Below are positions 1 to 64,000 of a stretch of DNA of 64,000 nt, one piece after another. The stretch lies in sequence record OR896830.1; one strand, given 5' to 3'. A program made the translations under genes and the position numbers. How positions within the stretch are numbered: the first letter of the stretch is position 1; each line of letters starts with the position of its first letter. Origin of the DNA: Escherichia phage LinBro. Under the pieces are notes generated by a model. The model saw nothing but the letters and a program-made list of their open reading frames with translations. It had not been told where the DNA came from and ran no database searches.

Positions 1-1617
1 TTGCGGAGGTGCTTAATGGACTTAAATGCTGTTAAGCAGAAGCGAGTGGAAGATGTTAGGAAAGTCCTAGCTGGAGAGTTGGGGCTTTCTGATGAAGTAA
101 AAGAAATTATCAAATCATTCGGTAAAGACCCCTCTAAATTCCTTCCAACTCAAATTCTGACTTTATTAAGATACACACCAGACCAAGTTCGCCTTATCTT
201 TAAATTGATGACTGATAAGAACTATGTAGCCCCTCAACCGGGTTCTCAAGAGGTCTTTTTAAACACTAATGCTGACTTGGTTCTTTATGGTGGTGCTGCT
301 GGTGCTGGTAAAACTGCTGCATTGTTAATGGACTCTTTAAGATTTATTGAAGACCCTAACTATAATGCTGTATATTTCCGTCGAAATACAACACAGTTAC
401 AAGGTGGTTTATGGCCTGCTGCAAAGAAACTATTTGGTAAGTTTGGTGGGATTCCTCACGAGCAGAAAATGACTATCACATTCCCTTCTGGGGCGACTAT
501 CAAGTTTACCTACCTAGAACTTGAAAAGCACGCTGAAGGTCATCAGGGTATTGAATACTCAGCTATTTACTTTGACGAAGGTACACACTTCTCTGCTTCA
601 CAGATTTCATACCTACAAACCCGTCTACGTTCTGGTGCTGAAGGTGATTCATACATGAAGATTTCCATGAACCCAGACAGAGACCACTTTATTTATGATT
701 GGGTAGAACCATTCTTAGATGAAGAAGGTTATCCAGACCCTGAAAAGTGTGGTCGTATTCGTTGGTATGTAATGAATGATGGTGTGATGGTTTCTGATTG
801 GGAGAGAGACAAGATTCTTGAAATGTTCCCTCTTGAGATTCCTCAAACATACACCTTCATCTCTGGTACGATTGATGATAACCCAATTCTTGACTTCTTA
901 GAACCAAAGTATCGCGGTAAGTTGGAAAACAACACCCCTGTAAACGTTGCAAGACTTCGTTTCGGTAACTGGAAGGCTCGTGCAGAAGGTTCAAACTACT
1001 GGCAAAGACAATGGTGTGAGATTGTTGATTCACTCCCAGAAGATGTATTTGATGTTAGAGCATGGGACTTAGCAGCAACTTTACCATCTGAGATTAACCC
1101 TAACCCAGACTGGACAGCAGGTGTTAAGATGGGTAAATCTAAAAAAGACGGTTGCTATTATATCATTGATGTAGTAAGATTTAGAGATAGACCCTCTGGA
1201 GTCGAAACACAAATTAATTTGACTGCTGAAAGTGACGGTAAGCGAACTGGTATTTTTATCCCTCAAGACCCAGGCGCTGCTGGTAAATCCTACGCAACAT
1301 CCCTCATCAGGAAACTTGCCGAGAAAGGTTATCGAGCAAGAGCCAAACCAACAAATAAAGATAAAGTTACCCGCTTTGCGGGATTTTCTGCTGCTTCTGA
1401 AGCTGGACTTGTAAAAGTCTTGAGAGGTAGTTGGAACGAAGCTTATTTCCAAGAGCTTGAAGGCTTTTGTGGTGATGGCAAAACTAAAGATGACCAAGTG
1501 GATGCTACCAGTGATGCTTTCAACAGTCTTAACGAAGTTAAATTATTCAAGCCACCATCAATGGGTGCTCACACAGACTTAGTGAGAGGAAACCCATATG
1601 AGGGGCTTAGACGTTGA
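1..1617 (+). CDS. terminase large subunit (probably 5'-truncated by window edge)
   Basis: ORF open from nt 1; Walker A P-loop LVLYGGAAGAGKT near N-terminus; sits directly upstream of portal gene. Confidence 0.75.
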   Translation: MRRCLMDLNAVKQKRVEDVRKVLAGELGLSDEVKEIIKSFGKDPSKFLPTQILTLLRYTPDQVRLIFKLMTDKNYVAPQPGSQEVFLNTNADLVLYGGAAGAGKTAALLMDSLRFIEDPNYNAVYFRRNTTQLQGGLWPAAKKLFGKFGGIPHEQKMTITFPSGATIKFTYLELEKHAEGHQGIEYSAIYFDEGTHFSASQISYLQTRLRSGAEGDSYMKISMNPDRDHFIYDWVEPFLDEEGYPDPEKCGRIRWYVMNDGVMVSDWERDKILEMFPLEIPQTYTFISGTIDDNPILDFLEPKYRGKLENNTPVNVARLRFGNWKARAEGSNYWQRQWCEIVDSLPEDVFDVRAWDLAATLPSEINPNPDWTAGVKMGKSKKDGCYYIIDVVRFRDRPSGVETQINLTAESDGKRTGIFIPQDPGAAGKSYATSLIRKLAEKGYRARAKPTNKDKVTRFAGFSAASEAGLVKVLRGSWNEAYFQELEGFCGDGKTKDDQVDATSDAFNSLNEVKLFKPPSMGAHTDLVRGNPYEGLRR

Positions 1618-1624
1618 TAGCTAG

Positions 1625-3100
1625 GTGAGAAGAATGGCAGATATTACAGAAACACAAGAAAGCTTACCACCATTTAGAATGGGTGAAGTAGGTTCTTTGG
1701 GTCTGAAGGTTAAGAATGGAAGAATCTATGAAGAACCTCGTCAGGCACTAAGGTTCCCTGAAAGTATTAAAACTTTCCAATTAATGATGCGTGACCCTGC
1801 TGTAGCAGCATCTGTAAATATTATTAAGATGTTTGTCAGAAAAGTCAACTGGAGATTCGTACCTCCAAAGGGAAAAGAGCAAGACCCTAAAATGCTTGAA
1901 AGAGCAGACTTCTTTAATTCTTTAATGGATGACATGGAGCATGATTGGGCAGATTTTATTAATTCTGTAATGTCATTCTGCACTTATGGGTTCTGTGTTA
2001 ACGAGAAAGTTTATAAGAAGCGACAGGGTAAAAAAGGAAAGTACCAGTCAAAATTTGATGATGGTCTAATTGGATGGGCTAAATTACCAATCAGAAACCA
2101 ATCAACACTTGATAAGTGGTATTTTGACGAAGACTTTAGAAAAGTTACTGGTGTTAGACAGAATCTGAGAAATGTTTCACATATTGCTGGAGCAATTAAT
2201 CTTGGAGAAAGACCACTAACAAGAAAACTTCCACGAGCTAAATTCATGCTGTTCAAGTATGACGATGAATATGGAAACCCAGAAGGTCGTTCACCATTAC
2301 TTAATGCTTATGTACCGTGGAAATATAAAGTACAGATTGAAGAGTACGAAGCTGTTGGTGTTTCAAGAGACTTGGTTGGTATGCCAAAGATTGGTTTACC
2401 ACCGGACTATCTGGATGAGAATGCAGAACCTGAAAAGAAAGCTTTCGTACAATACTGCAAAACTGTTGTTAATGATATGATTGCAAATGACAGAGCAGGT
2501 TTAATCTGGCCTAGATATATCGACCCAGATACTAAAGAGGATATTTTTGAGTTCTCATTAGTTTCTAGACAGGGTGCTAAAGCATACGACACAGGTTCTA
2601 TTATTGACAGATATTCCAAGCAGATTATGATGGCATTTATGTCAGATGTTCTTGCTATGGGTCAGTCAAAATATGGTTCATTCTCTCTTGCAGATTCTAA
2701 GACAAGCTTACTAGCAATGTCAGTAGATATTCTGCTGAAGCAAATTAAGAACGTAATTAACCGTGATTTAGTTGCACAGACTTATGCTCTTAATATGTGG
2801 GATGATGAAGAACATGTACAAATCACATATGATGATATCGAAACTCCAGACCTTGAAGCAATTGGTTCTTATATTCAGAAGACTGTTGCAGTAGGTGCTT
2901 TGGAAGTTGACAAAGAGCTATCTAACAAGCTTAGAGAGCATATTGGTCTTCCTCCTGCTGATGAGTCTCAACCAGTATCTGAAAAGCTTTCTCCAAATAG
3001 CCAAAGCCGCTCAGGAGATGGTTATAAGACCGCTGGAGAAGGTACTGCAAAGACACCTTCAGCGAAAGACCCAAGCACAGCAAATAAGGCAAATAAATAA
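1625..3100 (+). CDS. portal protein
   Basis: 491 aa ORF immediately after terminase, upstream of protease and capsid genes; canonical position and size. Confidence 0.6.
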   Translation: MRRMADITETQESLPPFRMGEVGSLGLKVKNGRIYEEPRQALRFPESIKTFQLMMRDPAVAASVNIIKMFVRKVNWRFVPPKGKEQDPKMLERADFFNSLMDDMEHDWADFINSVMSFCTYGFCVNEKVYKKRQGKKGKYQSKFDDGLIGWAKLPIRNQSTLDKWYFDEDFRKVTGVRQNLRNVSHIAGAINLGERPLTRKLPRAKFMLFKYDDEYGNPEGRSPLLNAYVPWKYKVQIEEYEAVGVSRDLVGMPKIGLPPDYLDENAEPEKKAFVQYCKTVVNDMIANDRAGLIWPRYIDPDTKEDIFEFSLVSRQGAKAYDTGSIIDRYSKQIMMAFMSDVLAMGQSKYGSFSLADSKTSLLAMSVDILLKQIKNVINRDLVAQTYALNMWDDEEHVQITYDDIETPDLEAIGSYIQKTVAVGALEVDKELSNKLREHIGLPPADESQPVSEKLSPNSQSRSGDGYKTAGEGTAKTPSAKDPSTANKANK

Positions 3101-3600
3101 TGGCTGAAGTTATCTCTATTTCAAATGCTACACGAGTGCATTCGTATAGAGGTGTTCTTATTATCACTGACAAATTATCTGTAGAGGCTGGCTCAAGGGT
3201 CAGCCTTTCAGGTTACGTAAGTGACGGTGGAACCTCTGACGTTTTCACTATTTGTAGGTTACTTGATGCTCCAATGAGTGGAAAACCGTTTATTTCAGAA
3301 AATTGTAGTGAAATTGTTAAAATTCCATTTGACAGTTCATGCCTTTTGGGTGTAAAGTTATATAACTGCGAGAATAAACGTATTAATGTTAACAGCATTG
3401 AAGCCGCTTTCATTACCCTCGACACTGCATTTCAATCTCCAATGACAGTTAATAAAGAAACAAACAGACTTGAATACATTTTTTCAAAAAATGATTACAA
3501 AGTACTTGTCAAAGGTAAAGTATATGATATGATTGTAAATGTGGTAGATGAATCTGGTAACCATTCAACAGTCCTTAAACAAAAAGTAAGGTTTAATTAA
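3100..3600 (+). CDS. hypothetical protein (possibly virion-associated)
   Basis: 166 aa ORF with start overlapping portal stop (ATGG/TAATG coupling); no recognisable motif. Confidence 0.4.
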   Translation: MAEVISISNATRVHSYRGVLIITDKLSVEAGSRVSLSGYVSDGGTSDVFTICRLLDAPMSGKPFISENCSEIVKIPFDSSCLLGVKLYNCENKRINVNSIEAAFITLDTAFQSPMTVNKETNRLEYIFSKNDYKVLVKGKVYDMIVNVVDESGNHSTVLKQKVRFN

Positions 3601-3932
3601 TGGGAACATTAACTATTGATGGTAAGAATAAAATCCTCGCCACGCTAACCCCAACGACTATTATTTTACACAATGTAGACCCAACGGCAGACCCTACAGC
3701 AAATAAGGTTACTCAGCCAGTGGCTATTTATTTTTCTGAACCGGATAATGGCTTAATTGCCTCAGAAGACACAGTTAATATCACTGTTCCAGCTTCTGCA
3801 ACGGTCTCACACTATAGCTTGTGGGATGCTAACGATAAATGCGTGGCAACTGGTGCTCTTAGCAAACCTCAATTCTTTGCTGAAGAAGGTATCTATGTTA
3901 TCTCTTCAGTCTCTGTAGATTTAAACAAATAG
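3600..3932 (+). CDS. hypothetical protein
   Basis: 110 aa ORF translationally coupled (TAATG) to upstream ORF. Confidence 0.4.
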   Translation: MGTLTIDGKNKILATLTPTTIILHNVDPTADPTANKVTQPVAIYFSEPDNGLIASEDTVNITVPASATVSHYSLWDANDKCVATGALSKPQFFAEEGIYVISSVSVDLNK

Positions 3933-3943
3933 GGTGAGTAAAA

Positions 3944-5290
3944 ATGAGTTCGAATATCTTCAGACTTGCTGATAGATTATTCAACCAACCTTTACTAGCC
4001 ACTGAATCATTAGCTCACTCAGCAGCAACTTATGTGAATAACAGATTGCTGGGTGATGTCCAAGCAGCAGTAAACTTTGATAAACCCAAAGGTGAAGCAA
4101 GAAGTCTTTTAAAAGTGAAAGATGACATTGCTATTATCCCTATTATGGGTGGTTTAACCCATCGTATGACATTCATTGATGCAATGTGTACAGGTGGATT
4201 AAGTTCTTATGAAGGTTTGCGTAGAGGCTTTGACGAAGCTTTAGCAGATGAGTCAATCAAGACTATTGTTCTGCACATCGATTCTGGTGGTGGTGAAGCT
4301 TCAGGTTGCTTTGAATTAGCACGTCACATTATGGCTTCAAGAGGCCAAAAGAAAATTATTGCTTATGTAGATGAGTTCGCTTGTTCCGCTGCATACGCTC
4401 TTGCATCTTCTGCTGAAGAAATTATTGCATCACCAGATGCAGATGTTGGTTCTATTGGTGTAATCATGGTTCATCAGGAATTAACTAAGGCATTTGAAAA
4501 GAATGGCGTAACAATTAACGTCATCAAAGCTGGTGAGTTTAAAGGTATGGGTTCACCATTCCAAGCACTTTCAGAAGAAAGCAAAGAAAGACTTCAAAAG
4601 AGAATTAATGATACCTACGCAACCTTTACAGGTTTTGTAGCCGAATCTCGTAATCTCTCTGAAGAAGCTGTAAAGAATACTGAGGCGAATGTTTATTCTG
4701 CTCAGGAAGCTCTTGAACTTGGTTTAATTAACTCAATCATGTCTCAAGATGATTTCTTAAATTACTTACAAGGTTCTGAAGAGGCTCCTGTAAGTTTAAA
4801 CGTTAACAATTCAGGTGAAGAAATGACTGAACAAGAAAAGCAAGAACTAGAAGCTTTGCGTCTTCAGGTTGCTCAAATGAAAGCTAAAGAACAGGAAGCT
4901 GCTTTGTCAGATTTGACTAATAAGATTTCTGCTTCTGCTGAAGCTTTTGGATTTGATGCAAAAGAAGCTGCAACGACTATTTTAGGTGCTGGTCTTGATA
5001 ACCCTCTGAGTGTTCTGTTTATGAATGCTATGGAAGGTGCTAACCAGAAACTTAATGAAACTATCGCGTCCCATGCTTCTGCAATGGAAGAAAAAGAATC
5101 AGAAATTACCAAGCTGAAAGAAACTGCTGGTGCTGTTCTTGAACATTCTAATGCTATGGAAGAAATGGGTAATGACGGCGAAGCTGATTTGGTTGAAGAA
5201 GAAAAAGAACCAGCTAAGAATGCTTCCGAAGACACCGCTGAACAACGCAAACTGGCTCTCCAGAATGCTCTAAAATCTCTTATCAAATAA
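3944..5290 (+). CDS. prohead protease (S49/ClpP-fold) fused to acidic coiled-coil scaffold-like C-terminus
   Basis: N-terminal region resembles the S49 (SppA-like) peptidase fold (IDSGGGEASG, DEFACSAAYALASSA); C-terminal half is Ala/Glu/Lys-rich coiled coil; sits between portal and capsid. Confidence 0.7.
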   Translation: MSSNIFRLADRLFNQPLLATESLAHSAATYVNNRLLGDVQAAVNFDKPKGEARSLLKVKDDIAIIPIMGGLTHRMTFIDAMCTGGLSSYEGLRRGFDEALADESIKTIVLHIDSGGGEASGCFELARHIMASRGQKKIIAYVDEFACSAAYALASSAEEIIASPDADVGSIGVIMVHQELTKAFEKNGVTINVIKAGEFKGMGSPFQALSEESKERLQKRINDTYATFTGFVAESRNLSEEAVKNTEANVYSAQEALELGLINSIMSQDDFLNYLQGSEEAPVSLNVNNSGEEMTEQEKQELEALRLQVAQMKAKEQEAALSDLTNKISASAEAFGFDAKEAATTILGAGLDNPLSVLFMNAMEGANQKLNETIASHASAMEEKESEITKLKETAGAVLEHSNAMEEMGNDGEADLVEEEKEPAKNASEDTAEQRKLALQNALKSLIK

Positions 5291-5301
5291 GGAACACAAT
5301 A

Positions 5302-5679
5302 ATGGCATATCAAGGTTTTACTAAGTTAGGTAACAGAGAACCTCTGAATGATATCATTCTTTGGGAACAGATTACACCAACAGGCCACTCTCGTAAAGAG
5401 TACACTCCAGTTGCTTCAACAGAATACCGCGTAGGTGAAGTTCTGAAAGCAGATGGTACTAAGGTACAAGCTGGAGAAGAAGCCCAAGCAGACTCTGTAT
5501 GTATCGTTAATTTCTACGCAGACCTGCAACTGTCTTATCATGGTCAGTTGAAAGTGGTAGGTATCCACCGTGATGCAGAACTGAAAGACCTGCTAACTCT
5601 TGAATCAAGCGTTGATGCTACTGAAGTCAAGAAAGCTCTGGCTGCTAAAGGTATTGATTTCGTACCAACTGGCCTGTAA
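5302..5679 (+). CDS. putative head decoration/stabilisation protein
   Basis: 125 aa ORF immediately upstream of major capsid gene, same strong codon bias as capsid gene. Confidence 0.35.
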   Translation: MAYQGFTKLGNREPLNDIILWEQITPTGHSRKEYTPVASTEYRVGEVLKADGTKVQAGEEAQADSVCIVNFYADLQLSYHGQLKVVGIHRDAELKDLLTLESSVDATEVKKALAAKGIDFVPTGL

Positions 5680-5712
5680 TAACAATAATAAGACATTCTG
5701 GAGAATTTTACA

Positions 5713-6822
5713 ATGTTGACTAATTCTGAAAAAAGCAGATTTTTCCTTGCTGACCTGACTGGTGAAGTCCAGTCTATCCCTAATACTTATGGGTATATTT
5801 CCAACTTAGGTCTGTTCCGTTCAGCACCAATCACCCAAACTACTTTCCTTATGGACTTGACTGATTGGGATGTTAGCTTGCTTGATGCGGTAGACCGTGA
5901 TAGCCGTAAAGCAGAGACTAGCGCACCTGAGCGTGTTCGTCAAATCAGCTTCCCAATGATGTACTTCAAAGAAGTTGAAAGCATTACTCCTGATGAGATT
6001 CAGGGTGTACGTCAGCCAGGCACTGCAAACGAACTGACTACTGAAGCTGTAGTACGTGCTAAGAAGCTGATGAAGATTCGTACCAAGTTCGATATTACTC
6101 GTGAGTTCTTGTTTATGCAAGCTCTGAAGGGTAAAGTTGTTGATGCTCGTGGTACTCTGTATGCTGACCTGTACAAGCAGTTCGACGTTGAGAAGAAGAC
6201 TATTTACTTCGACCTTGACAACCCTAATGCTGACATCGATGCTGCTATTGAAGAACTGCGTATGCACATGGAAGACGAAGCTAAGACTGGCACTGTAATC
6301 AACGGTGAAGAAATTCACGTAGTTGTTGACCGTGTATTCTTCAGCAAACTGGTTAAGCACCCTAAGATTCGTGACGCTTATCTTGCACAGCAGACTCCAC
6401 TGGCTTGGCAACAGATTACTGGTTCTCTGAGAACTGGTGGTGCTGACGGCGTTCAGGCTCATATGAACACTTTCTACTACGGTGGTGTTAAGTTTGTCCA
6501 GTACAACGGTAAGTTCAAAGACAAGCGTGGTAAGGTTCATACTCTGGTTAGTATTGATGGTGTTACTCAGGATGGAACTGTAGGTGTAGGTCATGCTTTC
6601 CCTAACGTTTCTATGCTGGGTGAAGCAAACAACATCTTCGAAGTGGCATATGGCCCATGTCCTAAGATGGGTTATGCAAATACTCTGGGTCAGGAACTGT
6701 ACGTATTCGAATACGAAAAAGACCGTGACGAAGGTATTGACTTTGAAGCTCACTCTTACATGCTGCCATACTGCACACGTCCTCAGTTGCTGGTAGATGT
6801 TCGTTCTGACGCTCAAGAATAA
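5713..6822 (+). CDS. major capsid protein
   Basis: 369 aa ORF after protease/scaffold; strong RBS; pronounced highly-expressed codon bias (ctg, cgt, ggt, gaa). Confidence 0.7.
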   Translation: MLTNSEKSRFFLADLTGEVQSIPNTYGYISNLGLFRSAPITQTTFLMDLTDWDVSLLDAVDRDSRKAETSAPERVRQISFPMMYFKEVESITPDEIQGVRQPGTANELTTEAVVRAKKLMKIRTKFDITREFLFMQALKGKVVDARGTLYADLYKQFDVEKKTIYFDLDNPNADIDAAIEELRMHMEDEAKTGTVINGEEIHVVVDRVFFSKLVKHPKIRDAYLAQQTPLAWQQITGSLRTGGADGVQAHMNTFYYGGVKFVQYNGKFKDKRGKVHTLVSIDGVTQDGTVGVGHAFPNVSMLGEANNIFEVAYGPCPKMGYANTLGQELYVFEYEKDRDEGIDFEAHSYMLPYCTRPQLLVDVRSDAQE

Positions 6823-6843
6823 TATTCTTAAGGAGGGTTATGA

Positions 6844-7293
6844 ATGTGTTATACAGGCGACCCAGCCAATAACCCTCTTGATAGAGTAAGAATCCTCTGC
6901 ACAGACACCAATAATGATGAAATTCTTATTGAGCAGTCTGTGCTAGAGTGGTTCTATCTAGAATCTGGAAAGGATGAAAAGAAAGCAGCCATCAAAGCTC
7001 TTAAATATTTACTCTTTCAAGTAGCCAAGATGGGAGATGAGAAGGTTGGTGGTGTTTATTTACGTAACTCTTCCAGATTCAAATCTCTGAAAGCTGTTTA
7101 TGACGACCTTGTTAAAAGCTCTGTTTCAGGACTACCCTATGCAGGTGGTATTAATCAGTGTGATATTGACATGCGTCGTCAGAATCCTTGCTCTGTCAAG
7201 AAATACACAGAATATGGTGATGCTGCCAGATACGAAGGCAGAGATTACTGCAACCGTGTTAATGGCGTATTTATTATCGAGCGAGATGAATAA
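6844..7293 (+). CDS. hypothetical head completion/connector protein
   Basis: 149 aa ORF in head-tail joining region, RBS aaggaggg upstream. Confidence 0.35.
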   Translation: MCYTGDPANNPLDRVRILCTDTNNDEILIEQSVLEWFYLESGKDEKKAAIKALKYLLFQVAKMGDEKVGGVYLRNSSRFKSLKAVYDDLVKSSVSGLPYAGGINQCDIDMRRQNPCSVKKYTEYGDAARYEGRDYCNRVNGVFIIERDE

Positions 7294-7775
7294 TGGTTAA
7301 AAGGGTTATTCACCCCGCGAGAGCAAAATTAGTCGGGGCTATGAAGAACTTGCAAACGGCTAATGCTCAAGTTGGGTATTTTCAAGAACAAGGTCAACAT
7401 AGCTCTGGTTTTTCTTATCCTGCTTTAATGTATTTACAAGAAGTTATTGGGGTTCCTTCAGCTTCTGGTAAAGTATATCGTAGGTTGTTTGAAATCACTA
7501 TGATGCTAAACAAACAGACCTTGTTAGAGCAGACTAAGAAGAATCTATATAAGCAACTTAGCAGTCTCAACACAGACCCTTCAAATACCTTAGAAGCATT
7601 TGCAAAGAATGCTCAAAAGGCAATTAAAAGAGGTTTTGGTAATTCTGCTATCCTCCCTCCTAACGCACCTTCCACAGTCAAGAAAAAAGGCTTTAACGCA
7701 CCTCTTGTTGAGACAGGTGACTTAAGAGATAACCTTGCTTATAAAATTTCTACTAAGAAGGGTATTAAGAAATGA
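7293..7775 (+). CDS. hypothetical head-tail connector protein
   Basis: 160 aa ORF, ATGA/TAATG coupling with neighbours. Confidence 0.35.
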   Translation: MVKRVIHPARAKLVGAMKNLQTANAQVGYFQEQGQHSSGFSYPALMYLQEVIGVPSASGKVYRRLFEITMMLNKQTLLEQTKKNLYKQLSSLNTDPSNTLEAFAKNAQKAIKRGFGNSAILPPNAPSTVKKKGFNAPLVETGDLRDNLAYKISTKKGIKK

Positions 7776-8173
7776 GACTCTTAAACAGACACAGCTTTGT
7801 AGTAAAGCGTAAAGTCTCTGAAGACGGTTATTATAATGATGATGGTGATTGGGTAGCTTCACAAGATATTGTAGAGGTTAACTGCAAAGGTAATATCCAG
7901 CCATATATCAAAGGTTCTGTAAAGAATGGTACACAGATTGCTTTACCGGAAGGTATCAGGCTTACCGATACAAGAATCCTGTACACCACATATAAACTTA
8001 GAACTTCAGATGATGTAGAGTGGAATGAGTCTGATATTGTTATGATTGATGGTCATGAGTATGAAGTATTTATGACTATGGATTGGTCACAGCAATTAGC
8101 CCATACATCCCATTATGAATATATCATTATTAGAAGGGATAAAATGAATGCAGTTAGAAACAGCAGAACTTGA
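7772..8173 (+). CDS. hypothetical head-tail joining protein
   Basis: 133 aa ORF overlapping neighbours by 4 and 26 nt. Confidence 0.35.
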   Translation: MRLLNRHSFVVKRKVSEDGYYNDDGDWVASQDIVEVNCKGNIQPYIKGSVKNGTQIALPEGIRLTDTRILYTTYKLRTSDDVEWNESDIVMIDGHEYEVFMTMDWSQQLAHTSHYEYIIIRRDKMNAVRNSRT

Positions 8174-8747
8174 AAAAGGTCTAGTTAGAACCTTAGTGGA
8201 TGTTATTGGTCACAGACTAGCTCGTGATAAAAATAATAGACCAAATGTAATTAGAGCTTACCCTTCTGATAACTCAAATGACAAAGGTTTAAAACCTGAC
8301 CAGCCATTTATTACCGTATATTGTCAAGATGCTGCAACACCTTATGGTTGGGTTCTTGATAAGTTTGTTGAGGATGATGTAGTTTGCTACAGAATTGCTT
8401 TTCAGATTCCAGTATTAATTACGGTGAATGGTAAAGGTGCTCACAGTATTATGCTTGAGCTTAAACAACGATTAGAGATGAGTTCAGTCAGAGATTTAAT
8501 CCTTGAAGAAACAGGAGCTACAGTACTAGACACTGGAGCTATCCCGAATGACTACACTTATCTCAATACAGATTTCGAAAATTCTGCGCCTCTTGTTGTA
8601 ACTCTTGTAAAAAACTCAGTCCTGAAGGATGAACGTGGAAGTATTATTGAGCGTGTCATTGTTGATGGTGAGTTGGTTTATGAAGAAGGACAAGAGCCAC
8701 CAGAATATACTATCCATCTAGATGTAGACTCCAAAGGGGTAAAATAA
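8148..8747 (+). CDS. hypothetical tail completion protein
   Basis: 199 aa ORF directly upstream of sheath gene. Confidence 0.35.
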   Translation: MQLETAELEKGLVRTLVDVIGHRLARDKNNRPNVIRAYPSDNSNDKGLKPDQPFITVYCQDAATPYGWVLDKFVEDDVVCYRIAFQIPVLITVNGKGAHSIMLELKQRLEMSSVRDLILEETGATVLDTGAIPNDYTYLNTDFENSAPLVVTLVKNSVLKDERGSIIERVIVDGELVYEEGQEPPEYTIHLDVDSKGVK

Positions 8748-10100
8748 ATGTGGAATCCAATTGTTAATGTAGATATTACATTGAACACCGCAGGAACTAC
8801 AAGAGAAGGTTTTGGTTTGCCACTATTCTTAGCTTCAACAGATAACTTTGAAGAAAGAGTGCGTGGTTACACTTCCTTAACTGAAGTTGCTGAAGATTTC
8901 GATGAGAATACTGCTGCATATAAGGCTGCTAAACAACTTTGGAGTCAGACTCCTAAAGTAACTCAGCTTTATATCGGTAGACGCGCTATGCAGTACACTG
9001 TATCAATTCCTGATGCCGTTACCGAAAGTACAGACTACTCAATTACTGTAGCTGTTGGCGGTGGAATTTCTCAACCATACCAGTACACAGCACAAGATTC
9101 AGACACTGCTGAGGTAGTGTTGCAACAGTTTAAAACACAGATTGAAGCTGACCCAACAATCAAAGATAAGGTTTCTGTGAATGTAACTGGTAGCAATGGC
9201 TCTGCCACAATGATTATTACCAAAGCTGGTGATAATGACTTTGTGAAAGTAACAACCACAGCACAGACTGTATATATTGCAAGTACAACTGCTGATACAG
9301 CAGCAACTGCTCTGGCAGCTATCGAAGCTTACTCTACTGACTGGTATTTCATTGCAGCAGAAGACAGAACTCAACAGTTTGTCTTAGCAATGGCTTCTGA
9401 GATTCAGGCTCGTAAGAAAATCTTCTTTACGGCTAACTCCGATGTAACAGCCCTACAAGGTACAGAATTAGCCAGTGCAAATGATGTTCCAGCACAGCTT
9501 GCTAAGAATATGTACACTCGTACAGTTTGCTTGTGGCATCACGCAGCAGCAGAAGATTATCCAGAGATGGCATACATTGCTTATGGTGCTCCATATGATG
9601 CAGGCTCAATTGCTTGGGGTAATGCTCAGCTAACTGGCGTAGCAGCTTCTCTACAACCATCTAATCAGAGACCTCTGACAAGTATTCAGAAGTCTGCTTT
9701 AGATGTACGTCACTGTAACTTTATTGACCTTGATGGTGGTGTTCCAGTGGTTCGTAGAGGGATTACTTCTGGTGGGGAATGGATTGATATCGTCCGTGGT
9801 GTTGACTGGTTAGAATCAGACCTGAAAACTTCTCTGAGAGACTTGCTAATTAACCAGAAGGGTGGTAAGATTACTTATGATGATACTGGTATTACCCGTA
9901 TTCGTCAAGTCATTGAAACCTCTCTGCAAAGAGCAGTCAACAGAAACTTCCTGTCATCTTACACAGTTAATGTTCCTAAAGCCTCTCAAGTTGCTTTAGC
10001 AGACAAGAAAGCACGTATCCTGAAAGATGTTACCTTCGCAGGTATCTTAGCAGGGGCTATCTTGGATGTTGACTTGAAAGGTACAGTGGCTTACGAATAA
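8748..10100 (+). CDS. tail sheath protein
   Basis: 450 aa ORF immediately upstream of a ~150 aa tube-sized ORF, chaperone pair and tape measure: the contractile-tail gene order. Confidence 0.55.
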   Translation: MWNPIVNVDITLNTAGTTREGFGLPLFLASTDNFEERVRGYTSLTEVAEDFDENTAAYKAAKQLWSQTPKVTQLYIGRRAMQYTVSIPDAVTESTDYSITVAVGGGISQPYQYTAQDSDTAEVVLQQFKTQIEADPTIKDKVSVNVTGSNGSATMIITKAGDNDFVKVTTTAQTVYIASTTADTAATALAAIEAYSTDWYFIAAEDRTQQFVLAMASEIQARKKIFFTANSDVTALQGTELASANDVPAQLAKNMYTRTVCLWHHAAAEDYPEMAYIAYGAPYDAGSIAWGNAQLTGVAASLQPSNQRPLTSIQKSALDVRHCNFIDLDGGVPVVRRGITSGGEWIDIVRGVDWLESDLKTSLRDLLINQKGGKITYDDTGITRIRQVIETSLQRAVNRNFLSSYTVNVPKASQVALADKKARILKDVTFAGILAGAILDVDLKGTVAYE

Positions 10101-10115
10101 TAGAGGTAAATTGGA

Positions 10116-10562
10116 ATGGCTATGTATCAGCAATATTCCCCTAAAGACGTTGTATGTAGCTGGAATGGTATTGCCATTGAAGGCTTTGCCCCAGACTCAT
10201 TCTTGCGTCTACAGAGAACATCACCACTCGTGACACCAGTTGTTGGTGCAGGTGGTCAAGTTGCTCTGACAAGAAATGCAGACAAGACAGGTACTATTGA
10301 GATTGAGTTAATGCAGACTTCTCTCTCTAACCAGATGCTTTCTGCAATTCAAGCTAAACAAGACAATATGGAACTTGAAGAAGATATCTCTTCTAACTTC
10401 GTAATCTACGACCCATCAGGCTCTGTTCTGGCAACTGGTATTAACGCTTGGTTGCAGGAGTTACCGCAGATTGAACTTGGTCGTGACCAGAACTCTAAAA
10501 CTTGGATTTTTGGTTGTGAGAAGTTAGACTACACTTCTACAATTCCAGCGTCAAGTGTTTAA
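10116..10562 (+). CDS. tail tube protein
   Basis: 148 aa ORF between sheath and chaperone genes, followed by strong terminator. Confidence 0.55.
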   Translation: MAMYQQYSPKDVVCSWNGIAIEGFAPDSFLRLQRTSPLVTPVVGAGGQVALTRNADKTGTIEIELMQTSLSNQMLSAIQAKQDNMELEEDISSNFVIYDPSGSVLATGINAWLQELPQIELGRDQNSKTWIFGCEKLDYTSTIPASSV

Positions 10563-10574
10563 TAAATCCTATAA

Positions 10575-10607
10575 GGGGGAGACTTTAAAAGGTCTTCCCC
10601 TTTTTTG
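10575..10607 (+). terminator. rho-independent terminator after tail tube gene
   Basis: 9-bp GC-rich stem GGGGGAGAC/GTCTTCCCC (one G-U pair) with 8-nt loop, followed by TTTTTTT. Confidence 0.7.
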
Positions 10608-10635
10608 TTTCTTTTAAAAGTATTAAGGAATCACA

Positions 10636-11034
10636 ATGAAAACAGAATCTAGAGTAATTAATGGTAAGAAAGTAAATATCATCCTGCTTGGGGCAAGAGA
10701 TGGTATTAAGATGTCTATGAAGTTGGGTAAAATTGTTGTTCCAACATTTGCACAGATGCTGTCAAGTCTTACGGATAAAGATAAGAAAGAAGCTCCAATG
10801 GTTCCATTTAAAGAACTTGTTGAAGCTTGTTTTGACAGAATTGAAGAAATTAACCTTGAAGAGATGGCTACCCTGCTGTTTCAAGGGGCAACTGTTGATG
10901 ACTTCCCACTTAATATTGATACGTACTTCCAAGCAAACTACGGTGAGTTTATTGATTACTTAGCATTTGCGCTGGAGGCAAACTTCGGAAGTTTTTTCGA
11001 AGCAAGCATTTTCAAAAGCCTAACTTCTCAGTAA
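10636..11034 (+). CDS. tail assembly chaperone (upstream frame)
   Basis: 132 aa ORF between tube and tape measure; contains slippery heptamer near its 3' end. Confidence 0.55.
   Translation: MKTESRVINGKKVNIILLGARDGIKMSMKLGKIVVPTFAQMLSSLTDKDKKEAPMVPFKELVEACFDRIEEINLEEMATLLFQGATVDDFPLNIDTYFQANYGEFIDYLAFALEANFGSFFEASIFKSLTSQ
10992..10998 (+). other. candidate programmed -1 ribosomal frameshift site (T_TTT_TTC)
   Basis: Heptamer TTTTTTC in X_XXY_YYZ register relative to ORF 10636-11034; -1 frame is open from here through ORF 11037-11276. Confidence 0.5.
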
Positions 11035-11036
11035 AC

Positions 11037-11275
11037 ATGGGTAACACTCTACAGACACCACTAACTGATGCTGCTGTAGAGGCAACCTATGAAGAAGCAG
11101 ACGAGATGAAATTTGTGCTTGCTATTTATGGTATGGAAGGGTGTAAAGAAACACTTGACCAACTCTTTGCTATGACATTCTCTGATTTATTATCATTGAG
11201 ACAATTTCTTGAAATTCAGAGGTCGTATAAAGAGGAAATTGCTTACAACGAACTTAGAAGAGCAGGAAAAATGTA

Positions 11276-11276
<1 letters not shown>
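11037..11276 (+). CDS. tail assembly chaperone frameshift extension (-1 frame)
   Basis: 79 aa ORF in -1 frame relative to upstream chaperone, immediately before tape measure gene (ATGG overlap). Confidence 0.5.
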
Positions 11277-19274
<7,998 letters not shown>

Positions 19275-19276
19275 TA

Positions 19277-20425
19277 ATGGCAGTAGGTGAAATTCAAATT
19301 AGTGCCTTGCCTCAAGCAGCCTTACCAATTGACCTTAGTGATATCTTCCATCTTAAACAGGGTATCGAGGATAAGAGATGTACTCTTGAGCAATTACTTG
19401 CTCCACACTCAAGCCTAAGAAATAACCCACATGGTGTTACTAAGACACAAATTGGTTTAGATAACGTTATTAATGCTCTCCAGTTAGTTGCTGAAAATAA
19501 CTTATCAGATATTGTTAATGTAGCTGAGGCAAGAGCAAATCTACAGATTATGTCTTCAGAAGAGGTTAATAATCTTATTCAACAGCATATTGATGATAAG
19601 AGCAACCCACACAATACTACTAAGGCACAGGTTGGGTTAAGCAATGTTCAGAACTGGGTGACATCTAACCTTTATAATGAGGATGCAGATAAGTATGCTA
19701 CAGCAAGAGCAGTAAATAACTTGTACAAGGCTGTTCAGGCTTCTTATCCAGTAGGTACTATCCATCTCTCTATGAATCCTGCAAACCCTTCTACATATTT
19801 AATTTGTGGAGGTACTTGGGAGTTAGTTTCAAAAGGAAGAGCACTTGTAGGTTATGATAGTGCTTCTAGGCCAGTTGGTTCAACGTTTGGTTCGCAGACT
19901 ACTGCACTGACAGTTAACAACATTCCTGCACATACTCACTCAGTATACGTCACTGGTGGTGGTCACACACACGGTGCAACGGCCTCTATCAGTGCTTTTG
20001 ACTACGGTACTAAAGGGACTACAACGTTTGACTATGGAACAAAGACTGTATCTACTTATGACTATGGTAACAGAACAACCAGTGCTGCTGGTTTAACACA
20101 AACAACATTCATTAATCGTGGTTATGCTGATGGTGGTTGGAGAGGTTTATCAGTTGAGGGGGCAAGCTATGACCCAAGAGCTACGCTGACAACAGCTAAC
20201 AACCACACTCACTCTGTAGCAATTGGTGCGCATAATCACACAGTGGGGATTGGTGCTCACAGCCATTCTGTTGCAATTGGTTCCCACAACCACTCAGCAA
20301 CAGTAACAGTAACCGGAGCAGGTGAGCATTCGCACTCTGGCACAACTGGCACAACTGGTTCTGGTCAAGCGTTTAGCGTTGAACAGCCATCCTTCGTATT
20401 GTATGTATGGCAGAGAACAGCTTAA
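19277..20425 (+). CDS. tail fibre protein with His-rich (HxH) C-terminal tip
   Basis: 382 aa; C-terminal ~150 aa contain repeated HTHS/HNHT/HSHS motifs and a terminal motif shared with the next gene. Confidence 0.6.
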   Translation: MAVGEIQISALPQAALPIDLSDIFHLKQGIEDKRCTLEQLLAPHSSLRNNPHGVTKTQIGLDNVINALQLVAENNLSDIVNVAEARANLQIMSSEEVNNLIQQHIDDKSNPHNTTKAQVGLSNVQNWVTSNLYNEDADKYATARAVNNLYKAVQASYPVGTIHLSMNPANPSTYLICGGTWELVSKGRALVGYDSASRPVGSTFGSQTTALTVNNIPAHTHSVYVTGGGHTHGATASISAFDYGTKGTTTFDYGTKTVSTYDYGNRTTSAAGLTQTTFINRGYADGGWRGLSVEGASYDPRATLTTANNHTHSVAIGAHNHTVGIGAHSHSVAIGSHNHSATVTVTGAGEHSHSGTTGTTGSGQAFSVEQPSFVLYVWQRTA

Positions 20426-20435
20426 TTTCTTTACA

Positions 20436-20455
20436 GGGGCTGTATAGCCCCTTTT
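20436..20455 (+). terminator. putative terminator/attenuator between tail fibre genes
   Basis: GGGGC-tgtata-GCCCC hairpin followed by TTTT. Confidence 0.5.
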
Positions 20456-20471
20456 AAGAGGAAAATTTATA

Positions 20472-22805
20472 ATGGCAGATTACAAGTTGAGTGAATTAAA
20501 CTCAATTGATACAATTCGTTCAGACGACCTCCTTCATGTCAGGGTTAAAAAGAGACCTGAAATGCTGGGTGATGAAGACCGTCGAATGACCTATCAAGAC
20601 TTCTTAGCGTCTTTTAAACTAGAAAGATTTGTTCAGATTGCTGGTAGCACTATGACGGGCGACTTAGGGATTGTTAAGTTACTTTATGGTGGTAAGGCAG
20701 TCTTTGACCCTACAGGTTCTTCTGAGATTACTATGGGGGATGTTTTAAAGACTTTTAAAATTAATGCAAATGGTCTTAAACTAACTATTGCAGATGCTTC
20801 AAGGTCTGCAACTGTTTATCATACTCTTAATAAGCCAAGCCCTAATGAACTTGGGATGAGAACTAATGCTGAGAATGATGCTAGATATGCTAGATTAGAA
20901 GTACTAAATACTTTTAAGTCTAGGCAGACAATTGTAGCAGATGGTCAAGCACTGTTGTTAAGAAGTGCAACTGATAGCCCTTCTCTCTATGTTAGAGGTC
21001 AAGACCCATCTGGAACTAATAAATGGTATGTTGGATTTAATACTTCAAATGTTCTTGGATTATCAAATGAAGCCTCTGGCACGACATTGACATTGGATTC
21101 AGCAGGTATTAATTCTAATAAGAATTTAAATATCACTGGTCAGGTTAAACCTTCAGACTGGTCTAACCTAGATGATAGATACTTTACCCAAACATTGGCT
21201 AATCAAAGATTTGCACAGTTGGCTGGTAATAACACTTTTAACGGCACTAATACATTCAACCAACTGAGTGTTTTCAAAAAAGATGGTGAAGCAATTAGGC
21301 TACAGAATGCCAATGCTGCACAACCATTGTACATTAAAGCAATTGATAGCACAGGTGTCAACAGATGGTACATTGGTAATAGTAACGAAGGTGATAACGT
21401 AGCTCTAGAAAACTACAAAACTAGTGGCAAGATTACTGTAGGGACAAGTGTTAATATCAATAAAACACTAACTGTAACTGGTCAAGTTCAACCTTCAGAT
21501 TGGACTAACATTGACTCTAGATATATTCCGGCAGCAACATTAAGTACAATTGCAAGAACTAATGCTAAGAATACTTTTTCTCAAGGTCAGATTATTAAGG
21601 CTGATGGAGAGGGTATTAGACTTCAGGGGGTAAATGATACTGGTGGTTTGTTCTTGCAAGGTTATACTTCTGATGGTGCTAAAAAGTGGTTTATGGGTAC
21701 TAATGCTTCAGGAAACTTTACTATCAGGGAGATGGTGTTAGGTACTGAACTGTCTCTTAGAGAGAACTATATCCAGTTTAATAAGAATGTAACAATCACT
21801 GGGCAGGTTCAACCATCAGACTGGACTAACCTAGATAAAAGGTACTATACCGGTTCAGCATCAAACGCCAGATACATGTATGCAGGAAAAACTGGTGAAG
21901 GTGATAATGATGCTGCTATTGCTTGGGATGCTAAGACAGGGCTGTATAATGTCAAGACTGGAGCTACATCATCAAATCTTTTACTTCAGTTATATCAGGG
22001 GTCTGAGTCATCTACACCGTCTGCGCAGCTAAGATTTAAATGGGCGAATGGTGGTATGTGGTATAGGACATCAAGAGATGGTAATGGCTTTGAGAAAAGT
22101 TGGGCTATGGTGTACACAACTGCACAGAAGCCAACCCCTTCAGATATTGGTGCATACACTAAAGCAGAAACTGACCAGAAGATTGCACAGGCAGTAAGTG
22201 ATTCAACAGACCTTAATAAAATCTACCCTGTTGGTATTGTAACGTGGTTTAACAGTAACGTTAACCCTAATACAGCACTGCCTGGTCTAACTTGGACGTA
22301 CCTTAACAATGGTGTAGGTAGAACAATCAGGATTGCAGCAGCTAACGGTTCAGATGTTGCTACAACTGGTGGTTCAGATTCTGTAACGTTATCTGTTGGT
22401 AACTTACCTTCACACACACACAGTTTTTCTGCTACTACTTCGTCTTTTGACTACGGAACAAAAAACACTAACACGACTGGTGCTCACACCCACTCTGTAA
22501 GTGGTTCTACTTCATCTGCTGGTAACCACAGCCACTCTATTTCGTGGATTGGTCAGAACTCACAGCACTATTCCGGTGGTGGTGGTGGTTACATTGGTAC
22601 AGGGCCGGGTTACACCGATGCTAACGGTGCTCACACCCACTCTGTAAGTGGTACTGCCGCTTCTGCTGGTAACCATGCTCACAGTGTTGGTATTGGTGCT
22701 CACAGTCATACAGTTAGTGGTAACACTGGTGGTACAGGTTCTGGTTCAGCATTTAGTGTTACTAACCAGTTCTATAAGTTAATGGCTTGGGTGAGGACTG
22801 CTTAA
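20472..22805 (+). CDS. long tail fibre protein with three internal tandem repeats and His-rich C-terminal tip
   Basis: 777 aa; three ~110 aa repeats each ending TGQV(K/Q)PSDW(S/T)N(L/I)D.RY; C-terminal HTHS/HSHS/HAHS motifs paralogous to the upstream fibre. Confidence 0.65.
21000..21850 (+). repeat. three tandem ~330-nt coding repeats inside long tail fibre gene
   Basis: Repeat units at approx 21008-21190, 21351-21530, 21671-21850 encode ..(K/R)W(Y/F)(V/I/M)G..(T/N)(G)QV.PSDW.N.D.RY. Confidence 0.55.
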
Positions 22806-22812
22806 TCCCTTA

Positions 22813-22841
22813 TTGACTGATTGTTAAGATGGTGTTAATAT
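22813..22841 (+). promoter_or_regulatory. putative sigma70-type promoter (TTGACT-N17-TAATAT)
   Basis: Read directly; overlaps a 9-bp inverted repeat AAGATGGTG...CACCATCTT. Confidence 0.4.
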
Positions 22842-22884
22842 TCTTTATAGGTATTCTCACCATCTTGGCTGATGAGGTGATTAA

Positions 22885-23079
22885 ATGCCTACAATCCTAG
22901 CAATTCTCCTAAAAAATCTAGGTAGTTTCTTCTGGAAACTCATTTTATCTCTTCTAAGTGAATACATGATTGAGAAAGTGTTCTTTAAGCTTGCAAGATA
23001 CCTTGCGGGTAAGACAGACACCCCTATTGATGATGAATTCGTAGATAACTTAGAAAAAGCTTTTAAGGGGGAGAAATAA
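22885..23079 (+). CDS. small membrane protein (holin-like candidate)
   Basis: 64 aa, N-terminal hydrophobic helix ILAILLKNLGSFFWKLILSLL, charged C-terminus. Confidence 0.3.
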   Translation: MPTILAILLKNLGSFFWKLILSLLSEYMIEKVFFKLARYLAGKTDTPIDDEFVDNLEKAFKGEK

Positions 23080-23451
23080 ATGAAGTGGATAGAGGAAGCT
23101 TTTAAAAATAATATTGGTGCAATTGTTGTTGGTATTTTTAGTGTTATTGGGATGTATACCACGATGCAAGTTTCAAGTGGTAAGCAAGAGGTGTCTGTCA
23201 CAACAAAATTACAGCAGCTAGATAATTATAGCAAATCTAATTACTCAGCTATTCGTGATTTACAGTCTGACATAAGACTTATTCAGTTAGGGATGGAGAA
23301 CCAGAAAGTTCAGTTAGAGAATGTTAAGGGTGAGAATGCAAAACTTACCAAAACTCTTGATAAATTCTCTGACAGTGTGAATAATCTGGCTCAATCAGTA
23401 TCAGCCCTCCAAGCTATTACTGAAAAGAACACAAAGAATACTGAAAAATAA
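23080..23451 (+). CDS. membrane-anchored coiled-coil protein (lysis-related candidate)
   Basis: 123 aa, N-terminal TM segment GAIVVGIFSVIGMY followed by coiled-coil heptads. Confidence 0.3.
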   Translation: MKWIEEAFKNNIGAIVVGIFSVIGMYTTMQVSSGKQEVSVTTKLQQLDNYSKSNYSAIRDLQSDIRLIQLGMENQKVQLENVKGENAKLTKTLDKFSDSVNNLAQSVSALQAITEKNTKNTEK

Positions 23452-23456
23452 AATTT

Positions 23457-23490
23457 AAGGCTCCTTTTTACGGGAGCCTTTTTTTTTTTT
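23457..23490. terminator. bidirectional rho-independent terminator between convergent gene blocks
   Basis: 8-bp stem AAGGCTCC/GGAGCCTT, 8-nt loop, followed by T12; A/T-rich on the other side. Confidence 0.7.
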
Positions 23491-23493
23491 GTT

Positions 23494-24393
23494 TTACTTA
23501 CCTACTGACAGAGGTGCTTCAATCTTTCCTGCATGTTGGTAGTTGCTAATACCACCAATAAAATCACTTGCGGTAAGGTGTTTTAGGTCACTTAGCGTGT
23601 TAAGCTGCACACCAATCTCAAAAGTAGGCGCATGGAACTCTTTATTGTTCATCAGTTCATAAACCTGCTTCATATGGTTCTGATAAATCTGAGTATCCCC
23701 AAAGACACCTATCAAGTACCGTGGAGTATATCCAGTCATCTTGCAAAGTACTTCCAGAATAAAACCATAAGATGCAATGTTAAATGGAAGACCTAAAAAG
23801 GTGTCTACAGAACGTTGATACCATTGTAAGTCAACCTCACCTTCGTTAGTGATATAAATCTGAAACAGAACATGACAAGGTGCTAAAGCCATTGAGTTAG
23901 CTGCAATATCTGCTGCATTCCAAGCATTAACAAGCATGTAACGGTCTGTGATATCACCTTTCATCTTCGTTACTAAGGTCTCTAACTGGTCTACAACACA
24001 ACCGTTATGACCTTCAAAGTTTCTCCACTGAACCCCGTAGATTCTCCCACCTGCATCTTCTAACCAGTCTTGCTCAGAAGAATAGTTAGAGCTTAACCAG
24101 CGTTTAAAATCATCTGACCAGATAGTCCAACGTTCCCCATCATTTTCACCCCAAGTACGGTAACGGAGTTCACCAAGTTTATTCTCACCATTCAGGAACC
24201 ATAAAGCTTCCCCAATAACTTGCCGTGTAAACACCTGTTTAGATGTTAAGAGTGGGAAACCAGTACGCATATCAAAACGAAATTTTGGTGGAGCAAATGC
24301 AGAGATAACATCTCCAGTTCGTGTAGTACGCAGTTCACCAACGGATAAAACATGGTTCAGGATATTTTTGTAACTCAAATCAGCTTGTGACAT
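23494..24393 (-). CDS. thyA: thymidylate synthase
   Basis: Motifs ALAPCH, LQWYQRSVDTFLGLPFNIASY and DTQIYQNH align with the ThyA active-site regions. Confidence 0.9.
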   Translation of the reverse strand: MSQADLSYKNILNHVLSVGELRTTRTGDVISAFAPPKFRFDMRTGFPLLTSKQVFTRQVIGEALWFLNGENKLGELRYRTWGENDGERWTIWSDDFKRWLSSNYSSEQDWLEDAGGRIYGVQWRNFEGHNGCVVDQLETLVTKMKGDITDRYMLVNAWNAADIAANSMALAPCHVLFQIYITNEGEVDLQWYQRSVDTFLGLPFNIASYGFILEVLCKMTGYTPRYLIGVFGDTQIYQNHMKQVYELMNNKEFHAPTFEIGVQLNTLSDLKHLTASDFIGGISNYQHAGKIEAPLSVGK

Positions 24394-24394
24394 A

Positions 24395-24940
24395 TCAAAA
24401 GTGTCCTTTTACTTGTGGAACATAGATTTCAAAGGTTGCTTTACCATCATCTGAAGGTCTCGACTGCACCTTTGCAAATACACGGTTATCATACAGCTTA
24501 TCAAAGAAGTTTTCAAAAGGTAAATACACAGTGGCCTCTTCAGTAACTTTATGGAAAACTGTATGGAAAACTACACCAGCATATGGTAAAGCATCGACAA
24601 GAACACCTGCACCACCAATTACAAAGACATCTTCATCAATAGAGCTATCAAGATACTTCAAAAATGCTCCAAAGGACTCTTTGCTGGCCTTAGCATACAT
24701 TACATCTTCTTTACCAAAGTCTATACCATAATAAGGTACAGAGTTTGTTAAGATAAGGTTTTCACGTTCTGGTAAAGGCTTACTACCCAGAGTCTTGAAA
24801 GTCTCGTTACCCATAACTACTAAGTTATCTTTAGTAAGTCTCTTAAACTCTTGCATATCCTGTTTATGTCGAGGCCACGGCATACCAGTTGGAGTGCCAA
24901 ATTCACCGTTTTCACCACTTGCAAATATTAGTTTAATCAT
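24395..24940 (-). CDS. folA: dihydrofolate reductase
   Basis: N-terminal IFASGENGEFG..GMPW and VMGNETFKTLG..PLPER.N and VIGGAGV motifs typical of DHFR; adjacent to thyA. Confidence 0.8.
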   Translation of the reverse strand: MIKLIFASGENGEFGTPTGMPWPRHKQDMQEFKRLTKDNLVVMGNETFKTLGSKPLPERENLILTNSVPYYGIDFGKEDVMYAKASKESFGAFLKYLDSSIDEDVFVIGGAGVLVDALPYAGVVFHTVFHKVTEEATVYLPFENFFDKLYDNRVFAKVQSRPSDDGKATFEIYVPQVKGHF

Positions 24941-25197
24941 TTTGTAAACCCTTTCTTAATGAACCAGTTGATGACACTCTTCACAACTTTACTACGATGG
25001 TAGATAAAATGTGGAGAGGGTTGGTATGAACCATAAGCCCAGAAAGCGATAATTTCATTACACCCTGTACATCGGGTACTTTCTTCAGCAATATGACCGT
25101 TGACTATTTCACTTACCTCACCTTGTAAGTCTGTACACCCACAATGTGGACATCGGATAGGTGTTCCATCAGACTCATAGCAGTGTTCAATTTTCAT
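24937..25197 (-). CDS. small zinc-ribbon protein
   Basis: 86 aa, CPHCGC...CTGC cysteine pairs. Confidence 0.4.
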   Translation of the reverse strand: MKIEHCYESDGTPIRCPHCGCTDLQGEVSEIVNGHIAEESTRCTGCNEIIAFWAYGSYQPSPHFIYHRSKVVKSVINWFIKKGFTK

Positions 25198-25713
25198 TTA
25201 CTTAACCTCAAAAACTGGCTCAAGAACCAATATAAAGTCTACACAGTCATCTTCTTCATCCAGAATACCATCAAAGTTCTTAGGAACGAAGTCGAAGAGG
25301 CTCATAACAAAACAGTCAGAAGTGACCCTGATAGTTCCTCCCATGTTCTCTACAGTTAACACTGTACGACTTTCTTTTACCTCCCTCAGAAGATTACTCA
25401 CAAAGTCATCTAAGAAGTACTTCATCAGTGACTTGAAACCTTTAGGATAATCTGTACCAGAGTATGTTTCAATCTGTGGTACAAGCTTAACATTTATACT
25501 AGTCTTTGTTAAGAACGTTTTAGAGAACATACTATCAGGTAACTTACAAACAGTCTTTCCAGTACCTTCATGCTCAATCTCAACAAAACCAGCTTCATCG
25601 CCACATGTAACTATTTTAAAAGATGCTTCATTCTCATACTGTGAAGCCATAAACTTTTTAAGCATTTCTTTAAGGAAATCTGCATGAGCATCCTGTAAGA
25701 AGATATCAATCAT
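25198..25713 (-). CDS. hypothetical protein
   Basis: 171 aa ORF, tightly packed with neighbours. Confidence 0.4.
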   Translation of the reverse strand: MIDIFLQDAHADFLKEMLKKFMASQYENEASFKIVTCGDEAGFVEIEHEGTGKTVCKLPDSMFSKTFLTKTSINVKLVPQIETYSGTDYPKGFKSLMKYFLDDFVSNLLREVKESRTVLTVENMGGTIRVTSDCFVMSLFDFVPKNFDGILDEEDDCVDFILVLEPVFEVK

Positions 25714-25726
25714 AGTTAATCACCTA

Positions 25727-26086
25727 TTATGGGAACAGACACTTAATGTCATCGTTTTTGAAAACAAAACTTGTGTAGTTATGACCATCAACATCCAACC
25801 AAACAGCCTGAACATCTACACCATCAAGATTCTGGTAAAGCTCTTTGATGAAGTGGTCTTTTACAATCTGACTGCTAGTTGTTTCCAGCTTAATGTTCGA
25901 GATTGCTGAACCTACAGCCATATAGCCCATGACACGTTTCTTCTCAGTATGCTTAATCTTACCATCTTTGTAAGCCATAATGAGATTGGAAAGAATCTTT
26001 ACACCATAATACTTTTCAAGGTGAGTAGGCACACCATAAAAGCCTAATGCGAAGTTTTCAGAGTGGATAATGTTTTCACGTTTCAT
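25727..26086 (-). CDS. hypothetical protein
   Basis: 119 aa ORF. Confidence 0.4.
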   Translation of the reverse strand: MKRENIIHSENFALGFYGVPTHLEKYYGVKILSNLIMAYKDGKIKHTEKKRVMGYMAVGSAISNIKLETTSSQIVKDHFIKELYQNLDGVDVQAVWLDVDGHNYTSFVFKNDDIKCLFP

Positions 26087-26087
26087 A

Positions 26088-26417
26088 TTAATCTGCCAAC
26101 CTTAAATTGAAATTAACACCAAATTTTTCGCATACTTCCAACATATACTCAAGGGAGACGTTACCAGTGAGGTGGATTATGTTGGATACACGAGCCTGAG
26201 AGATACCACAAATTTTAGCGACTTGCTCTTGAGAAAGACCTCTGGATTTAATCTCTCTCTTAAAACGATGTGCAACGAAGTCTCTCATTTCGTCTACATC
26301 CATTGGACAAATATAACTCTCCATTTCAGCCTCTCTATCAGCCTCCCAATCATCTTGTGGAGCATAAGGGTCAAAAACCTCATTCATCTTTCTTCTTCCG
26401 TTTGCGTGAAGTGTCAA
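26088..26417 (-). CDS. helix-turn-helix DNA-binding protein (XRE-like)
   Basis: C-terminal LSQEQVAKICGISQARVSNI helix-turn-helix; true start may be the internal ATG at 26387. Confidence 0.5.
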   Translation of the reverse strand: MTLHANGRRKMNEVFDPYAPQDDWEADREAEMESYICPMDVDEMRDFVAHRFKREIKSRGLSQEQVAKICGISQARVSNIIHLTGNVSLEYMLEVCEKFGVNFNLRLAD

Positions 26418-26592
26418 TCAATGAATCTATGTTTGTAGCCCTAACCTTTTCACGTTCATCGTTAAGATAATCATCAAGAGCCTTTTCAATCTGTGAATCA
26501 TCTTGACAGATAACTGTAAAGACTGTAAAGCCGTCTGTATCGTCAATTATCTTACCATAACCGCTTCTGGGATGTAACTTTTTAAGAGCCAT
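26380..26592 (-). CDS. hypothetical small protein
   Basis: 70 aa ORF with basic C-terminal tail RKRKKKDE. Confidence 0.3.
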   Translation of the reverse strand: MALKKLHPRSGYGKIIDDTDGFTVFTVICQDDSQIEKALDDYLNDEREKVRATNIDSLIDTSRKRKKKDE

Positions 26593-26593
26593 A

Positions 26594-26977
26594 TCAAATA
26601 CCTGTGCAGCTTCTGTTTTCTAAGAAATACTCAACACCGTACATAGCTTTTTGCATCAAATCTTCTTTAAACTGGATACGGTGGTTGAGCATAGACTGTA
26701 CATCAATATCATCACGGTGTTTCTCTTTAATGTTTGCAGATTGCAGGAAATACTCTGCAAGAACACGATACTGGTAGTCAGTCACCTTATCAGTCATCTC
26801 TGTTAAAGACTCTTCAGAGATTGGTTTAAGTAGCTCACCATTCGCTAGAGCAACACCCTTTACAATCTGACAAGTATCCTCTTGGACGCCTGATAAGTTC
26901 ACATTTGGTAGTTCTGTTGAATGAACTGGTAAACTCATTGTCATAACCATTGCAGCAGCTAATAAAATCTTTTTCAT
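26594..26977 (-). CDS. secreted/periplasmic protein with signal peptide
   Basis: N-terminal MKKILLAAAMVMTMSLPVHS signal-like sequence; RBS GAGG upstream. Confidence 0.5.
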   Translation of the reverse strand: MKKILLAAAMVMTMSLPVHSTELPNVNLSGVQEDTCQIVKGVALANGELLKPISEESLTEMTDKVTDYQYRVLAEYFLQSANIKEKHRDDIDVQSMLNHRIQFKEDLMQKAMYGVEYFLENRSCTGI

Positions 26978-27249
26978 AATGACCTCAAAGTTATATTAAA
27001 TTTTGTATTACGTTGAGTATAAAAATAAGCTATAACACCTGACTTGTCAACAGATTTTATAGCTTATTTGGCAGATTTTTTATAAGGCTACTGCCATCCT
27101 TCCATGCTAGACTACGCCATGCCAAACCAGACTTCACATCACCTTACCGTGCAATACATCACTTAAAAACCCTCTTAGAAGACTCTTAAGTGATACTGGT
27201 GAGTACCCGTTGGTTTATGCTGCTCAGTATACTCACCAAATTTTCTATG

Positions 27250-27438
27250 TCAACAACTTTCTAATAAAGTTTTATGAAGATTTTGCTTAACGACCCGCCT
27301 CACATGCCTATGCTCTTTCTTGATAAAGAGTGACCTCTTCTTAACAGAGCGCCTATTCTTGTAAGTATTACTAGGATACTTATCATGAACCGGACAACAA
27401 CTCCCCGGATTTGTAAACTTGATAATCTCTCTTTTCAC
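27250..27438 (-). CDS. small basic protein (hypothetical)
   Basis: 62 aa Lys/Arg-rich ORF directly downstream of ligase gene. Confidence 0.25.
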   Translation of the reverse strand: MKREIIKFTNPGSCCPVHDKYPSNTYKNRRSVKKRSLFIKKEHRHVRRVVKQNLHKTLLESC

Positions 27439-28577
27439 TATTCATAATCCCTAATAACTAACCCAACAGGGAACAGCAGAGACCCCTTACGAGTCATCTT
27501 CTGGAACTGAACCGTTAAAGGCTTTCCGATAAACTCATCAGGGTGCTCAGCAAGATACTGTTTTTTCTCATGAGTAGTCTTCCATGAGACATCTACAAAG
27601 ACGTTAGGAAGAGTCTCTACAACGAACTTACCATGACCACGTTTATCGGTCTTGACACCAGTAACTTTAAACTCTTCAGTGTGCATCTTCTTGTGCTTAA
27701 TCAAGAAGTATGAACGGTGACCACACTCATAGAAGGAGTCTTCAGAGATTGAACGGTACATTGCACCTTCAAACTTAGCTTCAACCCACTTATCATGAGC
27801 TTCATCAAACTCTTCCCAAGAATTTACACGACGAGATTTAACAGGAACAACTTTACAGCCGTCTCTAAAATCATTCAATGGTGAAGTCTCAATAATATCT
27901 CTACGCTCAGGCCACGTCTTAGTACTGTCACAGATATCGTACCAGTAAAACTTGAGTAGATGTCGGTCAGGATTGTCTTCATTTTTAATCATAGAGACAA
28001 TATCTTCTAAGTCCCACCCATGAGCATAAATCTCACCATCAAATTCATCAACATCTTTATGAATCCTCAACATTGCCATAATGTCAGGTATTAGCTCAGT
28101 AGGAATTTTATAAACAGTATTCTCACGAGAGTATGCTGTAAATACACTACCAATACTCAAGCGTCTTGAAATTCTACAACGAACACCATCAAACTTCGGT
28201 TGAGCATCAGCAGGGAATTTCAAATACTTTGCATGACTAACCTTTGAAGCATCATGAGCAAGCTGTACACCTACCTTCTCAGTATTCTGTGCAGACTCTT
28301 TTGTGTAAGCATAACCTTTACGGTCAACTTGCTTTTTATACTTAGCAGCAACTTCAAAGAGAGCTTGCTGTTCAGCGTTACGCTCATTCTTTTTACCGAT
28401 GTTTTTAGGTTCTGCTGTATACTCTTCAAACATCATCTTGCCATTTTCTTTACCATAGGTTGTAATAACTTTGTCACCTACAGCAACGCATGACCAGACG
28501 TTGAAAGAGCCATCTTTATTTTGTTTGTATAGGATTGTCATTTTATTCCTCTGAGTGATACCAAGTGTTGCAAGCAT
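27438..28577 (-). CDS. ATP-dependent DNA ligase
   Basis: Nucleotidyltransferase motif I KFDGVRC (KxDG) at ~aa 128; 379 aa, T7-ligase-like size. Confidence 0.75.
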   Translation of the reverse strand: MLATLGITQRNKMTILYKQNKDGSFNVWSCVAVGDKVITTYGKENGKMMFEEYTAEPKNIGKKNERNAEQQALFEVAAKYKKQVDRKGYAYTKESAQNTEKVGVQLAHDASKVSHAKYLKFPADAQPKFDGVRCRISRRLSIGSVFTAYSRENTVYKIPTELIPDIMAMLRIHKDVDEFDGEIYAHGWDLEDIVSMIKNEDNPDRHLLKFYWYDICDSTKTWPERRDIIETSPLNDFRDGCKVVPVKSRRVNSWEEFDEAHDKWVEAKFEGAMYRSISEDSFYECGHRSYFLIKHKKMHTEEFKVTGVKTDKRGHGKFVVETLPNVFVDVSWKTTHEKKQYLAEHPDEFIGKPLTVQFQKMTRKGSLLFPVGLVIRDYE

Positions 28578-28734
28578 TACATGCGTAAAGCTCTAAGTCA
28601 TTTTTATCCGGTTTATGAAAACAGTTTGCTCCGCAGTGGCAACGAAATGGCTTTCCACCAACTGTCAGGACGAAGGACTGAATCTTTCCATCAGGAGTTC
28701 GTACAGCATTTTTATGCTTATCTTCTTTGTTCAT
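28543..28734 (-). CDS. small zinc-ribbon protein
   Basis: 63 aa, CHCGANC...CNAC. Confidence 0.35.
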   Translation of the reverse strand: MNKEDKHKNAVRTPDGKIQSFVLTVGGKPFRCHCGANCFHKPDKNDLELYACNACNTWYHSEE

Positions 28735-29036
28735 TTCCTCTTGCCACCAATTTCTACGTCAATAACTTGAACATCACCAGCAACATCAAACTTATGAATG
28801 ATGCTTTCCACAGTGTAAGTCCAACCATCAATGCGAACCAACTCACCTTCTCGTGGGACGATTGGGTTACGTTGAGCTACCGTTGTAGTAGAGTGAACAA
28901 CATCATAACAATAGATATAGTTTACTAGGACTTCCATCGTGAAACCCTCACTCAATAACCGTAGTGTGTGATTGACCATTTTTGCCATAGCTATAAGATG
29001 TTGTTGTTTGGGAGTTTGGACATCTGACAACAACAA
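28731..29036 (-). CDS. hypothetical protein
   Basis: 101 aa ORF. Confidence 0.35.
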   Translation of the reverse strand: MLLSDVQTPKQQHLIAMAKMVNHTLRLLSEGFTMEVLVNYIYCYDVVHSTTTVAQRNPIVPREGELVRIDGWTYTVESIIHKFDVAGDVQVIDVEIGGKRK

Positions 29037-29208
29037 TATCTCTGCTTATAGCATCACCATGTAACTTGTATACTCTGCAATCTTGCATCTCTGGTGGGAG
29101 GCTGTAAGAAGCATTTTTATCTTCATAAGAAGGGTTGCAGCCAGATAGAAAAATAACACCAAGCGCAATTACTGATTTCCACATAATACACCCCTGTTTA
29201 CTGTTCAC
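28948..29208 (-). CDS. putative lipoprotein
   Basis: Signal peptide with lipobox-like FLSGC; likely true start at internal Met MWKSV. Confidence 0.4.
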   Translation of the reverse strand: MNSKQGCIMWKSVIALGVIFLSGCNPSYEDKNASYSLPPEMQDCRVYKLHGDAISRDIVVVRCPNSQTTTSYSYGKNGQSHTTVIE

Positions 29209-29353
29209 GATGCTCTACTTCTCTGTATGTACGTCGATAATGAATGATAAGTGGTGCTAATTCATTGCTTTTAACATTTGAGCGTAACAGTTGCCAGTCA
29301 AAACCTTTACCAACTCTTCCATATAAATTAAAAAACTTAACTTTGCGTTTCAT
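29198..29353 (-). CDS. small basic hypothetical protein
   Basis: 51 aa ORF (MKRKVKFFNLYGRVGKGFDW...) below the ORF-track cutoff, preceded by GGAGATACC RBS-like sequence. Confidence 0.25.
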   Translation of the reverse strand: MKRKVKFFNLYGRVGKGFDWQLLRSNVKSNELAPLIIHYRRTYREVEHREQ

Positions 29354-29371
29354 TTTCGGTATCTCCAATAT

Positions 29372-29599
29372 TCAGAGGTTAATATTAATACGTTCGCCCT
29401 TAAGGACTCCAGTACGGTCCCTTGCAATCTTACCATCAACAATAAGGATATGCACAGACCTTAAAGAGTCATTATTAAAACCTTTTACGAACTTACTAGG
29501 CATCACTACAATAAGCATCTCCTGAATCAACTCTGGAGTATAGCAGTTATCATGAAGTTGTTGGATAACGTCTGCAAGTGTCATTTTTGATGTCTCCAA
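29372..29599 (-). CDS. hypothetical protein
   Basis: 75 aa ORF. Confidence 0.35.
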   Translation of the reverse strand: METSKMTLADVIQQLHDNCYTPELIQEMLIVVMPSKFVKGFNNDSLRSVHILIVDGKIARDRTGVLKGERININL

Positions 29600-29790
29600 T
29601 ACTCAATGTCAATAAGTTCTTGTGCAATGCTTTTCAGATTACCTTTCAAGAAAACCTTCTCAGAACCTGAAAGAGATGAATTGTCAATTAACCTGTTCAT
29701 TCTCTCAAACAACTTCTGCTTACGGTTCTTGATAGTTTCCTTTGAAGCGCCTTTCATCATCGCTGCATGGGTTCTTCCACGATGGCTCAT
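29581..29790 (-). CDS. hypothetical protein
   Basis: 69 aa ORF with GGAGGA RBS 7 nt upstream. Confidence 0.4.
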   Translation of the reverse strand: MSHRGRTHAAMMKGASKETIKNRKQKLFERMNRLIDNSSLSGSEKVFLKGNLKSIAQELIDIEYWRHQK

Positions 29791-29851
29791 AAGTCCTCCT
29801 ATACAAGATATTGTATAAGGTACTCTTCCCTGAGCACCTTGTCAATACTAA

Positions 29852-30408
29852 TTAGTGTACTTCAAGCCAATTCTTACCAACTTTACCAGTACCAGTTACA
29901 AGCGTTTCCTCCTTAAGTCCTAAGTTTCTTGATGCCTGACCATACATCCAGTCAATCACTGCTTTAACATCTTGTGTCATCTCTTCTGGGCACTCCCAAC
30001 TGTTCTCATCGTGGTATGCTAGAAGCAATCTAGCACCAATAGCTGGTTTTCGACCATTCAGCTTTGTAAGACCCTCTTCACAAGTTCTTCTACAAGCGAG
30101 GTTGATGGCTTCATTCTGAACCTGACTTTCCGAACCCATGAGCAGATAATTCAATAGTTTGTGTGGAGATTTACACCACAACCATGCACCAGCAACCTTT
30201 ACAAAACCACCTTTAGAGATTGCAGCAGTCTTACCAAATACCTCTTCAAGAGCCTTCTTAGTGGCTTTGAAGTCAGCTTCCAAATTATCTATCAACTTTT
30301 TAATCTTAGGGAGGCGTACAAAGTAAGTTTGCTTAGTTAAAGCACCTTCTTCGGTTGTTGATGCTTTAATCGTCTTGGCAAACTTCTCATCACCTGCCCC
30401 AAACAATA
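29852..30408 (-). CDS. DNA polymerase (family A), exon 2
   Basis: Begins LFGAGDEK (end of O-helix/motif B) and contains motif C LLLAYHDE; joined in frame to exon 1 by predicted splicing. Confidence 0.7.
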
Positions 30409-31209
30409 CATCTGGTCAATACACTCGCAAGGTGTACCAGTTCTCTTATGAACTTCTCCGCATTTCTACGGAGTGTCGGACTATATCACGTAGTAGTAAT
30501 ACTACCGTTGCACTTGGGAATGGTCATTAGCTTACCACCCTACTCTACTCAGTTCATACATTAAGTATGCTTTTCGATAGTCTCTGAACGTTTCTCTGTT
30601 AGGAACTCTAAAATACTATTGTTTACTAAGGTATGCAATTGCTCTCTGCATATTATCAACGCTATCTGCAAGCAACCCCAAAGCCCTATTGCAATTGTGG
30701 CACAACATACCTCTTACTTTTCCGGTTTTGTGGTCATGGTCAACGACAAGTTTAGCCTTATGCCGTGAACTATTCATGATAAAACCTTCACCGCCACAAA
30801 TTTGACATTTGTAATCACAGTTACGAAGTAGGGTTTCAACCTCTTCTCTTTCTAAACCATATGTTCTCAGGTAGTAATTCTTAACTCTACCTTTCTCTCC
30901 GCAATGCGAAGAACAATAAACTTGCCTTGCTGTTCTAGGCATGAACACCTTCTCACAGCTAGGACATTTCTTAGTAAGAACCCTATGTTCTGCTCTTCTG
31001 TCAAATTTTAATACGCAACTTCTGCACCGTTTTTGATTGTATTGGTATGGTTTAAACTCTGCACCACACTCAGTACACAATCTCTCTTTGTAACCTGCCA
31101 TTGTCTCTCTCCTTTGCTTTAGGAGTCCTAACAGAGACTTCGCTGCTGATTACCATATCTTTACAGACTTAGGCTTCCAGCAATTCACAACGTTTTACAT
31201 GCGCCACTG
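30409..31209 (-). mobile_element. group I intron interrupting the DNA polymerase gene (carries an HNH ORF)
   Basis: Exon 1 ends in U (31210) and intron ends in G (30409); P1 helix exon UAUGCGU with guide GCGCAUG (31204-31198); core elements GTTCAGAGACTA (30589-30578) and GATATAGTCC (30487-30478) on - strand; exon lengths sum in frame (2173+557=2730). Confidence 0.75.
30616..31101 (-). CDS. intron-encoded HNH / endonuclease VII-family homing endonuclease
   Basis: Cys-rich zinc ribbons (CTECG, CRSC, CPSC, CQIC) and VVDHDHKTGKVRGMLCHNCNRALG catalytic motif. Confidence 0.7.
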   Translation of the reverse strand: MAGYKERLCTECGAEFKPYQYNQKRCRSCVLKFDRRAEHRVLTKKCPSCEKVFMPRTARQVYCSSHCGEKGRVKNYYLRTYGLEREEVETLLRNCDYKCQICGGEGFIMNSSRHKAKLVVDHDHKTGKVRGMLCHNCNRALGLLADSVDNMQRAIAYLSKQ

Positions 31210-33382
31210 ACGCATAAATGCCATTCTTGGCTTTCTTACGACCCTTACTAATTTCTTGAAGAAGGTTTGTATCCTGAGTAGCTCGACAAGTCAAGATATC
31301 TTCCTCTTTATTAAGGCTGAAGTAGATGCTATTTAAAGTATGCGCATCAGTTCCTGAGTACACCACGTACAAGTCATTTTCAGAATCATAATGCAAATAC
31401 TTGTCAATCTCTGGGTTTAGATACTGGTCAAAATGTTTGCAATAGTATCTGCCATCCTCTTGTTTGACAAACTCAACTTCTTCTTTACCCTCTGTCACTG
31501 CTTTGGTGAACTCTTTATCACCCATAAAGTTACACAGCAGTACAAGTTGCGCGCTATTCATATCTGCTGAAACAATATTAGTTCCTTCTTCACAAGTCCA
31601 CACCTCCCTCATAGGTGCTCCATAGACAGCAGCACCAGACGGTACGTTTACAATACCATATTGTGTCATACGTCCAGTTGAAGTACCAAACACCATTGCA
31701 CCAGCACTAAGGCGACCATCAGGACGAATCTGGTTCAACCAACCTTTTTCATCATCTTTTGAGTTCTCAATAGTTCTGCGTCGGTGCATTAAAGTATAGT
31801 ACTTAGCAATCTTCTGTCCAAGCTCACCTTCAATCGTATCATAAGATGATTCAGTAAGTTTTGGTGAAGTACGGATTAAGCAAGGCTCAAGCAAATCTGT
31901 GTACTTCTTCACAGACCAGTTATGCTCAATGTACTGTACACCTTCATGTTCAACATAACTCAAACCACACCGCTCAACCATTTCCTGCCACTTAGGATGC
32001 TTTGTAATCATCTTTTTATTGTCTTTGAAACGACAAACTTTAACAGGGCGACCATCTGAGTCTTTCTTGTAGTTCCAGTCATCTGGAATCCAACCAACTG
32101 ATTTCAAGTAGTCTTTAACAACTGCTACCTGAGTCATACGAGAAACTTCGAACTCAATTGGTGTATATGGTGCATCAATCAAACCTGTGTAGCGACTTGA
32201 CTCAAGTTCAAAGTGATTGACAACGTGACTGTTATAGTACTTCACAGTCTTGACTGTTTTTACTGGTTTCCAGTCTTTGCATTTTTTGCCAATCTTTGCA
32301 TTCAACTCGTTGCAGATTGCACGAGCATCCTTCATCGCTACAAAACCCTCTTTGTACTCTTCACCAGTTACAGAGTTGGTTGGTGTATAGCAATTTCTCT
32401 TTTCAATGTTAAAAATCTTTGTAGTTGGCTTACCAAATGGTTTGATTTCATAAGTCTGCATCTCACCATTACGTACCTGCTGACGGTACTTTGTCTTAGG
32501 GTACTTGGTAATTCTCTTCAGTCCATCTGCATGACCAAATGTTTCAACATACTCATTCCAAGCTTTTGCAAACTCTTCTCCAGTCACTTTACCTTTGGTC
32601 TTAATAGTTGGAGGTAGATGTGGTTCAACCTCTGAAGCAAGCTCATTAGTCAACTTGTCAAGTTCCTTTACATGGAACTCCATAAGCTCCTTATCAGCTT
32701 TCCAACCATTGATAGCTTGTTGACTCATCCAGAAAGATGTTTCTTTAGCTCGCATATAGGTTTCATAAGTATCTATGCCACACTTCTTAAGCTTGAGATA
32801 CTCATTATCAAGTGCCCGTTTAGTTTTGGCGTTAATACGGATATCTTCTACAACACGAGTGAAGATTTCTGCATTCCACACACCCCAATGTTCAATCTCT
32901 GGTTTACGGACACCAACACGAGCACCCCATGCAGCCAAACCATGAGCACCTTTATAACCCTTTGGGGTTGGCCTATCCATCCACTGAACACGAGACTGGA
33001 TAAGAGAATCCTGAAAGAAATTACTCCACGGCTTACATTTTGGATTATCAAAGTTCCATAAATCAGGCGCAATGTGATTGAAAACCCACCAGTCATAGCC
33101 GAGACCATTATGGATGCAAAGACGTTTTGCCTTTAACGCAAATTCAACACCTTCACGTAAGCCGCCCTTGATGTACTTAGTGTACTTGTGACCGAGGATA
33201 GGTTCATCTGTAAAGACCCATACAGGTGGCTCTTCATCATCAGATTTATAGTCTGCGAAAGCCATTACGTGCACTTTAGTGAACTCAAGGAGTAAACCAT
33301 CAGTTTCTGTATCACCAACCAAATGTAAGTTTTTAAAATCTACGTTTTCCATTTTTACTCCCTCTAAAATCATTAACCTCAT
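31210..33382 (-). CDS. DNA polymerase (family A), exon 1 with 3'-5' exonuclease domain
   Basis: Exo I motif HLVGDTETDGL near N-terminus; motif A-like IVSADMNSAQL; motif B start RKKAKNGIY just before the splice site; the track ORF continues 41 nt into the intron to stop at 31169. Confidence 0.75.
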
Positions 33383-33547
33383 ACATTACTGCAAAAAATT
33401 ATAAAAAGCAAGTTGACAATGCACTTGACAAGGTGTTAATCTTTGCGAAGTGGGTTTTTACTTAAAAGGTTACTTAACAGTTTAACTATACAGATACTTT
33501 AAAACTCTTAAAAGATTATTTAATAGCTTTTAAAAAGCTTTAAAGTA

Positions 33548-33566
33548 TAACGTATAGAATACGTTA
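33548..33566. promoter_or_regulatory. perfect 8-3-8 palindrome (TAACGTAT-aga-ATACGTTA), candidate operator
   Basis: Read directly; ~45 bp upstream of first rightward early gene in AT-rich divergent intergenic region. Confidence 0.4.
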
Positions 33567-33609
33567 AGATAAAAGATTAAAACTTAATAGCTACTTAAAA
33601 GAGGCTTAC

Positions 33610-34032
33610 ATGCAGAAAATGTTTGTTCACCCAGACATAGCTGACTTTGTTAGAGCTTTGCAGAAGTTGGAAGAACTTGACATTGCTGCTCAACGGGAAT
33701 ATGCTCACCATCACAGGAGAATGGTTGATATACAACATGAAATAGAGTTGTCTGAAGACTATGAAGATGACTTAAAATGCTCTGTATTTGAGCATATGAA
33801 AGATGTTGCTACAGCGAGACGTAAAGCTAAAGACACAGTTGCTTTACTAGATTCTCTTAAAAAGAGGTTGCAAAGTGGTACAGACCTGTGTAATCTAGCA
33901 TCACTGATTAACGATGTTGAAACTTCTTGGGATAGGCACTATTATCCACGTTCTGAAAAGACACTTGACTTTTCTTCATCCGAAAACTTAAAATGTTCTA
34001 GAAAGAAACTTAACCAACTGAGAGAGAAATAA
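33610..34032 (+). CDS. hypothetical early protein
   Basis: 140 aa ORF, first gene of rightward block, RBS aaaagagg. Confidence 0.4.
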   Translation: MQKMFVHPDIADFVRALQKLEELDIAAQREYAHHHRRMVDIQHEIELSEDYEDDLKCSVFEHMKDVATARRKAKDTVALLDSLKKRLQSGTDLCNLASLINDVETSWDRHYYPRSEKTLDFSSSENLKCSRKKLNQLREK

Positions 34033-34033
34033 T

Positions 34034-34834
34034 ATGAATATCGATGTAGAAAAGATGCTTGAAGAGAAAGGTGTTGATGAAGCATTCTTAATCAATGCCG
34101 TAGAAAGCATGGCTATGATTCTTCGTGGCAACAACTACACAGAACAGTTTATGCCTGCAAGCTATAACTTGCCTGAAGACAAGTCTGATAACGGTGCTTT
34201 TGCAGAACAGGTTAATATGATGTTGACAGACACTACACTTGCTCTGGCATCTATTGCGGTTGGTGTTGATGCACTTGCTGAGTTCATTTTTTATGAAATG
34301 CAAAAGAATGACTATATCAGGATGTCAGACGAAGATAAGGAACTGTTGCTGACTAAGGACACTGATTTCATTATTGATACGCTTATCTCATCAACGAGTG
34401 CTGTTATGGCTGTTCTTGAGAAGCGTATGGAAGAGAAACTTTCACGATATGAAAAACTTGATTGGGGCGTAGAAGAATTAAACCCACGAATCAAAGAGAT
34501 TATCCAGCAAACTAAAGAGTCTTTGGAAGAAGCTGTTGAAAATGACTCTGTAGCTGACATTGAACCACTTCAGGTGAAAGTTGCACTGATGATTCCAGCT
34601 ATATCTACGATGATGAATATCGTTGCACTAATCCAACTGTCACAGATGATGGGTGTGAGTATTGAGTTCATTGAGGAAATGACTGGTGGCGTTAGTATGC
34701 AAGCAATCAATGATGTTTTGGTGAACATTGGTGCTTCAATCATTGAAGAGAAACTACGCATTAACTTCGGTGATGATTTTGTGAAGCAAATCTCAGCTAT
34801 GGCTGAAAAAGAGGCTGCTGAGCAACTGCACTAA
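34034..34834 (+). CDS. highly acidic early protein (hypothetical)
   Basis: 266 aa with strong excess of Asp/Glu over Lys/Arg. Confidence 0.4.
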   Translation: MNIDVEKMLEEKGVDEAFLINAVESMAMILRGNNYTEQFMPASYNLPEDKSDNGAFAEQVNMMLTDTTLALASIAVGVDALAEFIFYEMQKNDYIRMSDEDKELLLTKDTDFIIDTLISSTSAVMAVLEKRMEEKLSRYEKLDWGVEELNPRIKEIIQQTKESLEEAVENDSVADIEPLQVKVALMIPAISTMMNIVALIQLSQMMGVSIEFIEEMTGGVSMQAINDVLVNIGASIIEEKLRINFGDDFVKQISAMAEKEAAEQLH

Positions 34835-34852
34835 GTCTTTATAAATCTTACA

Positions 34853-34876
34853 AGCCTCCTTAGTTGGGGGCTTTTT
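34853..34876 (+). terminator. rho-independent terminator
   Basis: AGCCTCC-ttagtt-GGGGGCT hairpin (one G-U pair) followed by TTTTT. Confidence 0.55.
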
Positions 34877-34895
34877 AGTAATTAAGGGAGATAAA

Positions 34896-35639
34896 ATGAG
34901 TAATATTATCGCATTTACTGGAAAGGCACGTTCTGGAAAAGACACCTCATGTTCTATTGTGAAGAACATCTTAGAGGATGAGTATGGCTACAATGTTGCT
35001 GTAATGGCCTTTGCAGACAACCTTAAACTATCTGCATCAAAGATATTTGACTTGACTTGGAATGACCTGTACGGTGAAACTAAAGAGACTCCACAGGTTT
35101 TTGACTTATCATACTCTGAACTGATGTTTAAAGTTACGGAAGCTATGGAGTTCACCTTCAGAGATGAACGTTACCATATGGACTTCAAGCTTATGTCAGA
35201 GTTAACCGGACGATTAATCATGGAGCTTAAGAAGGTTGCTAAACCGACTCTATTGACACGTCTGGGGTTTAGTAAAAAGTATAAATTCTCATCAAGACAA
35301 ATTCAACAGGTTTGGGGTACTGAAGTTGTCCGTAAAGTAATGGGCGACAAGTTCTGGTCTAAAGACCTTGAAAAAAGAATGGTTAGATTCCATGAAATGT
35401 GCTCACTTAGAAACCAATATGGTTTTGTCTTAATCAGTGATTTAAGATTTGACTCTGAAGCTGAATGGCTGAGTAGATTTGCACACCAAACTATTGAAGT
35501 AAAAAGAGACAATGTGGACAAAGTTTCATCACATGTTTCAGAAAATGGGATTTCTACAAAATATGAGCGTGACATTATTCATAATAATGGTACTCTTGCA
35601 GACCTTGAGAACAAGCTAAGAGCCATCATTAAAGTTTAA
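34896..35639 (+). CDS. deoxynucleoside monophosphate kinase
   Basis: N-terminal IIAFTGKARSGKDT P-loop matching the T4 gp1 dNMP kinase N-terminus (recalled from memory); 247 aa. Confidence 0.55.
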   Translation: MSNIIAFTGKARSGKDTSCSIVKNILEDEYGYNVAVMAFADNLKLSASKIFDLTWNDLYGETKETPQVFDLSYSELMFKVTEAMEFTFRDERYHMDFKLMSELTGRLIMELKKVAKPTLLTRLGFSKKYKFSSRQIQQVWGTEVVRKVMGDKFWSKDLEKRMVRFHEMCSLRNQYGFVLISDLRFDSEAEWLSRFAHQTIEVKRDNVDKVSSHVSENGISTKYERDIIHNNGTLADLENKLRAIIKV

Positions 35640-35647
35640 AAGAGAGA

Positions 35648-35848
35648 ATGAAGATGAGAGTAAAAGACAATTTTAAAGTTATTGACCACCGTTTAGTGGA
35701 ACTCTCATCTCTTTCCAATGAGGTAATGATTGAACGTCTTAAGAGGGTTGAATCACGAAGGAAAGAGATTGCAGATGAAATTCATGAACTGGACAAGATT
35801 GAAAATGGATTGAAGGAAGAACTACAACGAAGAGGTGCTAATGTCTAA
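35648..35848 (+). CDS. hypothetical coiled-coil protein
   Basis: 66 aa ORF. Confidence 0.3.
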   Translation: MKMRVKDNFKVIDHRLVELSSLSNEVMIERLKRVESRRKEIADEIHELDKIENGLKEELQRRGANV

Positions 35849-37826
35849 AGGTCGTAAATTGAAAGAGGCTGGTCAGTTTGTTGGTCATTGCGCATGTCCA
35901 CGTTGTGGTTCATCAGATGCTGGTTCAATCTATCATCATGACGATGGTTCTTATTCAATGACTTGCTTTAGTTGTAACAAAGGTTTCCCAGAGTGGGATT
36001 TTGATAAAGGACAAATCGTGAGCACTTATTCTACTGGTTCAGACAATAAAAACCGTACTTTCCGTGGAATGGATTTAGACGATGTGAAAGAAAACCTTGA
36101 AGCAATGGACTTAAAGGATAGGAAGATTCCTGCAAAAGTCCTTGAACGCTTAGGTATCAAGGTTGACATTGACAGTGACGGTGAAATTGATGCGCACTTC
36201 TATCCAACTTACAAACGTAATGAAGATGGTAAGCTGGAACATGTTGGCTACCGTGTTCGTCACCGTTACCCAGAAGACCATCCAAAAGAGCACCTACGTG
36301 GTAAGCTAAAAGACTTTTCTGGTGGTGTTGGAGACATTAAAGGTGAACTAGCAATGTTCGGTTCATGGATTGCTCCAGAAGGTGGTAACCGTCTATTCAT
36401 CTGGGAAGGTGAGATGGAATGTGCGACAGCAATCTATATGACTTCTCTTGCGATTAAGGACAAGTCTCGTCGTAAGAATTACTGTCACGTATCTGTTCCA
36501 TCAGGTGCAAACATTAAGTCTATCAAAGACAACTATCAGTACATCACATCATTTGATGAGATTTACTTGTGCTTTGATAACGATGAAGCAGGTGCTAAAG
36601 CCACTAAAGAGGCTGCTGGCATTCTCCCTATCGAGAAGGTTCGTTTATTCCAGTATCCAGAAGGTGTAAAAGACCTTAACGAATGGTGGACAAAGTTCTA
36701 TAAAGAGAAAGATACAGTTCTTGAAGGGTTTAAGCAGCGTATATACAATGCACCCCGTTACTGCCCTGCTGGTATCAAGAACTTCGCAGATGGTTTTGAG
36801 GCAATGAAGAATCGTGGTCAGATTCCATTGATTCCTTTCCCAGAATCATTCGGAGATTTGAACAGACTGACTTATGGCGGTTATGGTTTAGGTGAGATTA
36901 CAACTCTGGCAGCACCCTCTTCAGTGGGTAAATCTGCATACACTCGTGAAATGATTTACACAGCTTGGAAAGAAACCGATTACAATATTGGTGTAATTCC
37001 TGTAGAAGATACCTATGAAGAGTTGATGGAGATGCTTTGTGCAATCCACCTTAGCAAGCAGATTTCTGAGATTCCTTATGACGAACGCGATTGGGATGAA
37101 TTGAAGGAAGCACACGCAGAACTGTCTAAAGGTCGTCGTATCCACATCGTAGACCATCAAGGGGCAATTGACCAAGATAACTTGCTGGAGTTTGTTGACT
37201 ATCTTGTTAATAGCTTAGACTGTAAGATTATTATTCTTGACCCTATTACGTTGGCTCTGTCACGTTCAGATACGGATGAAGAGGAAGTTTTGTCTGAGCT
37301 ATTGCGTCGTTGCAAACGCTACCAGTATGCACAAGTGAACGTCTGTCACGTTCGTAAGAGTGCAGGTGGTCAGAAGGCTAACTCTGAAGGTGGGGATATC
37401 TCTGAAGAGGATATTAAAGGCTCTGGTGCGTATTTCCAGATTTCTATGAACAACATTCTGTTAATGCGTAACAAGGTTGACCCAGACCCTGTTAAGAAAA
37501 ACTTGACAAAAATCAAGCTAACTAAATGTCGTCGTCACGGTAAGTCAACGGGTATTGCTGGTCATACTTGGTACAATCCAGATACAGGACGCCTCATCAA
37601 AGCATCTGGTTGCGGAGTTGACATTGATGGTGCAGCAGAAAATATTCGCCAACAGTTTGGTATTGGTGAAGCTGAAGACCATTACGATGACTCTTTGCCA
37701 CATTATGAGGATGAAGTGTTTGACCGTGAGACTGGTGAAGTCTATGCTGAAGAGCAGCGCCAAAGCTCAACGATTCCACCTGTATTAAGTGAGGATGCAG
37801 ATGACTGCCCATTCGAAACTGAGTGA
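35835..37826 (+). CDS. bifunctional DNA primase/helicase
   Basis: N-terminal zinc ribbon CACPRCGSSD...CFSC, central TOPRIM-like region, C-terminal DnaB-like Walker A LAAPSSVGKSAYT. Confidence 0.7.
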   Translation: MLMSKGRKLKEAGQFVGHCACPRCGSSDAGSIYHHDDGSYSMTCFSCNKGFPEWDFDKGQIVSTYSTGSDNKNRTFRGMDLDDVKENLEAMDLKDRKIPAKVLERLGIKVDIDSDGEIDAHFYPTYKRNEDGKLEHVGYRVRHRYPEDHPKEHLRGKLKDFSGGVGDIKGELAMFGSWIAPEGGNRLFIWEGEMECATAIYMTSLAIKDKSRRKNYCHVSVPSGANIKSIKDNYQYITSFDEIYLCFDNDEAGAKATKEAAGILPIEKVRLFQYPEGVKDLNEWWTKFYKEKDTVLEGFKQRIYNAPRYCPAGIKNFADGFEAMKNRGQIPLIPFPESFGDLNRLTYGGYGLGEITTLAAPSSVGKSAYTREMIYTAWKETDYNIGVIPVEDTYEELMEMLCAIHLSKQISEIPYDERDWDELKEAHAELSKGRRIHIVDHQGAIDQDNLLEFVDYLVNSLDCKIIILDPITLALSRSDTDEEEVLSELLRRCKRYQYAQVNVCHVRKSAGGQKANSEGGDISEEDIKGSGAYFQISMNNILLMRNKVDPDPVKKNLTKIKLTKCRRHGKSTGIAGHTWYNPDTGRLIKASGCGVDIDGAAENIRQQFGIGEAEDHYDDSLPHYEDEVFDRETGEVYAEEQRQSSTIPPVLSEDADDCPFETE

Positions 37827-38082
37827 TAGTTATAAAAGAGAGGGGTTCACACCCTTCTTTGAAGAAAAAAGTTTAAATAAATTTCAGGAAGAGTGTTTGA
37901 CAAAGATTGATAGACTCTATAGAATGCTCCTCATGAAATGCGATGGAGAGGTTGAGATAAAAGAAGATTTTCACCAGAGCATGATTACAGTCATCATTGC
38001 GCTGCCTCAGCATAATATTAGTTGGCTGTTTATAATTAAAGAAAATGTGTTTGAATATCAAGTATATCGGAGAATATCATGA
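37789..38082 (+). CDS. hypothetical protein
   Basis: 97 aa ORF overlapping the end of the primase-helicase gene; start uncertain. Confidence 0.3.
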   Translation: MRMQMTAHSKLSDSYKREGFTPFFEEKSLNKFQEECLTKIDRLYRMLLMKCDGEVEIKEDFHQSMITVIIALPQHNISWLFIIKENVFEYQVYRRIS

Positions 38083-38228
38083 AACACTCTAAAGCATTTG
38101 AAAAAGTTTTTGGGGATTCCTTAAAAGCCACTGCTGGAAAACCAGCAAAATACTATGAAGAAAAACGTGTAAGAACTGGAAAAACTGCACGTAAAGCAGC
38201 TTCTAAAGATAAGCACAACTTCCAGTAA
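38079..38228 (+). CDS. small basic protein (hypothetical)
   Basis: 49 aa ORF (MKHSKAFEKVFGDSLKATAGKPAKYYEEKRVRTGKTARKAASKDKHNFQ) below track cutoff; ATGA overlap with upstream stop. Confidence 0.3.
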   Translation: MKHSKAFEKVFGDSLKATAGKPAKYYEEKRVRTGKTARKAASKDKHNFQ

Positions 38229-38235
38229 TTAGTAT

Positions 38236-38264
38236 TTGACAATAGAGTATCAACAAACTAGAAT
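38236..38264 (+). promoter_or_regulatory. strong sigma70-type promoter (TTGACA-N17-TAGAAT)
   Basis: Read directly; 37 bp upstream of SSB-like gene. Confidence 0.6.
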
Positions 38265-38300
38265 TGGTACTCTTCATAAATTGAGATAGAGGTTTAAATA

Positions 38301-39158
38301 ATGTCTAAAGTTGTTAAAATGAAAGCTCCGGTAGAGAAATACAATGGTACTGAACGCCAAACTCTGCGATACCTGCTGAAAGATGTCTGGTTTTATTACC
38401 TGAACACTTCACCACGTCCGGGAAAAGGTAAGTCTATTGATAAGAAATTCCCAGGCAAAGACTGTAACTACAGCGTATCAATTCTGGCAGAAGACGGTAA
38501 CAAACTGTTTAAAGAGTTTACTAAGTCTAAGAAAAATCCAGAAGGCTGGGATAAAGTCACTACTGAAGCAGTTGATGCAGATGACTTCGAAGAGAAGTTT
38601 GGTTGTAAACCACCTTTTGAAGCAGACACTTACTACATCTTGAAAGTAAGTCGTGCAGCAGCTTATAAAGATGGTGCTGTGTGGACAGCTAAACAGTCAT
38701 TCCCTGTAATGCTGATTGAAGAAGTAAATGGTAAGCGTGTAGCTGTTAAACAGCCGATGAAGAAAATCAAAGCTCAAGCATCTGACAAACATGAAGATGA
38801 TAAGAACTATGATGTAATTCATCCAGATATTGCAGTTGGTAACGGTTCTTTTGGTAGTGTGATTCTTTCTACTCACTTCTACACTTTTGAGAACAATGTC
38901 CTGACAAAACCTATTCAGGAACAGTTTATCATTGACACTCTTGTACCTTACACTGGTGGTAACGGTACTAATGGTGAACCTGAACTGGATGAAGATGAAC
39001 TGGCTATGCTTGGTCTTGATGGTGTCGAAGATAACGGTGAAATCACTGAAGAAGACGCAACAGACCATAAATCTTCGAATGATTCTGATGATGGTGACGA
39101 TGAAGACTTGCCAGACCCAGATGACGAAGAAGATGAAGACTTCGATACAGAAGACTAA
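38301..39158 (+). CDS. single-stranded DNA-binding protein (candidate)
   Basis: 285 aa with extremely acidic C-terminal tail DDGDDEDLPDPDDEEDEDFDTED as in phage SSBs; sits between primase-helicase and exonuclease; strong promoter. Confidence 0.45.
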   Translation: MSKVVKMKAPVEKYNGTERQTLRYLLKDVWFYYLNTSPRPGKGKSIDKKFPGKDCNYSVSILAEDGNKLFKEFTKSKKNPEGWDKVTTEAVDADDFEEKFGCKPPFEADTYYILKVSRAAAYKDGAVWTAKQSFPVMLIEEVNGKRVAVKQPMKKIKAQASDKHEDDKNYDVIHPDIAVGNGSFGSVILSTHFYTFENNVLTKPIQEQFIIDTLVPYTGGNGTNGEPELDEDELAMLGLDGVEDNGEITEEDATDHKSSNDSDDGDDEDLPDPDDEEDEDFDTED

Positions 39159-39176
39159 TCTCTAAAAGTTACTTTA

Positions 39177-39205
39177 AAGCCCTGTACTTAGTATGGGGCT
39201 TTTTC
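39177..39205 (+). terminator. putative terminator
   Basis: AAGCCC / GGGCTT stem with 13-nt loop followed by TTTT. Confidence 0.4.
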
Positions 39206-39220
39206 ATATGGAGAGCCATA

Positions 39221-40261
39221 ATGGAGAAGTACACATTAACAAAGCTTCCCGATTCAGTTACACATGTCTTTATTGACTCTGACAGCATTGCCTATAAAGG
39301 TGCTTGTGTAGTTGAGAAAGCAAAGTATAAATACGTTAATAAACTCACCGCAGAAGAATCTGAGCCATTTGATAATGCAAAAGATGCTGCAAGATGGTTA
39401 GCAGACCAGAGAATCCTTGTAGAAGAGCTTGGCCTAGCATTTGATGAAGATGAATGGGAAAGACAGACTTGGAAAGAAGCTAAGAGTGAAAAAGAAGCTA
39501 TCATGGCTACTCAGCAGGTTCTTCAGGAATGGCTTAAGGTTGTTGGTAAAGAAAGAACTTGGGTAGGTTATTTAACAGAGAAGGGCGTGCATAAACATAA
39601 AGACATTAAAGGTCTTGAGCACCAATATCAAGGTAACCGTAAAGATGCTGTCACACCAACACACTTAGTTGCTTGTCGTGAATACCTTCTGTCAAGACCA
39701 GAGTTCAAACTGATTCTTGATGGATTTGAAGCCGACTCTATCGTTATTGCTAAAGCTGAAAAGATGGGTAAAAAGGCTGCCTTGATGAGTATTGATAAAG
39801 ACCTTCGCCAAGCTGAAGGGACTTACTGCATTGATATGACCTATGAGAAGTCACCTTTGATTTTCATTGCTGACAACAACGTAGGTGAAATTTGGGATTG
39901 CCCAATAAAATCAACACCAAAAGCTAAGAAGACAGTTGGTGTAGGTTTTAAATTCCTTTGTTATCAAGCTGTGGCTGGTGACAATGCTGATAATTATTTT
40001 GGTTTAAAGGGCGTTGGTAAGGCTACTGTAATGAAAGCCCTTGAAGGTAAAACCACTTACAAAGAGTGTCTTGATGCAATTTATGAGCTTTATGCTAAGA
40101 AAGAGTCATACACTTATGTCTCGTGGGATGGTCAAACAATTACCAGAACACCTTTAGAGTTAATGCAGCAACACTTTTTCTTAGCTTATCAGGAAAGAAA
40201 CAAGAAAGACGATTTCACTTTTAAGAAATATAATTGGGAGCCGTGTATGAATGAAGATTAA
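39221..40261 (+). CDS. 5'-3' exonuclease / flap endonuclease (FEN family)
   Basis: N-terminal VFIDSDSIAYK and helix-3-turn-helix-like YFGLKGVGKATVMKAL. Confidence 0.5.
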   Translation: MEKYTLTKLPDSVTHVFIDSDSIAYKGACVVEKAKYKYVNKLTAEESEPFDNAKDAARWLADQRILVEELGLAFDEDEWERQTWKEAKSEKEAIMATQQVLQEWLKVVGKERTWVGYLTEKGVHKHKDIKGLEHQYQGNRKDAVTPTHLVACREYLLSRPEFKLILDGFEADSIVIAKAEKMGKKAALMSIDKDLRQAEGTYCIDMTYEKSPLIFIADNNVGEIWDCPIKSTPKAKKTVGVGFKFLCYQAVAGDNADNYFGLKGVGKATVMKALEGKTTYKECLDAIYELYAKKESYTYVSWDGQTITRTPLELMQQHFFLAYQERNKKDDFTFKKYNWEPCMNED

Positions 40262-40748
40262 AGGATTTGGCAATTGCCCCACCTACGGTCATTGGGTATC
40301 TTTATGTGGGGAAGTTGACCCCACTAAACATTTTGGCTTTGTCTACCTAGTGTACTGCAAAAAGACTGGACAGTATTATTTGGGTAAAAAACAGCTTAAC
40401 AGTGTGACCAAAAGAAAAGTTGCTGGGAAGACTCGGAAGAAGGTAGTCACTAAGGAGAGTGATTGGATGACTTACGAGACTTCTTCTGAGTATATTAAAA
40501 AAGATATTGAGAGTTTTGGAAAAGAATTTTTTGACTTTTACATTATTCAGACCTACTACACAAAAGGTGGCCTAGTCTATGGTGAAGCAAACCTTCAACA
40601 TAAATTCGATGTAATGACAAAAAGGATTGACTCTAAGCTCAGACTCTTCTACAATGCCAATATTGCAGCAATTAAGTTTATCACTAAAGAAACTTATGAA
40701 GATGCTGAAAAAAGAATCCATAAGGTCATGAAAGCAAATTGTGCTTGA
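40251..40748 (+). CDS. GIY-YIG domain protein (candidate)
   Basis: GFVYLVYCKKTGQYYLGKK resembles the GIY...YIG motif; only 165 aa, no DNA-binding extension. Confidence 0.35.
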   Translation: MKIKGFGNCPTYGHWVSLCGEVDPTKHFGFVYLVYCKKTGQYYLGKKQLNSVTKRKVAGKTRKKVVTKESDWMTYETSSEYIKKDIESFGKEFFDFYIIQTYYTKGGLVYGEANLQHKFDVMTKRIDSKLRLFYNANIAAIKFITKETYEDAEKRIHKVMKANCA

Positions 40749-40754
40749 TAACTA

Positions 40755-41018
40755 TTGAGAGAGAATAAAATGTTTAACAAAAGTAAAGCTGTGAGTCATG
40801 TAGCAAAAGTTGACAGCAAGATTGAAGAACTTGAGCGCATTCTTGCAAATGCTAGAGAATCAATAATTAAAGAAGTTGAAGCTGTTGAATCACAAATGCA
40901 GCACCTAATGCTTAAACGCCAAGAGCTACGTGAGCATCTAGAATATATTGAAACACGAGAGCTAAAGGTTAACAGATATTTTAAGGAGTCCAAATGTTTA
41001 ACTCAAGAGAATCAGTAA
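40755..41018 (+). CDS. hypothetical coiled-coil protein
   Basis: 87 aa ORF. Confidence 0.3.
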   Translation: MRENKMFNKSKAVSHVAKVDSKIEELERILANARESIIKEVEAVESQMQHLMLKRQELREHLEYIETRELKVNRYFKESKCLTQENQ

Positions 41019-41749
41019 AAAACTGGAATCTTCGTTGTGGAAACACTCAAAAACAACCTTACAGTAATGAGTATTGGGAATCTTTGAAATCTCAATCTCT
41101 GTGTATGCTTGAAGAAGCAAAAGAGCTTGTAAAAGCAATTGAAGAGAAAGACCCCATTGAGACACTGGATGCTCAGGCAGATTTGCAATATGTTCTTGAC
41201 GGTTTGATTTACCTGTCACAACATGACCATAACGGTGCTATGAAAGCTGTTTGCCATAATAATGACCTGAAATACACAGATGACTATGAAGAGGCTTTAA
41301 AACGTCTTGCAGACATTGAAAAGCGTACTGGTCAAGAGTGTATTATCAGAATGTCAGTAGTTGATGGTAAAGAGTGGTATGTGATTGTTCGTGCAGCCGA
41401 TGGGAAGATTATGAAGCAATCAAATCTCCCTAAAGTACAGCTTGGTGAATACATTGTAGAACTTGAAAGCCAAGAACTTTTTGTGGTAGTATCTGAGACA
41501 TGCGTTATCTGCAAAGGTATTGTAGGTAGCTTAAAGGATTTGGGTGTAGATGGTTTTGTAGAAGTTAATCCAATTACCTCTAAAGCAGATAAAGACTTCT
41601 GTAAAGAGAATGGACTATGGATTGCAGATATTGTCTATTATGATGGTGAGCAGTTCCATGTAACCTCATACCCGAAACTGAATTATGATGCTAATAACCT
41701 GAAGTGCTGGTTAAAAGGGGTTGGTTATAATGGATTCACAGAACATTAA
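40994..41749 (+). CDS. MazG-like NTP pyrophosphohydrolase domain protein (candidate) with C-terminal extension
   Basis: EEAKELVKAIEEKD...ETLDAQADLQYVLDG resembles the EExxE...ExxD metal-binding pattern of all-alpha NTP-PPases. Confidence 0.3.
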   Translation: MFNSRESVKNWNLRCGNTQKQPYSNEYWESLKSQSLCMLEEAKELVKAIEEKDPIETLDAQADLQYVLDGLIYLSQHDHNGAMKAVCHNNDLKYTDDYEEALKRLADIEKRTGQECIIRMSVVDGKEWYVIVRAADGKIMKQSNLPKVQLGEYIVELESQELFVVVSETCVICKGIVGSLKDLGVDGFVEVNPITSKADKDFCKENGLWIADIVYYDGEQFHVTSYPKLNYDANNLKCWLKGVGYNGFTEH

Positions 41750-42053
41750 TAAAGAGGGTGTGGCTCAGAAGAGCCACTTCTCAAACTACAATATTTCTAT
41801 GACGGTGTTTATGAATGACCCGTTACTAGAAAAATATGGTGAGACTCCAGATACACTTCTGGACAATGAACAAGTTTTAAAAGCAGTCCTGTACAAATAT
41901 GGGATTGATATTGAGAAAGAGTATTCCTTTGAAATCTGCCAACACAGAAATACTTTCGGTAAAGTTGTGATGGCTCCGCTCTTTATGGGTGTAGAAAGGA
42001 CTGACTATGGTTGGTTGTATCTGAAAAGAAACTTGGAGAAATACCGTGTCTAA
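41721..42053 (+). CDS. hypothetical protein
   Basis: 110 aa ORF. Confidence 0.3.
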   Translation: MVIMDSQNINKEGVAQKSHFSNYNISMTVFMNDPLLEKYGETPDTLLDNEQVLKAVLYKYGIDIEKEYSFEICQHRNTFGKVVMAPLFMGVERTDYGWLYLKRNLEKYRV

Positions 42054-42381
42054 AGCAAAAAAGCTATCTTATGATGACATTATCTCAGGTGCTAAGTTAG
42101 GTGTTGATAGTATCGGACAAGATGTTAAGCACGGAGACACAGTCATGTACTGTGATGACCGAAGAGGTAGAAGTGCAATCTTGTTTGGAAGAATTGTTTG
42201 CAAGATGAGAGGTAATTACGTTGTTGCAGACATGGATGTGAACGTTACACAAAAACTTGAAACAATTATGGATGCTATCGCACCATCATGGTTCCTAAAT
42301 TGTATGCACACCTCGTCAGTCACAAAAGTAAGTGATAAGTTTTACGATATGTGGCAGAATGAGCAAATTTTCAAGATTTAA
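42046..42381 (+). CDS. hypothetical protein
   Basis: 111 aa ORF. Confidence 0.3.
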   Translation: MSKAKKLSYDDIISGAKLGVDSIGQDVKHGDTVMYCDDRRGRSAILFGRIVCKMRGNYVVADMDVNVTQKLETIMDAIAPSWFLNCMHTSSVTKVSDKFYDMWQNEQIFKI

Positions 42382-42387
42382 ACTATG

Positions 42388-42409
42388 GAGCCTCTTCGGA
42401 GGCTCTTTT
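42388..42409 (+). terminator. rho-independent terminator
   Basis: GAGCCTC-ttcg-GAGGCTC hairpin followed by TTTT. Confidence 0.65.
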
Positions 42410-42427
42410 CATCTGTAGGATTCAAAA

Positions 42428-44662
42428 ATGATTAAGACAATTAAAAAATCAAACGGTACAGTAGTAAGCTTTGACCCAGAAAGACTGAATAAGTGGGCAT
42501 CATGGGCAGATAAACGTGGGATTATCTGGTCAGAAGTCACTATGGAAGCCATGAAACGTGTTTATGAGGGTTGCACTACAAAAGAGATGCACCAAGCCAT
42601 GATTGATGTTTGTGTTGATAAACAAACTCAAGAGTACTCAGATATGGCTGGACGACTGCTTTTGGGTATTATCTACAAAGAAGCCTTTGGAGGCTTTACT
42701 AAGGTTCCTACGCTGGTTACCTTCGTTAAAAATATGGAGAGAGCAGGACTTTGGGAGAAGATGGATTATTCACAGGAAGAGCTTGAATACCTGCAAGGTT
42801 ACATCGTACACTCAAAAGATATCTCTTACGGTTATGCAGTCTTGAAACAGTTCAGAGACAAGTATGGTATCCGTGATATTAAAACGGGAAGACTTTTTGA
42901 GTCACCACAATTTATGTTTATGGGTATGGCTATGAAAGCTTTTGAGAAGCAACCAAAGCACCGTAGACTGCAAGATGTTATCAAGCTGTACACTTATCTA
43001 TCTGACCTGAAGATTAATGCTCCCACACCTTATTTAAACGGTTTAAGAGCTACTAAATCAGGTTATGCGTCATGCTGTTTGATTAAGGCGAATGATACTG
43101 CTGAATCTCTAGGTATTGCTGCAAAGGTTGCCTATGACATGACCACAAAGCAAGCTGGTATTGGGATGCTGATGGAGACTCGCACTATTGGTGATGGCAT
43201 CCGTCAAAATACTATTGAACACATGGGTAAGCTGCCTTATTATAAGCTTGTACGTTCATCTGTAGAGGCAAACAAACAGAAGAGTCGTGGTGGTTCAGCT
43301 AATAACTTCTACACTGCTCTAGACCCGCAGATTGAAGATTTACTGCGTTTGAAGCACCCTACAACGGTTCCTTCTAAACGTATTAATGAGATGGACTACT
43401 CATTCGGCACAAACGATTATTTCTGGCAGTGTGTTCAGTATGATACAGATTGGTTGCTATTCTCTTACAAAGATGCACCAAAACTCTATGACATGTTCTA
43501 CACAGCATCTGCTGATGAGTTTGCTATGGCAGTTGGTCACGCAGTACATACAGGAGTTAAGCACAGACGAGTAAAGGCTCGTGAAATTGCTAAGCTGTTT
43601 ATTCAACAGCGTTATGCTACAGGTCGTGTGTATCCATTCTTCACTAACAATGCAAACACACATACACCATTTAAAGAACCATTGAAGATGTCAAATCTTT
43701 GTATGGAAATTGTATTGCCAGTGTATGGTTTTGAGAAAGAGACAGACCTTTACAGAGACGATGCTGTGAAAGAGGATGGTGAGGTGGCTCTTTGCTTCCT
43801 AGCTAGTTTGGTTGCAGGGAGAATTTCAGAAGATGAATACGCTGACGTTGCTTATTATGCTCTTGCAATGGTTGACTCCGTTATTGACCTTATGGATTAT
43901 CCGTATCCGTCGATGCGTAACCATGTTCAGAAGCGTCGTTCTGTTGGGATTGGCCTTACAAATGTGGCTCATTACCTTGCGAAGAACTACGTGAACTACT
44001 CTTCACGAGCAGGTAAAACGAAACTTCATGAACTTGCAGAGATGCACTCTTACTATCTGCATGAAGCCTCTCTGAGACTTGCTAAAGAGCGTGGCGTTCC
44101 AGAGTACATGAAGTTCACTAAGTATCCTGAAGGCTGGGTTCCTCCAAAGACAGCTAACAAGAAGATTGATGAAAAGCATGATGCAAAACTACGATATGAT
44201 TGGGATGACTTAGCACAACGTATCAAAGAAAATGGTGGAATCCGAAACTCTGTATTAGAAGCTTACATGCCTAATGAGAGTTCTTCACTAGCAACTAATA
44301 CGACAAACGGCTTGTACCCAATTCGTGACTTTATTTTAACTAAAAAGTCTGCAACCGGTAACGTACTGTTTATTGTTCCAGATTATGAAGAACTGAAGTA
44401 TGTCTATGAAATTGCTTGGGATATTGACACCTTTGATATGATTGATTGTTATGCAATTGTTCAAAAGTTCACTGGTCAGGCTATCTCTTCAGACTTCTAT
44501 GTTGACTATGCAAAGTCTAAGAAGGTATCATTGGCTCAAGCTTTGAAGTACATGATTTATGCCAACTCGGTAGGTATGAAAACCATGTACTACCTTAACA
44601 GTCGCATTGGTGTAGGTAAATCTGCACTGCAAGATGCTTATTGCGAGGGTTGTGGTGTTTAG
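42428..44662 (+). CDS. nrdA: ribonucleotide reductase class I large subunit
   Basis: N-terminal ATP-cone-like segment; active-site motif NLCMEI; 744 aa; followed by nrdB. Confidence 0.85.
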   Translation: MIKTIKKSNGTVVSFDPERLNKWASWADKRGIIWSEVTMEAMKRVYEGCTTKEMHQAMIDVCVDKQTQEYSDMAGRLLLGIIYKEAFGGFTKVPTLVTFVKNMERAGLWEKMDYSQEELEYLQGYIVHSKDISYGYAVLKQFRDKYGIRDIKTGRLFESPQFMFMGMAMKAFEKQPKHRRLQDVIKLYTYLSDLKINAPTPYLNGLRATKSGYASCCLIKANDTAESLGIAAKVAYDMTTKQAGIGMLMETRTIGDGIRQNTIEHMGKLPYYKLVRSSVEANKQKSRGGSANNFYTALDPQIEDLLRLKHPTTVPSKRINEMDYSFGTNDYFWQCVQYDTDWLLFSYKDAPKLYDMFYTASADEFAMAVGHAVHTGVKHRRVKAREIAKLFIQQRYATGRVYPFFTNNANTHTPFKEPLKMSNLCMEIVLPVYGFEKETDLYRDDAVKEDGEVALCFLASLVAGRISEDEYADVAYYALAMVDSVIDLMDYPYPSMRNHVQKRRSVGIGLTNVAHYLAKNYVNYSSRAGKTKLHELAEMHSYYLHEASLRLAKERGVPEYMKFTKYPEGWVPPKTANKKIDEKHDAKLRYDWDDLAQRIKENGGIRNSVLEAYMPNESSSLATNTTNGLYPIRDFILTKKSATGNVLFIVPDYEELKYVYEIAWDIDTFDMIDCYAIVQKFTGQAISSDFYVDYAKSKKVSLAQALKYMIYANSVGMKTMYYLNSRIGVGKSALQDAYCEGCGV

Positions 44663-44975
44663 TTTTAATAACTATGAGGGTCGTAAAAGACCCTCTAAAA
44701 ATAACTTTGGAGAGACCATGAAAGATTTAATAGAAAAACATGAGCGGCCTATATACTTGCTCCACAAGCCTCGGAAAACGATGTACTATGTTAGTAGCAC
44801 AGATATGATGATAAAACAAAATGATGACTCATGGGTTGCTGGTATCTCTTACATCTCTACAGCAGATGGTAAAATATACGCAAGACCTTATGAGATGTTC
44901 AATGAAGAAAATTGGGAAGTTTTAGACAGAAAACAAGCCTTAGAAATGATAAAGAAAGGAGAAATCACACTATGA
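44634..44975 (+). CDS. hypothetical protein
   Basis: 113 aa ORF between nrdA and nrdB, ATGA overlap with nrdB start. Confidence 0.35.
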   Translation: MLIARVVVFSFNNYEGRKRPSKNNFGETMKDLIEKHERPIYLLHKPRKTMYYVSSTDMMIKQNDDSWVAGISYISTADGKIYARPYEMFNEENWEVLDRKQALEMIKKGEITL

Positions 44976-46045
44976 TTAACCAGCACCCAATCTTTTTAGG
45001 TGGTGAGAGAAAAACTTTTGACTCACTTAATAAACACTACCCAAAAATCTTTGAGCTTTATAAGCAACAAAAAGCACAAGACTGGTCAGAAGATGAGTTC
45101 CCTTTTGAACAATCACGTCTTGATTTTGAGAGTGTCCCAGCATCAATGTCAGGTGTAATGCTTGAGATTCTTAAGTGGCAGTGGGAAGCAGATACCCAAG
45201 TTGCTAAGAGCTTGGCATTTGCCTTCGCACCATTTATCTCTGATGACATCTATGCAACTGCAATTATGAAGCAGTCTGAGATTGAAAACCTACATGCTCT
45301 TACTTACTCAGAGATTGTAAGGCAATGTATTAAAAACCCTGAAACAATCTTAGATGAGATTAACCAGAATGTTGCTGTGCAAGACCGATTAAAAACTGTG
45401 AATCGTGTTCTTGAAGAATTACTGGATGAAGGTATAAACTATCGTCTGAATTATGTTCGTGATTCACTTCTGGACAAAGACCCTTTACACTTCCATAAAG
45501 TGATTCTGAAAGGGCTGTTTGCAGTGACTGCACTTGAAGGTATATCTTTTATGGCATCATTTGCATGTACTTTTGCACTTGATGCTCAAGATAAATTTCA
45601 GGGTATTGCTCAAGCTGTCCAGAAAATTATGCTTGATGAAATCCTTCACACTAAAATTGATATTGAAGTTTTAAAAGAAACTTTAAGAGATGATGAGTGG
45701 CAGAAAGCTTTTCAACAGATTCTTCCAGAGATTAAAGTAATCTTAGATGAAGTAGTTGAAAGCGAAGAAAAATGGTCGTATTATATCTTCTCTGAAGGAC
45801 GTGCTGTAGTTGGTTTAAATACAAAGCTTCTTCATGAGTGGGTTTACTATAATGCCGCCCCACTGTACGATATGTTTGGCATTCCCAGAGATTTTGTAGC
45901 TCCTAAAGAACCACCTTTGAAATATATGATTAAAAAGATGGAAATTGATAAAGAGCAGAATGCTAATCAGGAGCAACAGAACGGTGCGTATTTATTGAAT
46001 ACTGTTGTAGATGACTTAAATAGTGGATTTTTAGAGGTTCCTTAA
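44972..46045 (+). CDS. nrdB: ribonucleotide reductase class I small subunit
   Basis: Ferritin-like di-iron protein with E..H ligand motifs (EILHTKIDIE); start placed at ATG 44972 after RBS aaggag rather than the upstream track start 44912. Confidence 0.8.
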   Translation: MINQHPIFLGGERKTFDSLNKHYPKIFELYKQQKAQDWSEDEFPFEQSRLDFESVPASMSGVMLEILKWQWEADTQVAKSLAFAFAPFISDDIYATAIMKQSEIENLHALTYSEIVRQCIKNPETILDEINQNVAVQDRLKTVNRVLEELLDEGINYRLNYVRDSLLDKDPLHFHKVILKGLFAVTALEGISFMASFACTFALDAQDKFQGIAQAVQKIMLDEILHTKIDIEVLKETLRDDEWQKAFQQILPEIKVILDEVVESEEKWSYYIFSEGRAVVGLNTKLLHEWVYYNAAPLYDMFGIPRDFVAPKEPPLKYMIKKMEIDKEQNANQEQQNGAYLLNTVVDDLNSGFLEVP

Positions 46046-46287
46046 TGACTTATGTAATTTACTCCAAAACTGGATGCCCTCAGTGTGAGACTGCAAAGAA
46101 TTTTGCAAAAGCTCGTGGTATTGACCATGTTGTGAGAATGTTAGGGCAGGATTATGAACTATCAGACCTGATAGATATTGCACAGATGCCAGTTCGCCAG
46201 ATGCCATTCATCATGAAAACGGATGGTCAAAATCTAAAACCTGTTGGAACGCTACAGAATTTTATGACAGAGGTGAATAATGCTTAA
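46045..46287 (+). CDS. nrdH: glutaredoxin-like protein (NrdH-type redoxin)
   Basis: 80 aa with CPQC redox motif at N-terminus, coupled to nrdB. Confidence 0.65.
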   Translation: MTYVIYSKTGCPQCETAKNFAKARGIDHVVRMLGQDYELSDLIDIAQMPVRQMPFIMKTDGQNLKPVGTLQNFMTEVNNA

Positions 46288-46486
46288 ACGCATTTGGGAA
46301 GGTTTGGTTATTGATGCACCAGCCATTGTGATTGGTATGCTTGTTGTTAACCTATTTACTGATTTTGAACAAGGTTCATTGTTTGGAGCCATGTTACTAT
46401 GGGTTATCTTTGAAATATTAGAGATACAACTAGGCATCACTGAAAAACTAAGAAAACTCGTTTCAAAGTTTTCTAAAAAGATTTAA
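46280..46486 (+). CDS. small membrane protein
   Basis: 68 aa with two hydrophobic segments. Confidence 0.3.
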   Translation: MLKRIWEGLVIDAPAIVIGMLVVNLFTDFEQGSLFGAMLLWVIFEILEIQLGITEKLRKLVSKFSKKI

Positions 46487-46494
46487 AATGAAAG

Positions 46495-46515
46495 GGTCTC
46501 TTCGGAGACCTTTTT
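46495..46515 (+). terminator. rho-independent terminator
   Basis: GGTCTC-ttcg-GAGACC hairpin followed by TTTTT. Confidence 0.65.
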
Positions 46516-46534
46516 AGCATGTAAAGGGGTAATA

Positions 46535-47731
46535 ATGAACAAAGTACAGATTATTAAAAAGAATGGCTCACTTGAAGAACCCGATATCAAAAAAGTTTTA
46601 GCAGCAGTAACTAAGTCAGCTAACAGGGTTGGATATAAAGAACTTCCACCAGATGTTACCCAAGCTCTTGAGTCAGCATTTATGAGGATTCTGGTAAAGT
46701 CCACTAAGCAGAATAATTTGCTCATCTCGGTAAATGATATTCACAGTATTGTTGAGGGTGCTTTGGCAGAAGTCAATCACGAGATTTATGAGTCTTACTC
46801 AACATATAGAAATTACCGTAAAGAGGTTGCTCAAAATTGGGACGAGCTTTACCAAAAGACTAGGGATACACTCTTCTTAGGTGACCGTGAAAATGCTAAC
46901 TTTGACAGTAGTTTAATTTCTACAAAAGGCTCAATTATTCGTGGTTACTTGACTAAAGAAATCTTTAAACAGTACCATTTAACACCAGAGGAACTTGAAG
47001 CCATTGAAAAAGGGTTTATCTACATCCATGACTTAAGAGACCTAATTTTTGGTGGTATCAACTGTTGCCTGTTTGACATCGGCAAAGTACTGAAAGGTGG
47101 CTTTGAAATGTCTGGTATCGAATACTGTGAACCAAAGTCTGTGCTGTCAGCCTTACAGGTTATTGGTGATGTAGTTCTTTCAGCAACTGCACAGCAATTT
47201 GGTGGCTTTACTTTAGCAGAGATTGATAAGGTACTTGTGCCGTATGCTAAAAAATCTTTAGTGTACCACTCAGAGAAAGCTGAAGAGTACGGAATCCCTA
47301 AAGAGCAACACTATAATTACGTAATGGAGCAATTACAGAATGAGTTAACACAAGGTTTCCAATCTCTTGAAATGAAACTCAACACTGTTCCTTGCAGTCG
47401 CGGTGATTTTGCATTTACTACTCTGACATTTGGCCTGTTGGAACCAGATATGCACAATGAAGATAACCGTCTTCAGTTTATGATTGCTAATACAATCCTT
47501 AATGTAAGGATGAACGGGCAAGGGAAAAGCAAAAAACCTGTTGTTTTTCCTAAACTTGTGTATATCTATGAAGAGACAAGACATAAACTTGATGTATGCC
47601 AAGCAAGGTTGTTTGAAAAAGCTATTGAGTGTTGCTCTAAAGCGATGTATCCAGATTTCTTAAGTGTATCTGGTCATGGTGCTGTAGCAGATGCTTTTGA
47701 GCGTTCTGGTAAGGTGATTTCACCGATGGGT
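46535..47731 (+). CDS. nrdD: anaerobic ribonucleotide reductase (class III), exon 1
   Basis: N-terminal ATP-cone; exon ends ...KVISPMG with final nt U at 47731, before the in-frame stop at 47732-47734 that lies in the intron. Confidence 0.75.
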
Positions 47732-48473
47732 TAACAAGCTCTATAGCTCATCTAAAACGTGCCTAAACAGGGAAACTCTACAGATGTAGACAATCCTGTG
47801 CTAAATGATGTACGATGTAAGAAACTATACAACATAGGAGTCTTACATGCCAAACTATCACGTCACTGAAGATGGAAAAGTCTTTAGGGAAAATGGTGTA
47901 GAGCTTACGCAGTGGAAATCCAACACTGGGTATATGAAAGTGAGGTTTTACGGTAAGAAGAATCGTGACATGTATGTCCACAGGTTAGTTGCTGAGAAAT
48001 ATGTACCTAACCCGAACAATCTTCCAATTGTAAAACATAAGGACGATAACAAACTAAATAACCACGTATCTAACTTAGAATGGGGTACTCATTCTGATAA
48101 TGCTAAAGAAGGTTATGAGAATGGATGTTACAAGTTCCACAAGCGTTCATATGCCGTGAAAGCCACACACAAAGTGACAAAGGAAGTTATTGTTACTAAG
48201 TCAATACGAGAGTTATCCAATATACTTGGATACAATCGCAAGACCATCTCTTCAATATTGAAGGGTGTAAAAGAGCATAATAACTTCGAATATGAGTTTG
48301 AATACATCTAAATGCCGAACGACTAACCGTGATGAATGTAGCGGTGTAGGGTCAAGCGACTCGAAATGGTACGCTACTTAGAAATAAGTAGAAGATATAG
48401 TCTGGACTTACTGGCGACAGTAAGCAGCTTGAATAAAGCGGGGTAAGCTTAGCGAACTTACCTGAACAATAAG
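47732..48473 (+). mobile_element. group I intron interrupting nrdD (carries an HNH ORF)
   Basis: Exon 1 ends in U, intron ends in G (aag at 48471-48473); P1 helix exon GATGGGT with guide GCTCATC (47746-47752); core elements GAACGACTAA (48317-48326) and AAGATATAGTC (48391-48401); join gives ISPMG|CRAFLSP. Confidence 0.75.
47847..48311 (+). CDS. intron-encoded HNH homing endonuclease
   Basis: 154 aa; VHRLVAEKY...HKDDNKLNNHVSNLEWGTHSDN typical of the HNH_3-type family. Confidence 0.7.
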   Translation: MPNYHVTEDGKVFRENGVELTQWKSNTGYMKVRFYGKKNRDMYVHRLVAEKYVPNPNNLPIVKHKDDNKLNNHVSNLEWGTHSDNAKEGYENGCYKFHKRSYAVKATHKVTKEVIVTKSIRELSNILGYNRKTISSILKGVKEHNNFEYEFEYI

Positions 48474-49421
48474 TGTAGAGCATTTTTATCACCATACCAT
48501 AACGAATATGGTGAAGAGTTTTATGTAGGTCGTGCTAACATTGGTGCTGTATCTTTGAACTTACCAATGATTTACCAGTATTCTAAAGAGAATGGTTTAG
48601 ATTTCTGGAAAGAGCTTGATAAGTACCTAGAGATGATTCGCAGCTTCCACAAGAAACGCTACGAAATGATTGCTAATATGCCAGCAAGCTCTAACCCTCT
48701 TGCATTCACACAAGGTGGCCTGTACAAAGGGACTAAGAAATCTACCGACAAGGTTGGCTGGGATATCGTGAAGTCCTTCACAGCTTCTTTTGGAGTTACT
48801 GCGCTTGATGAGCTATCTGTTCTTGCTGAAGGTAAACGACTTCATGAAGTTGGGAGCTATAGTTTTGCATACGATGTTCTGGCATACATCAACATGAAAA
48901 CTGAAGAGTTTAAAAATGAAGATGGCTTCTTATATGCTGTCTATGGTACTCCAGCAGAATCACTTTGTGGAACTCAACTAAAACAGTTCAGAGAAATGTT
49001 TGGTGTTATCAAAGGTGTTTCTGACAAGGAATACTTTACAAACAGTTTCCATATGAATGTTGCAGCAGACATCTCACCATTTGAGAAGCAGGACTTAGAA
49101 GAGCCATTCTTCCATATCTGTAGAGGTGGCAGAATCCAGTATGTCAGGGTAGCTAACCCAGAAAACTTAACAGCACTTAAGAGTTGTATTACAAGAGGGA
49201 TGTTGAAAGGTTTTTATCAGGGACTTAACTTTGACCTAGCAATTTGTGAGCATTGTGGTAGCAGACCAAAGGCTGATGTTGAAGAATGTGAGGTTTGCCA
49301 TTCACATGACATCTCTGTGATTAACAGGGTGTGCGGATATCTGGGATGGACTAAGATTAAAGGTGAATCCCGAATGAATGATGCAAAAATCGCTGAGATT
49401 CGTGACAGGATTTCTATGTAA
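48474..49421 (+). CDS. nrdD: anaerobic ribonucleotide reductase (class III), exon 2
   Basis: Begins CRAFLSP...GRANIGAVSLNLP; C-terminal CxxC zinc site and glycyl-radical motif RVCGYLG. Confidence 0.75.
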   Translation, partial: CRAFLSPYHNEYGEEFYVGRANIGAVSLNLPMIYQYSKENGLDFWKELDKYLEMIRSFHKKRYEMIANMPASSNPLAFTQGGLYKGTKKSTDKVGWDIVKSFTASFGVTALDELSVLAEGKRLHEVGSYSFAYDVLAYINMKTEEFKNEDGFLYAVYGTPAESLCGTQLKQFREMFGVIKGVSDKEYFTNSFHMNVAADISPFEKQDLEEPFFHICRGGRIQYVRVANPENLTALKSCITRGMLKGFYQGLNFDLAICEHCGSRPKADVEECEVCHSHDISVINRVCGYLGWTKIKGESRMNDAKIAEIRDRISM

Positions 49422-49430
49422 AACTTGACA

Positions 49431-49469
49431 AGGTGATGTGGGTCTTGATAGGCTTACATCACCTTTTTT
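49431..49469 (+). terminator. rho-independent terminator after nrdD
   Basis: 9-bp stem AGGTGATGT/ACATCACCT with 16-nt loop followed by TTTTTT. Confidence 0.55.
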
Positions 49470-49473
49470 ATTG

Positions 49474-49590
49474 GATGTCAGACATGGCAGAGAGTATTAT
49501 CGGTTTGTTCATAGGTTCTGTCTTACTAGGATTCTTTTTAGGACTTTCTTATTGTGAATTGAGAGATAAGTTAAAATGTTTAAAATATCA
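49474..49590 (+). CDS. very small hydrophobic peptide (speculative)
   Basis: 38 aa ORF MAESIIGLFIGSVLLGFFLGLSYCELRDKLKCLKYQKR, single predicted TM helix. Confidence 0.2.
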
Positions 49591-49776
49591 AAAACGTTGA
49601 TATACATACTCCACATTCTAATCTTCTTCTTTGGGGTTAGTGTTATGGTATGGGGTTTTTCAGACCCACAATGGAGTTTATCATATCACGGACAAATGGA
49701 TTTATGGTCATGCTTCAAACCATTTTTAGGGTTAGCTATAGCATTCAGTGCATTACCAACTAGGGTGAAATTATGA
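49576..49776 (+). CDS. small membrane protein
   Basis: 66 aa with two hydrophobic segments. Confidence 0.3.
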   Translation: MFKISKTLIYILHILIFFFGVSVMVWGFSDPQWSLSYHGQMDLWSCFKPFLGLAIAFSALPTRVKL

Positions 49777-50168
49777 TTAAGTTGAACCAAAAACAGTTAG
49801 AGTGGGTTAAAGACTACACCTCAGAGTGTGGCTCTTGCGAAAAGAATCACGTAAAATACTCAACATTCCATACAGTCTTCACATTGTACATCAGCGACAA
49901 TGTTCTAAGCGACTCCGTAGAAGACGGTGTAGCGTTGCCTAATGAGTTACTTGATAAATTAGCTGTAGTCACTGGAACTTGGTCTGAAGAAGATGGTCAT
50001 GAATTATCTGATGATGTTGTCTTCTACACCCTTGAAAACATCATGAATCCAGAGTACATTATGCTAATGACTTGCGCGCAAGACTGTGTTCCATTACAAG
50101 ACTTTATTAAAGAACACTGTGAAGAGTTTATTACTAAACAGGTTCCTTGTGAGGTGGTGTTTGAATGA
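49773..50168 (+). CDS. hypothetical acidic protein
   Basis: 131 aa ORF, ATGA coupling. Confidence 0.3.
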   Translation: MIKLNQKQLEWVKDYTSECGSCEKNHVKYSTFHTVFTLYISDNVLSDSVEDGVALPNELLDKLAVVTGTWSEEDGHELSDDVVFYTLENIMNPEYIMLMTCAQDCVPLQDFIKEHCEEFITKQVPCEVVFE

Positions 50169-50227
50169 GTAAAACAATTCGAAGAAAAGGTTTAAAGAAC
50201 ATTTATATTTATTGGTGAGGTAACTAG

Positions 50228-50713
50228 ATGAATTACATGGAGATTAGACCATTTGACACAGCTAATGGTGAAGGGGTTCGTGTAAGCCTCTTCGTAGCTG
50301 GCTGTAAACATCACTGTGAAGGCTGCTTTAACAGGGAGTCTTGGAAGTTTAATGCTGGTAAAGTATTTACTTATGCAAACCTCTACGGCATCATTAAGTT
50401 AATGGATGATGAGGCCATCAGTGGGTTGTCAATACTTGGTGGGGAGCCTCTGGATGATAGAAACATTCAAGAGGTCACCAACATATGCAAACGTATTAAA
50501 ACTGTTTATCCAGAAAAGTCTATATGGCTTTGGACAGGTTTTCAGTTACACGAAAAAATTCACTTAGATGTGATGAAATATGTTGACGTAGTGATTGATG
50601 GTAAGTATGATTCATCTAAACCAACAGTTAAACCTTATCGTGGTTCTGATAACCAAAACCTCTGGAGAAAAGAGTATGGGTGGCAAGGTGATTGTCAATG
50701 GCGAGCAGAATGA
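50228..50713 (+). CDS. nrdG: anaerobic ribonucleotide reductase activating protein (radical SAM)
   Basis: CKHHCEGC (Cx3Cx2C) radical-SAM cluster motif near N-terminus; 161 aa; near nrdD. Confidence 0.75.
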   Translation: MNYMEIRPFDTANGEGVRVSLFVAGCKHHCEGCFNRESWKFNAGKVFTYANLYGIIKLMDDEAISGLSILGGEPLDDRNIQEVTNICKRIKTVYPEKSIWLWTGFQLHEKIHLDVMKYVDVVIDGKYDSSKPTVKPYRGSDNQNLWRKEYGWQGDCQWRAE

Positions 50714-50951
50714 TTATTCTGGCAAGTGGACTTACGACATCAACAAGTTAGATGCTTGGATGATTTATACAAGAGAAAAATTTGGCGAACGTTCATTATG
50801 TGCTCTTGCAACAATGGTGAAGAACGTTGCCTTTGTCATTCATGAATCAGATAAGTTTGGAGACTTCTACAGGATTCAAAACATTAGAGAAGGTATAACT
50901 CCAATCGGTATCACTGAAGAAGAACTCCATAAGTTCTGTATTAAACTTTAA
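50676..50951 (+). CDS. hypothetical protein
   Basis: Track ORF 50595-50951 trimmed to in-frame ATG at 50676; overlaps nrdG 3' end. Confidence 0.3.
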   Translation: MGGKVIVNGEQNDYSGKWTYDINKLDAWMIYTREKFGERSLCALATMVKNVAFVIHESDKFGDFYRIQNIREGITPIGITEEELHKFCIKL

Positions 50952-50966
50952 TGAGAGAGACTAAAA

Positions 50967-51233
50967 ATGGGAATTTTAGGTAATATGAAAGCTGGCTTCT
51001 TGAAGGCACTGGCAAAAGCAGCAGCAATCATTTCTATGACTGGAAAGCAGGTTGGTGTAGATGCTTCAGCAATTGCACAGGTTCTTGCAAGCCAAATTGA
51101 ACAGCAGCCTTACATCCACGTTGGACGTGGCAAAGGTGGTAAGAAACAAGCACATCGACCAACTGGTGCAGCAGCAATTAAACGTGCAGCTAAAAAAGCT
51201 CGTAACCGTAAACGTAATAAGAAGGCTAAATAA
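50967..51233 (+). CDS. small protein with amphipathic N-terminus and highly basic C-terminal tail
   Basis: 88 aa; C-terminus GRGKGGKKQAHRPTGAAAIKRAAKKARNRKRNKKAK. Confidence 0.35.
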   Translation: MGILGNMKAGFLKALAKAAAIISMTGKQVGVDASAIAQVLASQIEQQPYIHVGRGKGGKKQAHRPTGAAAIKRAAKKARNRKRNKKAK

Positions 51234-51235
51234 TC

Positions 51236-51556
51236 ATGAGCAAAGTTTATAACACTCGTAAATTACAGATTTTCGTACTGTGCCAGTTTATGGCTAAAGA
51301 GTATAACTACTACTACTGTGGTACAGGGTTCATCAGCGATGATGACGGTTCATACCTACCATTTAAAGAAGCTGTGAAGCTCTTTAATGAAGAGAAAAAC
51401 TCTAAGAAAGATATTGAAAAGGTTAAGCTAACCTACAGCAAGAAAGATAAGAAGATTATCTGCCTAGATAACTTTGTAAAAGTTACTGGAGAAGCAAAAG
51501 AGTTTATGGATGAGAGTGAGATTTCATTCACAAGCATCTTGAAAGTAGCTCAGTAA
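51236..51556 (+). CDS. hypothetical protein
   Basis: 106 aa ORF. Confidence 0.3.
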   Translation: MSKVYNTRKLQIFVLCQFMAKEYNYYYCGTGFISDDDGSYLPFKEAVKLFNEEKNSKKDIEKVKLTYSKKDKKIICLDNFVKVTGEAKEFMDESEISFTSILKVAQ

Positions 51557-51567
51557 ACAGATACTAT

Positions 51568-51598
51568 AAGGGAACTGTAAAGGTTCCCTTTTTATTTT
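51568..51598 (+). terminator. rho-independent terminator
   Basis: AAGGGAAC-tgtaaag-GTTCCCTT hairpin followed by TTTATTTT. Confidence 0.65.
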
Positions 51599-51607
51599 GG
51601 AGATAAT

Positions 51608-52123
51608 ATGTACCTGTCAAATCTGAAACGTTCTGCTGCAATGTCAGTGTTAAGACTCAGTTTTGAGGAACGTCAAGAGTTCATTGACTCCCACCAATAC
51701 GACCCTTCTAACTCCAATCACATGATTCTCTGGAATCGTGACAGTACTCGTGAAAGAGCACTATTCCGTTACTACCCACATTACACCATAGACAACTTGT
51801 ATGAATGTTTTGTTGTGAAGAACACCATTACAGTACTCAATAAACTTTGCAGATACACAGGTAGTCAATCCTTCACATTAGGCCACCACAAACCCGTTAC
51901 AAAGGGTGGTGAGCATCACTGTGCAAACTGGTTTATCCAGACTAAACTTGATAACCAGAAGCAAGGGGATAACCTCCTAAGCACACCTAAGATGACCTAT
52001 GAAGAGCAAGAGAAATATATCAAAAATAATATGCCAGATGTGCTTGACAACAACTATACAGATTTGGCAATATCTCTCCTGTTGAAGTTCGAGACAGTTT
52101 ATAGGGCAACTTACAATGGCTAA
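51608..52123 (+). CDS. HNH-like nuclease domain protein (candidate)
   Basis: GHHKPVTKGGEHHCANWFIQTKLDNQKQ resembles the HH..P...GG.....N HNH signature. Confidence 0.3.
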   Translation: MYLSNLKRSAAMSVLRLSFEERQEFIDSHQYDPSNSNHMILWNRDSTRERALFRYYPHYTIDNLYECFVVKNTITVLNKLCRYTGSQSFTLGHHKPVTKGGEHHCANWFIQTKLDNQKQGDNLLSTPKMTYEEQEKYIKNNMPDVLDNNYTDLAISLLLKFETVYRATYNG

Positions 52124-52394
52124 AGAGAAGTGGGAGATTTTACCATTAGTCAGTGAAGGCGGTAATGGTTGTGAAATGTACATGATACGTGGGCATGTTC
52201 CAGAACCAATTGCACTTGAGATGGTAAACAACTTTACAGATGGCTCTTACAAAGACTTAGGGGAGCCAAATATAAAGCAGCAATGGGTAAAGCCTGTACC
52301 AGACAGCACAGGTAACTGTAGTGTACTTTATCACGTTGTAGACCCTGCAAAATGCAAATCTGCAATGGCAGTAACAAACGTAACTTTTGATTGA
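52116..52394 (+). CDS. hypothetical protein
   Basis: 92 aa ORF. Confidence 0.3.
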   Translation: MAKEKWEILPLVSEGGNGCEMYMIRGHVPEPIALEMVNNFTDGSYKDLGEPNIKQQWVKPVPDSTGNCSVLYHVVDPAKCKSAMAVTNVTFD

Positions 52395-53287
52395 GAGAGA
52401 AAACTATGAAAACTGTTATTGAAGCCGTCGTCACCGCTCAAGAGAAATTCTTCCACACAGAAAAATTTAATATCATTCAATTCCCATCTGGAGAAATTGG
52501 TGGAAACTTCTCTGAAGATTTTGTTAAGTTTACTGAGCGTAATGCTGGTAAGATTGATAATGTTATAATTACTGTACAGGGATATGACAAAGATACACTG
52601 TTTGCATTAGCTTTGGCTAAGGATGCCGTTGACAGTCTTGTTCCCCAGAAATCAGCGATGAAAACCGTTGTTTTCGGGTTCTTACCAAATGCTCGATATG
52701 ACCGCCACATGTTCAAAGGTGATGCAGCAGCACTGAAAGCCTTTGCCAACCTAGTTAATGCAATGGGTTTTGATGCAGTATGTGCTCTTGACCCTCACAG
52801 TAATGTTGCAGAAAACTTATTTAAGTGCTTTCAAAGCATGAAGCAAAAAGATGTGGCAGTACACTTTGCAAGTGACCCACGCATTGATTTCTTGGTAGCC
52901 CCAGATGCAGGTGCAGCTAAGAAGACTGAAGATACCGCTAAAGAGGTGGATAAGCCGTATATCACAATGTCTAAGGTGCGCAATCTTAAGACTGGAGAAA
53001 TCACTGGTATGCGAATCCTTGACGATGTTGATTTGACCGATAAAACTGTCATGATTCTTGATGATATCTGTGATGGTGGTCGAACATTCGTAGAGGCAGC
53101 TAAACACCTACGTGAAGCAGGTGCAAAACGTGTGGAACTCTATGTAACTCATGGTATTTTCTCTAAAGGTGTTGAAAACTTACTTGACAACGGTATTGAC
53201 CATATCTACACTACAAACACTTTAGGCGAAGCTAAAGACCGTGGCTTAACACATTATGGTCAAGTTACTGTAGCAAACATTGATTAG
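52391..53287 (+). CDS. ribose-phosphate pyrophosphokinase (Prs)-like phosphoribosyltransferase-fold protein
   Basis: PRPP-binding loop VMILDDICDGGRTF near the C-terminal third; ~300 aa as for Prs. Confidence 0.6.
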   Translation: MREKTMKTVIEAVVTAQEKFFHTEKFNIIQFPSGEIGGNFSEDFVKFTERNAGKIDNVIITVQGYDKDTLFALALAKDAVDSLVPQKSAMKTVVFGFLPNARYDRHMFKGDAAALKAFANLVNAMGFDAVCALDPHSNVAENLFKCFQSMKQKDVAVHFASDPRIDFLVAPDAGAAKKTEDTAKEVDKPYITMSKVRNLKTGEITGMRILDDVDLTDKTVMILDDICDGGRTFVEAAKHLREAGAKRVELYVTHGIFSKGVENLLDNGIDHIYTTNTLGEAKDRGLTHYGQVTVANID

Positions 53288-53295
53288 GTAACAGT

Positions 53296-53787
53296 ATGAA
53301 TAAGGGTTATTTTGAAAGATACCTAATATATGAACCAGATACAGGTTTATTAATTTGGAGAGTAACCCTTTGCAGTACCGCTATTGCTGGTAATGTGGCT
53401 GGCACAAGGTCTAAGAAGGGTTATATCCAAGTCCAGATAAATAAGAAGAGGTACTATGCACATAATATTGCATGGATTATGTCTGGAGGTGAGATACCAA
53501 GTGGATATGAGATAGACCACATAGACCTTGATAAATCTAATAATAAGTTGGAGAATTTAAGACTTAGCACAAAGTCACAAAATCAGAGGAATAGGGGTAT
53601 ATACAAGAATAATAAAACTGGTGTGAAGGGTGTAAGTTTTTGTAAACAAACAGGTCTTTACAAAGCAAGAGTCATGCTTTACCATAAAGAATACTTTTGT
53701 GGAAGATTTAAAACGGTAGAAGAAGCAAAAGAAGCTGTAATTAAAAAGCGAATAGAACTTCATGGTGAGTTTGCAAGACATAACTAA
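53296..53787 (+). CDS. free-standing HNH homing endonuclease with AP2-like DNA-binding domain
   Basis: YEIDHIDLDKSNNKLENLRLSTKSQN HNH_3-like motif followed by GVKGVSF...GLYKARV...FKTVEEAKEA AP2-like segment. Confidence 0.65.
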   Translation: MNKGYFERYLIYEPDTGLLIWRVTLCSTAIAGNVAGTRSKKGYIQVQINKKRYYAHNIAWIMSGGEIPSGYEIDHIDLDKSNNKLENLRLSTKSQNQRNRGIYKNNKTGVKGVSFCKQTGLYKARVMLYHKEYFCGRFKTVEEAKEAVIKKRIELHGEFARHN

Positions 53788-53801
53788 GAGAGAGGTAAAA
53801 T

Positions 53802-55583
53802 ATGAGTAAGTCACTTTACGCAGTACCAGCAGGTCTTAATGCAGATGCTTACAAGGCATCACATATATATCAGTATCCAGATGCTACGCAATATCTTATG
53901 TTGAACCTGACACCACGTAGTGATAAATGGTTTAACAGCCCCTTAGCAATTGACGGTGTAGTAGCTTTTGGTATTCAACGTTTCGTTAAAGATTACTTGA
54001 TAGACCATTGGAATGCTACGTTCTTTGAACGTGACAAAAAAGAAGCAATTGACGAAATCTTAGAAGTCATGAATGGTGTTCTGGGCAAAGATGCTATCGG
54101 TCGAGAGCATTGGGAGGCACTTCACGACTTAGGTTATCTACCAGTTGAAGTATACGCTGTAGAAGAAGGCACAGTTGTCCCTATGCGTGTTCCGATGATT
54201 GTTTTCCAGAACACTGTTTCAGGTTTCCATTGGGTAGCAGGTTATCTGGAAGATGCTTTCTCTGCTGAGATTTGGAAGGCTTGTACCATTGCAACTATTG
54301 CATTGCACTACAAACGTATCTGTAAGAAGTGGGCTGACCTTACTTGTGACAACGACTTGCATTTGCCTTATCAGTGCCATGACTTTGCTATGCGTGGTAT
54401 GTCCGGCTTTACTGATGACGCATTTAACGCTGTAGGCCACTTAACCAGCTTTAAAGGAACTGATAGCTTCCCTGCTGTGTATACGGCTAAACGAATCTAT
54501 GGACAGTCCTACCCAATCTCTGATATTGGTAGCTCTGTACCAGCCACTGAGCACTCTGTAATGTGTGCAAACATTGCTTGGGAAGGTGGTAATGAGTTGA
54601 TTGAAGAAGAAAGACGCTTTAAAGGTGAGTTACAGACCTTCCGTCGTTTCTTAACAGAAACTTACCCAACTGGTATTGCAAGTATTGTTTCAGACACTTA
54701 TAACTTCTGGAGAACTGTGTCAGAAATCTTACCAGCACTTCGTAAAGAAATTATGGAACGTGATGGTAAGCTGGTAATTCGCCCTGACTCTGGAGACCCT
54801 GTACATATTGTCACAGGCTATAAAGCAATCCACTTAGAGTGTGCTAAGAAGGCTTATTATGAGCACCTAAGCAAGCTGGAAGCTAGTGACACAATGTTGA
54901 ATGCTGTTCTGAACATGAAGCTTGAAAACATCAACTATGGTATTGCTGGATGGCTACTGTCAGAAGGCTACGAAATGGTTGTTGACAGAGAAGACTTTGA
55001 AGTTGCTGATACAGTGATGTTGAAAAATGCTTATATGGTTGGCTCTGCAAACGTTGTAACACGTCCTGTAGCAGAGATTGATGGAGCTATTAAGACCCTG
55101 TACAACATCTTCGGAGGGACTATTAACTCTAAAGGGTTTAAGGTACTGGATGAGCACATCGGCCTTATCTATGGTGACTCTATCACGCTGGAACGTGCAA
55201 ACGAAATCCTGAAGCGTCTGTATGAAATGGGTTTTGCAAGCTCTAACGTAGTGTTTGGTGTAGGCTCTTACACTTACCAGTACATGACTCGCGACACCTT
55301 TGCATTTGCTGTCAAAGCAACTCTTGCAAGCATTGGTGGTAAAGAGATTATGCTTGCAAAAGACCCTAAAACAGATAGTGGTGTTAAGAAATCTGCCTTT
55401 GGTGGTGTAGCACCTATGTGGGATGGTGATAAGCTGAAAGCTGTAGATGGCTATGGATTCCAGAGTTTTGCAGATGTACTTGACCACCAAGCTTGTGCTT
55501 TACGTTTAGTCTTTAGCGACTCTGAGCAGTTCGGTTATACAACTCTTGGAGATATTCGAAATAATATTGACAAGCAGCTTTAA
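53802..55583 (+). CDS. nicotinamide phosphoribosyltransferase (NAMPT/NadV)-like protein
   Basis: N-terminal ADAYKASHIYQYPDAT resembles the NAMPT signature (DxYK..H..QYP); 593 aa. Confidence 0.65.
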   Translation: MSKSLYAVPAGLNADAYKASHIYQYPDATQYLMLNLTPRSDKWFNSPLAIDGVVAFGIQRFVKDYLIDHWNATFFERDKKEAIDEILEVMNGVLGKDAIGREHWEALHDLGYLPVEVYAVEEGTVVPMRVPMIVFQNTVSGFHWVAGYLEDAFSAEIWKACTIATIALHYKRICKKWADLTCDNDLHLPYQCHDFAMRGMSGFTDDAFNAVGHLTSFKGTDSFPAVYTAKRIYGQSYPISDIGSSVPATEHSVMCANIAWEGGNELIEEERRFKGELQTFRRFLTETYPTGIASIVSDTYNFWRTVSEILPALRKEIMERDGKLVIRPDSGDPVHIVTGYKAIHLECAKKAYYEHLSKLEASDTMLNAVLNMKLENINYGIAGWLLSEGYEMVVDREDFEVADTVMLKNAYMVGSANVVTRPVAEIDGAIKTLYNIFGGTINSKGFKVLDEHIGLIYGDSITLERANEILKRLYEMGFASSNVVFGVGSYTYQYMTRDTFAFAVKATLASIGGKEIMLAKDPKTDSGVKKSAFGGVAPMWDGDKLKAVDGYGFQSFADVLDHQACALRLVFSDSEQFGYTTLGDIRNNIDKQL

Positions 55584-55597
55584 AAGTATATGATAAG

Positions 55598-55619
55598 AGG
55601 CTCCTACGGGAGCCTTTTT
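55598..55619 (+). terminator. rho-independent terminator
   Basis: AGGCTCC-tacg-GGAGCCT hairpin followed by TTTTT. Confidence 0.65.
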
Positions 55620-55636
55620 AATTTCTGGAGAAGATT

Positions 55637-55972
55637 ATGAAAATCAAAGAAATGAACATTAACGTTGTCCTAGAAGAACGTTGGGAGAACATTAAGAAAC
55701 CTGAAGATGGTAAAAAGTTCCTTAACAAAATTTTAGTAGCAGCTAAAGAAGAACTGACTGGCAAGATTGCAGCAGCAATCACAATAAAAATCTGTGTAAA
55801 AGGTCTTCCACAACATCACCAATTTGCACTTGACGAGTTTAAAGAAAGCTTCTACAATCCAAACAAACAGATGCTTGAAAGTAACTTTGCAGTGTCTACA
55901 AGTATCGTCCATGACAGAAGCTTTATCCTTTACAAGAATATGAGAGGTGAGTCATGCAAGCATATTGGATAG
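55637..55972 (+). CDS. hypothetical protein
   Basis: 111 aa ORF. Confidence 0.3.
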   Translation: MKIKEMNINVVLEERWENIKKPEDGKKFLNKILVAAKEELTGKIAAAITIKICVKGLPQHHQFALDEFKESFYNPNKQMLESNFAVSTSIVHDRSFILYKNMRGESCKHIG

Positions 55973-56130
55973 AAATTTTACTGTCACTTGGTAGTGTAGC
56001 AGTATTTGTTTACCTTCTTTGCAAGTACTATGCAGAGCACAAGAAGTGTGATTACTGCAACGGGGAAGGGTACACAAGAGCAGGTTGTTGCCCTATTTGT
56101 GGTGGTTCTGGTAAAATGTTTAATAAGTAA
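55954..56130 (+). CDS. small membrane protein with DnaJ-type zinc finger (CxxCxGxG x2)
   Basis: 58 aa ORF below track cutoff: N-terminal TM helix then CDYCNGEG...CPICGGSG. Confidence 0.35.
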   Translation: MQAYWIEILLSLGSVAVFVYLLCKYYAEHKKCDYCNGEGYTRAGCCPICGGSGKMFNK

Positions 56131-56158
56131 TTTAACAGTAAACTAAGAGGAAAGTATT

Positions 56159-58525
56159 ATGCGCATGGTAAATGACCACGCAGAAGTGATTAAGAGTTCA
56201 ACTTCTTTGGAGACATCTCAAGCACAGATTACAATGACACCTGAAATGTTCAGCCTTCTGAGTTCTGGTGTATACACATTCAAAGAAAGGGCAGTGATTC
56301 GTGAACTGTCATGTAATGCAGTAGATGCTCAGAAAGAAGCTGGAAAAGAGAACATCCCATTCCATGTGCATTTACCTACTCGATTTGAGCCTTACTTTGA
56401 AGTCCGTGACTTTGGAACTGGTTTAACCCATGACAAAGTAATGAGTTTGTACCTGAACTATGGGGCTTCTACGAAGAATGACTCTAATGATTACATTGGT
56501 GCAATGGGTATCGGCTCAAAATCACCATTTGCAATTGCTCAGTCATTCACAGTGTCTAGCTATGTTGATGGTGTTGTTAATAAGTACTCTGTTTACCTTG
56601 AGAATGGTATACCTCAAGTAACTAAGCTTACTACTAACCCAACAAATGAACCCAATGGTTTAGCTGTACGTGTGGCAGTTGCTGACCACCGTATTTCAAA
56701 GTTCTTTGAAGAGGCTGGTCATGTATACTCATACTTTGCTGTAAAACCAGAAAGTAACATTGTATATGATGATGTGTTAGCAGATATGAACGTCATTGCT
56801 CGTGAAGAAGGTGTTTATGATGCCATGATTCATAAGCAAAGCTGGCGTTCTAGTGGTAACAGGACGGAGTTTAATGTGGTGATGGGTAATATTGCCTATC
56901 CAGTGAACATGGAAGCATTACTTGGTGATGATTTCTTCAAAGTCTTGCCAGAGTTTTTCCGTAGGAGCGTAGACCTTGTAAACATTTACATGCCTATTGG
57001 TTCAGTCGCTATTGCAGCTTCTCGTGAAGCATTGCAGATGAATGATACGACAAAAAATGTTATCATTGAGGCTACTAAAAAGATAACTGAAGCAATTACA
57101 AAGGATGTTATCAAGAAAGTTAATAGCCAACCTACACTCATGGATGCTGCACAGGCTTATGCTGAGTTACGTTTGAACTCACGAGAGATGTTTAATGCTG
57201 TGTGTCCAAAGTTAGAGTGGGGAGGCGTTAAGCTTGATTCTTTGGAAGAAGAATTACTAAACATTCGTCGTGGGATTATCTACGCAGAAGACGGCTCAGT
57301 CATTTATGAACGTGACGGCAAAGGTAATATTAAGGTTGACAGTAAAGGAAACAACATTCCTAAAGTGGACTACCTATACAATCCAGTTGCTTATGTTAAG
57401 TTCAACTCTTTAGAGAGTAAGATTCGTGCAACAGCACTTTCCTACACTCAAGAGGCGAGCATGTTCAATATCTTTGGTGCAATGCGTAAAAGCCAAATTG
57501 AACAGTTTTTGTTCGTGATTAATGACCGTCGCAATAAAAACGGTACTGAAAAGACTGTAGGCCGCAATCAGATTCTGCGTGGTGCATGTCGAGACTACGC
57601 CAGTGAGTCAAGTCTGTTTCACAGATATAATGGTATTGTGTTTGTATTCTCGACTGAAAAAGAGTTAGACGACCTAATCAATCTACACAAACTTGATAAA
57701 AGCTTGTTAAAGATTGTGAAAATGTCTGATAAGGAGCACCATTACCAGCGCAAAGAAGCTGTAAGGGGTGTTGTAAAACTCTGGAAAGCTGTTCCAGCAG
57801 AAGGTGTAGCTTCCTATAAAGAGGTTTCAGAGGACTTTGATACAATTGAAGAACCTCAGCTTTACATTAAGGCAGTTGGTGACACAGTTGATGGCGAATG
57901 TTTTTGCTCATCTCCAGAAGATGTAGCTAAGTCAGTCGCTAATGTTCTAGGGAAGACAGTCTATGTTTTCCGAAAAGCAAATTGGAAAAAGATACCAGAA
58001 GACTGGATTGAAGTAGATGAGAAGCTCTTGAACGACAGCTTAACTGATGTTCACTGGATTAATCATAACAGGTATATGACACGTATCTATATGAATGGTG
58101 TTCTTGACCTTACAAGCAGTTGGATTATCACCAGAAACTTTACATTCAATAACAGGAAGATTTCTCGTGGTTATTGCTATTCACGAGATACTAACAAAAC
58201 TATCTTCCTAGAAGGCAATGAAGATGCTGTAGAGGCAATGTTCGGTAAAATCCAATACGTTGCTGCACCATTTGCATACACTTATACTGTTAGTGTATTG
58301 AAAACTTTGAAAGACTGTCTTGACAATGATACAAAGCTTTACAAGAAAATTAAGAAAGCTGGTGACCGCATGGTCATTAAGGTGACAAACTACCTTTCAA
58401 AAAGAAAACAAGAAAACTTCTTGCTTTCTCATTTAGATTGGAATAAAGTGTCGCCTATCGAAGTGAGTAAGTTCTTAGGCTTTGATGTGAAGTGTGTTCC
58501 AGAAGGGACTACAATTTACGATTAA
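56159..58525 (+). CDS. rIIA: rIIA-like protein with N-terminal GHKL (Bergerat-fold) ATPase domain
   Basis: ATPase motifs IRELSCNAVDA (N box), VRDFGTGL (G1), GAMGIGSKS (G2); 788 aa followed by rIIB-sized ORF. Confidence 0.6.
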   Translation: MRMVNDHAEVIKSSTSLETSQAQITMTPEMFSLLSSGVYTFKERAVIRELSCNAVDAQKEAGKENIPFHVHLPTRFEPYFEVRDFGTGLTHDKVMSLYLNYGASTKNDSNDYIGAMGIGSKSPFAIAQSFTVSSYVDGVVNKYSVYLENGIPQVTKLTTNPTNEPNGLAVRVAVADHRISKFFEEAGHVYSYFAVKPESNIVYDDVLADMNVIAREEGVYDAMIHKQSWRSSGNRTEFNVVMGNIAYPVNMEALLGDDFFKVLPEFFRRSVDLVNIYMPIGSVAIAASREALQMNDTTKNVIIEATKKITEAITKDVIKKVNSQPTLMDAAQAYAELRLNSREMFNAVCPKLEWGGVKLDSLEEELLNIRRGIIYAEDGSVIYERDGKGNIKVDSKGNNIPKVDYLYNPVAYVKFNSLESKIRATALSYTQEASMFNIFGAMRKSQIEQFLFVINDRRNKNGTEKTVGRNQILRGACRDYASESSLFHRYNGIVFVFSTEKELDDLINLHKLDKSLLKIVKMSDKEHHYQRKEAVRGVVKLWKAVPAEGVASYKEVSEDFDTIEEPQLYIKAVGDTVDGECFCSSPEDVAKSVANVLGKTVYVFRKANWKKIPEDWIEVDEKLLNDSLTDVHWINHNRYMTRIYMNGVLDLTSSWIITRNFTFNNRKISRGYCYSRDTNKTIFLEGNEDAVEAMFGKIQYVAAPFAYTYTVSVLKTLKDCLDNDTKLYKKIKKAGDRMVIKVTNYLSKRKQENFLLSHLDWNKVSPIEVSKFLGFDVKCVPEGTTIYD

Positions 58526-58530
58526 AGTGT

Positions 58531-58560
58531 TTGACAAGGGGCTTTGAAGCCCCTTAGAAT
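58531..58560 (+). promoter_or_regulatory. sigma70-type promoter (TTGACA-N17/18-TAGAAT) with hairpin in spacer
   Basis: Read directly; spacer contains GGGGCT-ttga-AGCCCC hairpin; between rIIA and rIIB. Confidence 0.5.
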
Positions 58561-58604
58561 AGCATCACAAAATGATTTATTAACTAACAAGAGAGAGTAA
58601 TAAG

Positions 58605-59714
58605 ATGACTACTAAAACTAAAGCACAGATTGACGCAGAAATTTACAAACTGGTTAAAGAAGGTAAGCTGACTAAAACAGCTATTGCACAGAAATTTAAT
58701 ACTTCAACCCGTTCAGTTGGTCGTGCTGTAGAGCGTCATGAAGCAACTTTAAAAGGGGATAAGAAGGCAACTTCTACACCAGCTACGAAGACTTTGAAGC
58801 AAGTTGCTAAGACATTTAAAAAGAAAGCTGACAAACCAGTTGAAAAGGTCGTTAAAGATGCTGTACAGAAAGCTCCGGTAAATAAACTGCATGAAGCTAT
58901 GCAGAAAGATGACAAGATTGAGTACATGATTACTGGTGACTCTGTAATTATGACTTATGGTTCAGAATCTGAAATTGTTGAGTCTACTCATCCGAACTAT
59001 CAAGAGATTGTAGTTCATGTTGTGAAAGGTGAGTTCAAAAAAGCCTTTGAATTGATGAACATTCGTAAGTCTATCGAAAACTTCACTCAGGGCGCTATCA
59101 CAATCAAAGGTGACAAGTTATTCTACGGTGCTGTTGAGATGCGTTCTACTCTGGTTGACCGTATTCTTCACATGATGAAGACTGGAGATAAAGGTTTCGA
59201 ACGCCTTGTGATGTTCTTCGAAAAACTGATGGAAAACCCATCTAAAGACTCTGTAGAACAACTTTGGGGCTTCGTATCTCACCTTGATGTTGAAATTGAT
59301 GAAGAAGGCTACATCATTGGTTGGAAGAAAGTATCTACTCGTGAAGGCAAGCTGGTTGACTCCCACACCTACAGAGTACCTAATGATTTGGGTAACATTG
59401 TAGAAATGCCACGTTGGATGGTTGATAATAACCGTAACGTGACTTGCTCTCAAGGTCTTCATGTTGGTGCTTGGGATTATGTTCGTTGCTTCTCAGGTGA
59501 TACAATTCTGAAGGTTCGTGTCCATCCACGAGACGTTGTATCCGTACCAACTGATTACAACGATATGAAGATGCGCTCGTCTCGTTATGAAGTTGCAGCA
59601 ATCGTTGATAATCAACGTAAAGTACTGAAAGCATGGGATGGCAAGACTGAAGCTTTGCATGTCATCGTTGGCACTGCTGGGGAACTTATCTCTCAGCGTA
59701 AACGTGAAATCTAA
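58605..59714 (+). CDS. rIIB: rIIB-like protein
   Basis: 369 aa ORF immediately downstream of the rIIA-like gene (conserved pairing); no independent motif. Confidence 0.45.
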   Translation: MTTKTKAQIDAEIYKLVKEGKLTKTAIAQKFNTSTRSVGRAVERHEATLKGDKKATSTPATKTLKQVAKTFKKKADKPVEKVVKDAVQKAPVNKLHEAMQKDDKIEYMITGDSVIMTYGSESEIVESTHPNYQEIVVHVVKGEFKKAFELMNIRKSIENFTQGAITIKGDKLFYGAVEMRSTLVDRILHMMKTGDKGFERLVMFFEKLMENPSKDSVEQLWGFVSHLDVEIDEEGYIIGWKKVSTREGKLVDSHTYRVPNDLGNIVEMPRWMVDNNRNVTCSQGLHVGAWDYVRCFSGDTILKVRVHPRDVVSVPTDYNDMKMRSSRYEVAAIVDNQRKVLKAWDGKTEALHVIVGTAGELISQRKREI

Positions 59715-59730
59715 TAAGTAATTTCTTAAA

Positions 59731-59753
59731 AGGCTGCTTCGGCGGCCTTTTTT
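59731..59753 (+). terminator. rho-independent terminator
   Basis: AGGCTGC-ttcg-GCGGCCT hairpin (one G-U pair) followed by TTTTTT. Confidence 0.6.
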
Positions 59754-59754
59754 A

Positions 59755-59783
59755 TTTGTATTTTGTGCAGAGTGCTGTATAAT
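59755..59783 (+). promoter_or_regulatory. putative promoter (TTTGTA-N17-TATAAT)
   Basis: Consensus -10 TATAAT at 59778-59783 with weak -35; upstream of secreted transglycosylase gene. Confidence 0.35.
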
Positions 59784-59814
59784 TGTTTTCACGATAAACT
59801 AAACAGGAGAACCA

Positions 59815-60363
59815 ATGAAGAAATTGATTCTAGGTTTGTGCTTAATGTTTACAGCACACTTATCTTATGCAGTTGACTGCCCAGAGCTATCAATTAGCCA
59901 AAAAGTAAACATGTTAAAAGCTTACCAGTATGGTGAGAATAACATGGGTAAAGGTTGGGGTATCACTCTAGCTGCTATAGCCTTACAAGAGTCAGAGTTA
60001 GGTCTGAAGGTAGAGAATAAAAAGACCCATGACTATGGTATCTTCCAGAATCACTTGAAGACTGTTGTAAAGCGTAACAAAATTAGTCCTAATGTGGCTA
60101 AAAAGAAACTCTTAAAAGACTTTGACTATGCTGCGAAGGAAACTCACAAAGAGCTTGAGTTTTGGACAAAGGTGCATGGTCAGCCAAAGTCAAAGAAGAC
60201 TTTACAAAAAGTTTTAGCATCATATAATGCTGGGTATTCGTACAGAATCCCTAAAGCTAAGAAATATTCTCAAGATGTCTATAACAACATGAAAGTTATT
60301 GCTCAATGTGAATTTGCAACAAACATTTCTAAGGTAAACCATGAAAAAATTAAAAAAGTCTGA
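59815..60363 (+). CDS. secreted lytic transglycosylase (SLT domain) with signal peptide
   Basis: Signal peptide MKKLILGLCLMFTAHLSYA; SLT motifs ALQESELG (catalytic E-S), GIFQ, SYNAGYS. Confidence 0.55.
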   Translation: MKKLILGLCLMFTAHLSYAVDCPELSISQKVNMLKAYQYGENNMGKGWGITLAAIALQESELGLKVENKKTHDYGIFQNHLKTVVKRNKISPNVAKKKLLKDFDYAAKETHKELEFWTKVHGQPKSKKTLQKVLASYNAGYSYRIPKAKKYSQDVYNNMKVIAQCEFATNISKVNHEKIKKV

Positions 60364-61036
60364 TGAAGTACTGTGTCATGCTTACGACTTACATCCTCAT
60401 GAGTTAGGTCTTGATTCCTGTGTATGGACTCCAGAACAGTGTAGGGATTTTGAAGACACTGCAAGAGAAGTTGTATGTTCACTCGAAGAGTTCCACACAT
60501 CAGAACCAATTGTGAATGTTGTAGATAAAGAGACTGGACAAACTATAGGTGTAAGTCGTGATAGCTTAGTCATAGTCAATAAAGACCTTGTAGAAAAAGG
60601 GAATCTCATCTTAGCAGATATTGATGGTGTTCTTACAAATTTTAATCACGAAGATTGTTCAACGGAATTGACTGACGGTTCATTCTCGCAGTACACTAAT
60701 CTTCTTGACTCTGTAAGAGCAAAACCAACGTATGTTTTCAATATCATTGATGCAATTGCTAATCATGCTGCTGTTGGACTCTTGACAGCGAGAGGTGAAT
60801 CTCAGAGAATACCTACTGAGATGTTTTTAAGGCATAACACAGAGCATGACTACATGCTTTTTATGCGTGGTTTTGGGACTAACTCTATAAGCGCAGAAAG
60901 TTTGAAAGTGAGGATGATTCAGTCTTGCATTCTGCCTTACTTTAATATAGTATGTTTTATAGAAGACACAGAGAAGAATGTGCAGAAGGTGAACAGAATC
61001 CTTCCACACATTAAAACCATGTTAGTTAAACATTGA
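60341..61036 (+). CDS. HAD-like hydrolase (candidate phosphatase/nucleotidase)
   Basis: LILADIDGVLTN resembles HAD motif I (DxDG); GLLTARGES motif II-like. Confidence 0.35.
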   Translation: MKKLKKSDEVLCHAYDLHPHELGLDSCVWTPEQCRDFEDTAREVVCSLEEFHTSEPIVNVVDKETGQTIGVSRDSLVIVNKDLVEKGNLILADIDGVLTNFNHEDCSTELTDGSFSQYTNLLDSVRAKPTYVFNIIDAIANHAAVGLLTARGESQRIPTEMFLRHNTEHDYMLFMRGFGTNSISAESLKVRMIQSCILPYFNIVCFIEDTEKNVQKVNRILPHIKTMLVKH

Positions 61037-61046
61037 GAGAAAACTT

Positions 61047-61511
61047 ATGAACAATATCATTACGGTAGCACTGGACGATACGGTAAACAAATCTGCAATA
61101 GTTCGTAAAATGATTCAAGGTAACTTTGAAGGTAAAATTTTTCGTGCTGTTAATGTAAAAGCTGATGGCAGCATTCGTGAATATCGTGCATTATTGAATG
61201 TTAAAAAACACGTAAAAGGTGCTGGTTCAACGACTGCACACAAAGAAAACCTGATGACTATCTATGATATGGGTAAGGCTTCAGAGTTAGGTGCTGAAGG
61301 TATCGTTAAAGAAGGTGCTCCGTATCGCTCTTTCAATCTGGAAACTACTCTTATGCTTTCCTTTACAAGTGGTTCTAAAACAATCACTTACCTCTTTACT
61401 GATGCTGCAACGGTATCTGCTATTAAGGATAGCACTGTCAAAGCTGGCGTAGTTGCTGCTGCAAAAGCTTCTTCGATGGCTGCGAATATCCTTGCTAAAG
61501 TCCTCGGTTAA
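61047..61511 (+). CDS. hypothetical protein
   Basis: 154 aa ORF followed by terminator. Confidence 0.35.
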   Translation: MNNIITVALDDTVNKSAIVRKMIQGNFEGKIFRAVNVKADGSIREYRALLNVKKHVKGAGSTTAHKENLMTIYDMGKASELGAEGIVKEGAPYRSFNLETTLMLSFTSGSKTITYLFTDAATVSAIKDSTVKAGVVAAAKASSMAANILAKVLG

Positions 61512-61523
61512 GGTTAAGATACA

Positions 61524-61544
61524 GGCTCCTTCGGGAGCCTTTTT
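61524..61544 (+). terminator. rho-independent terminator
   Basis: GGCTCC-ttcg-GGAGCC hairpin followed by TTTTT. Confidence 0.65.
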
Positions 61545-61563
61545 CATTTTAGGAGATTGTTAA

Positions 61564-61911
61564 ATGACATTTAAAGAGTTCTGTCAAGCTACTTTCATAA
61601 TTGTTTTCTTAGTTGGGGCAGGTGTCTGGGGAGGATACTCTTACAGAGACTACCAAGTTGCTGAAACTGAGCTAAACAATCAAAAGCTCATAAGTGTTGC
61701 TAAAGATGCTTATCAGGAAGGATTAGTCACACTGAGCACCAATTACAAAAATGATTTGAAAGACGTGCTTGCTAAGAATAAGCACACAAAAGAGGTACTA
61801 ACATATGAAAAGACTAAGCCAGAGTTTTATAATGTTTGTGTTACTGATAATTATGTCAGGGTGTTCAACGAACAAAGTGAGCAGTACATTCAAAAACTCC
61901 CAAGTAAGTGA
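61564..61911 (+). CDS. i-spanin-like protein (N-terminal TM, periplasmic domain)
   Basis: 115 aa; TM helix FIIVFLVGAGVWGG then charged coiled-coil-like region; overlapped by lipoprotein ORF in +1 frame. Confidence 0.35.
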   Translation: MTFKEFCQATFIIVFLVGAGVWGGYSYRDYQVAETELNNQKLISVAKDAYQEGLVTLSTNYKNDLKDVLAKNKHTKEVLTYEKTKPEFYNVCVTDNYVRVFNEQSEQYIQKLPSK

Positions 61912-62074
61912 GAGTGATAAGTACACCCAAGAAGAATCACGGTATATCATCAAAGGCAACACAGGCAGCGATGTAGCAGCAGCCCTTGAGTTCTATCGTG
62001 ACGGCTTTTACCAGTGCACAATCAAAGCTAACAACCTTATTGACATGATTTTATTAGGGAATAAGCAGCAATGA
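61805..62074 (+). CDS. o-spanin-like lipoprotein overlapping upstream gene
   Basis: 89 aa; signal peptide with lipobox-like IIMSGC; starts inside the 3' end of the i-spanin-like ORF in a different frame. Confidence 0.35.
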   Translation: MKRLSQSFIMFVLLIIMSGCSTNKVSSTFKNSQVSESDKYTQEESRYIIKGNTGSDVAAALEFYRDGFYQCTIKANNLIDMILLGNKQQ

Positions 62075-62340
62075 CAGAGAATCAAGATACTTTTTACGTA
62101 GAAGGGTACTTACTGTTACCACGACCAAAAGAGACTTATATGCGAATTGATTTCTCACCAACCATTATGGATAATGTGATGTGCCATATCTTTATGCAAG
62201 GTGTCACAGCACAGCTTAAACATGTTGGTAAAGAGTGCAAAATAAAGGTTGACACTCATCCAGAAATCAAAGAGAATCACTACACATGGTTCTTACCAGA
62301 TTCTAAAGAAATCTTAGCAGTTCTTAAAACGAGGAAGTAA
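62071..62340 (+). CDS. hypothetical protein
   Basis: 89 aa ORF, ATGA coupling. Confidence 0.3.
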   Translation: MTENQDTFYVEGYLLLPRPKETYMRIDFSPTIMDNVMCHIFMQGVTAQLKHVGKECKIKVDTHPEIKENHYTWFLPDSKEILAVLKTRK

Positions 62341-62342
62341 CT

Positions 62343-62669
62343 ATGCAGATTAATGGAAGAGACTTTGTAGCCGTTTACTATGAGAAAGGTAAAGAAGTTG
62401 GCGTAGCACAAGTATCTTATGGCAATGGTAAGTGGCTATATGGAACAATCGCAGTAGTTGGAACAAGAAGTGATACAAAAACTTTTAAAGACTGTGTTGA
62501 CCTTCTTGAAGAATCCATCCATAATCATTGGTGTCTGATATGGATGACTGACAACGAAGTGATAGAACGCTTCAAAAAGATTGGTATCAACATTGATAGT
62601 ATTGAGCATGTTGATTTATATGAACTAACTGAGAAGGTAAACTATGAAAGTAATACTAGCCAGAGATAA
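62343..62669 (+). CDS. hypothetical protein
   Basis: 108 aa ORF. Confidence 0.3.
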   Translation: MQINGRDFVAVYYEKGKEVGVAQVSYGNGKWLYGTIAVVGTRSDTKTFKDCVDLLEESIHNHWCLIWMTDNEVIERFKKIGINIDSIEHVDLYELTEKVNYESNTSQR

Positions 62670-62871
62670 AAAGACACGGAAAATTATCCGGTCAGCAGTA
62701 TTTATTGGAAGAAATGAAGTGATTCCTTTTACAGCAAATGATGTGATAGTCTACAGGAAAAAATTAGCATTCAGTTATTGCTTACGTGGCTTTATCTCCC
62801 AGCCATTAGAAGATTTTAAAAATCGTTGTGGTAAAGGCATCATCATTCAAGAGGCAATTATTCATGGCTGA
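62644..62871 (+). CDS. hypothetical protein
   Basis: 75 aa ORF. Confidence 0.25.
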   Translation: MKVILARDKKTRKIIRSAVFIGRNEVIPFTANDVIVYRKKLAFSYCLRGFISQPLEDFKNRCGKGIIIQEAIIHG

Positions 62872-63064
62872 CTTCTGCAAAGACTGTGCTATCGAGATGT
62901 TTGGGCGTGATACAGGTGATTTAAAAGGTCTTATCACTGAAGATGACTTTAAAGCTGGCTACGCAATGCCAGTAATCTGTGAAGGTTGTGGGTGCATCTG
63001 GGTAGACCACGAAGGACAGCGTGTAAAACCTTCAGAAGATAAAGAGTCTTGGGAGAGATGTTAA
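62828..63064 (+). CDS. small cysteine-rich (zinc-binding) protein
   Basis: CKDC...CEGCGC; true start probably internal Met (MADFCKDC). Confidence 0.3.
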   Translation: MVKASSFKRQLFMADFCKDCAIEMFGRDTGDLKGLITEDDFKAGYAMPVICEGCGCIWVDHEGQRVKPSEDKESWERC

Positions 63065-63850
63065 ATGGGTATTGTAAAAATAATCAATGGTGATATCTTT
63101 GCCGCATTTGATAAAGGTAAGTTTGACATCATCGGTCACGGTTGCAACTGTATGAATTTAATGGGTGCAGGTATCGCTGACAAGATTTCTAAACTTTACC
63201 CAAAAGCATATGAGACCGATACAGAAGTTTATCTATATGCAGGTGGTATAGGACACAAGCCCTGTGAAAATTTACTAGGCAATTTCTCTGTAGCACGTTT
63301 AGAACAAGGCCGTATAGCTAACCTTTACACTCAGCTTAAGACTGGTAAAGATGCCCGATACAGTGCTTTAGAATCATCTTTGAAACAGCTTAACAGATAC
63401 TGTGAAGTTAACCAGTTGAAGAAAGTTGGTCTACCTATGATTGGTGCAGGTATCGGTGGGCTAGACCCTCAAGCCGTCACAGTTATCATTAATCAGGTGA
63501 TGAAGAGTGTAGATGTGTATCTGTATGTCTATGAAGGAGAGATGTACCACAAGTTACGCTCAGGTTGGAAGAACTACTGTGAACCAGAATACTTTGCAGG
63601 TGTAGTAACGTTCACAGACAATACAGTTACCCTCTTCAGACGAAGAAAAGGTAAGATACATCAAAGTAACCCTCCGGTTGAAAAGATGTCTCTGAGTAAC
63701 GCTCTAGTTACCCACCTGTCGAAGAGCAATCACAGAATTGCAGTAACATTTGGCAGTGATGCAGATACTTATATCTATGCAAGGACTGATGAGGGTATTG
63801 AGTTAATCTTCTCTTCACCAGAGCTTACCTTCTTAGACGCAAAGAACTAA
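63065..63850 (+). CDS. macro-domain (ADP-ribose-binding/processing) protein with C-terminal extension
   Basis: IINGDIF...DIIGHGCNCMNLMGAGIADKI and PMIGAGIGGLDP match the two glycine-rich ADP-ribose-binding loops of macro domains; 261 aa. Confidence 0.55.
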   Translation: MGIVKIINGDIFAAFDKGKFDIIGHGCNCMNLMGAGIADKISKLYPKAYETDTEVYLYAGGIGHKPCENLLGNFSVARLEQGRIANLYTQLKTGKDARYSALESSLKQLNRYCEVNQLKKVGLPMIGAGIGGLDPQAVTVIINQVMKSVDVYLYVYEGEMYHKLRSGWKNYCEPEYFAGVVTFTDNTVTLFRRRKGKIHQSNPPVEKMSLSNALVTHLSKSNHRIAVTFGSDADTYIYARTDEGIELIFSSPELTFLDAKN

Positions 63851-64000
63851 GAAATTTCGTAGTATATTCACAATAGACTAAGCCTTTCTTATCTGGTAAA
63901 TTTTTCAGGTAAGGAGGGCTTTTTCATTTCAGATTTGTGCAGGTAGAGTTCTGTAGAGAAATCTGTAGAGAGAATTTTAAACTCCAAAGAGAAAATTCAT

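What the first reader, a model, noticed from the sequence alone, without database searches (positions are those of the whole stretch)
10636..11276. Candidate programmed -1 frameshift in the tail assembly chaperone pair
Two short ORFs between the tube and tape measure genes are arranged as in the conserved G/GT-type chaperone system. A slippery heptamer T_TTT_TTC (10992-10998) lies in X_XXY_YYZ register near the end of the first ORF, and the -1 frame is open from there through the second ORF (FFRSKHFQKPNFSVNMGNTLQ...).
Basis: partly seen in the sequence, partly recalled or inferred. Interest (0 to 1): 0.45.

Follow-up and report, generated by a model that had tools for sequence, protein, structure and literature searches.

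The report
Tail chaperone frameshift site, already annotated
This Felix O1-like phage almost certainly makes a short and a long tail-assembly chaperone from one start codon by a ribosome slipping back one base at TTTTTTC, an ordinary, widely conserved phage trick that close relatives already have annotated.

Summary
The window is a Felixounavirus (Felix O1-like myophage). ORF1 (10636-11034) is a tail assembly chaperone (Pfam PF21822). T_TTT_TTC (10992-10998) sits in X_XXY_YYZ register, and the -1 frame runs from there to 11276, giving a 213-aa fusion.

One sequence alone is weak evidence: about 9% chance of some heptamer in the 25-codon overlap. Comparison is decisive:
- All 18 lineage representatives (27-99% aa identity) keep NNT_TTT_TTY in register with a 79-106-codon -1 extension.
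- The ATG of "ORF2" is not conserved.
- Synonymous variation collapses from the slip site onward.
- The site lies in a 41-nt island of 93% identity against 55% elsewhere.
- A Buttiauxella prophage encodes an in-frame homologue that aligns across the junction, and its short chaperone uses non-slippery TCA TTC TTC.

An SD-like GGAGG lies 13 nt upstream. No conserved downstream structure was found.

It is not new. The homologous fusion proteins are in GenBank/RefSeq for Salmonella phage Mushroom (same genus) and Citrobacter phages Moogle, Michonne and Mordin, and two genome announcements state the frameshift. I found no experimental demonstration. The practical value is annotation repair: the other relatives' records I inspected list two ORFs or leave the T segment blank.

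The parts
10636..11034 (+). ORF1, the 'G'-type tail assembly chaperone: 132 aa, the product of standard translation, stop TAA at 11032-11034.
10974..10978 (+). Internal Shine-Dalgarno-like GGAGG, 13 nt upstream of the heptamer. It is a candidate upstream stimulator of the dnaX/IS911 type.
   Evidence: Read directly. GGAG(G) lies 11-13 nt upstream in 12 of 18 lineage representatives. The Glu codon at this spot is GAG in 12 of 16 cases, against 36% GAG window-wide, binomial p 0.002. It meets the 6-17 nt criterion of Sharma et al. 2014. Its function is inferred, not shown.
10992..10998 (+). Slippery heptamer T_TTT_TTC. tRNA-Phe in the P and A sites can re-pair on UUU UUU after a -1 slip.
   Evidence: The register was verified. 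NNT_TTT_TTY is kept in 18 of 18 lineage representatives even where the preceding codon changes family (AGT, TCT, ACT). The H_HH.U_UU.Y class is among the most efficient in E. coli.
10981..11021 (+). Island of nucleotide conservation over the slip site and the dual-coded stretch after it.
   Evidence: It is the only segment that blastn matches in Erwinia Kolesnikvirus phages, at 92.7%. Identity to L036 is 0.93 in the island and 0.55 elsewhere in the region. Among amino-acid-invariant columns, the codon is also invariant in 8 of 10 from S119 on, against 5 of 29 upstream, Fisher p 7e-4.
10998..11276 (+). The -1 frame 'T' segment read after the slip: 92 codons from CGA at 10998-11000 to TAA at 11274-11276. 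The GT fusion is join(10636..10998,10998..11276), 213 aa.
   Evidence: Translation. The -1 extensions of 18 lineages align as one protein domain with a conserved core Y....(N/C)KE(T/S)L..L..M(T/S). phrog_4963, E 2.8e-55. A single-frame 201-aa Buttiauxella prophage protein aligns with fusion residues 81-208 across the junction, E 6e-13.
11037..11276 (+). 'ORF2' as gene callers annotate it (79 aa from ATG 11037). Most likely it is not an independent gene but the tail of the T segment.
   Evidence: There is no GGAG, GAGG or AGGA in the 25 nt upstream of 11037. The first in-frame ATG wanders from codon 13 to codon 80 after the heptamer among lineages. One Felixounavirus contig, L020, has ATA at this position. 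Kolesnikvirus records have no called ORF here at all.
11276..13483 (+). Tape measure protein, the presumed client of G and GT. Its ATG overlaps the T-frame stop (TAATG).
   Evidence: Pfam PF20155 TMP_3, E 2.4e-16; phrog_4036 at full length. The overlap was read.

Best explanation
This is a programmed -1 ribosomal frameshift of the lambda G/GT (P2 E/E+E') kind. Most ribosomes translate ORF1 to its stop and make the 132-aa chaperone G. A minority pause with tRNA-Phe on UUU (P site) and UUC (A site) at 10993-10998. Both tRNAs slip back one base onto UUU UUU, and translation continues in the -1 frame from CGA (10998) to 11276. That yields a 213-aa GT protein with the same N-terminal 121 residues. 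By analogy with lambda, the G part of both proteins coats the tape measure protein and the T part recruits the tube protein. Slip efficiency would therefore set a fixed G:GT ratio from one mRNA and one start codon. The likely stimulator is the internal SD-like GGAGG 13 nt upstream, with no downstream structure. Shown here: the geometry, the family assignment, conservation of the slip site, conservation of the T domain, and the lack of a conserved start for T. Inferred: that the slip occurs on the ribosome, its efficiency, the role of GGAGG, and the chaperone mechanism.
For: Geometry and register. Uniqueness among 72 in-register heptamers. ORF1 is Pfam Phage_TAC_15 and lies between the sheath/tube genes and the tape measure gene. 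NNT_TTT_TTY is kept in 18 of 18 lineage representatives with a 79-106-codon -1 extension; in the 27 divergent loci the +1 frame closes within 1-21 codons of the 0-frame stop. Codon usage alone gives T TTT TTY for S-F-F only 31% of the time. Four lineages found through a search pattern that does not contain the SFF motif also keep a T7 heptamer. So does L059, which was reached through a protein search. Synonymous-site suppression starts at the slip site, and there is a 93% versus 55% identity island. The T domain is a conserved protein family with no conserved start codon. Natural control: the Buttiauxella prophage L058 has the same N-F-G-S-F-F peptide encoded as TCA TTC TTC, no -1 ORF, and a separate in-frame G'-T gene that aligns across the predicted junction, E 6e-13. 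U_UU.U_UU.C is an efficient motif in E. coli and is used by IS elements. P2 uses TTTTTTG without a downstream structure. Independent annotators reached the same join: the fusion proteins I built from Mordin's sequence and from a Felixounavirus locus are byte-identical to the deposited Mordin/Michonne and Mushroom proteins, and a 212-aa Moogle fusion sits in the same cluster.
Against: I found no experimental evidence (fusion peptide, reporter assay) for any Felix O1-like phage in the searchable literature. No downstream stimulatory structure is supported: the MFE of the 62 nt after the heptamer is -3.4 kcal/mol with z +1.29, and the alignment fold has a positive covariation term. The SD-like element is missing in 6 of 18 lineages. 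Most of the related loci were found with a peptide pattern that includes SFFE, which biases the sample towards keeping the amino acids, though not the codons. In Felixounavirus itself an ATG 2 nt after the ORF1 stop could allow some separate ORF2 translation.
Confidence: 0.85

Rival explanations
1. Transcriptional slippage instead of ribosomal slippage. RNA polymerase inserts one extra U while copying the T6 run (T7 in some lineages). A minority of mRNAs then carry the T segment in frame and give the same GT protein, ...S F F R S K..., by standard translation.
For: The site is a homopolymer run, and some lineages have T7. A weak nascent-RNA hairpin (10972-10988) followed by the T run was flagged by the terminator scan. 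Sharma et al. note that U7 and A7 runs are avoided in all frames, possibly because of transcriptional slippage. The protein product would be identical, so none of my comparative evidence separates the two mechanisms.
Against: T6 is shorter than the runs that give useful slippage by E. coli RNA polymerase; programmed cases typically use 7-9 or more (established knowledge, from memory). The hairpin is weak, with 6 pairs including G-U, and is not conserved in the other lineages (sequences). The run always ends exactly as a tRNA-Phe re-pairing heptamer, with the SD-like element at frameshift-stimulating spacing in 12 of 18 lineages. The homologous, experimentally studied P2 site T6G is treated as ribosomal.
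Confidence: 0.08
2. There are two independent proteins and no fusion. ORF2 is translated from its own ATG at 11037, for example by termination-reinitiation after the ORF1 stop at 11032-11034. On this view the heptamer is incidental coding for Ser-Phe-Phe.
For: Most database records, including RefSeq, annotate it this way. In this window the ATG lies 2 nt after the TAA, a geometry that permits reinitiation.
Against: There is no SD upstream of 11037. The ATG moves or is absent in other genera; Kolesnikvirus has none for 57 codons. One Felixounavirus contig has ATA at this position. The -1 peptide upstream of the ATG (RSKHFQKP) is conserved across the Ounavirinae representatives examined. The slippery codons are conserved beyond what the amino acids require, and are lost exactly where an in-frame GT gene exists.
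Confidence: 0.04
3. It is a chance co-occurrence of a heptamer and an open -1 frame with no function.
For: In-register heptamers are common: 72 in the window, about 9% chance within the 25-codon overlap.
Against: It is conserved in all 18 lineage representatives, shows synonymous suppression, carries a conserved T domain, and has the natural control described above.
Confidence: 0.01

Closest known systems
Bacteriophage lambda gpG / gpGT -1 programmed frameshift (Levin, Hendrix & Casjens 1993; Xu, Hendrix & Duda 2004, 2013, 2014)
   Same: There are two overlapping reading frames just upstream of the tape measure gene. Short and long chaperones share one start. A heptamer near the end of the first frame directs a -1 slip. 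The expected function is to set the G:GT ratio for tail assembly (review text).
   Different: The slip sequence differs: lambda uses G_GGA_AAG (from memory), whereas this site is T_TTT_TTC. The chaperone sequence family differs (Phage_TAC_15). The host phage is a contractile-tailed myovirus with sheath and tube genes upstream. An SD-like element lies upstream here. Efficiency has not been measured here.
Bacteriophage P2 E / E+E' frameshift (Christie et al. 2002)
   Same: P2 is also a myovirus, and the chaperone pair lies between the tube and tape measure genes. The slip is -1 on a T6 run (TTTTTTG in P2), and no downstream RNA structure is present.
   Different: The last base is G in P2 and C (or T) here. 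There is no detectable sequence similarity between the chaperones. The products are 91 and 142 aa in P2, against 132 and 213 aa here. P2's frameshift was shown experimentally; this one was not.
Annotated fusion chaperones of Ounavirinae: Salmonella phage Mushroom YP_009600435.1 (Felixounavirus), Citrobacter phages Michonne YP_009177317.1, Mordin ALA06885.1 and Moogle YP_009145710.1 (Mooglevirus)
   Same: These are orthologous genes. The same heptamer and junction (...GSFF|R(S/G)KHFQKP...) were verified in the Mordin, Moogle-length (L033) and Mushroom-matching sequences. The Mushroom, Mordin and Michonne proteins equal the fusions I built independently, and Moogle's 212-aa fusion sits in the same cluster. 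The frameshift is stated in print for Michonne and Mijalis.
   Different: The window's own fusion sequence differs from Mushroom's at two residues (S5F, I16V) and is not itself in the protein collection. The other relatives' records I inspected list two separate ORFs.
E. coli dnaX / IS911-type -1 frameshift signals with an upstream SD-like stimulator
   Same: A GGAGG lies 13 nt upstream of the heptamer, within the experimentally stimulatory 6-17 nt range.
   Different: dnaX and IS911 also use a downstream hairpin, and none is supported here. The heptamer is U-rich rather than A_AAA_AAG.

Membership tests
Conserved tail-assembly-chaperone -1 frameshift (lambda G/GT type, Xu-Hendrix-Duda 2004) | A pair of overlapping reading frames located between the major tail (tube) gene and the tape measure gene | tested here: met
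   The order is sheath 8748-10100, tube 10116-10562, ORF1 10636-11034, ORF2 frame to 11276, tape measure 11276-13483. PF11681 is named Phage_Tube_PhiTE.
Conserved tail-assembly-chaperone -1 frameshift (lambda G/GT type, Xu-Hendrix-Duda 2004) | The upstream frame encodes a tail assembly chaperone | tested here: met
   PF21822 Phage_TAC_15 at 70.9 bits against a cut-off of 22. phrog_1613, E 7e-49.
Conserved tail-assembly-chaperone -1 frameshift (lambda G/GT type, Xu-Hendrix-Duda 2004) | A slippery sequence in the overlap, in a register that lets the P- and A-site tRNAs re-pair in the -1 frame | tested here: met
   T_TTT_TTC at 10992-10998, with 0-frame codons TTT TTC. The motif class is efficient in E. 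coli.
Conserved tail-assembly-chaperone -1 frameshift (lambda G/GT type, Xu-Hendrix-Duda 2004) | The second frame is -1 relative to the first and extends well past the first stop | tested here: met
   The -1 frame is open from 10956 to 11276, 92 codons after the slip and 80 beyond the stop.
Conserved tail-assembly-chaperone -1 frameshift (lambda G/GT type, Xu-Hendrix-Duda 2004) | The arrangement and slip site are conserved in divergent relatives, and the second frame lacks a conserved initiation signal | tested here: met
   All 18 lineage representatives keep the heptamer. The first ATG lies 13-80 codons downstream. No SD is present, and L020 has ATA at the ORF2 start. Synonymous suppression is seen from the slip site on.
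Conserved tail-assembly-chaperone -1 frameshift (lambda G/GT type, Xu-Hendrix-Duda 2004) | Both the short product and the fusion product are made, at a low fixed ratio | not testable with these tools
   This needs proteomics or a reporter assay. Indirect support: an in-frame natural homologue aligns across the junction.
Conserved tail-assembly-chaperone -1 frameshift (lambda G/GT type, Xu-Hendrix-Duda 2004) | G and GT bind the tape measure protein, T binds the tube protein, both are needed for tail assembly, and both are absent from virions | not testable with these tools
   The Felix O1 genome paper identified only three virion protein bands by mass spectrometry, and a term search found no mention of chaperone or frameshift in it. 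No binding data were found.
dnaX/IS911-type signal (SD-like element + heptamer + downstream hairpin) | An SD-like sequence 6-17 nt upstream of the motif | tested here: met
   GGAGG at 10974-10978 with a 13-nt spacer, present in 12 of 18 lineages.
dnaX/IS911-type signal (SD-like element + heptamer + downstream hairpin) | A stable, conserved hairpin or pseudoknot starting 4-10 nt after the motif | tested here: not met
   Folding gave -3.4 kcal/mol with z +1.29 for 10999-11060. The nearest stable hairpin starts 38 nt downstream and is not conserved. The alignment fold gave -6.5 kcal/mol with a covariation term of +1.56.
Programmed transcriptional slippage site | A homopolymer run long enough for RNA polymerase realignment, typically 7-9 or more A or T in bacteria | tested here: inconclusive
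   The run is T6 in the window and T7 in 4 of 18 lineages. Length alone does not exclude low-level slippage, and the product would be identical.

The most novel reading that the evidence does not exclude
The 27 nt after the heptamer (CGAAGCAAGCATTTTCAAAA...) are almost perfectly conserved across the four Ounavirinae genera compared, yet no structure is predicted there. This could reflect more than dual coding. It might be an unstructured frameshift stimulator, acting through mRNA-ribosome contacts or through the nascent FFEASIFK / FFRSKHFQ peptide, together with the upstream GGAGG. Separately, the Buttiauxella prophage replaces the frameshift with two genes (G plus an in-frame G'-T). That gives a natural system for asking why ratio-setting by frameshifting is so persistently kept.
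Probability: 0.07. Interest if true: 0.4.

Novelty: already known. Interest (0 to 1): 0.15.

Why it matters
Biologically this is one more instance of the most widespread recoding event in tailed phages, so it changes nothing conceptually.

The practical value is in annotation. The other relatives' records I inspected, including the RefSeq entries for Alf5 and phiSUSP1, list two separate 'tail assembly chaperone' ORFs. The two Erwinia Kolesnikvirus records I inspected (phiEa21-4, Roscha1) leave the T segment as an unannotated 237-nt gap. The correct model is one start and two products, with the join at the heptamer.

Felix O1-like phages are widely used for Salmonella and E. coli biocontrol and typing, so a correct gene model is useful. 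The family also offers a well-defined slip signal (T6Y plus an upstream SD-like element, no downstream structure) and a natural non-frameshifting variant for anyone studying ratio control.

Tried and rejected
1. Downstream stimulatory hairpin or pseudoknot. Single-sequence folds of the window and five relatives, plus an alignment fold of six Ounavirinae sequences, gave nothing conserved at the right spacing.

2. An 8-bp hairpin that contains the heptamer itself (CUUCGGAA-GUUU-UUUCGAAG). It is not conserved in Kolesnikvirus. It would also be melted by the ribosome, so I rejected it as a stimulator.

3. A stable hairpin at 11036-11091 that buries the ORF2 ATG (z -1.95). It is not conserved, so I kept it only as a note.

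4. A terminator-like hairpin at 10972-10988 followed by the T run. It is weak and not conserved, and I mention it only under the transcriptional-slippage rival.

5. A phage-encoded tRNA-Phe, tRNA-Glu or tRNA-Arg that might tune the slip. No tRNA genes lie in this 64-kb window.

7. A protein search with the whole fusion returned only 124-136-aa G homologues, none of fusion length. Exact look-ups were needed to find the deposited fusions.

8. Literature searches for an experimental demonstration in Felix O1-like phages found none.

Full report
**What the window is.** Megablast of 8700-13500 finds 297 phage records. The best is Escherichia phage bumzen at 98.8% identity, and nearly all the top hits are Felixounavirus (Ounavirinae, Felix O1-like myophages of E. 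coli, Salmonella and Shigella).

The local gene order is as follows:

| Coordinates | Gene | Support |
|---|---|---|
| 8748-10100 | tail sheath | PF11863, phrog_205 |
| 10116-10562 | tube | PF11681, named Phage_Tube_PhiTE |
| 10636-11034 | ORF1 | see below |
| 11037-11276 | ORF2 | see below |
| 11276-13483 | tape measure protein | PF20155, phrog_4036 |

ORF1 is a tail assembly chaperone: Pfam PF21822 Phage_TAC_15 at 70.9 bits against a curated cut-off of 22, and phrog_1613 at E 7e-49. ORF2 has no Pfam hit, but it matches phrog_4963 'tail assembly chaperone' over its full length (E 2.8e-55).

**Checking the observation.** The sequence at 10990-11001 is AGT TTT TTC GAA, which reads S F F E in the ORF1 frame.
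- T10992 is a third codon position, so TTTTTTC (10992-10998) is in X_XXY_YYZ register.
- The -1 frame is open from 10956, after TGA at 10953-10955, through to TAA at 11274-11276.
- From the slip it reads FFRSKHFQKPNFSVNMGNTLQ..., in frame with ORF2.
- A -1 slip gives join(10636..10998,10998..11276), which is 121 + 92 = 213 aa.

**Is it more than chance?** From this one sequence the case is only modest.
- The 87 crude ORFs of the window contain 72 in-register X_XXY_YYZ heptamers in 19,975 codons. Some heptamer would fall in a 25-codon overlap about 9% of the time.
- However, 10992 is the only one of the 72 whose -1 frame outlasts the 0-frame stop to any real extent: 81 codons, against 2 for the next best.
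- It is also the only one of 26 Phe-Phe dipeptides encoded in slippery form.

**Comparative evidence.** This is what settles the case. A pattern scan of IMG/VR with an alignment of ORF1 homologues returned 48 loci, ranging from 27% to 100% identity.

*Slip site and -1 frame.*
- In all 27 divergent loci examined, the -1 frame continues 57-91 codons beyond the 0-frame stop. The +1 frame closes within 1-21 codons.
- In 18 lineage representatives the heptamer is always NNT_TTT_TTC or NNT_TTT_TTT, in the same register.
- The preceding codon changes family (AGT, TCT, ACT) but always ends in T.
- From the window's codon usage, S-F-F would be encoded as T TTT TTY only 31% of the time.

*Ascertainment.* One of the two search patterns contained SFFE, so the amino acids are partly selected for, although the codons are not. 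Four lineages that lack SFFE (L041, L047, L051, L052) were necessarily found through the other pattern. They carry T_TTT_TTT. L059, reached through a protein search, also has T_TTT_TTC.

*No conserved start for the T segment.*
- The first in-frame ATG lies anywhere from 13 to 80 codons after the heptamer.
- The Erwinia Kolesnikvirus records have no called gene there, just a 237-nt 'gap'.
- One Felixounavirus contig (L020) has ATA where this window has the ORF2 ATG.
- There is no SD-like sequence in the 25 nt before 11037.
- Even so, the -1 extensions of all 18 lineages align as one protein domain, with a conserved core Y....(N/C)KE(T/S)L..L..M(T/S).

*Nucleotide-level signal.*
- Sensitive blastn matches the Erwinia phages only at window 10981-11021, at 92.7% over 41 nt.
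- In a global alignment with L036, identity is 0.93 in that island and 0.55 elsewhere.
- In a codon alignment of six Ounavirinae representatives, I counted how many amino-acid-invariant columns also have an invariant codon. The figure is 5 of 29 upstream of the slip site and 8 of 10 from S119 onward (Fisher p 7e-4).
- This is what two overlapping translated frames predict, and the effect starts at the heptamer.

**A natural control.** The ORF1 homologue P0084 lies in a Buttiauxella noackiae prophage (L058).
- It has the same peptide N-F-G-S-F-F, but encoded as AAC TTT GGC TCA TTC TTC, which is not slippery. It has no -1 extension.
- It is followed by a separate 201-aa gene with a weak Phage_TAC_15 hit.
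- That protein aligns with residues 81-208 of my predicted fusion, straight across the junction: NFGSF--FRSKHFQKPNF against NFGVFLSFVVKPFVKPDF. The alignment continues through the T domain, E 6e-13.

So a GT-like polypeptide exists in one frame in nature. Where it does, the slippery codons are not maintained.

**Stimulators.** No downstream structure is supported.
- The 62 nt after the heptamer fold to only -3.4 kcal/mol (z +1.29).
- A stable hairpin begins 38 nt downstream and buries the ORF2 ATG, but it is not conserved.
- The six-sequence alignment fold gives -6.5 kcal/mol with a positive covariation term.

Upstream there is a GGAGG at 10974-10978, 13 nt before the heptamer.
- GGAG(G) at 11-13 nt is present in 12 of 18 lineages.
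- The Glu codon that creates it is GAG in 12 of 16 cases, against 36% GAG window-wide (p 0.002, ignoring relatedness).
- Sharma et al. 2014 (PMC4066793) take SD-like sequences 6-17 nt upstream as experimentally stimulatory. They place H_HH.U_UU.Y heptamers among the most efficient in E. coli, and they note that U_UU.U_UU.C is used by IS elements.
- P2, also a myovirus, shifts at TTTTTTG without a downstream structure (PMC3091744, citing Christie 2002 and Xu 2004).

**Mechanism.** The best-supported reading is a -1 ribosomal frameshift of the lambda G/GT kind.
- G (132 aa) comes from standard decoding.
- GT (213 aa) comes from a minority of ribosomes whose two tRNA-Phe slip from UUU UUC to UUU UUU.
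- By analogy with lambda (review PMC5009743), G and the G part of GT coat the tape measure protein, and the T part recruits the tube protein. The slip frequency would then fix the G:GT ratio.

The frameshift geometry and its conservation are shown here. The ribosomal nature of the slip, its efficiency, the role of GGAGG and the protein interactions are all inferred.

The main rival is transcriptional insertion of one U at the T6/T7 run. It would give an identical protein and cannot be separated computationally. I rate it low because T6 is short for E. coli RNA polymerase slippage. Independent translation of ORF2 may add a little product in this genus, since the ATG lies 2 nt after the ORF1 stop. 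It cannot explain the family-wide pattern.

**Is it new?** No.
- Citrobacter phage Mordin (Mooglevirus, about 80% nucleotide identity here) carries a two-piece joined CDS called 'tape-measure chaperone' over the orthologous genes.
- The fusion I built from Mordin's sequence by slipping at its TTTTTTC is byte-identical to ALA06885.1 (Mordin) and to AKU44019.1 / YP_009177317.1 (Michonne). Moogle has a 212-aa fusion in the same cluster.
- Within the same genus as the window, the fusion built from one Felixounavirus locus equals AJF40599.1 / YP_009600435.1 of Salmonella phage Mushroom.
[quoted passage not shown] The Mijalis announcement says the same (PMC5543628).
- The window's own fusion sequence is not in the collection.
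- The other relatives' records I inspected list two ORFs.
- The Felix O1 genome paper does not mention the frameshift.
- I found no experimental demonstration for this phage group.

**Verdict.** The feature is a textbook, already-annotated programmed frameshift. It is of low scientific surprise, and its value is mainly in correcting gene models.

Noticed in passing
window 10573-10612: A strong intrinsic terminator (13-bp stem AAGGGGGAGACTT/AAGGTCTTCCCCTT followed by TTTTGTTT) lies between the tube gene and the chaperone gene. The same element is annotated as 'terminator' in the wV8, KhF1/KhF3 and Mordin records. It probably attenuates transcription into the chaperone and tape-measure genes relative to the sheath and tube genes.
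   Followed up: partly
window 11274-11278: The T-frame stop TAA (11274-11276) overlaps the tape measure start ATG (11276-11278) as TAATG. The same context is seen in Suspvirus and Mooglevirus. The tape measure gene also has its own AGGA upstream.
   Followed up: partly
window 11036-11091: A stable hairpin pairs the ORF2 ATG (CAUGGGU with ACCUAUG). The 102-nt fold that contains it has MFE -24.5 kcal/mol, z -1.95, and 3 of 200 shuffles fold as well. This would disfavour independent initiation at 11037, but the pairs are not conserved in other genera.
   Followed up: partly
L058 3001-3986 (Buttiauxella noackiae JPRU01000001.1 prophage): This relative encodes the short chaperone and an in-frame G'-T protein (201 aa) as two separate genes, with a non-slippery TCA TTC TTC at the homologous spot. 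It looks like a lineage that replaced the frameshift by gene duplication.
   Followed up: partly
L004 1269-1506 and L006 1269-1506 (Erwinia phages phiEa21-4 and Roscha1): These records leave a 237-nt unannotated gap between the chaperone and tape measure genes. The gap is the T segment of the frameshift product: T_TTT_TTC at locus position 1212, with the -1 frame open to 1502.
   Followed up: yes
records GU169904.1 (Staphylococcus phage SA1) and WP_252560994.1 (Staphylococcus hyicus): Records labelled Staphylococcus carry Felixounavirus sequence: SA1 DNA is 98% identical to the window, and a Staphylococcus hyicus protein sits in the same 90%-identity chaperone cluster. They are most likely chimeric or contaminated assemblies rather than a real host jump.
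   Followed up: no
[not shown]
   Followed up: no
window, all ORFs: Only 1 of 26 Phe-Phe dipeptides in the window's ORFs is encoded as T_TTT_TTY, and it is the chaperone site. This suggests that the slippery form is avoided elsewhere. No tRNA genes occur in this 64-kb window.
   Followed up: partly

Follow-up and report, generated by a model that had tools for sequence, protein, structure and literature searches.

For the tip of T4 gp37, part of the published description gives seven iron ions, Fe2+, held by HxH motifs. Likeness to this protein has been reported before in Felixounavirus: the C-termini of gp76 and gp77 both resemble T4 gp37 according to the Felix O1 genome paper of 2010, as do those of gp74 and gp75 according to the VpaE1 genome paper of 2015. 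Cryo-EM of Bas63 (Escherichia phage JohannRWettstein; accession MZ501086 in the BASEL supplement) described both of its fibres as a gp37-like collar, an HxH needle and a head (Sci Adv 2025; PMC12609058). That architecture was derived by fitting AlphaFold models into the cryo-EM density; in the fibres this density was not good enough to show side chains, and metal was not seen (PMC12609058). Bas63 infection requires an intact LPS core, and the felixounaviruses TP11 and TP15 require the group 4 capsule together with GlcIII of the LPS core. A PhageMaP preprint on Bas63 gene essentiality treats tail fibres for T7 and T5 only, and gp26 and gp27, the Bas63 fibre proteins, are absent from it.

Here we compare with these systems the short tail fibre (STF) and long tail fibre (LTF) genes of Escherichia phage LinBro (OR896830.1), of which 64,000 nt, hereafter the window, were analysed. 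We conclude, with a probability of roughly 0.88, that both fibres end in a metal-stapled trimeric tip of the T4 gp37 type bearing a receptor-binding variable head, and that the two tips are old paralogues.

Results

The DNA of the window is 99.7% identical to Alf5 and Tribble. Alf5 is classified as a Felixounavirus and has its fibre genes in the same order, and by its sequence the phage is assigned to the Alf5/Bas63-like coliphages of that genus. The STF gene (382 aa; 19277..20425) is the orthologue of Bas63 gp26 and Alf5 gp104, and the LTF gene (777 aa; 20472..22805) that of Bas63 gp27 and Alf5 gp103; both lie on the + strand, as do all features described below. The order of the pair is identical in Alf5, Bas63, Felix O1a, JH2 and wV8, and as in Bas63 the pair follows the baseplate wedge and LTF-platform genes. 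Between the two genes lies a G+C-rich, terminator-like hairpin (20435..20452; fold energy -15.9 kcal/mol, z -2.2), and the annotations of wV8 and KhF2 place a Rho-independent terminator at the matching position; a consensus scan for terminators did not call the hairpin, because its T run is short. The two open reading frames downstream of the LTF gene matched only PHROG families of unknown function. The second of them is annotated as a putative holin in relatives.

STF is identical to its Alf5 counterpart (100%) and 98.2% identical to Bas63 gp26, with 7 of 382 residues different and a single substitution in the tip. It matches PHROG 2097, a tail fibre family (E 1e-127), and Pfam Gp10_C (E 1.6e-17; 65 bits against a cut-off of 27). 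LTF is matched over its full length by PHROG 4277 and in parts by Pfam gp37_trimer (three times), gp37_C, Phage_fiber and Gp10_C, the last at 23.5 bits and so under the Pfam cut-off of 27. Its overall identity to Bas63 gp27 is 67.5%, made up of an N-terminus at 100%, a shaft at 20-65% (aa 160-560 of the Bas63 protein) and a tip at about 92%. Directly before the collar, LTF has a domain like Mu tail fibre S or Pfam gp37_C (aa 470-579; 21879..22208), of which aa 470-571 match PDB 8ju3, the Mu tail fibre S (phmmer, E 6e-21), and aa 481-579 match PF12604 (E 9e-17). The upstream shafts of the two fibres do differ, as the original prediction had it. Within the genus, identity is 90-100% over STF aa 1-200 and LTF aa 1-120, while the heads and the LTF shaft drop to 17-60%.

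Both reading frames lie precisely at the coordinates first given for them, and the prediction that these paralogous fibres share a His-rich C-terminal module was borne out by BLASTP. STF aa 136-382 and LTF aa 558-777 align in it with an identity of 30% (E 4e-14), or of 35% when composition correction is omitted (E 7e-29). Accordingly, the tip modules span 19682..20422 in STF and 22143..22802 in LTF, boundaries that also draw on phmmer against PDB 2XGF and on a three-way alignment with T4 gp37. The module, first put at about 130 aa, also takes in the collar that precedes the first HxH, and its length is then about 245 aa for STF and about 220 aa for LTF. At the DNA level, likeness between the two genes is slight. 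Blastn within the window returned matching patches of 36 nt only (81-83% identity), and the His-box patches as a whole measure 36-50 nt (76-83%). The STF-LTF tip identity is equally low in Bas63, dune, phiSUSP1, Sf15 and Mijalis, and the paralogy therefore predates the diversification of the subfamily. The module is common: at E<=1e-5 it has 496 homologues, among them many prophage tail fibres with Pfam Collar and Phage_fiber domains.

Along both tips, a predicted collar comes first, followed by an ascending strand, the head, a descending strand and the C-terminal strand. In STF, the ascending strand carries HxH motifs at aa 219 (AHTHS) and aa 230 (GHTHG; 19931..19972), followed by three FDYGTK-type repeats and a hypervariable head insert (aa 236-309; 19982..20203). 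The descending strand has HxH at aa 310, 319, 328, 337 and 351 (20204..20335). In LTF, the ascending strand holds HxH at aa 648, 672 and 686 with one FDYGTK box (22413..22535), the variable head insert is shorter (aa 689-720; 22536..22631), and the descending strand has HxH at aa 721, 735 and 744 (22632..22709), with a Pfam Phage_fiber repeat at aa 740-752. Motif scan and alignment thus give 7 HxH in STF (2 ascending, 5 descending) and 6 in LTF (3 and 3), equal to the counts of di-histidine motifs in the Bas63 fibres (PMC12609058). Shuffled sequences had on average 1.0 in STF and 0.27 in LTF, and none of 100,000 shuffles reached 7 or 6. Among 64 diverse homologues, several of the histidine positions are invariant or kept in 90% or more.

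Whether the His motifs are positionally conserved had been named as one point on which the original prediction could fall; they are conserved in position. Four HxH columns are common to STF, LTF and T4 gp37, namely the first after the collar, where STF aa 219 pairs with the first HxH of each of the other two, and three on the descending strand; a fourth descending STF motif is shared with T4 only. The STF allele is without two ascending HxH that are present in T4, in LTF and in the STF of Felix O1. The C-terminal strand of STF, GSGQAFSVEQPSFVLYVWQRTA (20357..20422), aligns with the T4 gp37 terminus ...NIAFNYIVRLA and probably returns to the collar. That of LTF (the last 22 residues; 22737..22802) is nearly invariant across 7 aligned Ounavirinae LTFs, and KLMAWV(R/K)TA is the ending of 13 of 13 LTFs compared. 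The two termini of the window, which had been called near-identical, agree at 12 of 22 residues and are similar only.

The originally proposed link to the metal-binding needle of T4 gp37 is upheld both by the Bas63 cryo-EM and by searches against PDB 2XGF, the T4 gp37 tip (residues 785-1026). With phmmer, this structure matches STF aa 146-352 (E 3.2e-14) and LTF aa 642-756 (E 5.3e-18), and the matches take in the FDYGTK box and the GIGAHxHTVAIGSHxH repeats. A tblastn search of the window with the T4 tip hit just two places, STF and LTF (E 2e-20 and 4e-18). Upstream of the first HxH, the sequence (YPVGTI...GxxWxxxxxGR...) matches Pfam Gp10_C (PF21939) and T4 gp10 structures. An AF2 monomer of the STF tip, a part expected to be an intertwined trimer, was built from a 64-sequence alignment. 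Its mean pLDDT was 66; values lay under 50 in the head and over much of the needle, at 81-89 in the collar and at 89 in the last strand, which was modelled as a strand. When this monomer was compared with the PDB by Foldseek, nothing matched at E<=0.001; the best hits, all weak (E >1e-3), were to C-terminal domains of the gp10 type and to the tip of Bizionia C24.

The heads vary within conserved surroundings. The STF head (aa 236-309) is only 0.17-0.35 identical to those of Felix O1, wV8 and Sf15 between conserved flanks, and LTF aa 681-720 are 0.17-0.25 identical to Felix O1 and JH2 between flanks at 95-100%. In the window itself, the STF head YDYGNRTTSAAGLTQTTFINRGYADGGWRGLSVEGASYDPRATL could not be aligned with the 32-residue LTF head. 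The STF head DNA occurs in 46 phage records, at one place in each, nearly all from phages isolated on E. coli K-12-type strains; the LTF head DNA occurs in 42, again at one place in each, mostly with K-12, C or DH5a hosts. In none of these records does either head DNA lie on the opposite fibre. Two unrelated heads are carried by the window phage and also by those of its relatives that are associated with K-12, among them the Suspvirus phiSUSP1. Felix O1a, JH2 and DaR-2019b carry the same head cassette on both fibres (269-275 nt; 72-82% DNA identity), and their whole-tip STF-LTF protein identity is 45-51%.

Discussion

The alignments indicate that the STF and LTF tips of the window are old paralogues with unrelated heads, and the collar-needle-head arrangement that we propose for their trimers is taken from the literature on the 98%-identical Bas63 protein. 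In this arrangement, each tip would begin with a collar domain of the gp10/gp12 fold, from which the chain would run outward as an ascending strand with HxH motifs and FDYGTK boxes, make up a small, variable head where the needle ends, return as a descending strand of GxHxHxV repeats and rejoin the collar by its conserved C-terminal strand. In the homotrimer, each of the three chains would contribute its ascending and its descending strand to a six-stranded beta-needle, and one HxH from each of the three chains would place six histidines round one metal ion on the three-fold axis. On this scheme up to 7 ions are therefore predicted in STF and 6 in LTF; the STF needle may be stapled unevenly, since two ascending HxH are absent from its allele. 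The metal-stapled needle could act as a rigid scaffold presenting the head, which would bind the receptor, for this genus the LPS core or another surface glycan. With unrelated heads on old-paralogue tips, the virion probably presents two different binding surfaces, which might be used sequentially or as alternatives. We infer the metal and its occupancy, the receptors and how the two fibres share the work. The head sequences of the two fibres, being unrelated, would agree with two receptor specificities, the original suggestion.

A different way to account for two tips is redundancy, in which both bind the same LPS-core epitope and duplication raises avidity rather than adding specificities. 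The viability of the same-head state in Felix O1a, DaR-2019b and JH2 fits this, as do the almost coinciding sets of K-12-isolated phages in which the two window heads occur and the rough LPS core as the sole requirement known for Bas63. However, the window heads are mutually unalignable, each head DNA is confined to its own fibre in its 46 or 42 records, and TP11 and TP15 depend on two different surface structures; we thus regard redundancy as unlikely, though it is the most probable of the three alternatives weighed here. A recent duplication of a fibre gene in the window genome, or recent gene conversion between the pair, would also explain a shared module. Exchange between STF and LTF evidently did occur in Felix O1, JH2 and DaR-2019b, and the His-box patches of the window genes could be seen as its trace, but these patches are as short as blastn found them, the proteins are just 30-35% identical, and identity is similarly low in the five other phages compared. 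A recent event in the window, rejected on the 36-nt His-box patches, is almost certainly not the explanation. Domain shuffling, part of the original prediction, therefore stands for the relatives, where heads differ inside conserved flanks and three phages have the same head on both fibres, and falls as a recent event in the window genome.

The HxH runs might, finally, be a by-product of low complexity rich in Gly, Ser, Thr and His, with no role in metal binding. Composition is indeed strongly biased, with T, G, S and A making up 53% of STF aa 200-382 and S, G, T and A 60% of LTF aa 630-777, and metal has been observed in no Felixounavirus fibre. Against this stand the shuffles, the retention of several histidines across diverse homologues and the column-by-column agreement of the HxH with those T4 gp37 motifs to which iron is bound in the crystal structure. 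Given the shuffling and the 2XGF homology, we rejected chance and composition as explanations of the motifs, and we consider an origin of this kind very improbable. Metal-stapled tips of the T4 gp37 type on both fibres, with the two tips as old paralogues, are thus the reading we prefer.

A gp37-like tip on both fibres is already published for the near-identical Bas63, and the architecture as such adds nothing new. What is added is comparative only: the window lineage has two different heads tied to K-12, and the Felix O1 lineage has one head on both fibres. At somewhat below even odds, we would extend this to the Ounavirinae as a whole, in which the head may be a small cassette, bounded by FDYGTK and IGAHxHTV, that moves between phages and between fibres, so that the same-head or different-head state would be an evolvable host-range switch. 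A non-exhaustive search of the literature did not meet this proposal. If it is true, the same-head phages Felix O1, DaR-2019b and JH2 would have one specificity at two reach lengths, and the two unrelated heads of the window phage and its K-12-associated relatives would travel as a pair. The two tips are likely host-range determinants of a genus whose phages serve to diagnose Salmonella and are under consideration for biocontrol, and the combination of the same scaffold with small exchangeable heads points to the FDYGTK and His-box boundaries as cut points for tip swaps.

Assembly may differ from that of T4, since the window holds no chaperone like T4 gp38 (tblastn of T4 gp38, best E 0.7). Mu fibres are accompanied by the chaperones gp50 and gp51, of which the Sf14 genome has no homologue according to the Sf14 paper. 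Dependence on a chaperone of the gp38 type is a property of T4 and not a defining feature of the tip fold.

T4 gp37 has its parts in the same order as the window tips, that is, collar, ascending HxH with FDYGTK box, head, descending GxHxHxV repeats and C-terminal strand, and LTF fills six of the seven T4 HxH columns. Identity to the T4 tip is only about 30-40%, however, the heads are unrelated, and T4 gp37 has one FDYGTK-type box where the window STF has three. The T4 tip is also carried on a jointed fibre of four proteins, whereas each window tip sits on a single-protein fibre, and the T4 receptors, OmpC and E. coli B LPS, need not hold for the window phage. Many homologues of the tip bear Collar (PF07484), the family of the T4 gp10/gp12 collar type; the T4 gp10 matches end at STF aa 221, the first HxH, and gp10 therefore has no counterpart to the needle and head. 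Side tail fibres of the lambda Stf type have GxHxHxV repeats and an FDYGTK box in common with the window fibres, and STF aa 239-343 are matched by tblastn in lambda and T-even phages. Closest is Bas63, of the same genus, with an STF of 382 aa in both phages, an LTF of 784 aa compared with 777 aa in the window, and an HHxH at H692/693/695 of LTF where the window has NHSHS. Felix O1 gp76/gp77 and VpaE1 gp74/gp75 form pairs orthologous to STF and LTF of the window; the Felix O1 STF has 9 HxH and the same head as its own LTF, whereas the window STF has 7 and the two window fibres carry two different heads.

Results

The two fiber genes of LinBro were found exactly where originally predicted, adjacent to one another on the plus strand: the short tail fiber (STF) gene at 19277-20425 encodes 382 amino acids and the long tail fiber (LTF) gene at 20472-22805 encodes 777. 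Genes for a Baseplate_J protein (16643-18112), a DUF2612-like wedge protein (18115-18972), and a 100-amino acid protein (18972-19274) lie upstream. LTF is followed by two small ORFs, both matching families of unknown function only, and then by thymidylate synthase and dihydrofolate reductase (DHFR) genes on the opposite strand. At 23457-23480, the late structural module, which reads rightward, meets the leftward thymidylate synthase-DHFR module; this junction, where the sign of the GC skew flips, is marked by a strong hairpin that precedes a T run on the plus strand and is terminator-like on the minus strand as well. The 46-nt STF-LTF spacer contains a G+C-rich hairpin (20435-20452; -15.9 kcal/mol, z -2.2), at the position of which a Rho-independent terminator is annotated in wV8 and KhF2; this hairpin might lower LTF expression relative to that of STF. 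The 3.5-kb fiber region matched 236 phage records, of which almost all are Felix O1-like, and its DNA is 99.7% identical to that of Escherichia phages vB_EcoM_Alf5 and Tribble. In Alf5 (Felixounavirus, Ounavirinae), the orthologous pair is annotated as "tail protein" (STF) and "tail fiber protein" (LTF); the names STF and LTF are those in use for Bas63. ARAGORN identified no tRNA genes in the whole window (1-64000); 22 tRNAs were reported for Felix O1, and the tRNA cluster of LinBro must be located elsewhere in the genome, beyond the window.

Based on BLASTP, STF amino acids 136-382 and LTF amino acids 558-777 are 30% identical (E 4e-14), or 35% identical without composition correction (E 7e-29). 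There are seven HxH motifs in STF (amino acids 219, 230, 310, 319, 328, 337, and 351) and six in LTF (648, 672, 686, 721, 735, and 744), compared with means of 1.0 and 0.27 in shuffled sequences, and the observed numbers were matched in 0 of 100,000 shuffles. Thus, the fibers indeed share a C-terminal module with repeated HxH motifs. This module comprises about 245 amino acids in STF and 220 in LTF, not the approximately 130 proposed, because homology begins well upstream of the first HxH. The 22-residue termini, described earlier as near-identical, are merely similar (12 of 22 residues). When STF and LTF were aligned together with residues 785-1026 of T4 gp37, four HxH columns proved common to all three proteins, which refutes the possibility that the motifs are not positionally conserved and confirms the observation. 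LTF fills six of the seven HxH columns of gp37, and STF lacks the two distal ascending motifs. FDYGTK-type boxes number three in STF versus one each in gp37 and LTF.

Both fibers are similar in sequence to the crystallized receptor-binding tip of T4 gp37 (PDB 2XGF; E 3.2e-14 for STF, 5.3e-18 for LTF) in alignments that include the FDYGTK box along with the GIGAHxHTVAIGSHxH repeats, in agreement with the likeness to this metal-binding tip drawn in the original prediction. Upstream of its first HxH, STF matches Pfam Gp10_C (E 1.6e-17) as well as T4 gp10 structures; the Gp10_C score of LTF is just under the cut-off. Further Pfam matches of LTF are gp37_trimer (three times), gp37_C, and Phage_fiber repeats. 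Directly before the LTF collar lies a domain (21879-22208, amino acids 470-579) that matches Pfam gp37_C and, over amino acids 470-571, Mu tail fiber S (PDB 8ju3) with an E value of 6e-21. An 82-nt repeat occurs three times in the shaft (21107-21188, 21449-21530, and 21770-21851; 71-82% identity; spacing 342 and 321 nt) and encodes NKxLxITGQVxPSDWxNLDxRY, the end of each of the shaft repeats, which are gp37_trimer in Pfam. Across the genus, LTF conservation is lowest in the shaft between these repeats. Judged from such matches, LTF is a mosaic in which shaft repeats of the gp34/gp37 type are combined with a Mu S-like domain and a tip resembling that of gp37. An AF2 monomer model of the STF tip from a 64-sequence alignment, a single chain out of a presumed intertwined trimer, had a mean pLDDT of 66, with 81-89 in the collar and last strand and below 50 in the head, the variable insert between the ascending and descending HxH strands. 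Searched against the PDB with Foldseek, the model gave no match at E<=0.001, as would be expected of a lone chain from such a trimer; among the weaker matches, C-terminal domains of the gp10 type and the fiber tip of Bizionia C24 ranked highest.

At the DNA level, the STF and LTF genes share only 36-nt His-box patches of 81-83% identity. A recent duplication of the tip within the window was rejected on these grounds; the two tip modules are old paralogues. Across 13 Ounavirinae, conservation extends over the N termini, the collars, the descending repeats, and the last strands, and the inter-strand insert is swapped wholesale, with identity down to 0.17-0.35 (STF amino acids ~240-310, LTF amino acids ~681-720). 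Felix O1a, DaR-2019b, and JH2 carry the same cassette on both fibers (269-275 nt, 72-82% DNA identity). In Felix O1a, this head-plus-needle cassette lies at 4248-4517 and 6698-6967 (STF amino acids 250-339, LTF amino acids 661-750), with SFDYGTK and IGAHxHTV at its edges. Consistent with a cassette present on both fibers, records of Salmonella phages contain the Felix O1 head DNA at two to four places each. STF and LTF heads are unrelated in 10 of the 13 phages, namely LinBro, Bas63, dune, phiSUSP1, wV8, ECOH1, ULIM3, KhF2, Sf15, and Mijalis. The domain shuffling proposed earlier therefore holds between phages, where heads are replaced within conserved flanks, but not as a recent duplication inside the window; at the population level, head shuffling is real. 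A limited literature search found no statement on intragenomic head exchange.

One STF head type (HR[VI]P[ML]RG[NS]DRGG...) and one LTF head type (RG[TN]MEI[TSH]G[SD]FG[YF]FRSD...) are common to the Mooglevirus Sf15 and two felixounaviruses, wV8 and ECOH1, and the LTFs of all three contain four HxH motifs only. This suggests that both heads of this type were transferred across genera. In the LinBro LTF tip, a 50-nt direct repeat (22479-22528 and 22626-22675; 90% identical, 147 nt apart, in frame) encodes 16-residue stretches of the ascending (amino acid 670) and descending (amino acid 719) strands; recombination between the copies would delete one copy and the intervening head insert, in frame.

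DNA of the LinBro STF head (19982-20203) is present in 46 phage records and that of the LTF head (22506-22640) in 42, always at one place each. For nearly all of the carriers, which include phiSUSP1 of a different genus (Suspvirus), the isolation host was E. coli K-12, DH5a, or C. In this lineage, two different heads thus appear to travel together and to track rough-LPS laboratory hosts. The gp37-type tip module itself is common: 496 homologues were found at E<=1e-5, including many tail fibers from prophages of E. coli, Salmonella, and Klebsiella in which Pfam recognizes Collar, Phage_fiber, and Gp10_C domains, and lambda Stf and T-even gp37 were also matched (tblastn).

Discussion

The gp37-like tip on both fibers is real and was correctly read, and it is already known, because the likeness of both fibers was described for Felix O1 gp76/gp77 (2010), for VpaE1 gp74/gp75 (2015), and in the cryo-EM study of the near-identical phage Bas63 (PMC12609058), in which gp26 and gp27 both terminate in a T4 gp37-like tip. 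LinBro STF is 98.2% identical to Bas63 gp26 (MZ501086), with one substitution in the tip, and the identity between LTF and gp27 is 67.5% over the whole protein (tip about 92%, shaft 20-65%). The only mildly new element is the presence, depending on the lineage, of the same head on both fibers versus two different heads, together with the K-12 host association.

For the LinBro fibers, trimerization, bound metal, and receptors are inferred. By homology with T4, the three chains of each tip would intertwine, and one HxH from each chain would contribute to six histidines holding one ion on the three-fold axis. The T4 gp37 tip contains seven Fe ions; the predicted maximum would be seven in STF and six in LTF. 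Ion coordination would stiffen the thin needle, which would offer the head to the receptor. In this genus, the known receptors are structures of the LPS core. An intact K-12 LPS core is required by Bas63, listed as "rough LPS", and two O157 felixounaviruses, TP11 and TP15, depend on the group 4 capsule as well as on GlcIII, the terminal glucose of the core, a double requirement that would fit two recognition steps.

No homologue of T4 gp38 was found within the 64-kb window. The tips of STF and LTF have the same order of parts as the collar-needle-head tip of gp37, that is, a collar, an ascending strand, a variable insert, descending HxH repeats, and a conserved last strand. By contrast, the T4 fiber is jointed and built of four proteins, whereas STF and LTF are single-protein fibers.

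Follow-up and report, generated by a model that had tools for sequence, protein, structure and literature searches.

The long tail fibre (LTF) of Escherichia phage LinBro contains three consecutive repeat units, R1 to R3, which with a probability of roughly 0.8 are successive modules of a trimeric fibre shaft that arose by ancient duplication and whose variable cores are swapped between phages at conserved linkers. The window analysed here is a 64,000-nucleotide stretch of this phage (OR896830.1). The repeats themselves and their constant number are already known from the Pfam family PF20744 and from two cryo-EM papers, on phage Bas63 (PMC12609058) and on phage Sf14 (PMC11821841). What is added is modest: cassette mosaicism at the nucleotide level, a swap between the R1 and R3 positions, and relatives with four or five units.

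The identity of the gene is supported by its sequence and by its neighbours. The open reading frame (ORF) spans 2334 nucleotides and encodes a 777-aa product. From end to end it shares 99.5-99.6% nucleotide identity with genes annotated as tail fibre in Escherichia phages vB_Eco_Tribble and vB_EcoM_Alf5. Matches were found in 233 phage records, nearly all from Felixounavirus, and PHROG 4277 ('tail fiber protein') covers the full length of the product. On its 5' side are ORFs of 489, 285, 100 and 382 aa, in that order; on its 3' side are small ORFs, followed by minus-strand genes for thymidylate synthase and dihydrofolate reductase (thyA/frd). The published order in Bas63 is wedge 2 (489 aa), wedge 1 (285 aa), LTF platform, short tail fibre (STF, gp26) and LTF (gp27) (PMC12609058). 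As the window has the same order, the 777-aa ORF is the Felixounavirus LTF, preceded by the wedge, platform and STF genes and followed by the holin region and thymidylate synthase. This gene order recurs in phages tootiki, DE7 and BPS17L1. The product is a homologue of Bas63 gp27 and Sf14 gp53, and the reading of this ORF as a long tail fibre gene in the earlier note is therefore confirmed by identity to annotated genes, by PHROG 4277 and by the Bas63 gene order.

The repetition is clear in the protein. The three units, with borders set by a hidden Markov model (HMM) made from the units themselves, are mutually 37-40% identical (blastp, E about 1e-20 to 9e-27). Self-blastp of the whole protein returned the identity match only, and the repeats were compared by segment-against-segment blastp: aa 136-247 against 348-468 gave 39.7% identity (E 9e-27), aa 146-238 against 260-352 gave 38% (E 1e-20) and aa 260-351 against 367-458 gave 39% (E 2e-22). 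Pfam PF20744 (gp37_trimer) recognises three stretches with 171.9 bits (E 2.8e-51), above its gathering threshold of 21.7 bits. Segment blastp, unit HMM and Pfam thus bear out the three tandem repeats of ~110 aa that the earlier note had proposed, together with the internal periodicity that they imply in the protein, and the consensus W(Y/F)xG ... NKx(L/V)x(I/V)TGQV(K/Q)PSDW(S/T)N(L/I)DxRY is found in all three units, as claimed. The ranges first assigned to them (approximately 21008-21190, 21351-21530 and 21671-21850) fall on real repeats but cover just the C-terminal ~60 residues of each ~107-114-aa unit. The note's description of the units as tandem shaft repeats also holds.

Conservation alternates along the fibre (Table 1). 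Across 121 homologues, column conservation is 42-64% in the unit cores, 83-98% in the linkers, 95-100% in the N-terminus and collar, and ~75% in the head, where aa 681-725 are variable. In R1 a variable core (aa ~141-220, 46-61%) is followed by its conserved 3' linker, and R2 has a 6-aa insertion (AGNNTF) near its start. The N-terminal 134 residues, ~98% conserved, end in a 19-residue linker-like motif and show no significant likeness to the repeat unit in profile comparison. The literature counts five structural beta domains; just three of them are repeats by sequence (PF20744). Segment blastp and profile comparison found no fourth sequence-recognisable copy in aa 1-134 or aa 465-579. The idea that these two stretches are degenerate extra copies was rejected on the same lack of significant similarity (hhalign probability 0.4%); a related KP(S/T)PxxxG...(E/D)xD motif nevertheless closes each of them.

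Table 1. Features of the long tail fibre gene and the adjoining short tail fibre gene (positions in the window)
Feature	Residues	Position	Strand	Basis
Short tail fibre (STF) gene	382 aa	19277..20425	+	Direct repeat families D2-D6, Pfam, PHROG, Bas63 gp26
Long tail fibre (LTF) gene		20472..22805	+	ORF, nucleotide identity, PHROG 4277, gene order
N-terminal baseplate-binding region and first beta domain	aa 1-134	20472..20873	+	Conservation among homologues
Repeat unit R1	aa 135-243	20874..21200	+	HMM envelope, PF20744, core conservation
Conserved linker L1, cassette boundary	aa 221-252 (32 residues)	21132..21227	+	93-98% column conservation
Repeat unit R2	aa 244-357	21201..21542	+	Unit HMM, motif, conservation profile
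Conserved linker L2	aa 335-352 (18 residues)	21474..21527	+	Conservation profile, breakpoints
Repeat unit R3	aa 358-464	21543..21863	+	Unit HMM, motif, conservation profile
Conserved linker L3	aa 443-460 (18 residues)	21798..21851	+	Repeat family, conservation, breakpoints
Fifth shaft domain, Pfam gp37_C	aa 465-579	21864..22208	+	PF12604 E 8.9e-17; PDB 8ju3 E 6e-21
Collar, His-x-His needle and head (receptor-binding tip), T4 gp37 type		22209..22805	+	2xgf, Pfam, HxH

Counterparts of the unit outside this family are found in the fibres of other phages. A profile of 40 diverse units matches T7 gp17 residues 368-436 (E 4e-8) and, weakly, Mu S residues 354-442, linker motif QVxPxxxxNxDxRY included. 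The full-length AlphaFold monomer was too poor to use (pLDDT 51) and a one-unit model was taken instead; this single-chain prediction (pLDDT 83) consists of a five-strand beta meander, then short helical turns in the PSDWxNLDxRY segment. Foldseek aligns the unit model with T7 gp17 (4A0U/4A0T) at E 2.4e-4, probability 1.00, an rmsd of 1.9 Å over 66 columns and 30% identity. Judged by sequence profile and predicted fold, the unit is homologous to the T7 gp17 pyramid domain (gp17 residues ~371-447), its closest solved structure. Domains resembling this pyramid domain and Mu gp49 have also been described in Sf14 gp53 (PMC11821841). The T7 fibre shares the arrangement of a beta domain followed by a short connector; it differs in having one matching stretch in the chains searched, where the window LTF has three in tandem and, after them, further domains and a needle of T4 gp37 type.

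The remaining domains relate the fibre to Mu and T4. The fifth shaft domain (aa 470-571) is homologous to residues 326-426 of Mu S' (8JU3, E 6e-21). Mu S (5YVQ) differs from the window LTF in having one weakly matching stretch, and the Mu chains do not match the HxH needle region. According to the Sf14 authors, Mu fibres use a chaperone that lacks a homologue in Sf14, a relative from the Ounavirinae (PMC11821841). Homology to the T4 gp37 tip (PDB 2xgf, E 5e-18) covers the C-terminal collar, HxH needle and head, with further matches to Pfam Gp10_C and Phage_fiber. Six HxH motifs are present in the LTF (aa 648, 672, 686, 721, 735 and 744) and seven in the short fibre, the same counts as in Bas63 (PMC12609058). 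The Bas63 authors also liken their beads-on-a-string shaft to the T4 gp34 rod (5NXF/5NXH) (PMC12609058). Assignment of the unit to the shaft domains of T4 gp34 or gp37 was rejected: Foldseek E values for gp34 were 0.56-1.1, neither T4 protein matches PF20744 or the unit HMM, unlike the window LTF, and no Pfam Gp34 rod domain (PF21446 or PF21560) was found in the 777-aa protein. T4 gp37 (locus L037, 8543-11620) falls outside PF20744 'gp37_trimer' and matches Collar, Phage_fiber and, weakly, Gp34_trimer; the name of the family can mislead annotation.

Within the Ounavirinae the likeness extends to the whole fibre. Bas63 gp27 and Sf14 gp53 share with the window LTF the gene position, the N-terminal baseplate-binding region, the repeats (predicted beta domains in the window LTF) with conserved segments between them, the Mu-S-like domain, collar, six HxH motifs, head, constant repeat number and hypervariable repeats. 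Nothing essential differs, and the window phage belongs to the same genus. The Bas63 fibre is 630 Å long, lies along the sheath and is described as five beta-helix repeat domains with triple-helix-and-turn motifs between them; the 'triple alpha-helix and turn' is the published term for connectors of the TGQVxPSDWxNxDxRY type (PMC12609058). The same authors found the repeat number invariant among 18 species and repeats 2-5 unexpectedly variable (PMC12609058).

The STF gene next to the LTF gene has a collar and an HxH needle in common with it, and a Pfam search found no PF20744 units in its 382-aa product. The two genes are also alike in DNA at their collar and needle ends (19277-20425 versus 22395-22760), and the direct repeat families D2-D6 pair 20201-20380 with 22478-22760 at 61-86% identity; these stretches are a possible substrate for exchange between the STF and LTF genes. 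The motif NPHxxTKxQxGLxNV occurs twice in the STF, at 19424-19468 (aa 50-64) and 19604-19648 (aa 110-124). A 64-aa ORF (22885-23079), whose homologues in related contigs match PF26925 (Phage_PM2_Gpl), adjoins the 3' end of the LTF gene, and it is followed by a 123-aa ORF (23080-23451) annotated as a holin in related phages. A 106-aa ORF (22881-23201) that overlaps both on the opposite strand is probably spurious. The Tribble record (OX016465.1) places a feature called 'E. furg BREX site' inside its tail fibre gene.

The number of units is fixed among close relatives. A search of a 5.8-billion-protein index with the full-length protein gave 120 homologue clusters (67-99% identity), which together with the window protein make up the 121 full-length proteins compared; a further 29 IMG/VR loci were found with the conserved LTF N-terminus. 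Exactly three units are present in 121/121 proteins, 29/29 loci and 3/3 cultured phages (tootiki, DE7 and BPS17L1). The fibre of BPS17L1 is 840 aa long, with its extra length outside the units. Most length differences among three-unit fibres (775-851 aa) come from the fifth shaft domain, which is itself variable: proteins P0047, P0065 and P0090 (the last of 851 aa) carry unrelated sequences of different length there, and the slot is therefore also swappable. In two Felixounavirus genomes from IMG/VR (L006 and L024; UViG 2974574300_000001 and 2706796256_000001, ORF start 4501) the LTF frames stop at 453 and 541 aa, past the third unit, which could reflect frameshifts, sequencing errors or true truncations. 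The LTFs of EC6 and Si3 are flagged as probably incomplete by the Bas63 authors (PMC12609058).

Larger arrays do exist in distant, uncultivated lineages. When 1.84 billion representative proteins were searched exhaustively with the profile, the exceptions among the strongest matches were P0124 (1015 aa), with five units, and P0125, with four; Pfam agrees, reporting 5 and 4 stretches. None of the other matches among the 150 listed had more than three units by the 40-sequence unit HMM. Four candidate many-unit fibres with 6-8 'stretches' (P0145, P0243, P0250 and P0262) were rejected as weak partial matches, having at most three units by the same model. P0125 had been called at 901 aa, and the in-frame sequence MAEYNLSQLNTTTEVLPPDLLHIRVKKRGT upstream of the called start (locus L034, 5911-6000) matches the conserved N-terminus; the true start therefore lies 30 codons upstream and the protein has 931 aa. 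Both genes are on contigs of 77-87 kb, SRR22802239_169 and ERZ28599557 scaffold_93, with the gene order of the window and wedge proteins 65-72% identical to those of the window, the five-unit fibre being represented by a single metagenomic contig. Searches found no cultured phage close to these two relatives. The existence of four- and five-unit relatives indicates that fibre length has been changed by whole units, just between distant lineages. The length variation anticipated in the earlier note is accordingly absent within the genus, where 153/153 full-length Felixounavirus-like fibres have three units, and present between lineages. The fixed number in the genus would most simply reflect a length or docking constraint.

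At the DNA level the periodicity almost disappears. Tandem Repeats Finder reported no long-period array over the units, and whole units share 50-53% nucleotide identity with longest common exact runs of 9-11 nt. The sole DNA repeat family among them covers 82 nt towards the 3' end of each unit (21107-21188, 21449-21530 and 21770-21851; spacing 342 and 321 nt), 71-82% identical between copies; linker L3 and the corresponding part of L1 share 82% nucleotide identity. The units are protein repeats, not DNA repeats. The expectation that they would be recombination-prone does not hold in the sense of homologous recombination of copy against copy in one genome, for which identity at this level and identical runs of at most 11 nt are too low.

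Recombination is evident instead between phages. For example, protein P0005 is 100% identical to the window fibre in R1, 39% in R2, 97% in R3 and 33% in the head; P0007 is 40, 98 and 24% identical in R1, R2 and R3, and P0028 is 96, 45 and 42% identical. In nucleotides, tootiki and the window are 96-100% identical in the R2 core, ~40% in R1 and 40-59% in R3. Pairwise unit identities are bimodal, either 30-60% or 80-100%, and the 121 proteins show 54 arrangements, drawn from 9-12 types of cassette for each position when grouped at 70% identity. Nucleotide identity changes from at least 90% to at most 65%, or back, almost only at unit borders, a clustering that is partly to be expected, since variation is confined to the cores; changes between high and low identity cluster, for instance, at L1.

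The cassettes mostly keep their place, as units group by position in 360/363 cases. Nonetheless, R3 of P0038 is 85% identical to R1 of P0070 in protein and 92.5% in DNA over 308 nt, while its identity to R1 of its own fibre is 41% in protein; linkers L1 and L3 of these phages are 90% identical over 51 nt. In P0124 the extra units share 70-74% identity with Felixounavirus cassettes of the R1 type, whereas the flanks of this protein are ~50% identical to those of the window fibre. Inside cassette types dN/dS is 0.18-0.30 (from non-independent pairs), compared with 0.06-0.07 for the N-terminus and collar, so that the cores are under constraint, if a looser one than the conserved parts. What stands of the recombination foreseen in the earlier note is thus that phages exchange cores as cassettes, that the breakpoints fall in the linkers and that an R1-type cassette occurs at R3 in one phage. 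General statements of tail fibre diversity, and no prior description of cassette mosaicism, were found in the literature on Felixounavirus fibres; the accessible sections of the Bas63 and Sf14 papers describe no cassette-level recombination, R1/R3 position swaps or four- or five-unit relatives.

These observations suggest how the shaft is built and diversified. Each unit would consist of a predicted five-strand beta meander, then the conserved TGQVxPSDWxNxDxRY connector, and a stack of units, with the baseplate-binding N-terminus on one side and the Mu-S-like domain, collar, needle and head on the other, would give a fibre of fixed length. In this picture both the trimeric structure and the role of the units in setting fibre length are inferred. 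The duplication would be ancient and its copies diverged in DNA; being no longer alike, they would not recombine with one another inside one genome. The conserved linkers would instead recombine between different, co-infecting phages, with the variable cores serving as interchangeable cassettes, swapped mostly in register and occasionally between R1 and R3. Over long times, out-of-register exchange may move a cassette or change the number of units, and the array may have grown in this way to four or five units in distant lineages.

Three other readings of the array have to be weighed against this one. Tandem layout, conserved 3' ends (the 82-nt family, 71-82% identical) and the four- and five-unit fibres of distant relatives are what would be expected of an unstable array, in which frequent unequal recombination between copies in one genome changes copy number and fibre length. 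With copies only 50-53% identical, exact matches no longer than 9-11 nt, three units in every one of the 153 fibres and a number invariant in 18 species (PMC12609058), we consider this very improbable, and for close relatives it is largely refuted. Equally hard to credit is that the cores vary through substitution tolerance under relaxed constraint, with cassettes as products of long neutral divergence and no recombination. Tolerance to mutation is the first possibility named by the Bas63 authors (PMC12609058), and dN/dS in the cores is 3-4 times that of the N-terminus and collar. However, adjacent cores in one gene pair are 96-100% versus ~40% identical in nucleotides, pairwise identities are bimodal, 54 arrangements are built from ~10 types per position, and one cassette has moved from R1 to R3; such a pattern does not come from divergence alone.

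A different proposal concerns what the cores do, and we regard it as possible but rather unlikely. The variable cores would be putative recognition surfaces, either secondary sites along the shaft for LPS/O-antigen glycans or targets of host defence or immunity, and ancient alleles kept by frequency-dependent selection would be reshuffled via the linkers to change host range. Discrete, deeply diverged cassette types are indeed maintained in many arrangements, some common even to fibres with flanks only ~50% identical, and the within-type dN/dS of 0.18-0.30 indicates cores that are constrained and not drifting freely. Host recognition and defence escape are among the possibilities of the Bas63 authors (PMC12609058), and variants that increased on host challenge in a Felixounavirus LTF have been located at aa 497 and 534, within the variable shaft domain next to the units (PMC6669636). 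Against this, mean dN/dS is below 1 everywhere, and LPS contact in T7 is ascribed to the tip, not the pyramid domain (summarised in PMC11821841); structurally tolerant spacers hitch-hiking with tip exchanges would fit the data equally well. Taken together, the data argue against pure mutational drift and for the addition of recombination of old alleles, with which a neutral spacer and a recognition surface are both compatible.

Shaft modules exchanged at conserved linkers, as we favour here, have a counterpart in other phages. In the tail fibre adhesins of T-even phages, exchange of modules bounded by motifs was reportedly described by Tetart, Desplats and Krisch in 1998. In both cases short conserved motifs around variable segments are the recombination sites for swaps between phages; the exchanged segments of the T-even phages are in the receptor-binding adhesin (gp37/gp38), whereas those of the window LTF are shaft modules.

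The 'unexpected' variability of the shaft domains is explained at least partly by exchange of whole cassettes at the linkers, not by point mutation, and cassettes are able to change position in the array. The conserved linkers are natural splice points, and are therefore useful for engineering Felix O1-type fibres. If the cores do prove to be recognition surfaces, this would account for the high variability of beta-helix repeats 2-5, a question raised for Bas63 (PMC12609058), and reshuffling would extend to changes of position and, in other lineages, to growth to four or five modules. The cassette picture frames a direct test of the effect of shaft modules on host range.

Follow-up and report, generated by a model that had tools for sequence, protein, structure and literature searches.

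A conserved block of small genes and a DNA ligase gene between the DNA polymerase and dihydrofolate reductase genes of the Felix O1-like Escherichia phage LinBro

Results

Thirteen small genes and a ligase gene form a conserved block

The window, a stretch of 64,000 nucleotides from Escherichia phage LinBro (OR896830.1), is that of a Felixounavirus (Felix O1-like myovirus). Inspection of open reading frames within 24937-29790 gave 13 small genes encoding proteins of 51-171 aa, named A to M here, all on the minus strand. An original prediction had located these ORFs correctly and had counted ten to eleven of them as an accessory block that interrupts the replication genes. They do sit among replication genes, interleaved with a gene for a 367-aa DNA ligase (27438-28541) which that prediction had omitted, and they do not form an undivided run, as a 270-bp spacer with two promoter-like sites, unmentioned earlier, divides the block. 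In a profile search each of the 13 proteins matched a PHROG family (E 1e-16 to 1e-91), and exact copies, including proteins of phage LinBro, occur in clusters with 14-1313 members. Pairwise dN/dS values against six relatives were 0-0.4 for nearly every gene, indicating purifying selection, and the highest values came from comparisons with other genera (F, 0.45-0.58; B, 0.36). Plausible ribosome-binding sites are present at the small genes, and overlapping or abutting starts and stops (A/DHFR, 4 nt; D/E, 8 nt; H/I, 4 nt; L/M, 4 nt; G/ligase, 1 nt) indicate an operon-like arrangement.

At least 80% of the region 24400-30500 is present in 179 of 259 matching phage records at about 90-95% identity, and the gene order is maintained in Felixounavirus, Suspvirus and Mooglevirus, so that the term accessory is wrong for most of the block. 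Genes gp81-gp93 of Felix O1 and g32-g45 of Bas63 (JohannRWettstein; numbering verified against g65, g79/80 and g84/85) correspond to the block one to one and in the same order, with 74-100% protein identity, and in both phages the flanks are those of the window, with thymidylate synthase (TS) and DHFR on one side and DNA polymerase on the other. However, the window carries G in place of Bas63 g38, and differs from both blocks in having no free-standing homing endonuclease gene after M and in a polymerase gene that is interrupted, further upstream. Across the genus, identity is 98-100% for proteins C, D, E and M, and the TS, DHFR, ligase and polymerase genes are more variable. Between genera, members of the block have been independently lost, reordered or replaced: the SUSP1 block lacks J, K and M, and in Michonne H is missing, L and M are swapped and additional genes are interleaved. 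In the comparison with relatives which had been proposed to find the varying ORFs, G varies in presence, J, K, M and H are missing from the block in some other genera, and C, D, E and M are near-invariant within the genus. A PADLOC search with the block proteins returned generic HTH matches only, and a literature search for transcript data from any Felix O1-like phage found none.

Zinc-ribbon proteins A and H

The two predicted zinc-ribbon proteins are A and H, which contain 6 and 5 Cys, respectively. Gene A (24937-25197), whose stop codon overlaps the DHFR start, encodes an 86-aa protein (CPHCGC...CTGC; phrog_2993, E 4.7e-41) that is the orthologue of Bas63 g32 and FO1a gp81. Its N-terminal 50 residues share the CPxCGC...CxGC zinc-knuckle of Lar/RalR from the Rac prophage (TIGR03655, PF14354). 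However, A remains far under the thresholds set for this family (18.1 bits against 39.6 for TIGR03655; no Pfam match; E 3e-4 with NF047912, below threshold), carries a 35-aa C-terminal extension, and aligns with K-12 RalR/Lar in BLASTP at 24% identity over 37 aa (E 0.007); the '90% homology' to Lar claimed in a preprint was not reproduced for A at sequence level. The A family covers 412 phage records, T4-like and Seuratvirus-like phages among them, and dN/dS is 0.1-0.18. Bas63 g32 was termed Lar-like and is conditionally needed, the need arising in strains with more restriction systems (PMC11482910). A is a candidate Lar-like zinc ribbon and anti-restriction factor.

Gene H (28543-28734) encodes 63 aa (RCHCGANC...CNAC; phrog_5768) and is the orthologue of Bas63 g40, which sets off the Hhe defence (PMC11482910). 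In BLASTP, H aligned over 62 aa with g40, the protein examined in Bas63, at only 74% identity, and H alleles fall into two groups, 95-100% and about 75% identical. The family is confined to Ounavirinae. The H stop lies 1 nt short of the start of the ligase gene; in Erwinia phages the H orthologues adjoin an NrdA-like gene, not the ligase gene, and no H-ligase fusion was found among H relatives. The ATP-dependent ligase (orthologue of Bas63 g39; phrog_114, E 1.2e-95) scores 33 bits with PF01068 (cut-off 26.2) and has a visible KFDG motif; its OB domain, at 23.5 bits, stays under the cut-off of 28, and the gene carries a ligase annotation in relatives.

XRE-type protein D

The predicted XRE-type HTH protein is the 99-aa product of gene D (26088-26387), which scores 39.7 bits with Pfam HTH_3 (cut-off 23; E 4.9e-10) and 28.2 bits with HTH_37 (cut-off 27), falls in phrog_1373, a transcriptional regulator family, and weakly matches PADLOC control-protein models. 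D shares these two domains with XRE/Cro-C1 regulators and controller (C) proteins, but differs from them in an acidic N-terminal extension of about 40 aa and in coming from a strictly lytic phage. It is identical to Bas63 g35 over 99 aa (100% identity). g35 triggers DRT7 abortive infection and is toxic only when DRT7 is co-expressed; phages that escape DRT7 have mutations in the start codon of g35 or frameshifts in the gene and still form plaques, so that the gene is dispensable (bioRxiv 10.64898/2026.04.18.719102).

Envelope candidates F and J

The predicted signal-peptide protein is F (26594-26977; 127 aa; orthologue of Bas63 g37; phrog_4332), in which an N-terminal signal-like sequence (MKKILLAAAMVMTMSLPVHS/TE) precedes a mostly helical mature part with two Cys. 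F is probably a periplasmic protein, judged from these features. It is the fastest-evolving gene of the block, with 32-35% identity between genera, and all 258 records of its family are enterobacterial Ounavirinae. The structure prediction that had been suggested for each ORF gave an unusable model for F (pLDDT 38.9).

The predicted lipoprotein is J (28948-29184; 78 aa; orthologue of Bas63 g42; phrog_902, E 1.9e-16), a precursor with the lipobox LSGC, Asn at +2 and a conserved Cys pair. Its family extends over 584 phage records from Ounavirinae, Demerecviridae of Vibrio, Obolenskvirus, Straboviridae and jumbo phages, and C16 of the lipobox, L29-P30, D35-C36, C55-P56 and G67-K68 are invariant in the family alignment. 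Family members never adjoin a receptor-binding gene. Neither F nor J has a sequence relative in the PDB.

The remaining small proteins

As predicted, most of the block has no assignable function, and several of its members, namely G, K and M with pI 10.3-10.5, are small and basic. B (25198-25713; 171 aa, acidic, pI 4.6; orthologue of Bas63 g33; phrog_4422, E 3.6e-91) has no relative in Pfam, NCBIfam, PADLOC or PDB; its family comprises 258 phage records, each an enterobacterial Ounavirinae member, with 98-99% identity in the genus and 37-41% between genera. C (25727-26086; 119 aa; orthologue of Bas63 g34) is invariant within the genus and has a confidently predicted fold (pLDDT 88) without a neighbour in the PDB. 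E (26380-26592; 70 aa; orthologue of Bas63 g36; phrog_4473, E 2.3e-45) is 99-100% conserved in the genus, and its cluster holds at least 1000 contigs.

Between the polymerase and ligase genes lie four further genes of this kind. I (28731-28937; 68 aa; orthologue of Bas63 g41; phrog_4427, E 4.3e-46) shows 96-100% identity in the genus, 90% in SUSP1 and 48% in Michonne (dN/dS 0.03-0.31), and K (29198-29353; 51 aa, pI 10.4; orthologue of Bas63 g43; phrog_2381, E 6.6e-20) has a dN/dS of 0.04-0.26. L (29372-29584; 70 aa; orthologue of Bas63 g44; phrog_4230, E 6.5e-42) is 87-99% identical in the genus and 51% in Michonne, in which its gene is found on the opposite side of M. M (29581-29790; 69 aa, pI 10.3; orthologue of Bas63 g45; phrog_5180, E 2.3e-46), the first gene after the polymerase gene, is 100% identical in JK55, Tribble, Bas63 and FO1a and 87% in Michonne; its 284-record family includes Erwinia Ounavirinae and, at 50-59% identity, Citrobacter and Enterobacter phages of about 170 kb.

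G (27250-27438; 62 aa, pI 10.5; GTG start; phrog_5428, E 4.5e-29), whose start overlaps the ligase stop, is absent from JK55, Tribble, Bas63, FO1a and Michonne and 94% identical in SUSP1. Its 144 family records are mostly Salmonella phages of about 157 kb at about 71% identity and also include Pseudomonas phage phiPMW. G is the sole truly accessory gene in the block.

Promoter-like sites and stem-loops in the spacer

The non-coding spacer (26978-27249) contains two promoter-like sites on the minus strand, P1 (27226-27253; TTGACA-16-TATACT) with 11/12 and P2 (TTGACA-17-TATTTT at 27050-27022) with 10/12 consensus matches in a promoter scan that overall gave no enrichment over shuffles (28 sites, 31.8 expected). 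P1 is the only TTGACA-N16-18-TATAMT site within the 64-kb window, is conserved in FO1a, JK55 and Bas63, and has its -10 hexamer in a 9-bp perfect inverted repeat (27197-27205/27230-27238). P2 is overlapped by an invariant palindrome (feature 27022-27069) whose 19-nt arms (27023-27041/27051-27069) are 89% complementary and whose RNA fold has -24.9 kcal/mol (z = -3.8); a block of about 110 nt is identical between Felixounavirus and Suspvirus. The palindrome may act as an operator or, with the U-run behind it, form an RNA stem-loop. A further module on the same strand (27085-27194) consists of a stem-loop, ATCACTTAAGAGTCTTC..GAGGGTTTTTAAGTGAT, at 27158-27194 and a degenerate period-5 run of GGT pentamers, and occurs in 2-3 copies in relatives; in the window the period-5 signal is marginal (8/13 in phase, a value reached in 1/20 shuffles). 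Beside the ligase gene the spacer gains and loses ORFs: the window has G there, Tribble and SUSP1 have two genes, and Bas63 has a 48-aa ORF.

T4-type phages are said, in work by Arbiol et al. from 2010, to possess hyperplastic regions and promoter/stem-loop (PeSL) cassettes. The spacer similarly joins promoter-like sites to stem-loops in a repeated module and is likewise the exact place of ORF gain and loss. However, its sequences are unrelated to those of T4, and its stem-loop is followed by the GGT run.

Discussion

The interval is a conserved early small-gene block with a DNA ligase gene, common to nearly every Felix O1-like phage; the block is real, ordinary and already catalogued, and holds no hidden new system. 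New here are the fold prediction for C, the breadth and invariant lipobox of the J family, and the invariant palindrome at P2.

We consider it likely that the interval belongs to a leftward early/middle cluster, from DNA polymerase to thymidylate synthase, made of fixed, independent single-protein genes in two units and not of one machine. The first unit would probably comprise the co-directional genes for polymerase, M, L, K, J, I, H, ligase and G, and the second, after the spacer with its sigma-70-type sites, those for F, E, D, C, B, A, DHFR and TS, with a bidirectional terminator at 23457-23480 as its proposed end. Each small gene would have a separate function fixed in the phage lineage. 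A would be Lar-like with a putative anti-restriction activity, D probably binds the palindrome overlapping P2, its proposed DNA target, and would autoregulate its own operon, and D and H would be sensed by the host defences DRT7 and Hhe, respectively. F, predicted to be exported to the periplasm, and J, a putative outer-membrane lipoprotein, would probably both alter the cell envelope during infection. The proteins B, C, E, I, K, L and M are conserved in the lineage, and G, an additional mobile gene, would occupy a hyperplastic insertion site beside the ligase gene. Because each family is distributed differently outside the subfamily, independent single-gene functions are favoured over one system; as neither experiment nor homology assigns a function to 10 of the 13 small genes, this argument draws on phyletic patterns only.

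Functional coupling, for example with replication proteins, could also account for the order conserved in three genera and for 98-100% identity in C, D, E and M. It is possible, at a clearly lower probability than independent functions, that C, D, E and M, possibly joined by H and G beside the ligase gene and A beside the DHFR gene, are accessory subunits or regulators of replication and nucleotide metabolism. Their placement between the polymerase, ligase, DHFR and TS genes, a conservation of C, D, E and M above that of these four genes, the start/stop coupling of A with DHFR and of H and G with ligase, and the presence of M in T4-like phages too are in agreement with such a role, whereas D inactivation leaves plaque formation intact, the H orthologues of Erwinia phages lie beside an NrdA-like gene with no ligase fusion found, and domain searches link no small gene to replication.

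T4 Spackle and T5 Llp are small early proteins that are exported or lipidated. Like T4 Imm, they act at the envelope and shut out superinfecting phage. F and J resemble these three proteins in being small, encoded behind promoter-like sites of the leftward early/middle cluster, predicted to be exported or lipidated, and equipped with a Cys pair, and the fast evolution of F is as expected in an arms race; a role in superinfection exclusion or lysis control is therefore conceivable, if doubtful. However, neither protein has detectable sequence similarity to these examples or a relative among solved structures, and the F model precludes a fold comparison. The J family is spread across unrelated phage families expected to use very different receptors, a distribution which, together with its gene neighbourhood, speaks against an Llp-like masking of receptors.

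The original prediction had judged this block, with a composition typical of host-takeover, superinfection-exclusion or anti-defence loci, the likeliest place for an undescribed system. Interaction with the host is partly borne out by Bas63 g32, g35 and g40, whereas one coherent multi-gene host-takeover or anti-defence system is improbable. Tight packing of co-directional genes with overlapping starts and stops, the order shared by three genera and the genetic interaction of the three Bas63 members with host defences would fit such a system, but the phenotypes concern three unrelated defences, genes were lost independently in SUSP1 and Michonne with swaps and interleaved genes in the latter, each family occurs in unrelated phages without the others, and PADLOC contributed nothing beyond generic HTH matches.

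That several of the ORFs are chance open frames, as might be supposed for those of 51-70 aa without domain matches, is refuted for practical purposes by a PHROG match for every ORF, dN/dS values well below 1 against diverged relatives, plausible ribosome-binding sites and retention in hundreds of genomes.

A conserved block of small genes beside the DNA polymerase gene

Thirteen small genes (A to M) lie at 24937-29790 between the genes for DHFR and DNA polymerase, and all genes of this region, TS included, are on the minus strand. In the plus-strand order from TS up to polymerase that is used here, transcription running in the opposite direction from polymerase to TS, the genes for TS (23494-24393) and DHFR (24395-24940) are followed by genes A to F, among them B (25198-25713) and E (26380-26592), by a spacer of 270 bp (26978-27249) between F and G, by a DNA ligase gene (27438-28541) between G and H, and by genes H to M, of which I (28731-28937), K (29198-29353) and L (29372-29584) precede M (29581-29790), which the polymerase gene adjoins. 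From ~24 to 33 kb the GC skew is negative, consistent with a minus-strand gene cluster. Judged by sequence comparison, the small ORFs A to M are genes. All thirteen match a PHROG family with E-values of 1e-16 to 1e-91, the families being of unknown function with the exception of that of D ('transcriptional regulator'), the exact sequence of every small gene is present in public protein clusters, and a plausible ribosome-binding site precedes most of them. In pairwise comparisons (Nei-Gojobori) with the relatives JK55, Tribble, Bas63, FO1a, SUSP1 and Michonne, dN/dS was 0-0.4 for almost all small genes; the maxima, 0.45-0.58 (F) and 0.36 (B), came from comparisons with other genera. Exact NCBI matches to F (WWD12474.1) and B (WWD12470.1) were found only under Escherichia phage LinBro. 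The original prediction was thus correct in treating these ORFs as real genes, on the evidence of PHROG families, protein clusters and dN/dS, but it counted 10-11 of them where there are 13. It did not mention the ATP-dependent DNA ligase inside the interval, which contains a PF01068 adenylation domain (33 bits, gathering score 26.2) and the sequence KFDG corresponding to the KxDG motif, and which matches phrog_114 with an E-value of 1.2e-95; its OB domain scored 23.5 bits, under the cut-off of 28.

When 24400-30500 was compared by megablast with 50,697 phage records, 259 records matched, the top matches all being Felixounavirus myoviruses of Escherichia, Salmonella, Shigella and Citrobacter, and 179 of the 259 covered at least 80% of the region, mostly at 90-95% identity. 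In JK55, Tribble, Bas63 and FO1a, tblastn revealed the same order with 74-100% protein identity, and the annotated order is TS-DHFR-A-B-C-D-E-F-[variable spot]-ligase-H-I-J-K-L-M-polymerase. In the Bas63 record MZ501086, genes A-F are bas63_0032-0037, the ligase gene is 0039 and genes H-M are 0040-0045; the gene numbers 'gN' of PhageMaP are the Bas63 locus-tag numbers, as checked with g65, g79/80 and g84/85. From DHFR to polymerase, orthologues of the Felix O1 gp81-93 and Bas63 g32-45 block are therefore present in the same order. SUSP1 (Suspvirus) and Michonne (Mooglevirus) keep the order of the block with small changes. Within the genus, C, D, E and M are 98-100% identical at the protein level, the TS, DHFR, ligase and polymerase genes being more variable. 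B and F were found in 258 records each, all of them enterobacterial Ounavirinae, and diverge fast between genera (37-41% identity for B, 32-35% for F); homologue searches for A, B and F returned 4 near-identical clusters each and the alignments were shallow. An extra gene of 166 aa (phrog_9143) is located between B and C in SUSP1 (L009 3777-4277) and Michonne (L010 11790-12293) and is absent from Felixounavirus. B was considered as a paralogue of this gene and rejected, as there was no BLASTP alignment and the PHROG is different. With the order kept in relatives and at least 80% of the region covered in 179 of 259 records, the block cannot be called accessory as had been proposed, gene G being the exception. 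The window holds one more copy of a block known from more than 250 sequenced Felix O1-like phages, and therefore the finding itself is not new.

Separate distributions of the block members

It had also been suggested that one undescribed system is hidden in the block. The SUSP1 block is without J, K and M, and the Michonne block lacks H, has L and M in exchanged order and contains additional genes between the others. J (28948-29184) is found in 584 records, including Vibrio Demerecviridae, where it sits within a tRNA cluster, Acinetobacter Obolenskvirus, Aeromonas Straboviridae and jumbo phages; A also occurs in T4-like and Seuratvirus-like phages and M in ~170-kb Citrobacter and Enterobacter phages, whereas H is confined to Ounavirinae, save for weak matches in Microbacterium phages (E 4e-3). 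Beyond the subfamily, each family travels alone. Among ten of the thirteen small genes (A-F, H-J and M) compared with the PADLOC defence-protein models, D matched only generic HTH or control-protein models and M had a single weak match. Independent losses and reordering, separate family distributions and the generic character of the HTH matches among the ten scanned genes all speak against a single hidden system. The observation behind the original prediction was largely right, but its interpretation overreaches: the block is the ordinary set of small genes in the replication module of Felix O1-like phages, conserved and catalogued before, and not a new system. It constitutes a compact list of unexplained, strongly conserved genes in a phage group that is used in Salmonella typing and phage therapy, and its members lend themselves to inexpensive, clearly defined experiments by deletion, expression and binding.

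Block members with links to bacterial immunity

Several block members have already been implicated in defence sensing, and 3 of the 13 small proteins are implicated as being read by, or countering, immunity (DRT7, Hhe, restriction). The first of these is D (26088-26387), which exceeds the gathering scores of HTH_3 (PF01381; 39.7 bits versus 23, residues 43-93) and HTH_37 (28.2 bits versus 27), so that the XRE-type HTH protein announced for this region is confirmed. D is the same protein as Bas63-035 (100% identity over 99 aa). In Bas63, 3/3 escapers of DRT7 were mutated in Bas63-035, either at the start codon or by a frameshift, and co-expression of Bas63-035 and DRT7 was toxic (10.64898/2026.04.18.719102).

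The second protein, H (28543-28734), is 74% identical to Bas63 g40, the window having the other of two allele groups. Bas63 g40 triggers Hhe, is toxic only with Hhe and is more dispensable in several defence strains (PMC11482910). The allele groups are encountered at 95-100% and ~75% identity with dS values of 1.5-1.8 between groups, whereas the genes flanking H (I and the ligase gene) are much closer between relatives, which indicates mosaic exchange of the single gene H. Some records label the 63-aa H protein 'DNA ligase'; the idea that H is a zinc-finger domain detached from the ligase was rejected, as no fused form was found, Erwinia orthologues lie by an NrdA-like gene and Michonne is without H.

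For A (24937-25197), whose orthologue Bas63 g32 was called Lar-like and was less needed for growth in DH10B than for growth in each of three further strains (PMC11482910), the comparison with Lar gave a divided result. The zinc knuckles CPHCGC-x23-CTGC of A align with CPFCGC-x17-CNGC of K-12 RalR/Lar, a Lar-like spacing, and BLASTP gave 24% identity over 37 residues. With 18.1 bits (E 0.0024) A stays under the cut-off of 39.6 of the Lar model TIGR03655, and it had no match to PF14354 (Pfam Lar) at E up to 0.1. The '90% homology' to Lar given for g32 (PMC11482910) is not a sequence identity. A relationship of A with YdaE from the Rac prophage was discarded, there being no similarity.

The spacer between F and G and a candidate operator for D

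Two promoter-like sites on the minus strand were detected in the spacer region. P1 (TTGACA-16-TATACT, 27253..27226) is the strongest consensus promoter-like site and the sole near-consensus site of its kind across 64 kb, and a perfect inverted repeat of 9 bp encloses its -10 hexamer. P2 (27050..27022) occupies the loop and the 3' arm of an invariant palindrome with 19-nt arms (27023-27041 and 27051-27069), which as RNA forms a stem-loop (z = -3.8) followed by a U-run; ~110 nt around P2 are identical even in SUSP1. A G·U-rich stem-loop lies between P1 and P2, as does a degenerate GGT run of period 5. This run was dismissed as a strong feature of the window, since its 8/13 copies in phase were equalled by 1/20 shuffles and it is only marginal; it is clearer in Bas63. 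As a whole, the P1 leader RNA has no unusual structure (z = -1.19), the P2 stem-loop alone standing out, and no Rfam family was found within the block, a chance snoRNA being the sole match at E up to 1 besides that of the group I intron model in the polymerase gene. A non-coding transcript of ~190 nt, predicted to start from P1 and to end at the P2 stem-loop, may be formed. Relatives (JK55, Bas63, Tribble, SUSP1) carry 2-3 copies of the module with extra ORFs in between, and we infer that the spacer is probably a promoter/stem-loop cassette at a hyperplastic insertion site. The P2 palindrome would most likely serve as an operator for D, for which it is a candidate.

Gene G (27250-27438), the small gene bordering this spacer, encodes a basic protein of 62 aa and its GTG start overlaps the ligase stop. 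It is absent from 5/6 compared relatives and 94% identical in SUSP1, occurs in only ~23 Felix O1-like records, and is ~71% identical in ~157-kb Salmonella phages and 59% identical in Pseudomonas phiPMW. From this distribution, G looks like a small gene moving between phage families.

For gene C (25727-26086), a search of 1.84 billion representative proteins gave only 8 relatives, and its confidently predicted fold is without neighbour among solved structures. Long multi-stretch matches to C (1844, 1285 and 552 aa) were Ig/MucBP-type repeat proteins and were discarded as spurious. One might suppose that D and the palindrome straddling P2 would form an autoregulatory switch of the operon from F to TS and that the genus-invariant neighbours, above all C, would be undescribed essential cofactors of host takeover or replication, a proposal that we regard as improbable. 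If true, one or more protein families of the block would be new, with a new activity, and the block would also hold the molecular cue sensed by DRT7. A literature search returned nothing on Felix O1 transcript timing and no other essentiality screens covering Felixounavirus.

The envelope candidates F and J

The lipoprotein claimed for the block corresponds to J, whose lipobox MWKSVIALGVIFLSGC fits the pattern [LVI][ASTVI][GAS]C. The lipobox Cys is invariant in 6 diverged family members, which also share an additional conserved Cys pair, and J is accordingly predicted to be lipidated; its lipoprotein family has members in many virulent phages that are unrelated. The N-terminus of F (26594-26977), inspected by eye, reads MKK-ILLAAAMVMTMSL-PVHS and is signal-like, with positive charges in the n-region, a hydrophobic h-region and, at -3 and -1, small residues, which makes F a candidate for Sec export to the periplasm. 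Neither F nor J matched any PDB chain in phmmer searches at E up to 10, or displayed sequence similarity to the superinfection-exclusion proteins T4 Spackle or T5 Llp. The structure model of F was unusable (pLDDT 38.9), and the comparison with Spackle and Llp is therefore confined to sequence.

An insertion in the polymerase gene and other features of the window

The DNA polymerase gene (29852-33382, minus strand) is split exactly within motif B (...KNGIYA|LLFGAG) by an insertion of ~0.8 kb at about 30407-31168, the two parts corresponding to JK55 residues 1-714 and 716-900. The insertion contains an ORF (30616-31101) for an endonuclease VII/HNH-type protein (phrog_307), and at 31050-31186 (minus strand) the group I intron model RF00028 scored 28.1 bits (E 2.6e-4), under the gathering score of 50. 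The polymerase gene of Tribble is arranged in the same way, whereas those of JK55, Bas63, FO1a, SUSP1 and Michonne are uninterrupted. Compared with JK55 and Bas63, dS is >1 for the 3' exon (29852-30406) and ~0.3 for the 5' part (31169-33382), a contrast which suggests allele exchange (co-conversion) beside the endonuclease insertion.

A tRNA cluster is typical of Felix O1-like phages. Across 64 kb no Rfam family, tRNA included, reached its gathering score, so the tRNA cluster must be outside the window. In the tail-fibre gene(s), repeated GAHxHxV and His-rich motifs (direct repeat families D1 and D6) at 20224-20299 and 22479-22715 are similar to the HxH repeats at the fibre tips of other phages. 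After the tail-fibre gene, two small plus-strand genes of 64 and 123 aa are located at 22885-23480, the 123-aa gene being called a putative holin in the annotations of SUSP1 and Michonne, and a strong bidirectional terminator (23457-23480) ends both these plus-strand genes and the minus-strand TS operon.

Follow-up and report, generated by a model that had tools for sequence, protein, structure and literature searches.

The 272-bp non-coding gap at 26978-27249 of the 64-kb stretch of Escherichia phage LinBro DNA analysed here (OR896830.1; hereafter the window) is probably a stripped-down VIPR locus, in which one vrRNA with its promoter and a terminal hairpin stands without vipr and vap, and which would act as an anti-VIPR guide by using the Vipr protein of a rival phage. 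That the gap is a solo vrRNA locus, and that its guide is coded to match vipr, are both well supported by the sequences themselves; whether the RNA acts in trans on a rival's Vipr or is a fossil is a matter of inference.

VIPR, described in 2026, is an RNA-guided DNA-binding system used by phages against satellites and prophages, and comprises Vipr, a small RAMP-like protein of ~20 kDa, the accessory protein Vap, encoded by vap1 in type II systems, and vrRNAs of ~100 nt (bioRxiv 10.64898/2026.04.26.720920). Each vrRNA is made of 9-16 YNNGG repeats followed by an invariant 3' tail and, in the VIPR code, the NN bases pair with the double-stranded DNA target, one base being skipped per unit; the type locus is that of phage SUSP1, a type II system whose targets lie in a satellite (10.64898/2026.04.26.720920). 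In the SUSP1 clade the 3' tail is a pseudoknot (VIPR preprints), and cryo-EM has revealed base-specific contacts of Vipr to G1, silencing being abolished by the substitution D177A (10.64898/2026.04.26.720927). Both VIPR papers are preprints.

The gap and its signals

The gap lies between two minus-strand ORFs, and it is read here on the minus strand because this is the coding strand of every gene around it. By megablast, the window belongs to Felixounavirus (Felix O1-like phages, subfamily Ounavirinae), with 259 related records; at least 74 records retain the window's version of the gap at ≥95% identity. An earlier note on this DNA had singled out the gap for its length and, in fact, it ranks largest within a block of ~10 kb of abutting or overlapping minus-strand genes. 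The figure of 272 bp holds because the upstream ORF of 62 aa is, judging from its substitutions, a real gene: 49 of 60 differences among the 10 variants compared are synonymous, at codon position 3. Several of the relatives examined leave this ORF unannotated. Pfam gave no match for the 62-aa and 127-aa proteins on either side of the gap, ARAGORN found no tRNAs in the 64-kb window, and no Rfam match reached the gathering score in the 64 kb, with only chance-level matches (E-value ≥1.7) in 26900-27500; furthermore, the Felix O1 genome paper makes no mention of the gap element. In minus-strand order the gap holds the promoter P1, a leader, the hairpin HpA, 11 pentamers of the form xGY-NN, a conserved tail and a terminal hairpin with T5 and an embedded promoter-like site, P2, followed by the 127-aa gene:

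27250..27438, minus strand: 62-aa ORF (ORF calling)
27226..27253, minus strand: promoter P1, TTGACA (27253..27248)-N16-TATACT (27231..27226), consensus match 11/12
27197-27205 and 27230-27238, minus strand: second hairpin, TGGTGAGTA / TACTCACCA, arms 9/9 complementary, 24 nt between them
27158..27194, minus strand: hairpin HpA, AUCACUUAAGAGUCUUCU / AGGGUUUUUAAGUGAU, ~18 bp, between leader and repeat tract
27104..27158, minus strand: vrRNA repeat tract of 11 xGY-NN pentamers, TGTAT TGCAC GGTAA GGTGA TGTGA AGTCT GGTTT GGCAT GGCGT AGTCT AGCAT
27063..27103, minus strand: vrRNA 3' tail, GGAAGGAUGGCAGUAGCCUUAUAAAAAAUCUGCCAAAUAAG, containing the hairpin UGGCAG/CUGCCA (27096..27091 and 27074..27069)
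27025-27036 and 27057-27068: 12-bp inverted repeat, AATAAGCTATAA / TTATAGCTTATT, 20-nt spacer; 19-nt arms at 89% complementarity when extended
27021..27069, minus strand: terminal hairpin (the same 12-bp inverted repeat), 12-bp core, 5-bp inner helix and 9-nt loop, then U5
27022..27050, minus strand: promoter-like site P2, TTGACA-N17-TATTTT, upstream of the 127-aa signal-peptide gene, consensus match 10/12
26594..26977, minus strand: 127-aa ORF with signal peptide (ORF calling)

P1 is the top sigma-70-like site in the 7 kb from 24000 to 31000 and is unique in the window even when three mismatches are tolerated. The 62-aa gene upstream has a stop codon that overlaps the -35 element, and transcription from P1 would start near 27219. 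In almost all related loci that reach that far, with or without vipr, P1 occurs once per locus, after the ligase gene. P2 lies inside the 12-bp inverted repeat, with its -35 in the hairpin loop and its spacer and -10 in the 3' arm; the ASO1A and ASO1B records annotate it as a promoter, and its TTGACA (27050..27045, minus strand, within the spacer of the repeat) is invariant across relatives. By consensus match alone, both sites have the sigma-70 arrangement of two hexamers with a spacer of 16-18 nt; as 18 promoter-like sites were found in the region and 18.5 were expected from shuffles, the weight lies on the score of P1 and on conservation.

Among the hairpins, HpA contains G-U pairs that form in minus-strand RNA only and has a fold of -16.5 kcal/mol (z = -5.5; 0 of 200 shuffles as good); TransTermHP annotation in ASO1A and ASO1B gives it as a terminator. 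The terminal hairpin, with a fold of -17.8 kcal/mol (z = -5.1; 1 of 200 shuffles as good) and arms invariant in more than 40 loci, is likely the end of the P1 transcript, and its 5' arm, which overlaps the vrRNA tail, probably belongs to that tail. A simple terminator scan returned no terminator-like site in 24000-31000, the terminal hairpin included, which was skipped because of its AT-rich stem and 9-nt loop. The second hairpin (-15.2 kcal/mol, z = -2.9) has a 5' arm, in the minus-strand sense, that overlaps the spacer and -10 of P1, so it would be intact only in RNA reading through from the ligase operon. Outside the gap, searches of the window for the hairpin-module motifs turned up one coding match and one ordinary bidirectional terminator, and nothing else. 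The two inverted repeats are best seen as the ends of a unit, one overlapping the promoter and the other closing the RNA and carrying the next promoter; whatever the RNA does, the downstream operon probably still relies on P1, P2 and the terminal hairpin as promoter and terminator signals.

P1, HpA and the run of pentamers were missed in the earlier note. The 12-bp repeat with its 20-nt spacer and minus-strand TTGACA, the second hairpin and a relatively GC-rich stretch (43.8% at 27100-27220 vs 39.1% across the 64-kb window), all of which it described, are present where it placed them. The promoter that it proposed for the secreted-protein gene has a counterpart in P2, although the specifics differ. 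Its terminator for the ligase operon has to be moved: the second hairpin followed by AAATTTT is a plus-strand arrangement, whereas every local gene is minus-strand and, read that way, the hairpin overlaps the -10 of P1; the 12-bp repeat with its T5 is the most terminator-like element.

The repeat tract and the loci of relatives

The GC-rich stretch turns out to be a run of 12 consecutive.GY pentamers (27163..27104, minus strand). No other run in the 64 kb, whichever the strand, reaches seven, and 100 shuffles produced none longer than 6. This run takes in AGTGA, the last five bases of HpA, which also fits the pattern. With guide boundaries parsed by rule, the guide consists of the NN dinucleotides of the first 10 units of the tract (27158..27109), and the 11th unit is the counterpart of a GGTAT that is nearly constant in other vrRNAs. 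Scanning the window for GGT density detected only coding Gly-rich repeats, unrelated, in the 777-aa tail-fibre gene and in one other ORF. Readings of the GT-rich repeats as TRAP-like, CsrA, GcvB-like, rut, primase-site or RecA-hotspot sequences were dropped once the GGY/NN code explained the pattern.

The tract is in register with those of relatives (79 unique tracts), among which the NN dinucleotides differ between lineages. G2 and Y3 are each intact in 11 of 11 units, but just 5 of the 11 have a G at G1, the lowest score of the 79 tracts. In the guides of vipr-carrying phages T or A stands at G1 in ~20% of the units (TGT and AGT units occur), and full GGY units per 10 number 7.6 in vipr-less vs 7.9 in vipr-carrying tracts (p ~0.3). 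The tail, whose 3' limit was taken from the ~40-nt tail length of the preprint, has the same sequence as its counterpart in the last vrRNA of every vipr-carrying relative examined, including SUSP2, a close relative of SUSP1. By itself the tail hairpin folds weakly (-7.9 kcal/mol, z = -1.15). In a possible tail pseudoknot, sketched by eye, the loop UAGCCUUAU would pair with AUAAGCUA, part of the 5' arm of the 12-bp repeat, the bases concerned showing no covariation. The earlier note had suggested a covariation analysis against related phages: the second hairpin is invariant in relatives and hence shows none, and in the paralogous tail upstream of vipr GGUAG/CUACC replaces GGCAG/CUGCC, which is a compensatory change. 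Another tail type, absent from the window, has three compensatory pairs. The small regulatory RNA proposed in the same note can be kept in part, in that the gap most likely encodes a small RNA, not a generic sRNA but a VIPR guide RNA made of xGY-NN pentamers.

In about half of the related records (the sample comprises ~40 phage loci and 10 satellite loci), the ligase gene is separated from the 127-aa gene by a cassette of two genes, of 195 and 146 aa, flanked by 4-5 tracts. In the long-form loci (ASO1B, wV8, SUSP2 and Moogle), modules made of a hairpin, a G/T-rich tract and a structured tail are arranged around the cassette, and the tracts of the relatives are written in fives, all as (GGY NN)n. 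By a by-eye check against the published structure (10.64898/2026.04.26.720927), the 195-aa protein has the Vipr RNA-contact residues H17, E71, M72, R138, C173, D177, W178 and R179, and therefore the cassette is vipr plus vap; Pfam gave no match for Vipr and only a below-threshold chance match for Vap. A vipr gene at ≥90% identity is found in 118 records, compared with 259 in which the region has a match. In 41 loci the ligase gene and the 127-aa gene are ~0.3 to 2.1 kb apart, and the interval between the ligase gene and P1 has three states: empty, with the 62-aa ORF, or with a different membrane ORF of 48 aa. When the gap is aligned with three relatives, the blocks from P1 to HpA and from the tail to the start codon are almost invariant, and the G/T-rich middle has been swapped wholesale between phages.

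The vipr gene of the relatives sits at exactly the site of the window's gap. In the 64-kb window tblastn found neither vipr (195-aa Vipr of ASO1B as query; no E-value <3.9) nor vap (146-aa protein; no E-value <1), and neither turned up in the rest, 22 kb, of the genome of a colinear relative without vipr. Positions 1-105 of the gap (27260..27156, with P1, the leader and HpA) correspond to the region upstream of vipr in ASO1B at 97% identity, and positions 67-279 (27194..26982, with HpA, the tract, the tail and the inverted repeat with P2) to the region downstream of vap at 86%; the overlap of the two homology blocks is HpA, a second copy of which precedes the last vrRNA in vipr-carrying genomes. 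This geometry fits a deletion in which HpA would be the junction, ~1.6 kb with the other guides, vipr and vap having been lost by recombination between HpA copies; insertion of a cassette, the same event in the reverse direction, could also have produced it.

Targets of the guides

The baseplate hub protein of the satellite is 72% identical to that of SUSP1 (10.64898/2026.04.26.720920). With the window's baseplate region as query, an island of ~11 kb carrying tape-measure, baseplate, HNH and recombinase genes was found in 474 of 5,426 E. coli genomes. Guides were compared with 10 satellite loci, a match being at least 80% of NN bases with z ≥3. With a one-base skip, satellites were matched by 27 of the 45 guides that came from vipr-carrying phages and by 10 of the 14 from two-guide vipr-less phages; skips of 0, 2 and 3 bases, as well as shuffled unit orders, stayed near 0.6-0.75, which is background. 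The published one-base-skip rule is thus independently reproduced. None of the seven guides of single-guide vipr-less phages matched the 10 satellite loci (Fisher p = 0.002), the best score of the window's guide against them being 17/22 (z = 1.9, not significant).

When all the collected DNA was searched, matches of the single guides were found in the coding sequence of vipr itself. Scored after removal of the near-constant last unit, they are as follows:

Guide of the window and of VpaE1_ev78: vipr nt 468-497, codons ITKEELLMVL, 20/20, skipped bases at wobble positions (codon position 3)
Guide of Si3: vipr nt 468-497, allele with CTA for TTG, 20/20
Guide of EC6: vipr nt 40-63, opposite strand, 16/16
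Guide of ULIM9: vipr nt 361-393, 20/22
Guide of FSL SP-012: vipr nt 99-125, 15/18

In 300 unit-order shuffles of the window's guide the maximum against vipr was 16/20 (p ≤ 0.003), and a rough estimate puts the chance of the 20/20 match at ~2e-8. Two other single-guide lineages, ASO1A and OPT-SAL01, have no vipr match, and none of the 45 guides from vipr-carrying phages matches the cassette (best 0.73). The guides of relatives gave nothing above shuffles when compared with the window's genome. An exact-pattern scan with the 11-unit code, which includes the near-constant last unit, returned 0 in viral contigs and species-representative genomes, the positive-control pattern also returning 0 in viral contigs. 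TT/CT, the sole NN polymorphism to recur within the window's lineage (7 phages), mirrors the existing Leu-codon alleles of vipr, TTG and CTA/CTG, and several vipr alleles have K159R, which would break the guide match; the lineage varies too little to reveal selection on NN over G1.

Readings of the locus and known systems

If the gap is a solo anti-vipr guide, P1 would drive an RNA that would be trimmed to a vrRNA of ~100 nt. The phage itself could not use it, having no Vipr, and the guide would be active only if a vipr-carrying relative supplied Vipr in the same cell, or if recombination brought in a vipr cassette. Once loaded with the guide, the foreign Vipr would occupy its own gene, so that vipr, vap and the guide array downstream would no longer be transcribed. 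An anti-vipr guide is the one kind that could be useful to a Vipr-less phage, because the target and the needed protein arrive together. A more specific proposal, to which we commit only tentatively, is that vipr-less Felix O1-like phages keep a 'Trojan' guide that turns a rival's Vipr on its own gene, that this is the first effector-less anti-VIPR element, and that the vipr alleles with changed first bases of the Leu codons and with K159R are escape variants thrown up by an arms race. One point against is the low G1 count, which may weaken Vipr loading given the contacts to G1 (10.64898/2026.04.26.720927).

The main rival, which we consider unlikely, is that the locus is a fossil: an ancestor with vipr would have gained a self-targeting last guide, VIPR would have been silenced, and the cassette and the other guides would then have been deleted between the HpA repeats, leaving an inert, perhaps transcribed RNA in a region kept for P1, P2 and the terminal hairpin. 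The geometry of an HpA deletion, which always spares the last guide, agrees with this history, as do the invariance of promoters and hairpins with or without vipr, the degeneration of G1 in 6 of 11 units with two further G-to-A changes between the window and VpaE1_ev78, and the fact that no trans-silencing benefit was found; no guides of relatives were found to target the window's phage. It would have to account, however, for three or four independent single-guide lineages with different perfect or near-perfect anti-vipr guides, for the absence of the intermediate, vipr together with an anti-vipr guide, among the 45 guides of vipr-carrying phages, for 20 intact NN bases with two guide alleles that each match extant vipr alleles, and for the retention of the gap at ≥95% identity in at least 74 records.

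Two other readings dispense with VIPR, and we regard both as very improbable. An ordinary regulatory spacer, with promoter, terminator and filler, and a GT-rich stretch that is a decaying microsatellite, would explain the promoter-like sites and the hairpins, annotated as such in relatives, and the lack of an Rfam match; it accounts for the hairpins but not for the coded tract, in which xGY keeps its period of five in 11 of 11 units with variable NN, unlike a microsatellite, and the flanks and tail are the same as in vrRNAs of the SUSP clade. The 20/20 coded match to vipr brings this reading close to refuted. Superficial likenesses only, namely G/U richness, the GGA-containing AAGGAUGG motif and period-5 triplets, speak for an element of a different kind, such as a GcvB-like sRNA with a G/U-rich seed, a CsrA- or TRAP-like protein sponge, an opposite-strand rut site, or a site of replication or recombination. 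None of these options predicts a coded vipr match, or a constant G2 and Y3 beside freely varying NN; no Rfam family corresponds, and there is no other copy in the window or in the rest of the relative's genome.

For the solo anti-vipr guide, three observations appear to be absent from the text of both VIPR preprints: about half of the related Ounavirinae records are without the effector gene yet have guides at the same locus; single-guide forms, including at least 74 records with the window's version of the gap, spell the effector gene; and an anti-vipr guide and vipr never occur in one genome, as judged from the 45 guides of vipr-carrying phages. They point to a layer of conflict with, or self-policing against, the VIPR machinery. 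If the 'Trojan' proposal is true, the gap would be to VIPR what the anti-cas spacers in orphan arrays are to CRISPR, with no earlier effector-less example. For genome annotation, long non-coding gaps with period-5 GGY repeats would be guide RNAs, to be searched for even where no vipr gene is present.

Among known systems, the type II VIPR of SUSP1 shares with the window the site between the ligase gene and the 127-aa gene (as in SUSP2, Moogle, wV8 and ASO1B), the GGY/NN scheme, the sequence of the 3' tail, the flanking hairpins and the promoter, as well as a one-base-skip code that gives a perfect natural target with the skips at codon wobble positions. The differences are that vipr and vap are missing from the window, that it holds a single guide rather than 4-5, that six of the 11 units are degenerate at G1, and that the guide is aimed at vipr rather than at the satellite. 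The PeSL (promoter-early stem-loop) cassettes of T4-type phages are reported to consist of promoter and stem-loop repeats that flank small accessory genes (Arbiol et al. 2010), with recombination adding and removing cassettes. They have no sequence relationship to the window's element, belong to a different phage family and lack a guide-RNA tract; a PeSL-type mobile promoter stem-loop was retained solely as an analogy for the deletion mechanism.

The pipeline of the VIPR preprint began from Vipr proteins, so effector-less loci were outside its scope, and the words 'orphan' and 'Felix' are absent from its text (10.64898/2026.04.26.720920). The E. coli satellite associated with Felix O1 and SUSP1 carries vrRNAs, and its guides target other satellites (10.64898/2026.04.26.720920); in one satellite locus of our sample, L045, a vrRNA-like tract was found and no vipr by tblastn. 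The satellite is, like the window, a guide-only carrier and a precedent for dependence on a foreign Vipr, its guides being aimed at satellites whereas that of the window is aimed at vipr. Virus-borne mini-CRISPR arrays have one or two guides without effector genes, aimed at close relatives (Medvedeva et al. 2019, PMC6858448). They too are guide-only, with the effector supplied by another genome; however, their effector is the host's Cas and their targets are genes of rival viruses in general, whereas in the window's case the rival phage itself would have to provide the effector, whose gene is the target. An orphan CRISPR4 array without effector genes but with anti-cas spacers was reportedly described in a 2016 study (Nat Microbiol 1:16081), in which a block on the uptake or activity of an incoming active system is said to have been proposed. 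Such orphan arrays share with the window a guide array that has no effector genes and is aimed at those very genes, but they are of type I-F, lie on the bacterial chromosome and work through DNA cleavage, whereas the window holds a single, phage-borne VIPR guide, and the known activity of VIPR is transcriptional repression.

Vipr alleles and guides in phages without vipr

Within the stretch of vipr that the window's single vrRNA guide matches (nt 468–497), several alleles carry K159R (AGA or CGA), first-base changes in leucine codons or L162I, all of them exactly inside this stretch, where the wobble positions vary freely (variants from loci L009, L012, L017, L018, L020 and L031). From the sequences, these K159R, leucine and L162I alleles are possible escape variants. 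Vipr and its accessory protein Vap show 98–100% amino-acid identity across Felixounavirus, Mooglevirus and Suspvirus, as compared in Moogle (L021), SUSP2 (L022) and ASO1B (L023), and distant Vipr homologues (32–43% identity) occur in phages of Pseudomonas, Mycobacterium, Gordonia and Listonella.

Anti-satellite guides are present, despite the lack of the effector, in two-guide phages without vipr (loci L002, L007, L013, L019, L027, L040 and L041), and 10 of the 14 guides of such phages match the satellite at 80% or more. Some losses of vipr or exchanges of guides must be recent, because phages with and without vipr share three identical 50-nt tracts.

The vrRNA tail and the interval between ligase and P1

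Inspection by eye shows complementarity between the tail-hairpin loop, UAGCCUUAU, and the 12-bp inverted repeat in its 5' arm, AUAAGCUA (window 27063–27096), a pairing that would allow a pseudoknot competing with the terminal hairpin. In relatives with the other tail type (GGGUAG...), again by eye, the helix AGUCUCA/UGAGACU gives way to AAUCGGA/UYCGAUU, a replacement with three compensatory pairs.

On the other side of the guide tract, P1, a promoter-like site on the minus strand, adjoins a small gene:

27250–27438, minus strand, basic ORF of 62 aa with a GTG start

This ORF shares one base with the ligase stop codon at its start, its own stop codon lies in the –35 element of P1, and several of the examined relatives carry no annotation for it. 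Pfam gave no match; comparison of 10 variants gave 49 synonymous versus 11 non-synonymous differences, and the ORF evolves under purifying selection. The interval between ligase and P1 is polymorphic with three states, being empty, occupied by the 62-aa ORF or, in ASO1A and humlepung, occupied by an unrelated membrane ORF of 48 aa; this state is independent of the presence of vipr.

Two further features of the window

22531–22750, plus strand, GGT-dense run within the 777-aa tail-fibre ORF
44670–44700, ordinary GC-stem hairpin, AGAGGGTCTTTTACGACCCTC, just after the long plus-strand ORF 42428..44662 and its stop codon

The GGT run was rejected as a vrRNA tract; it is unrelated and encodes Gly- and His-rich repeats, and repeats were noted in the corresponding genes in the Felix O1 paper. 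The hairpin looks like a bidirectional terminator.

An E. coli island as presumed satellite

The baseplate-hub gene of the window (13483–14283) shares 91–95% DNA identity with a gene of an E. coli chromosomal island (loci L042 and L047–L051). This island of ~11 kb, carried by 474 of the 5,426 complete E. coli genomes and inserted at various positions (yciI-tonB, the yecD region and ymdF-wrbA), encodes tape-measure, baseplate, HNH and serine recombinase proteins, and is presumably the satellite of Felix O1/SUSP described in the VIPR preprint (bioRxiv 10.64898/2026.04.26.720920). A tblastn search found no vipr in the island, and in L042 a stretch of ~2 kb (7166–9178) has no annotated gene. One satellite-like contig from IMG/VR possesses a tract of its own:

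L045, 11506–11560, minus strand, tract of 11 GGY-NN units

According to the same preprint satellites encode vrRNAs, a remark with which the L045 tract agrees.
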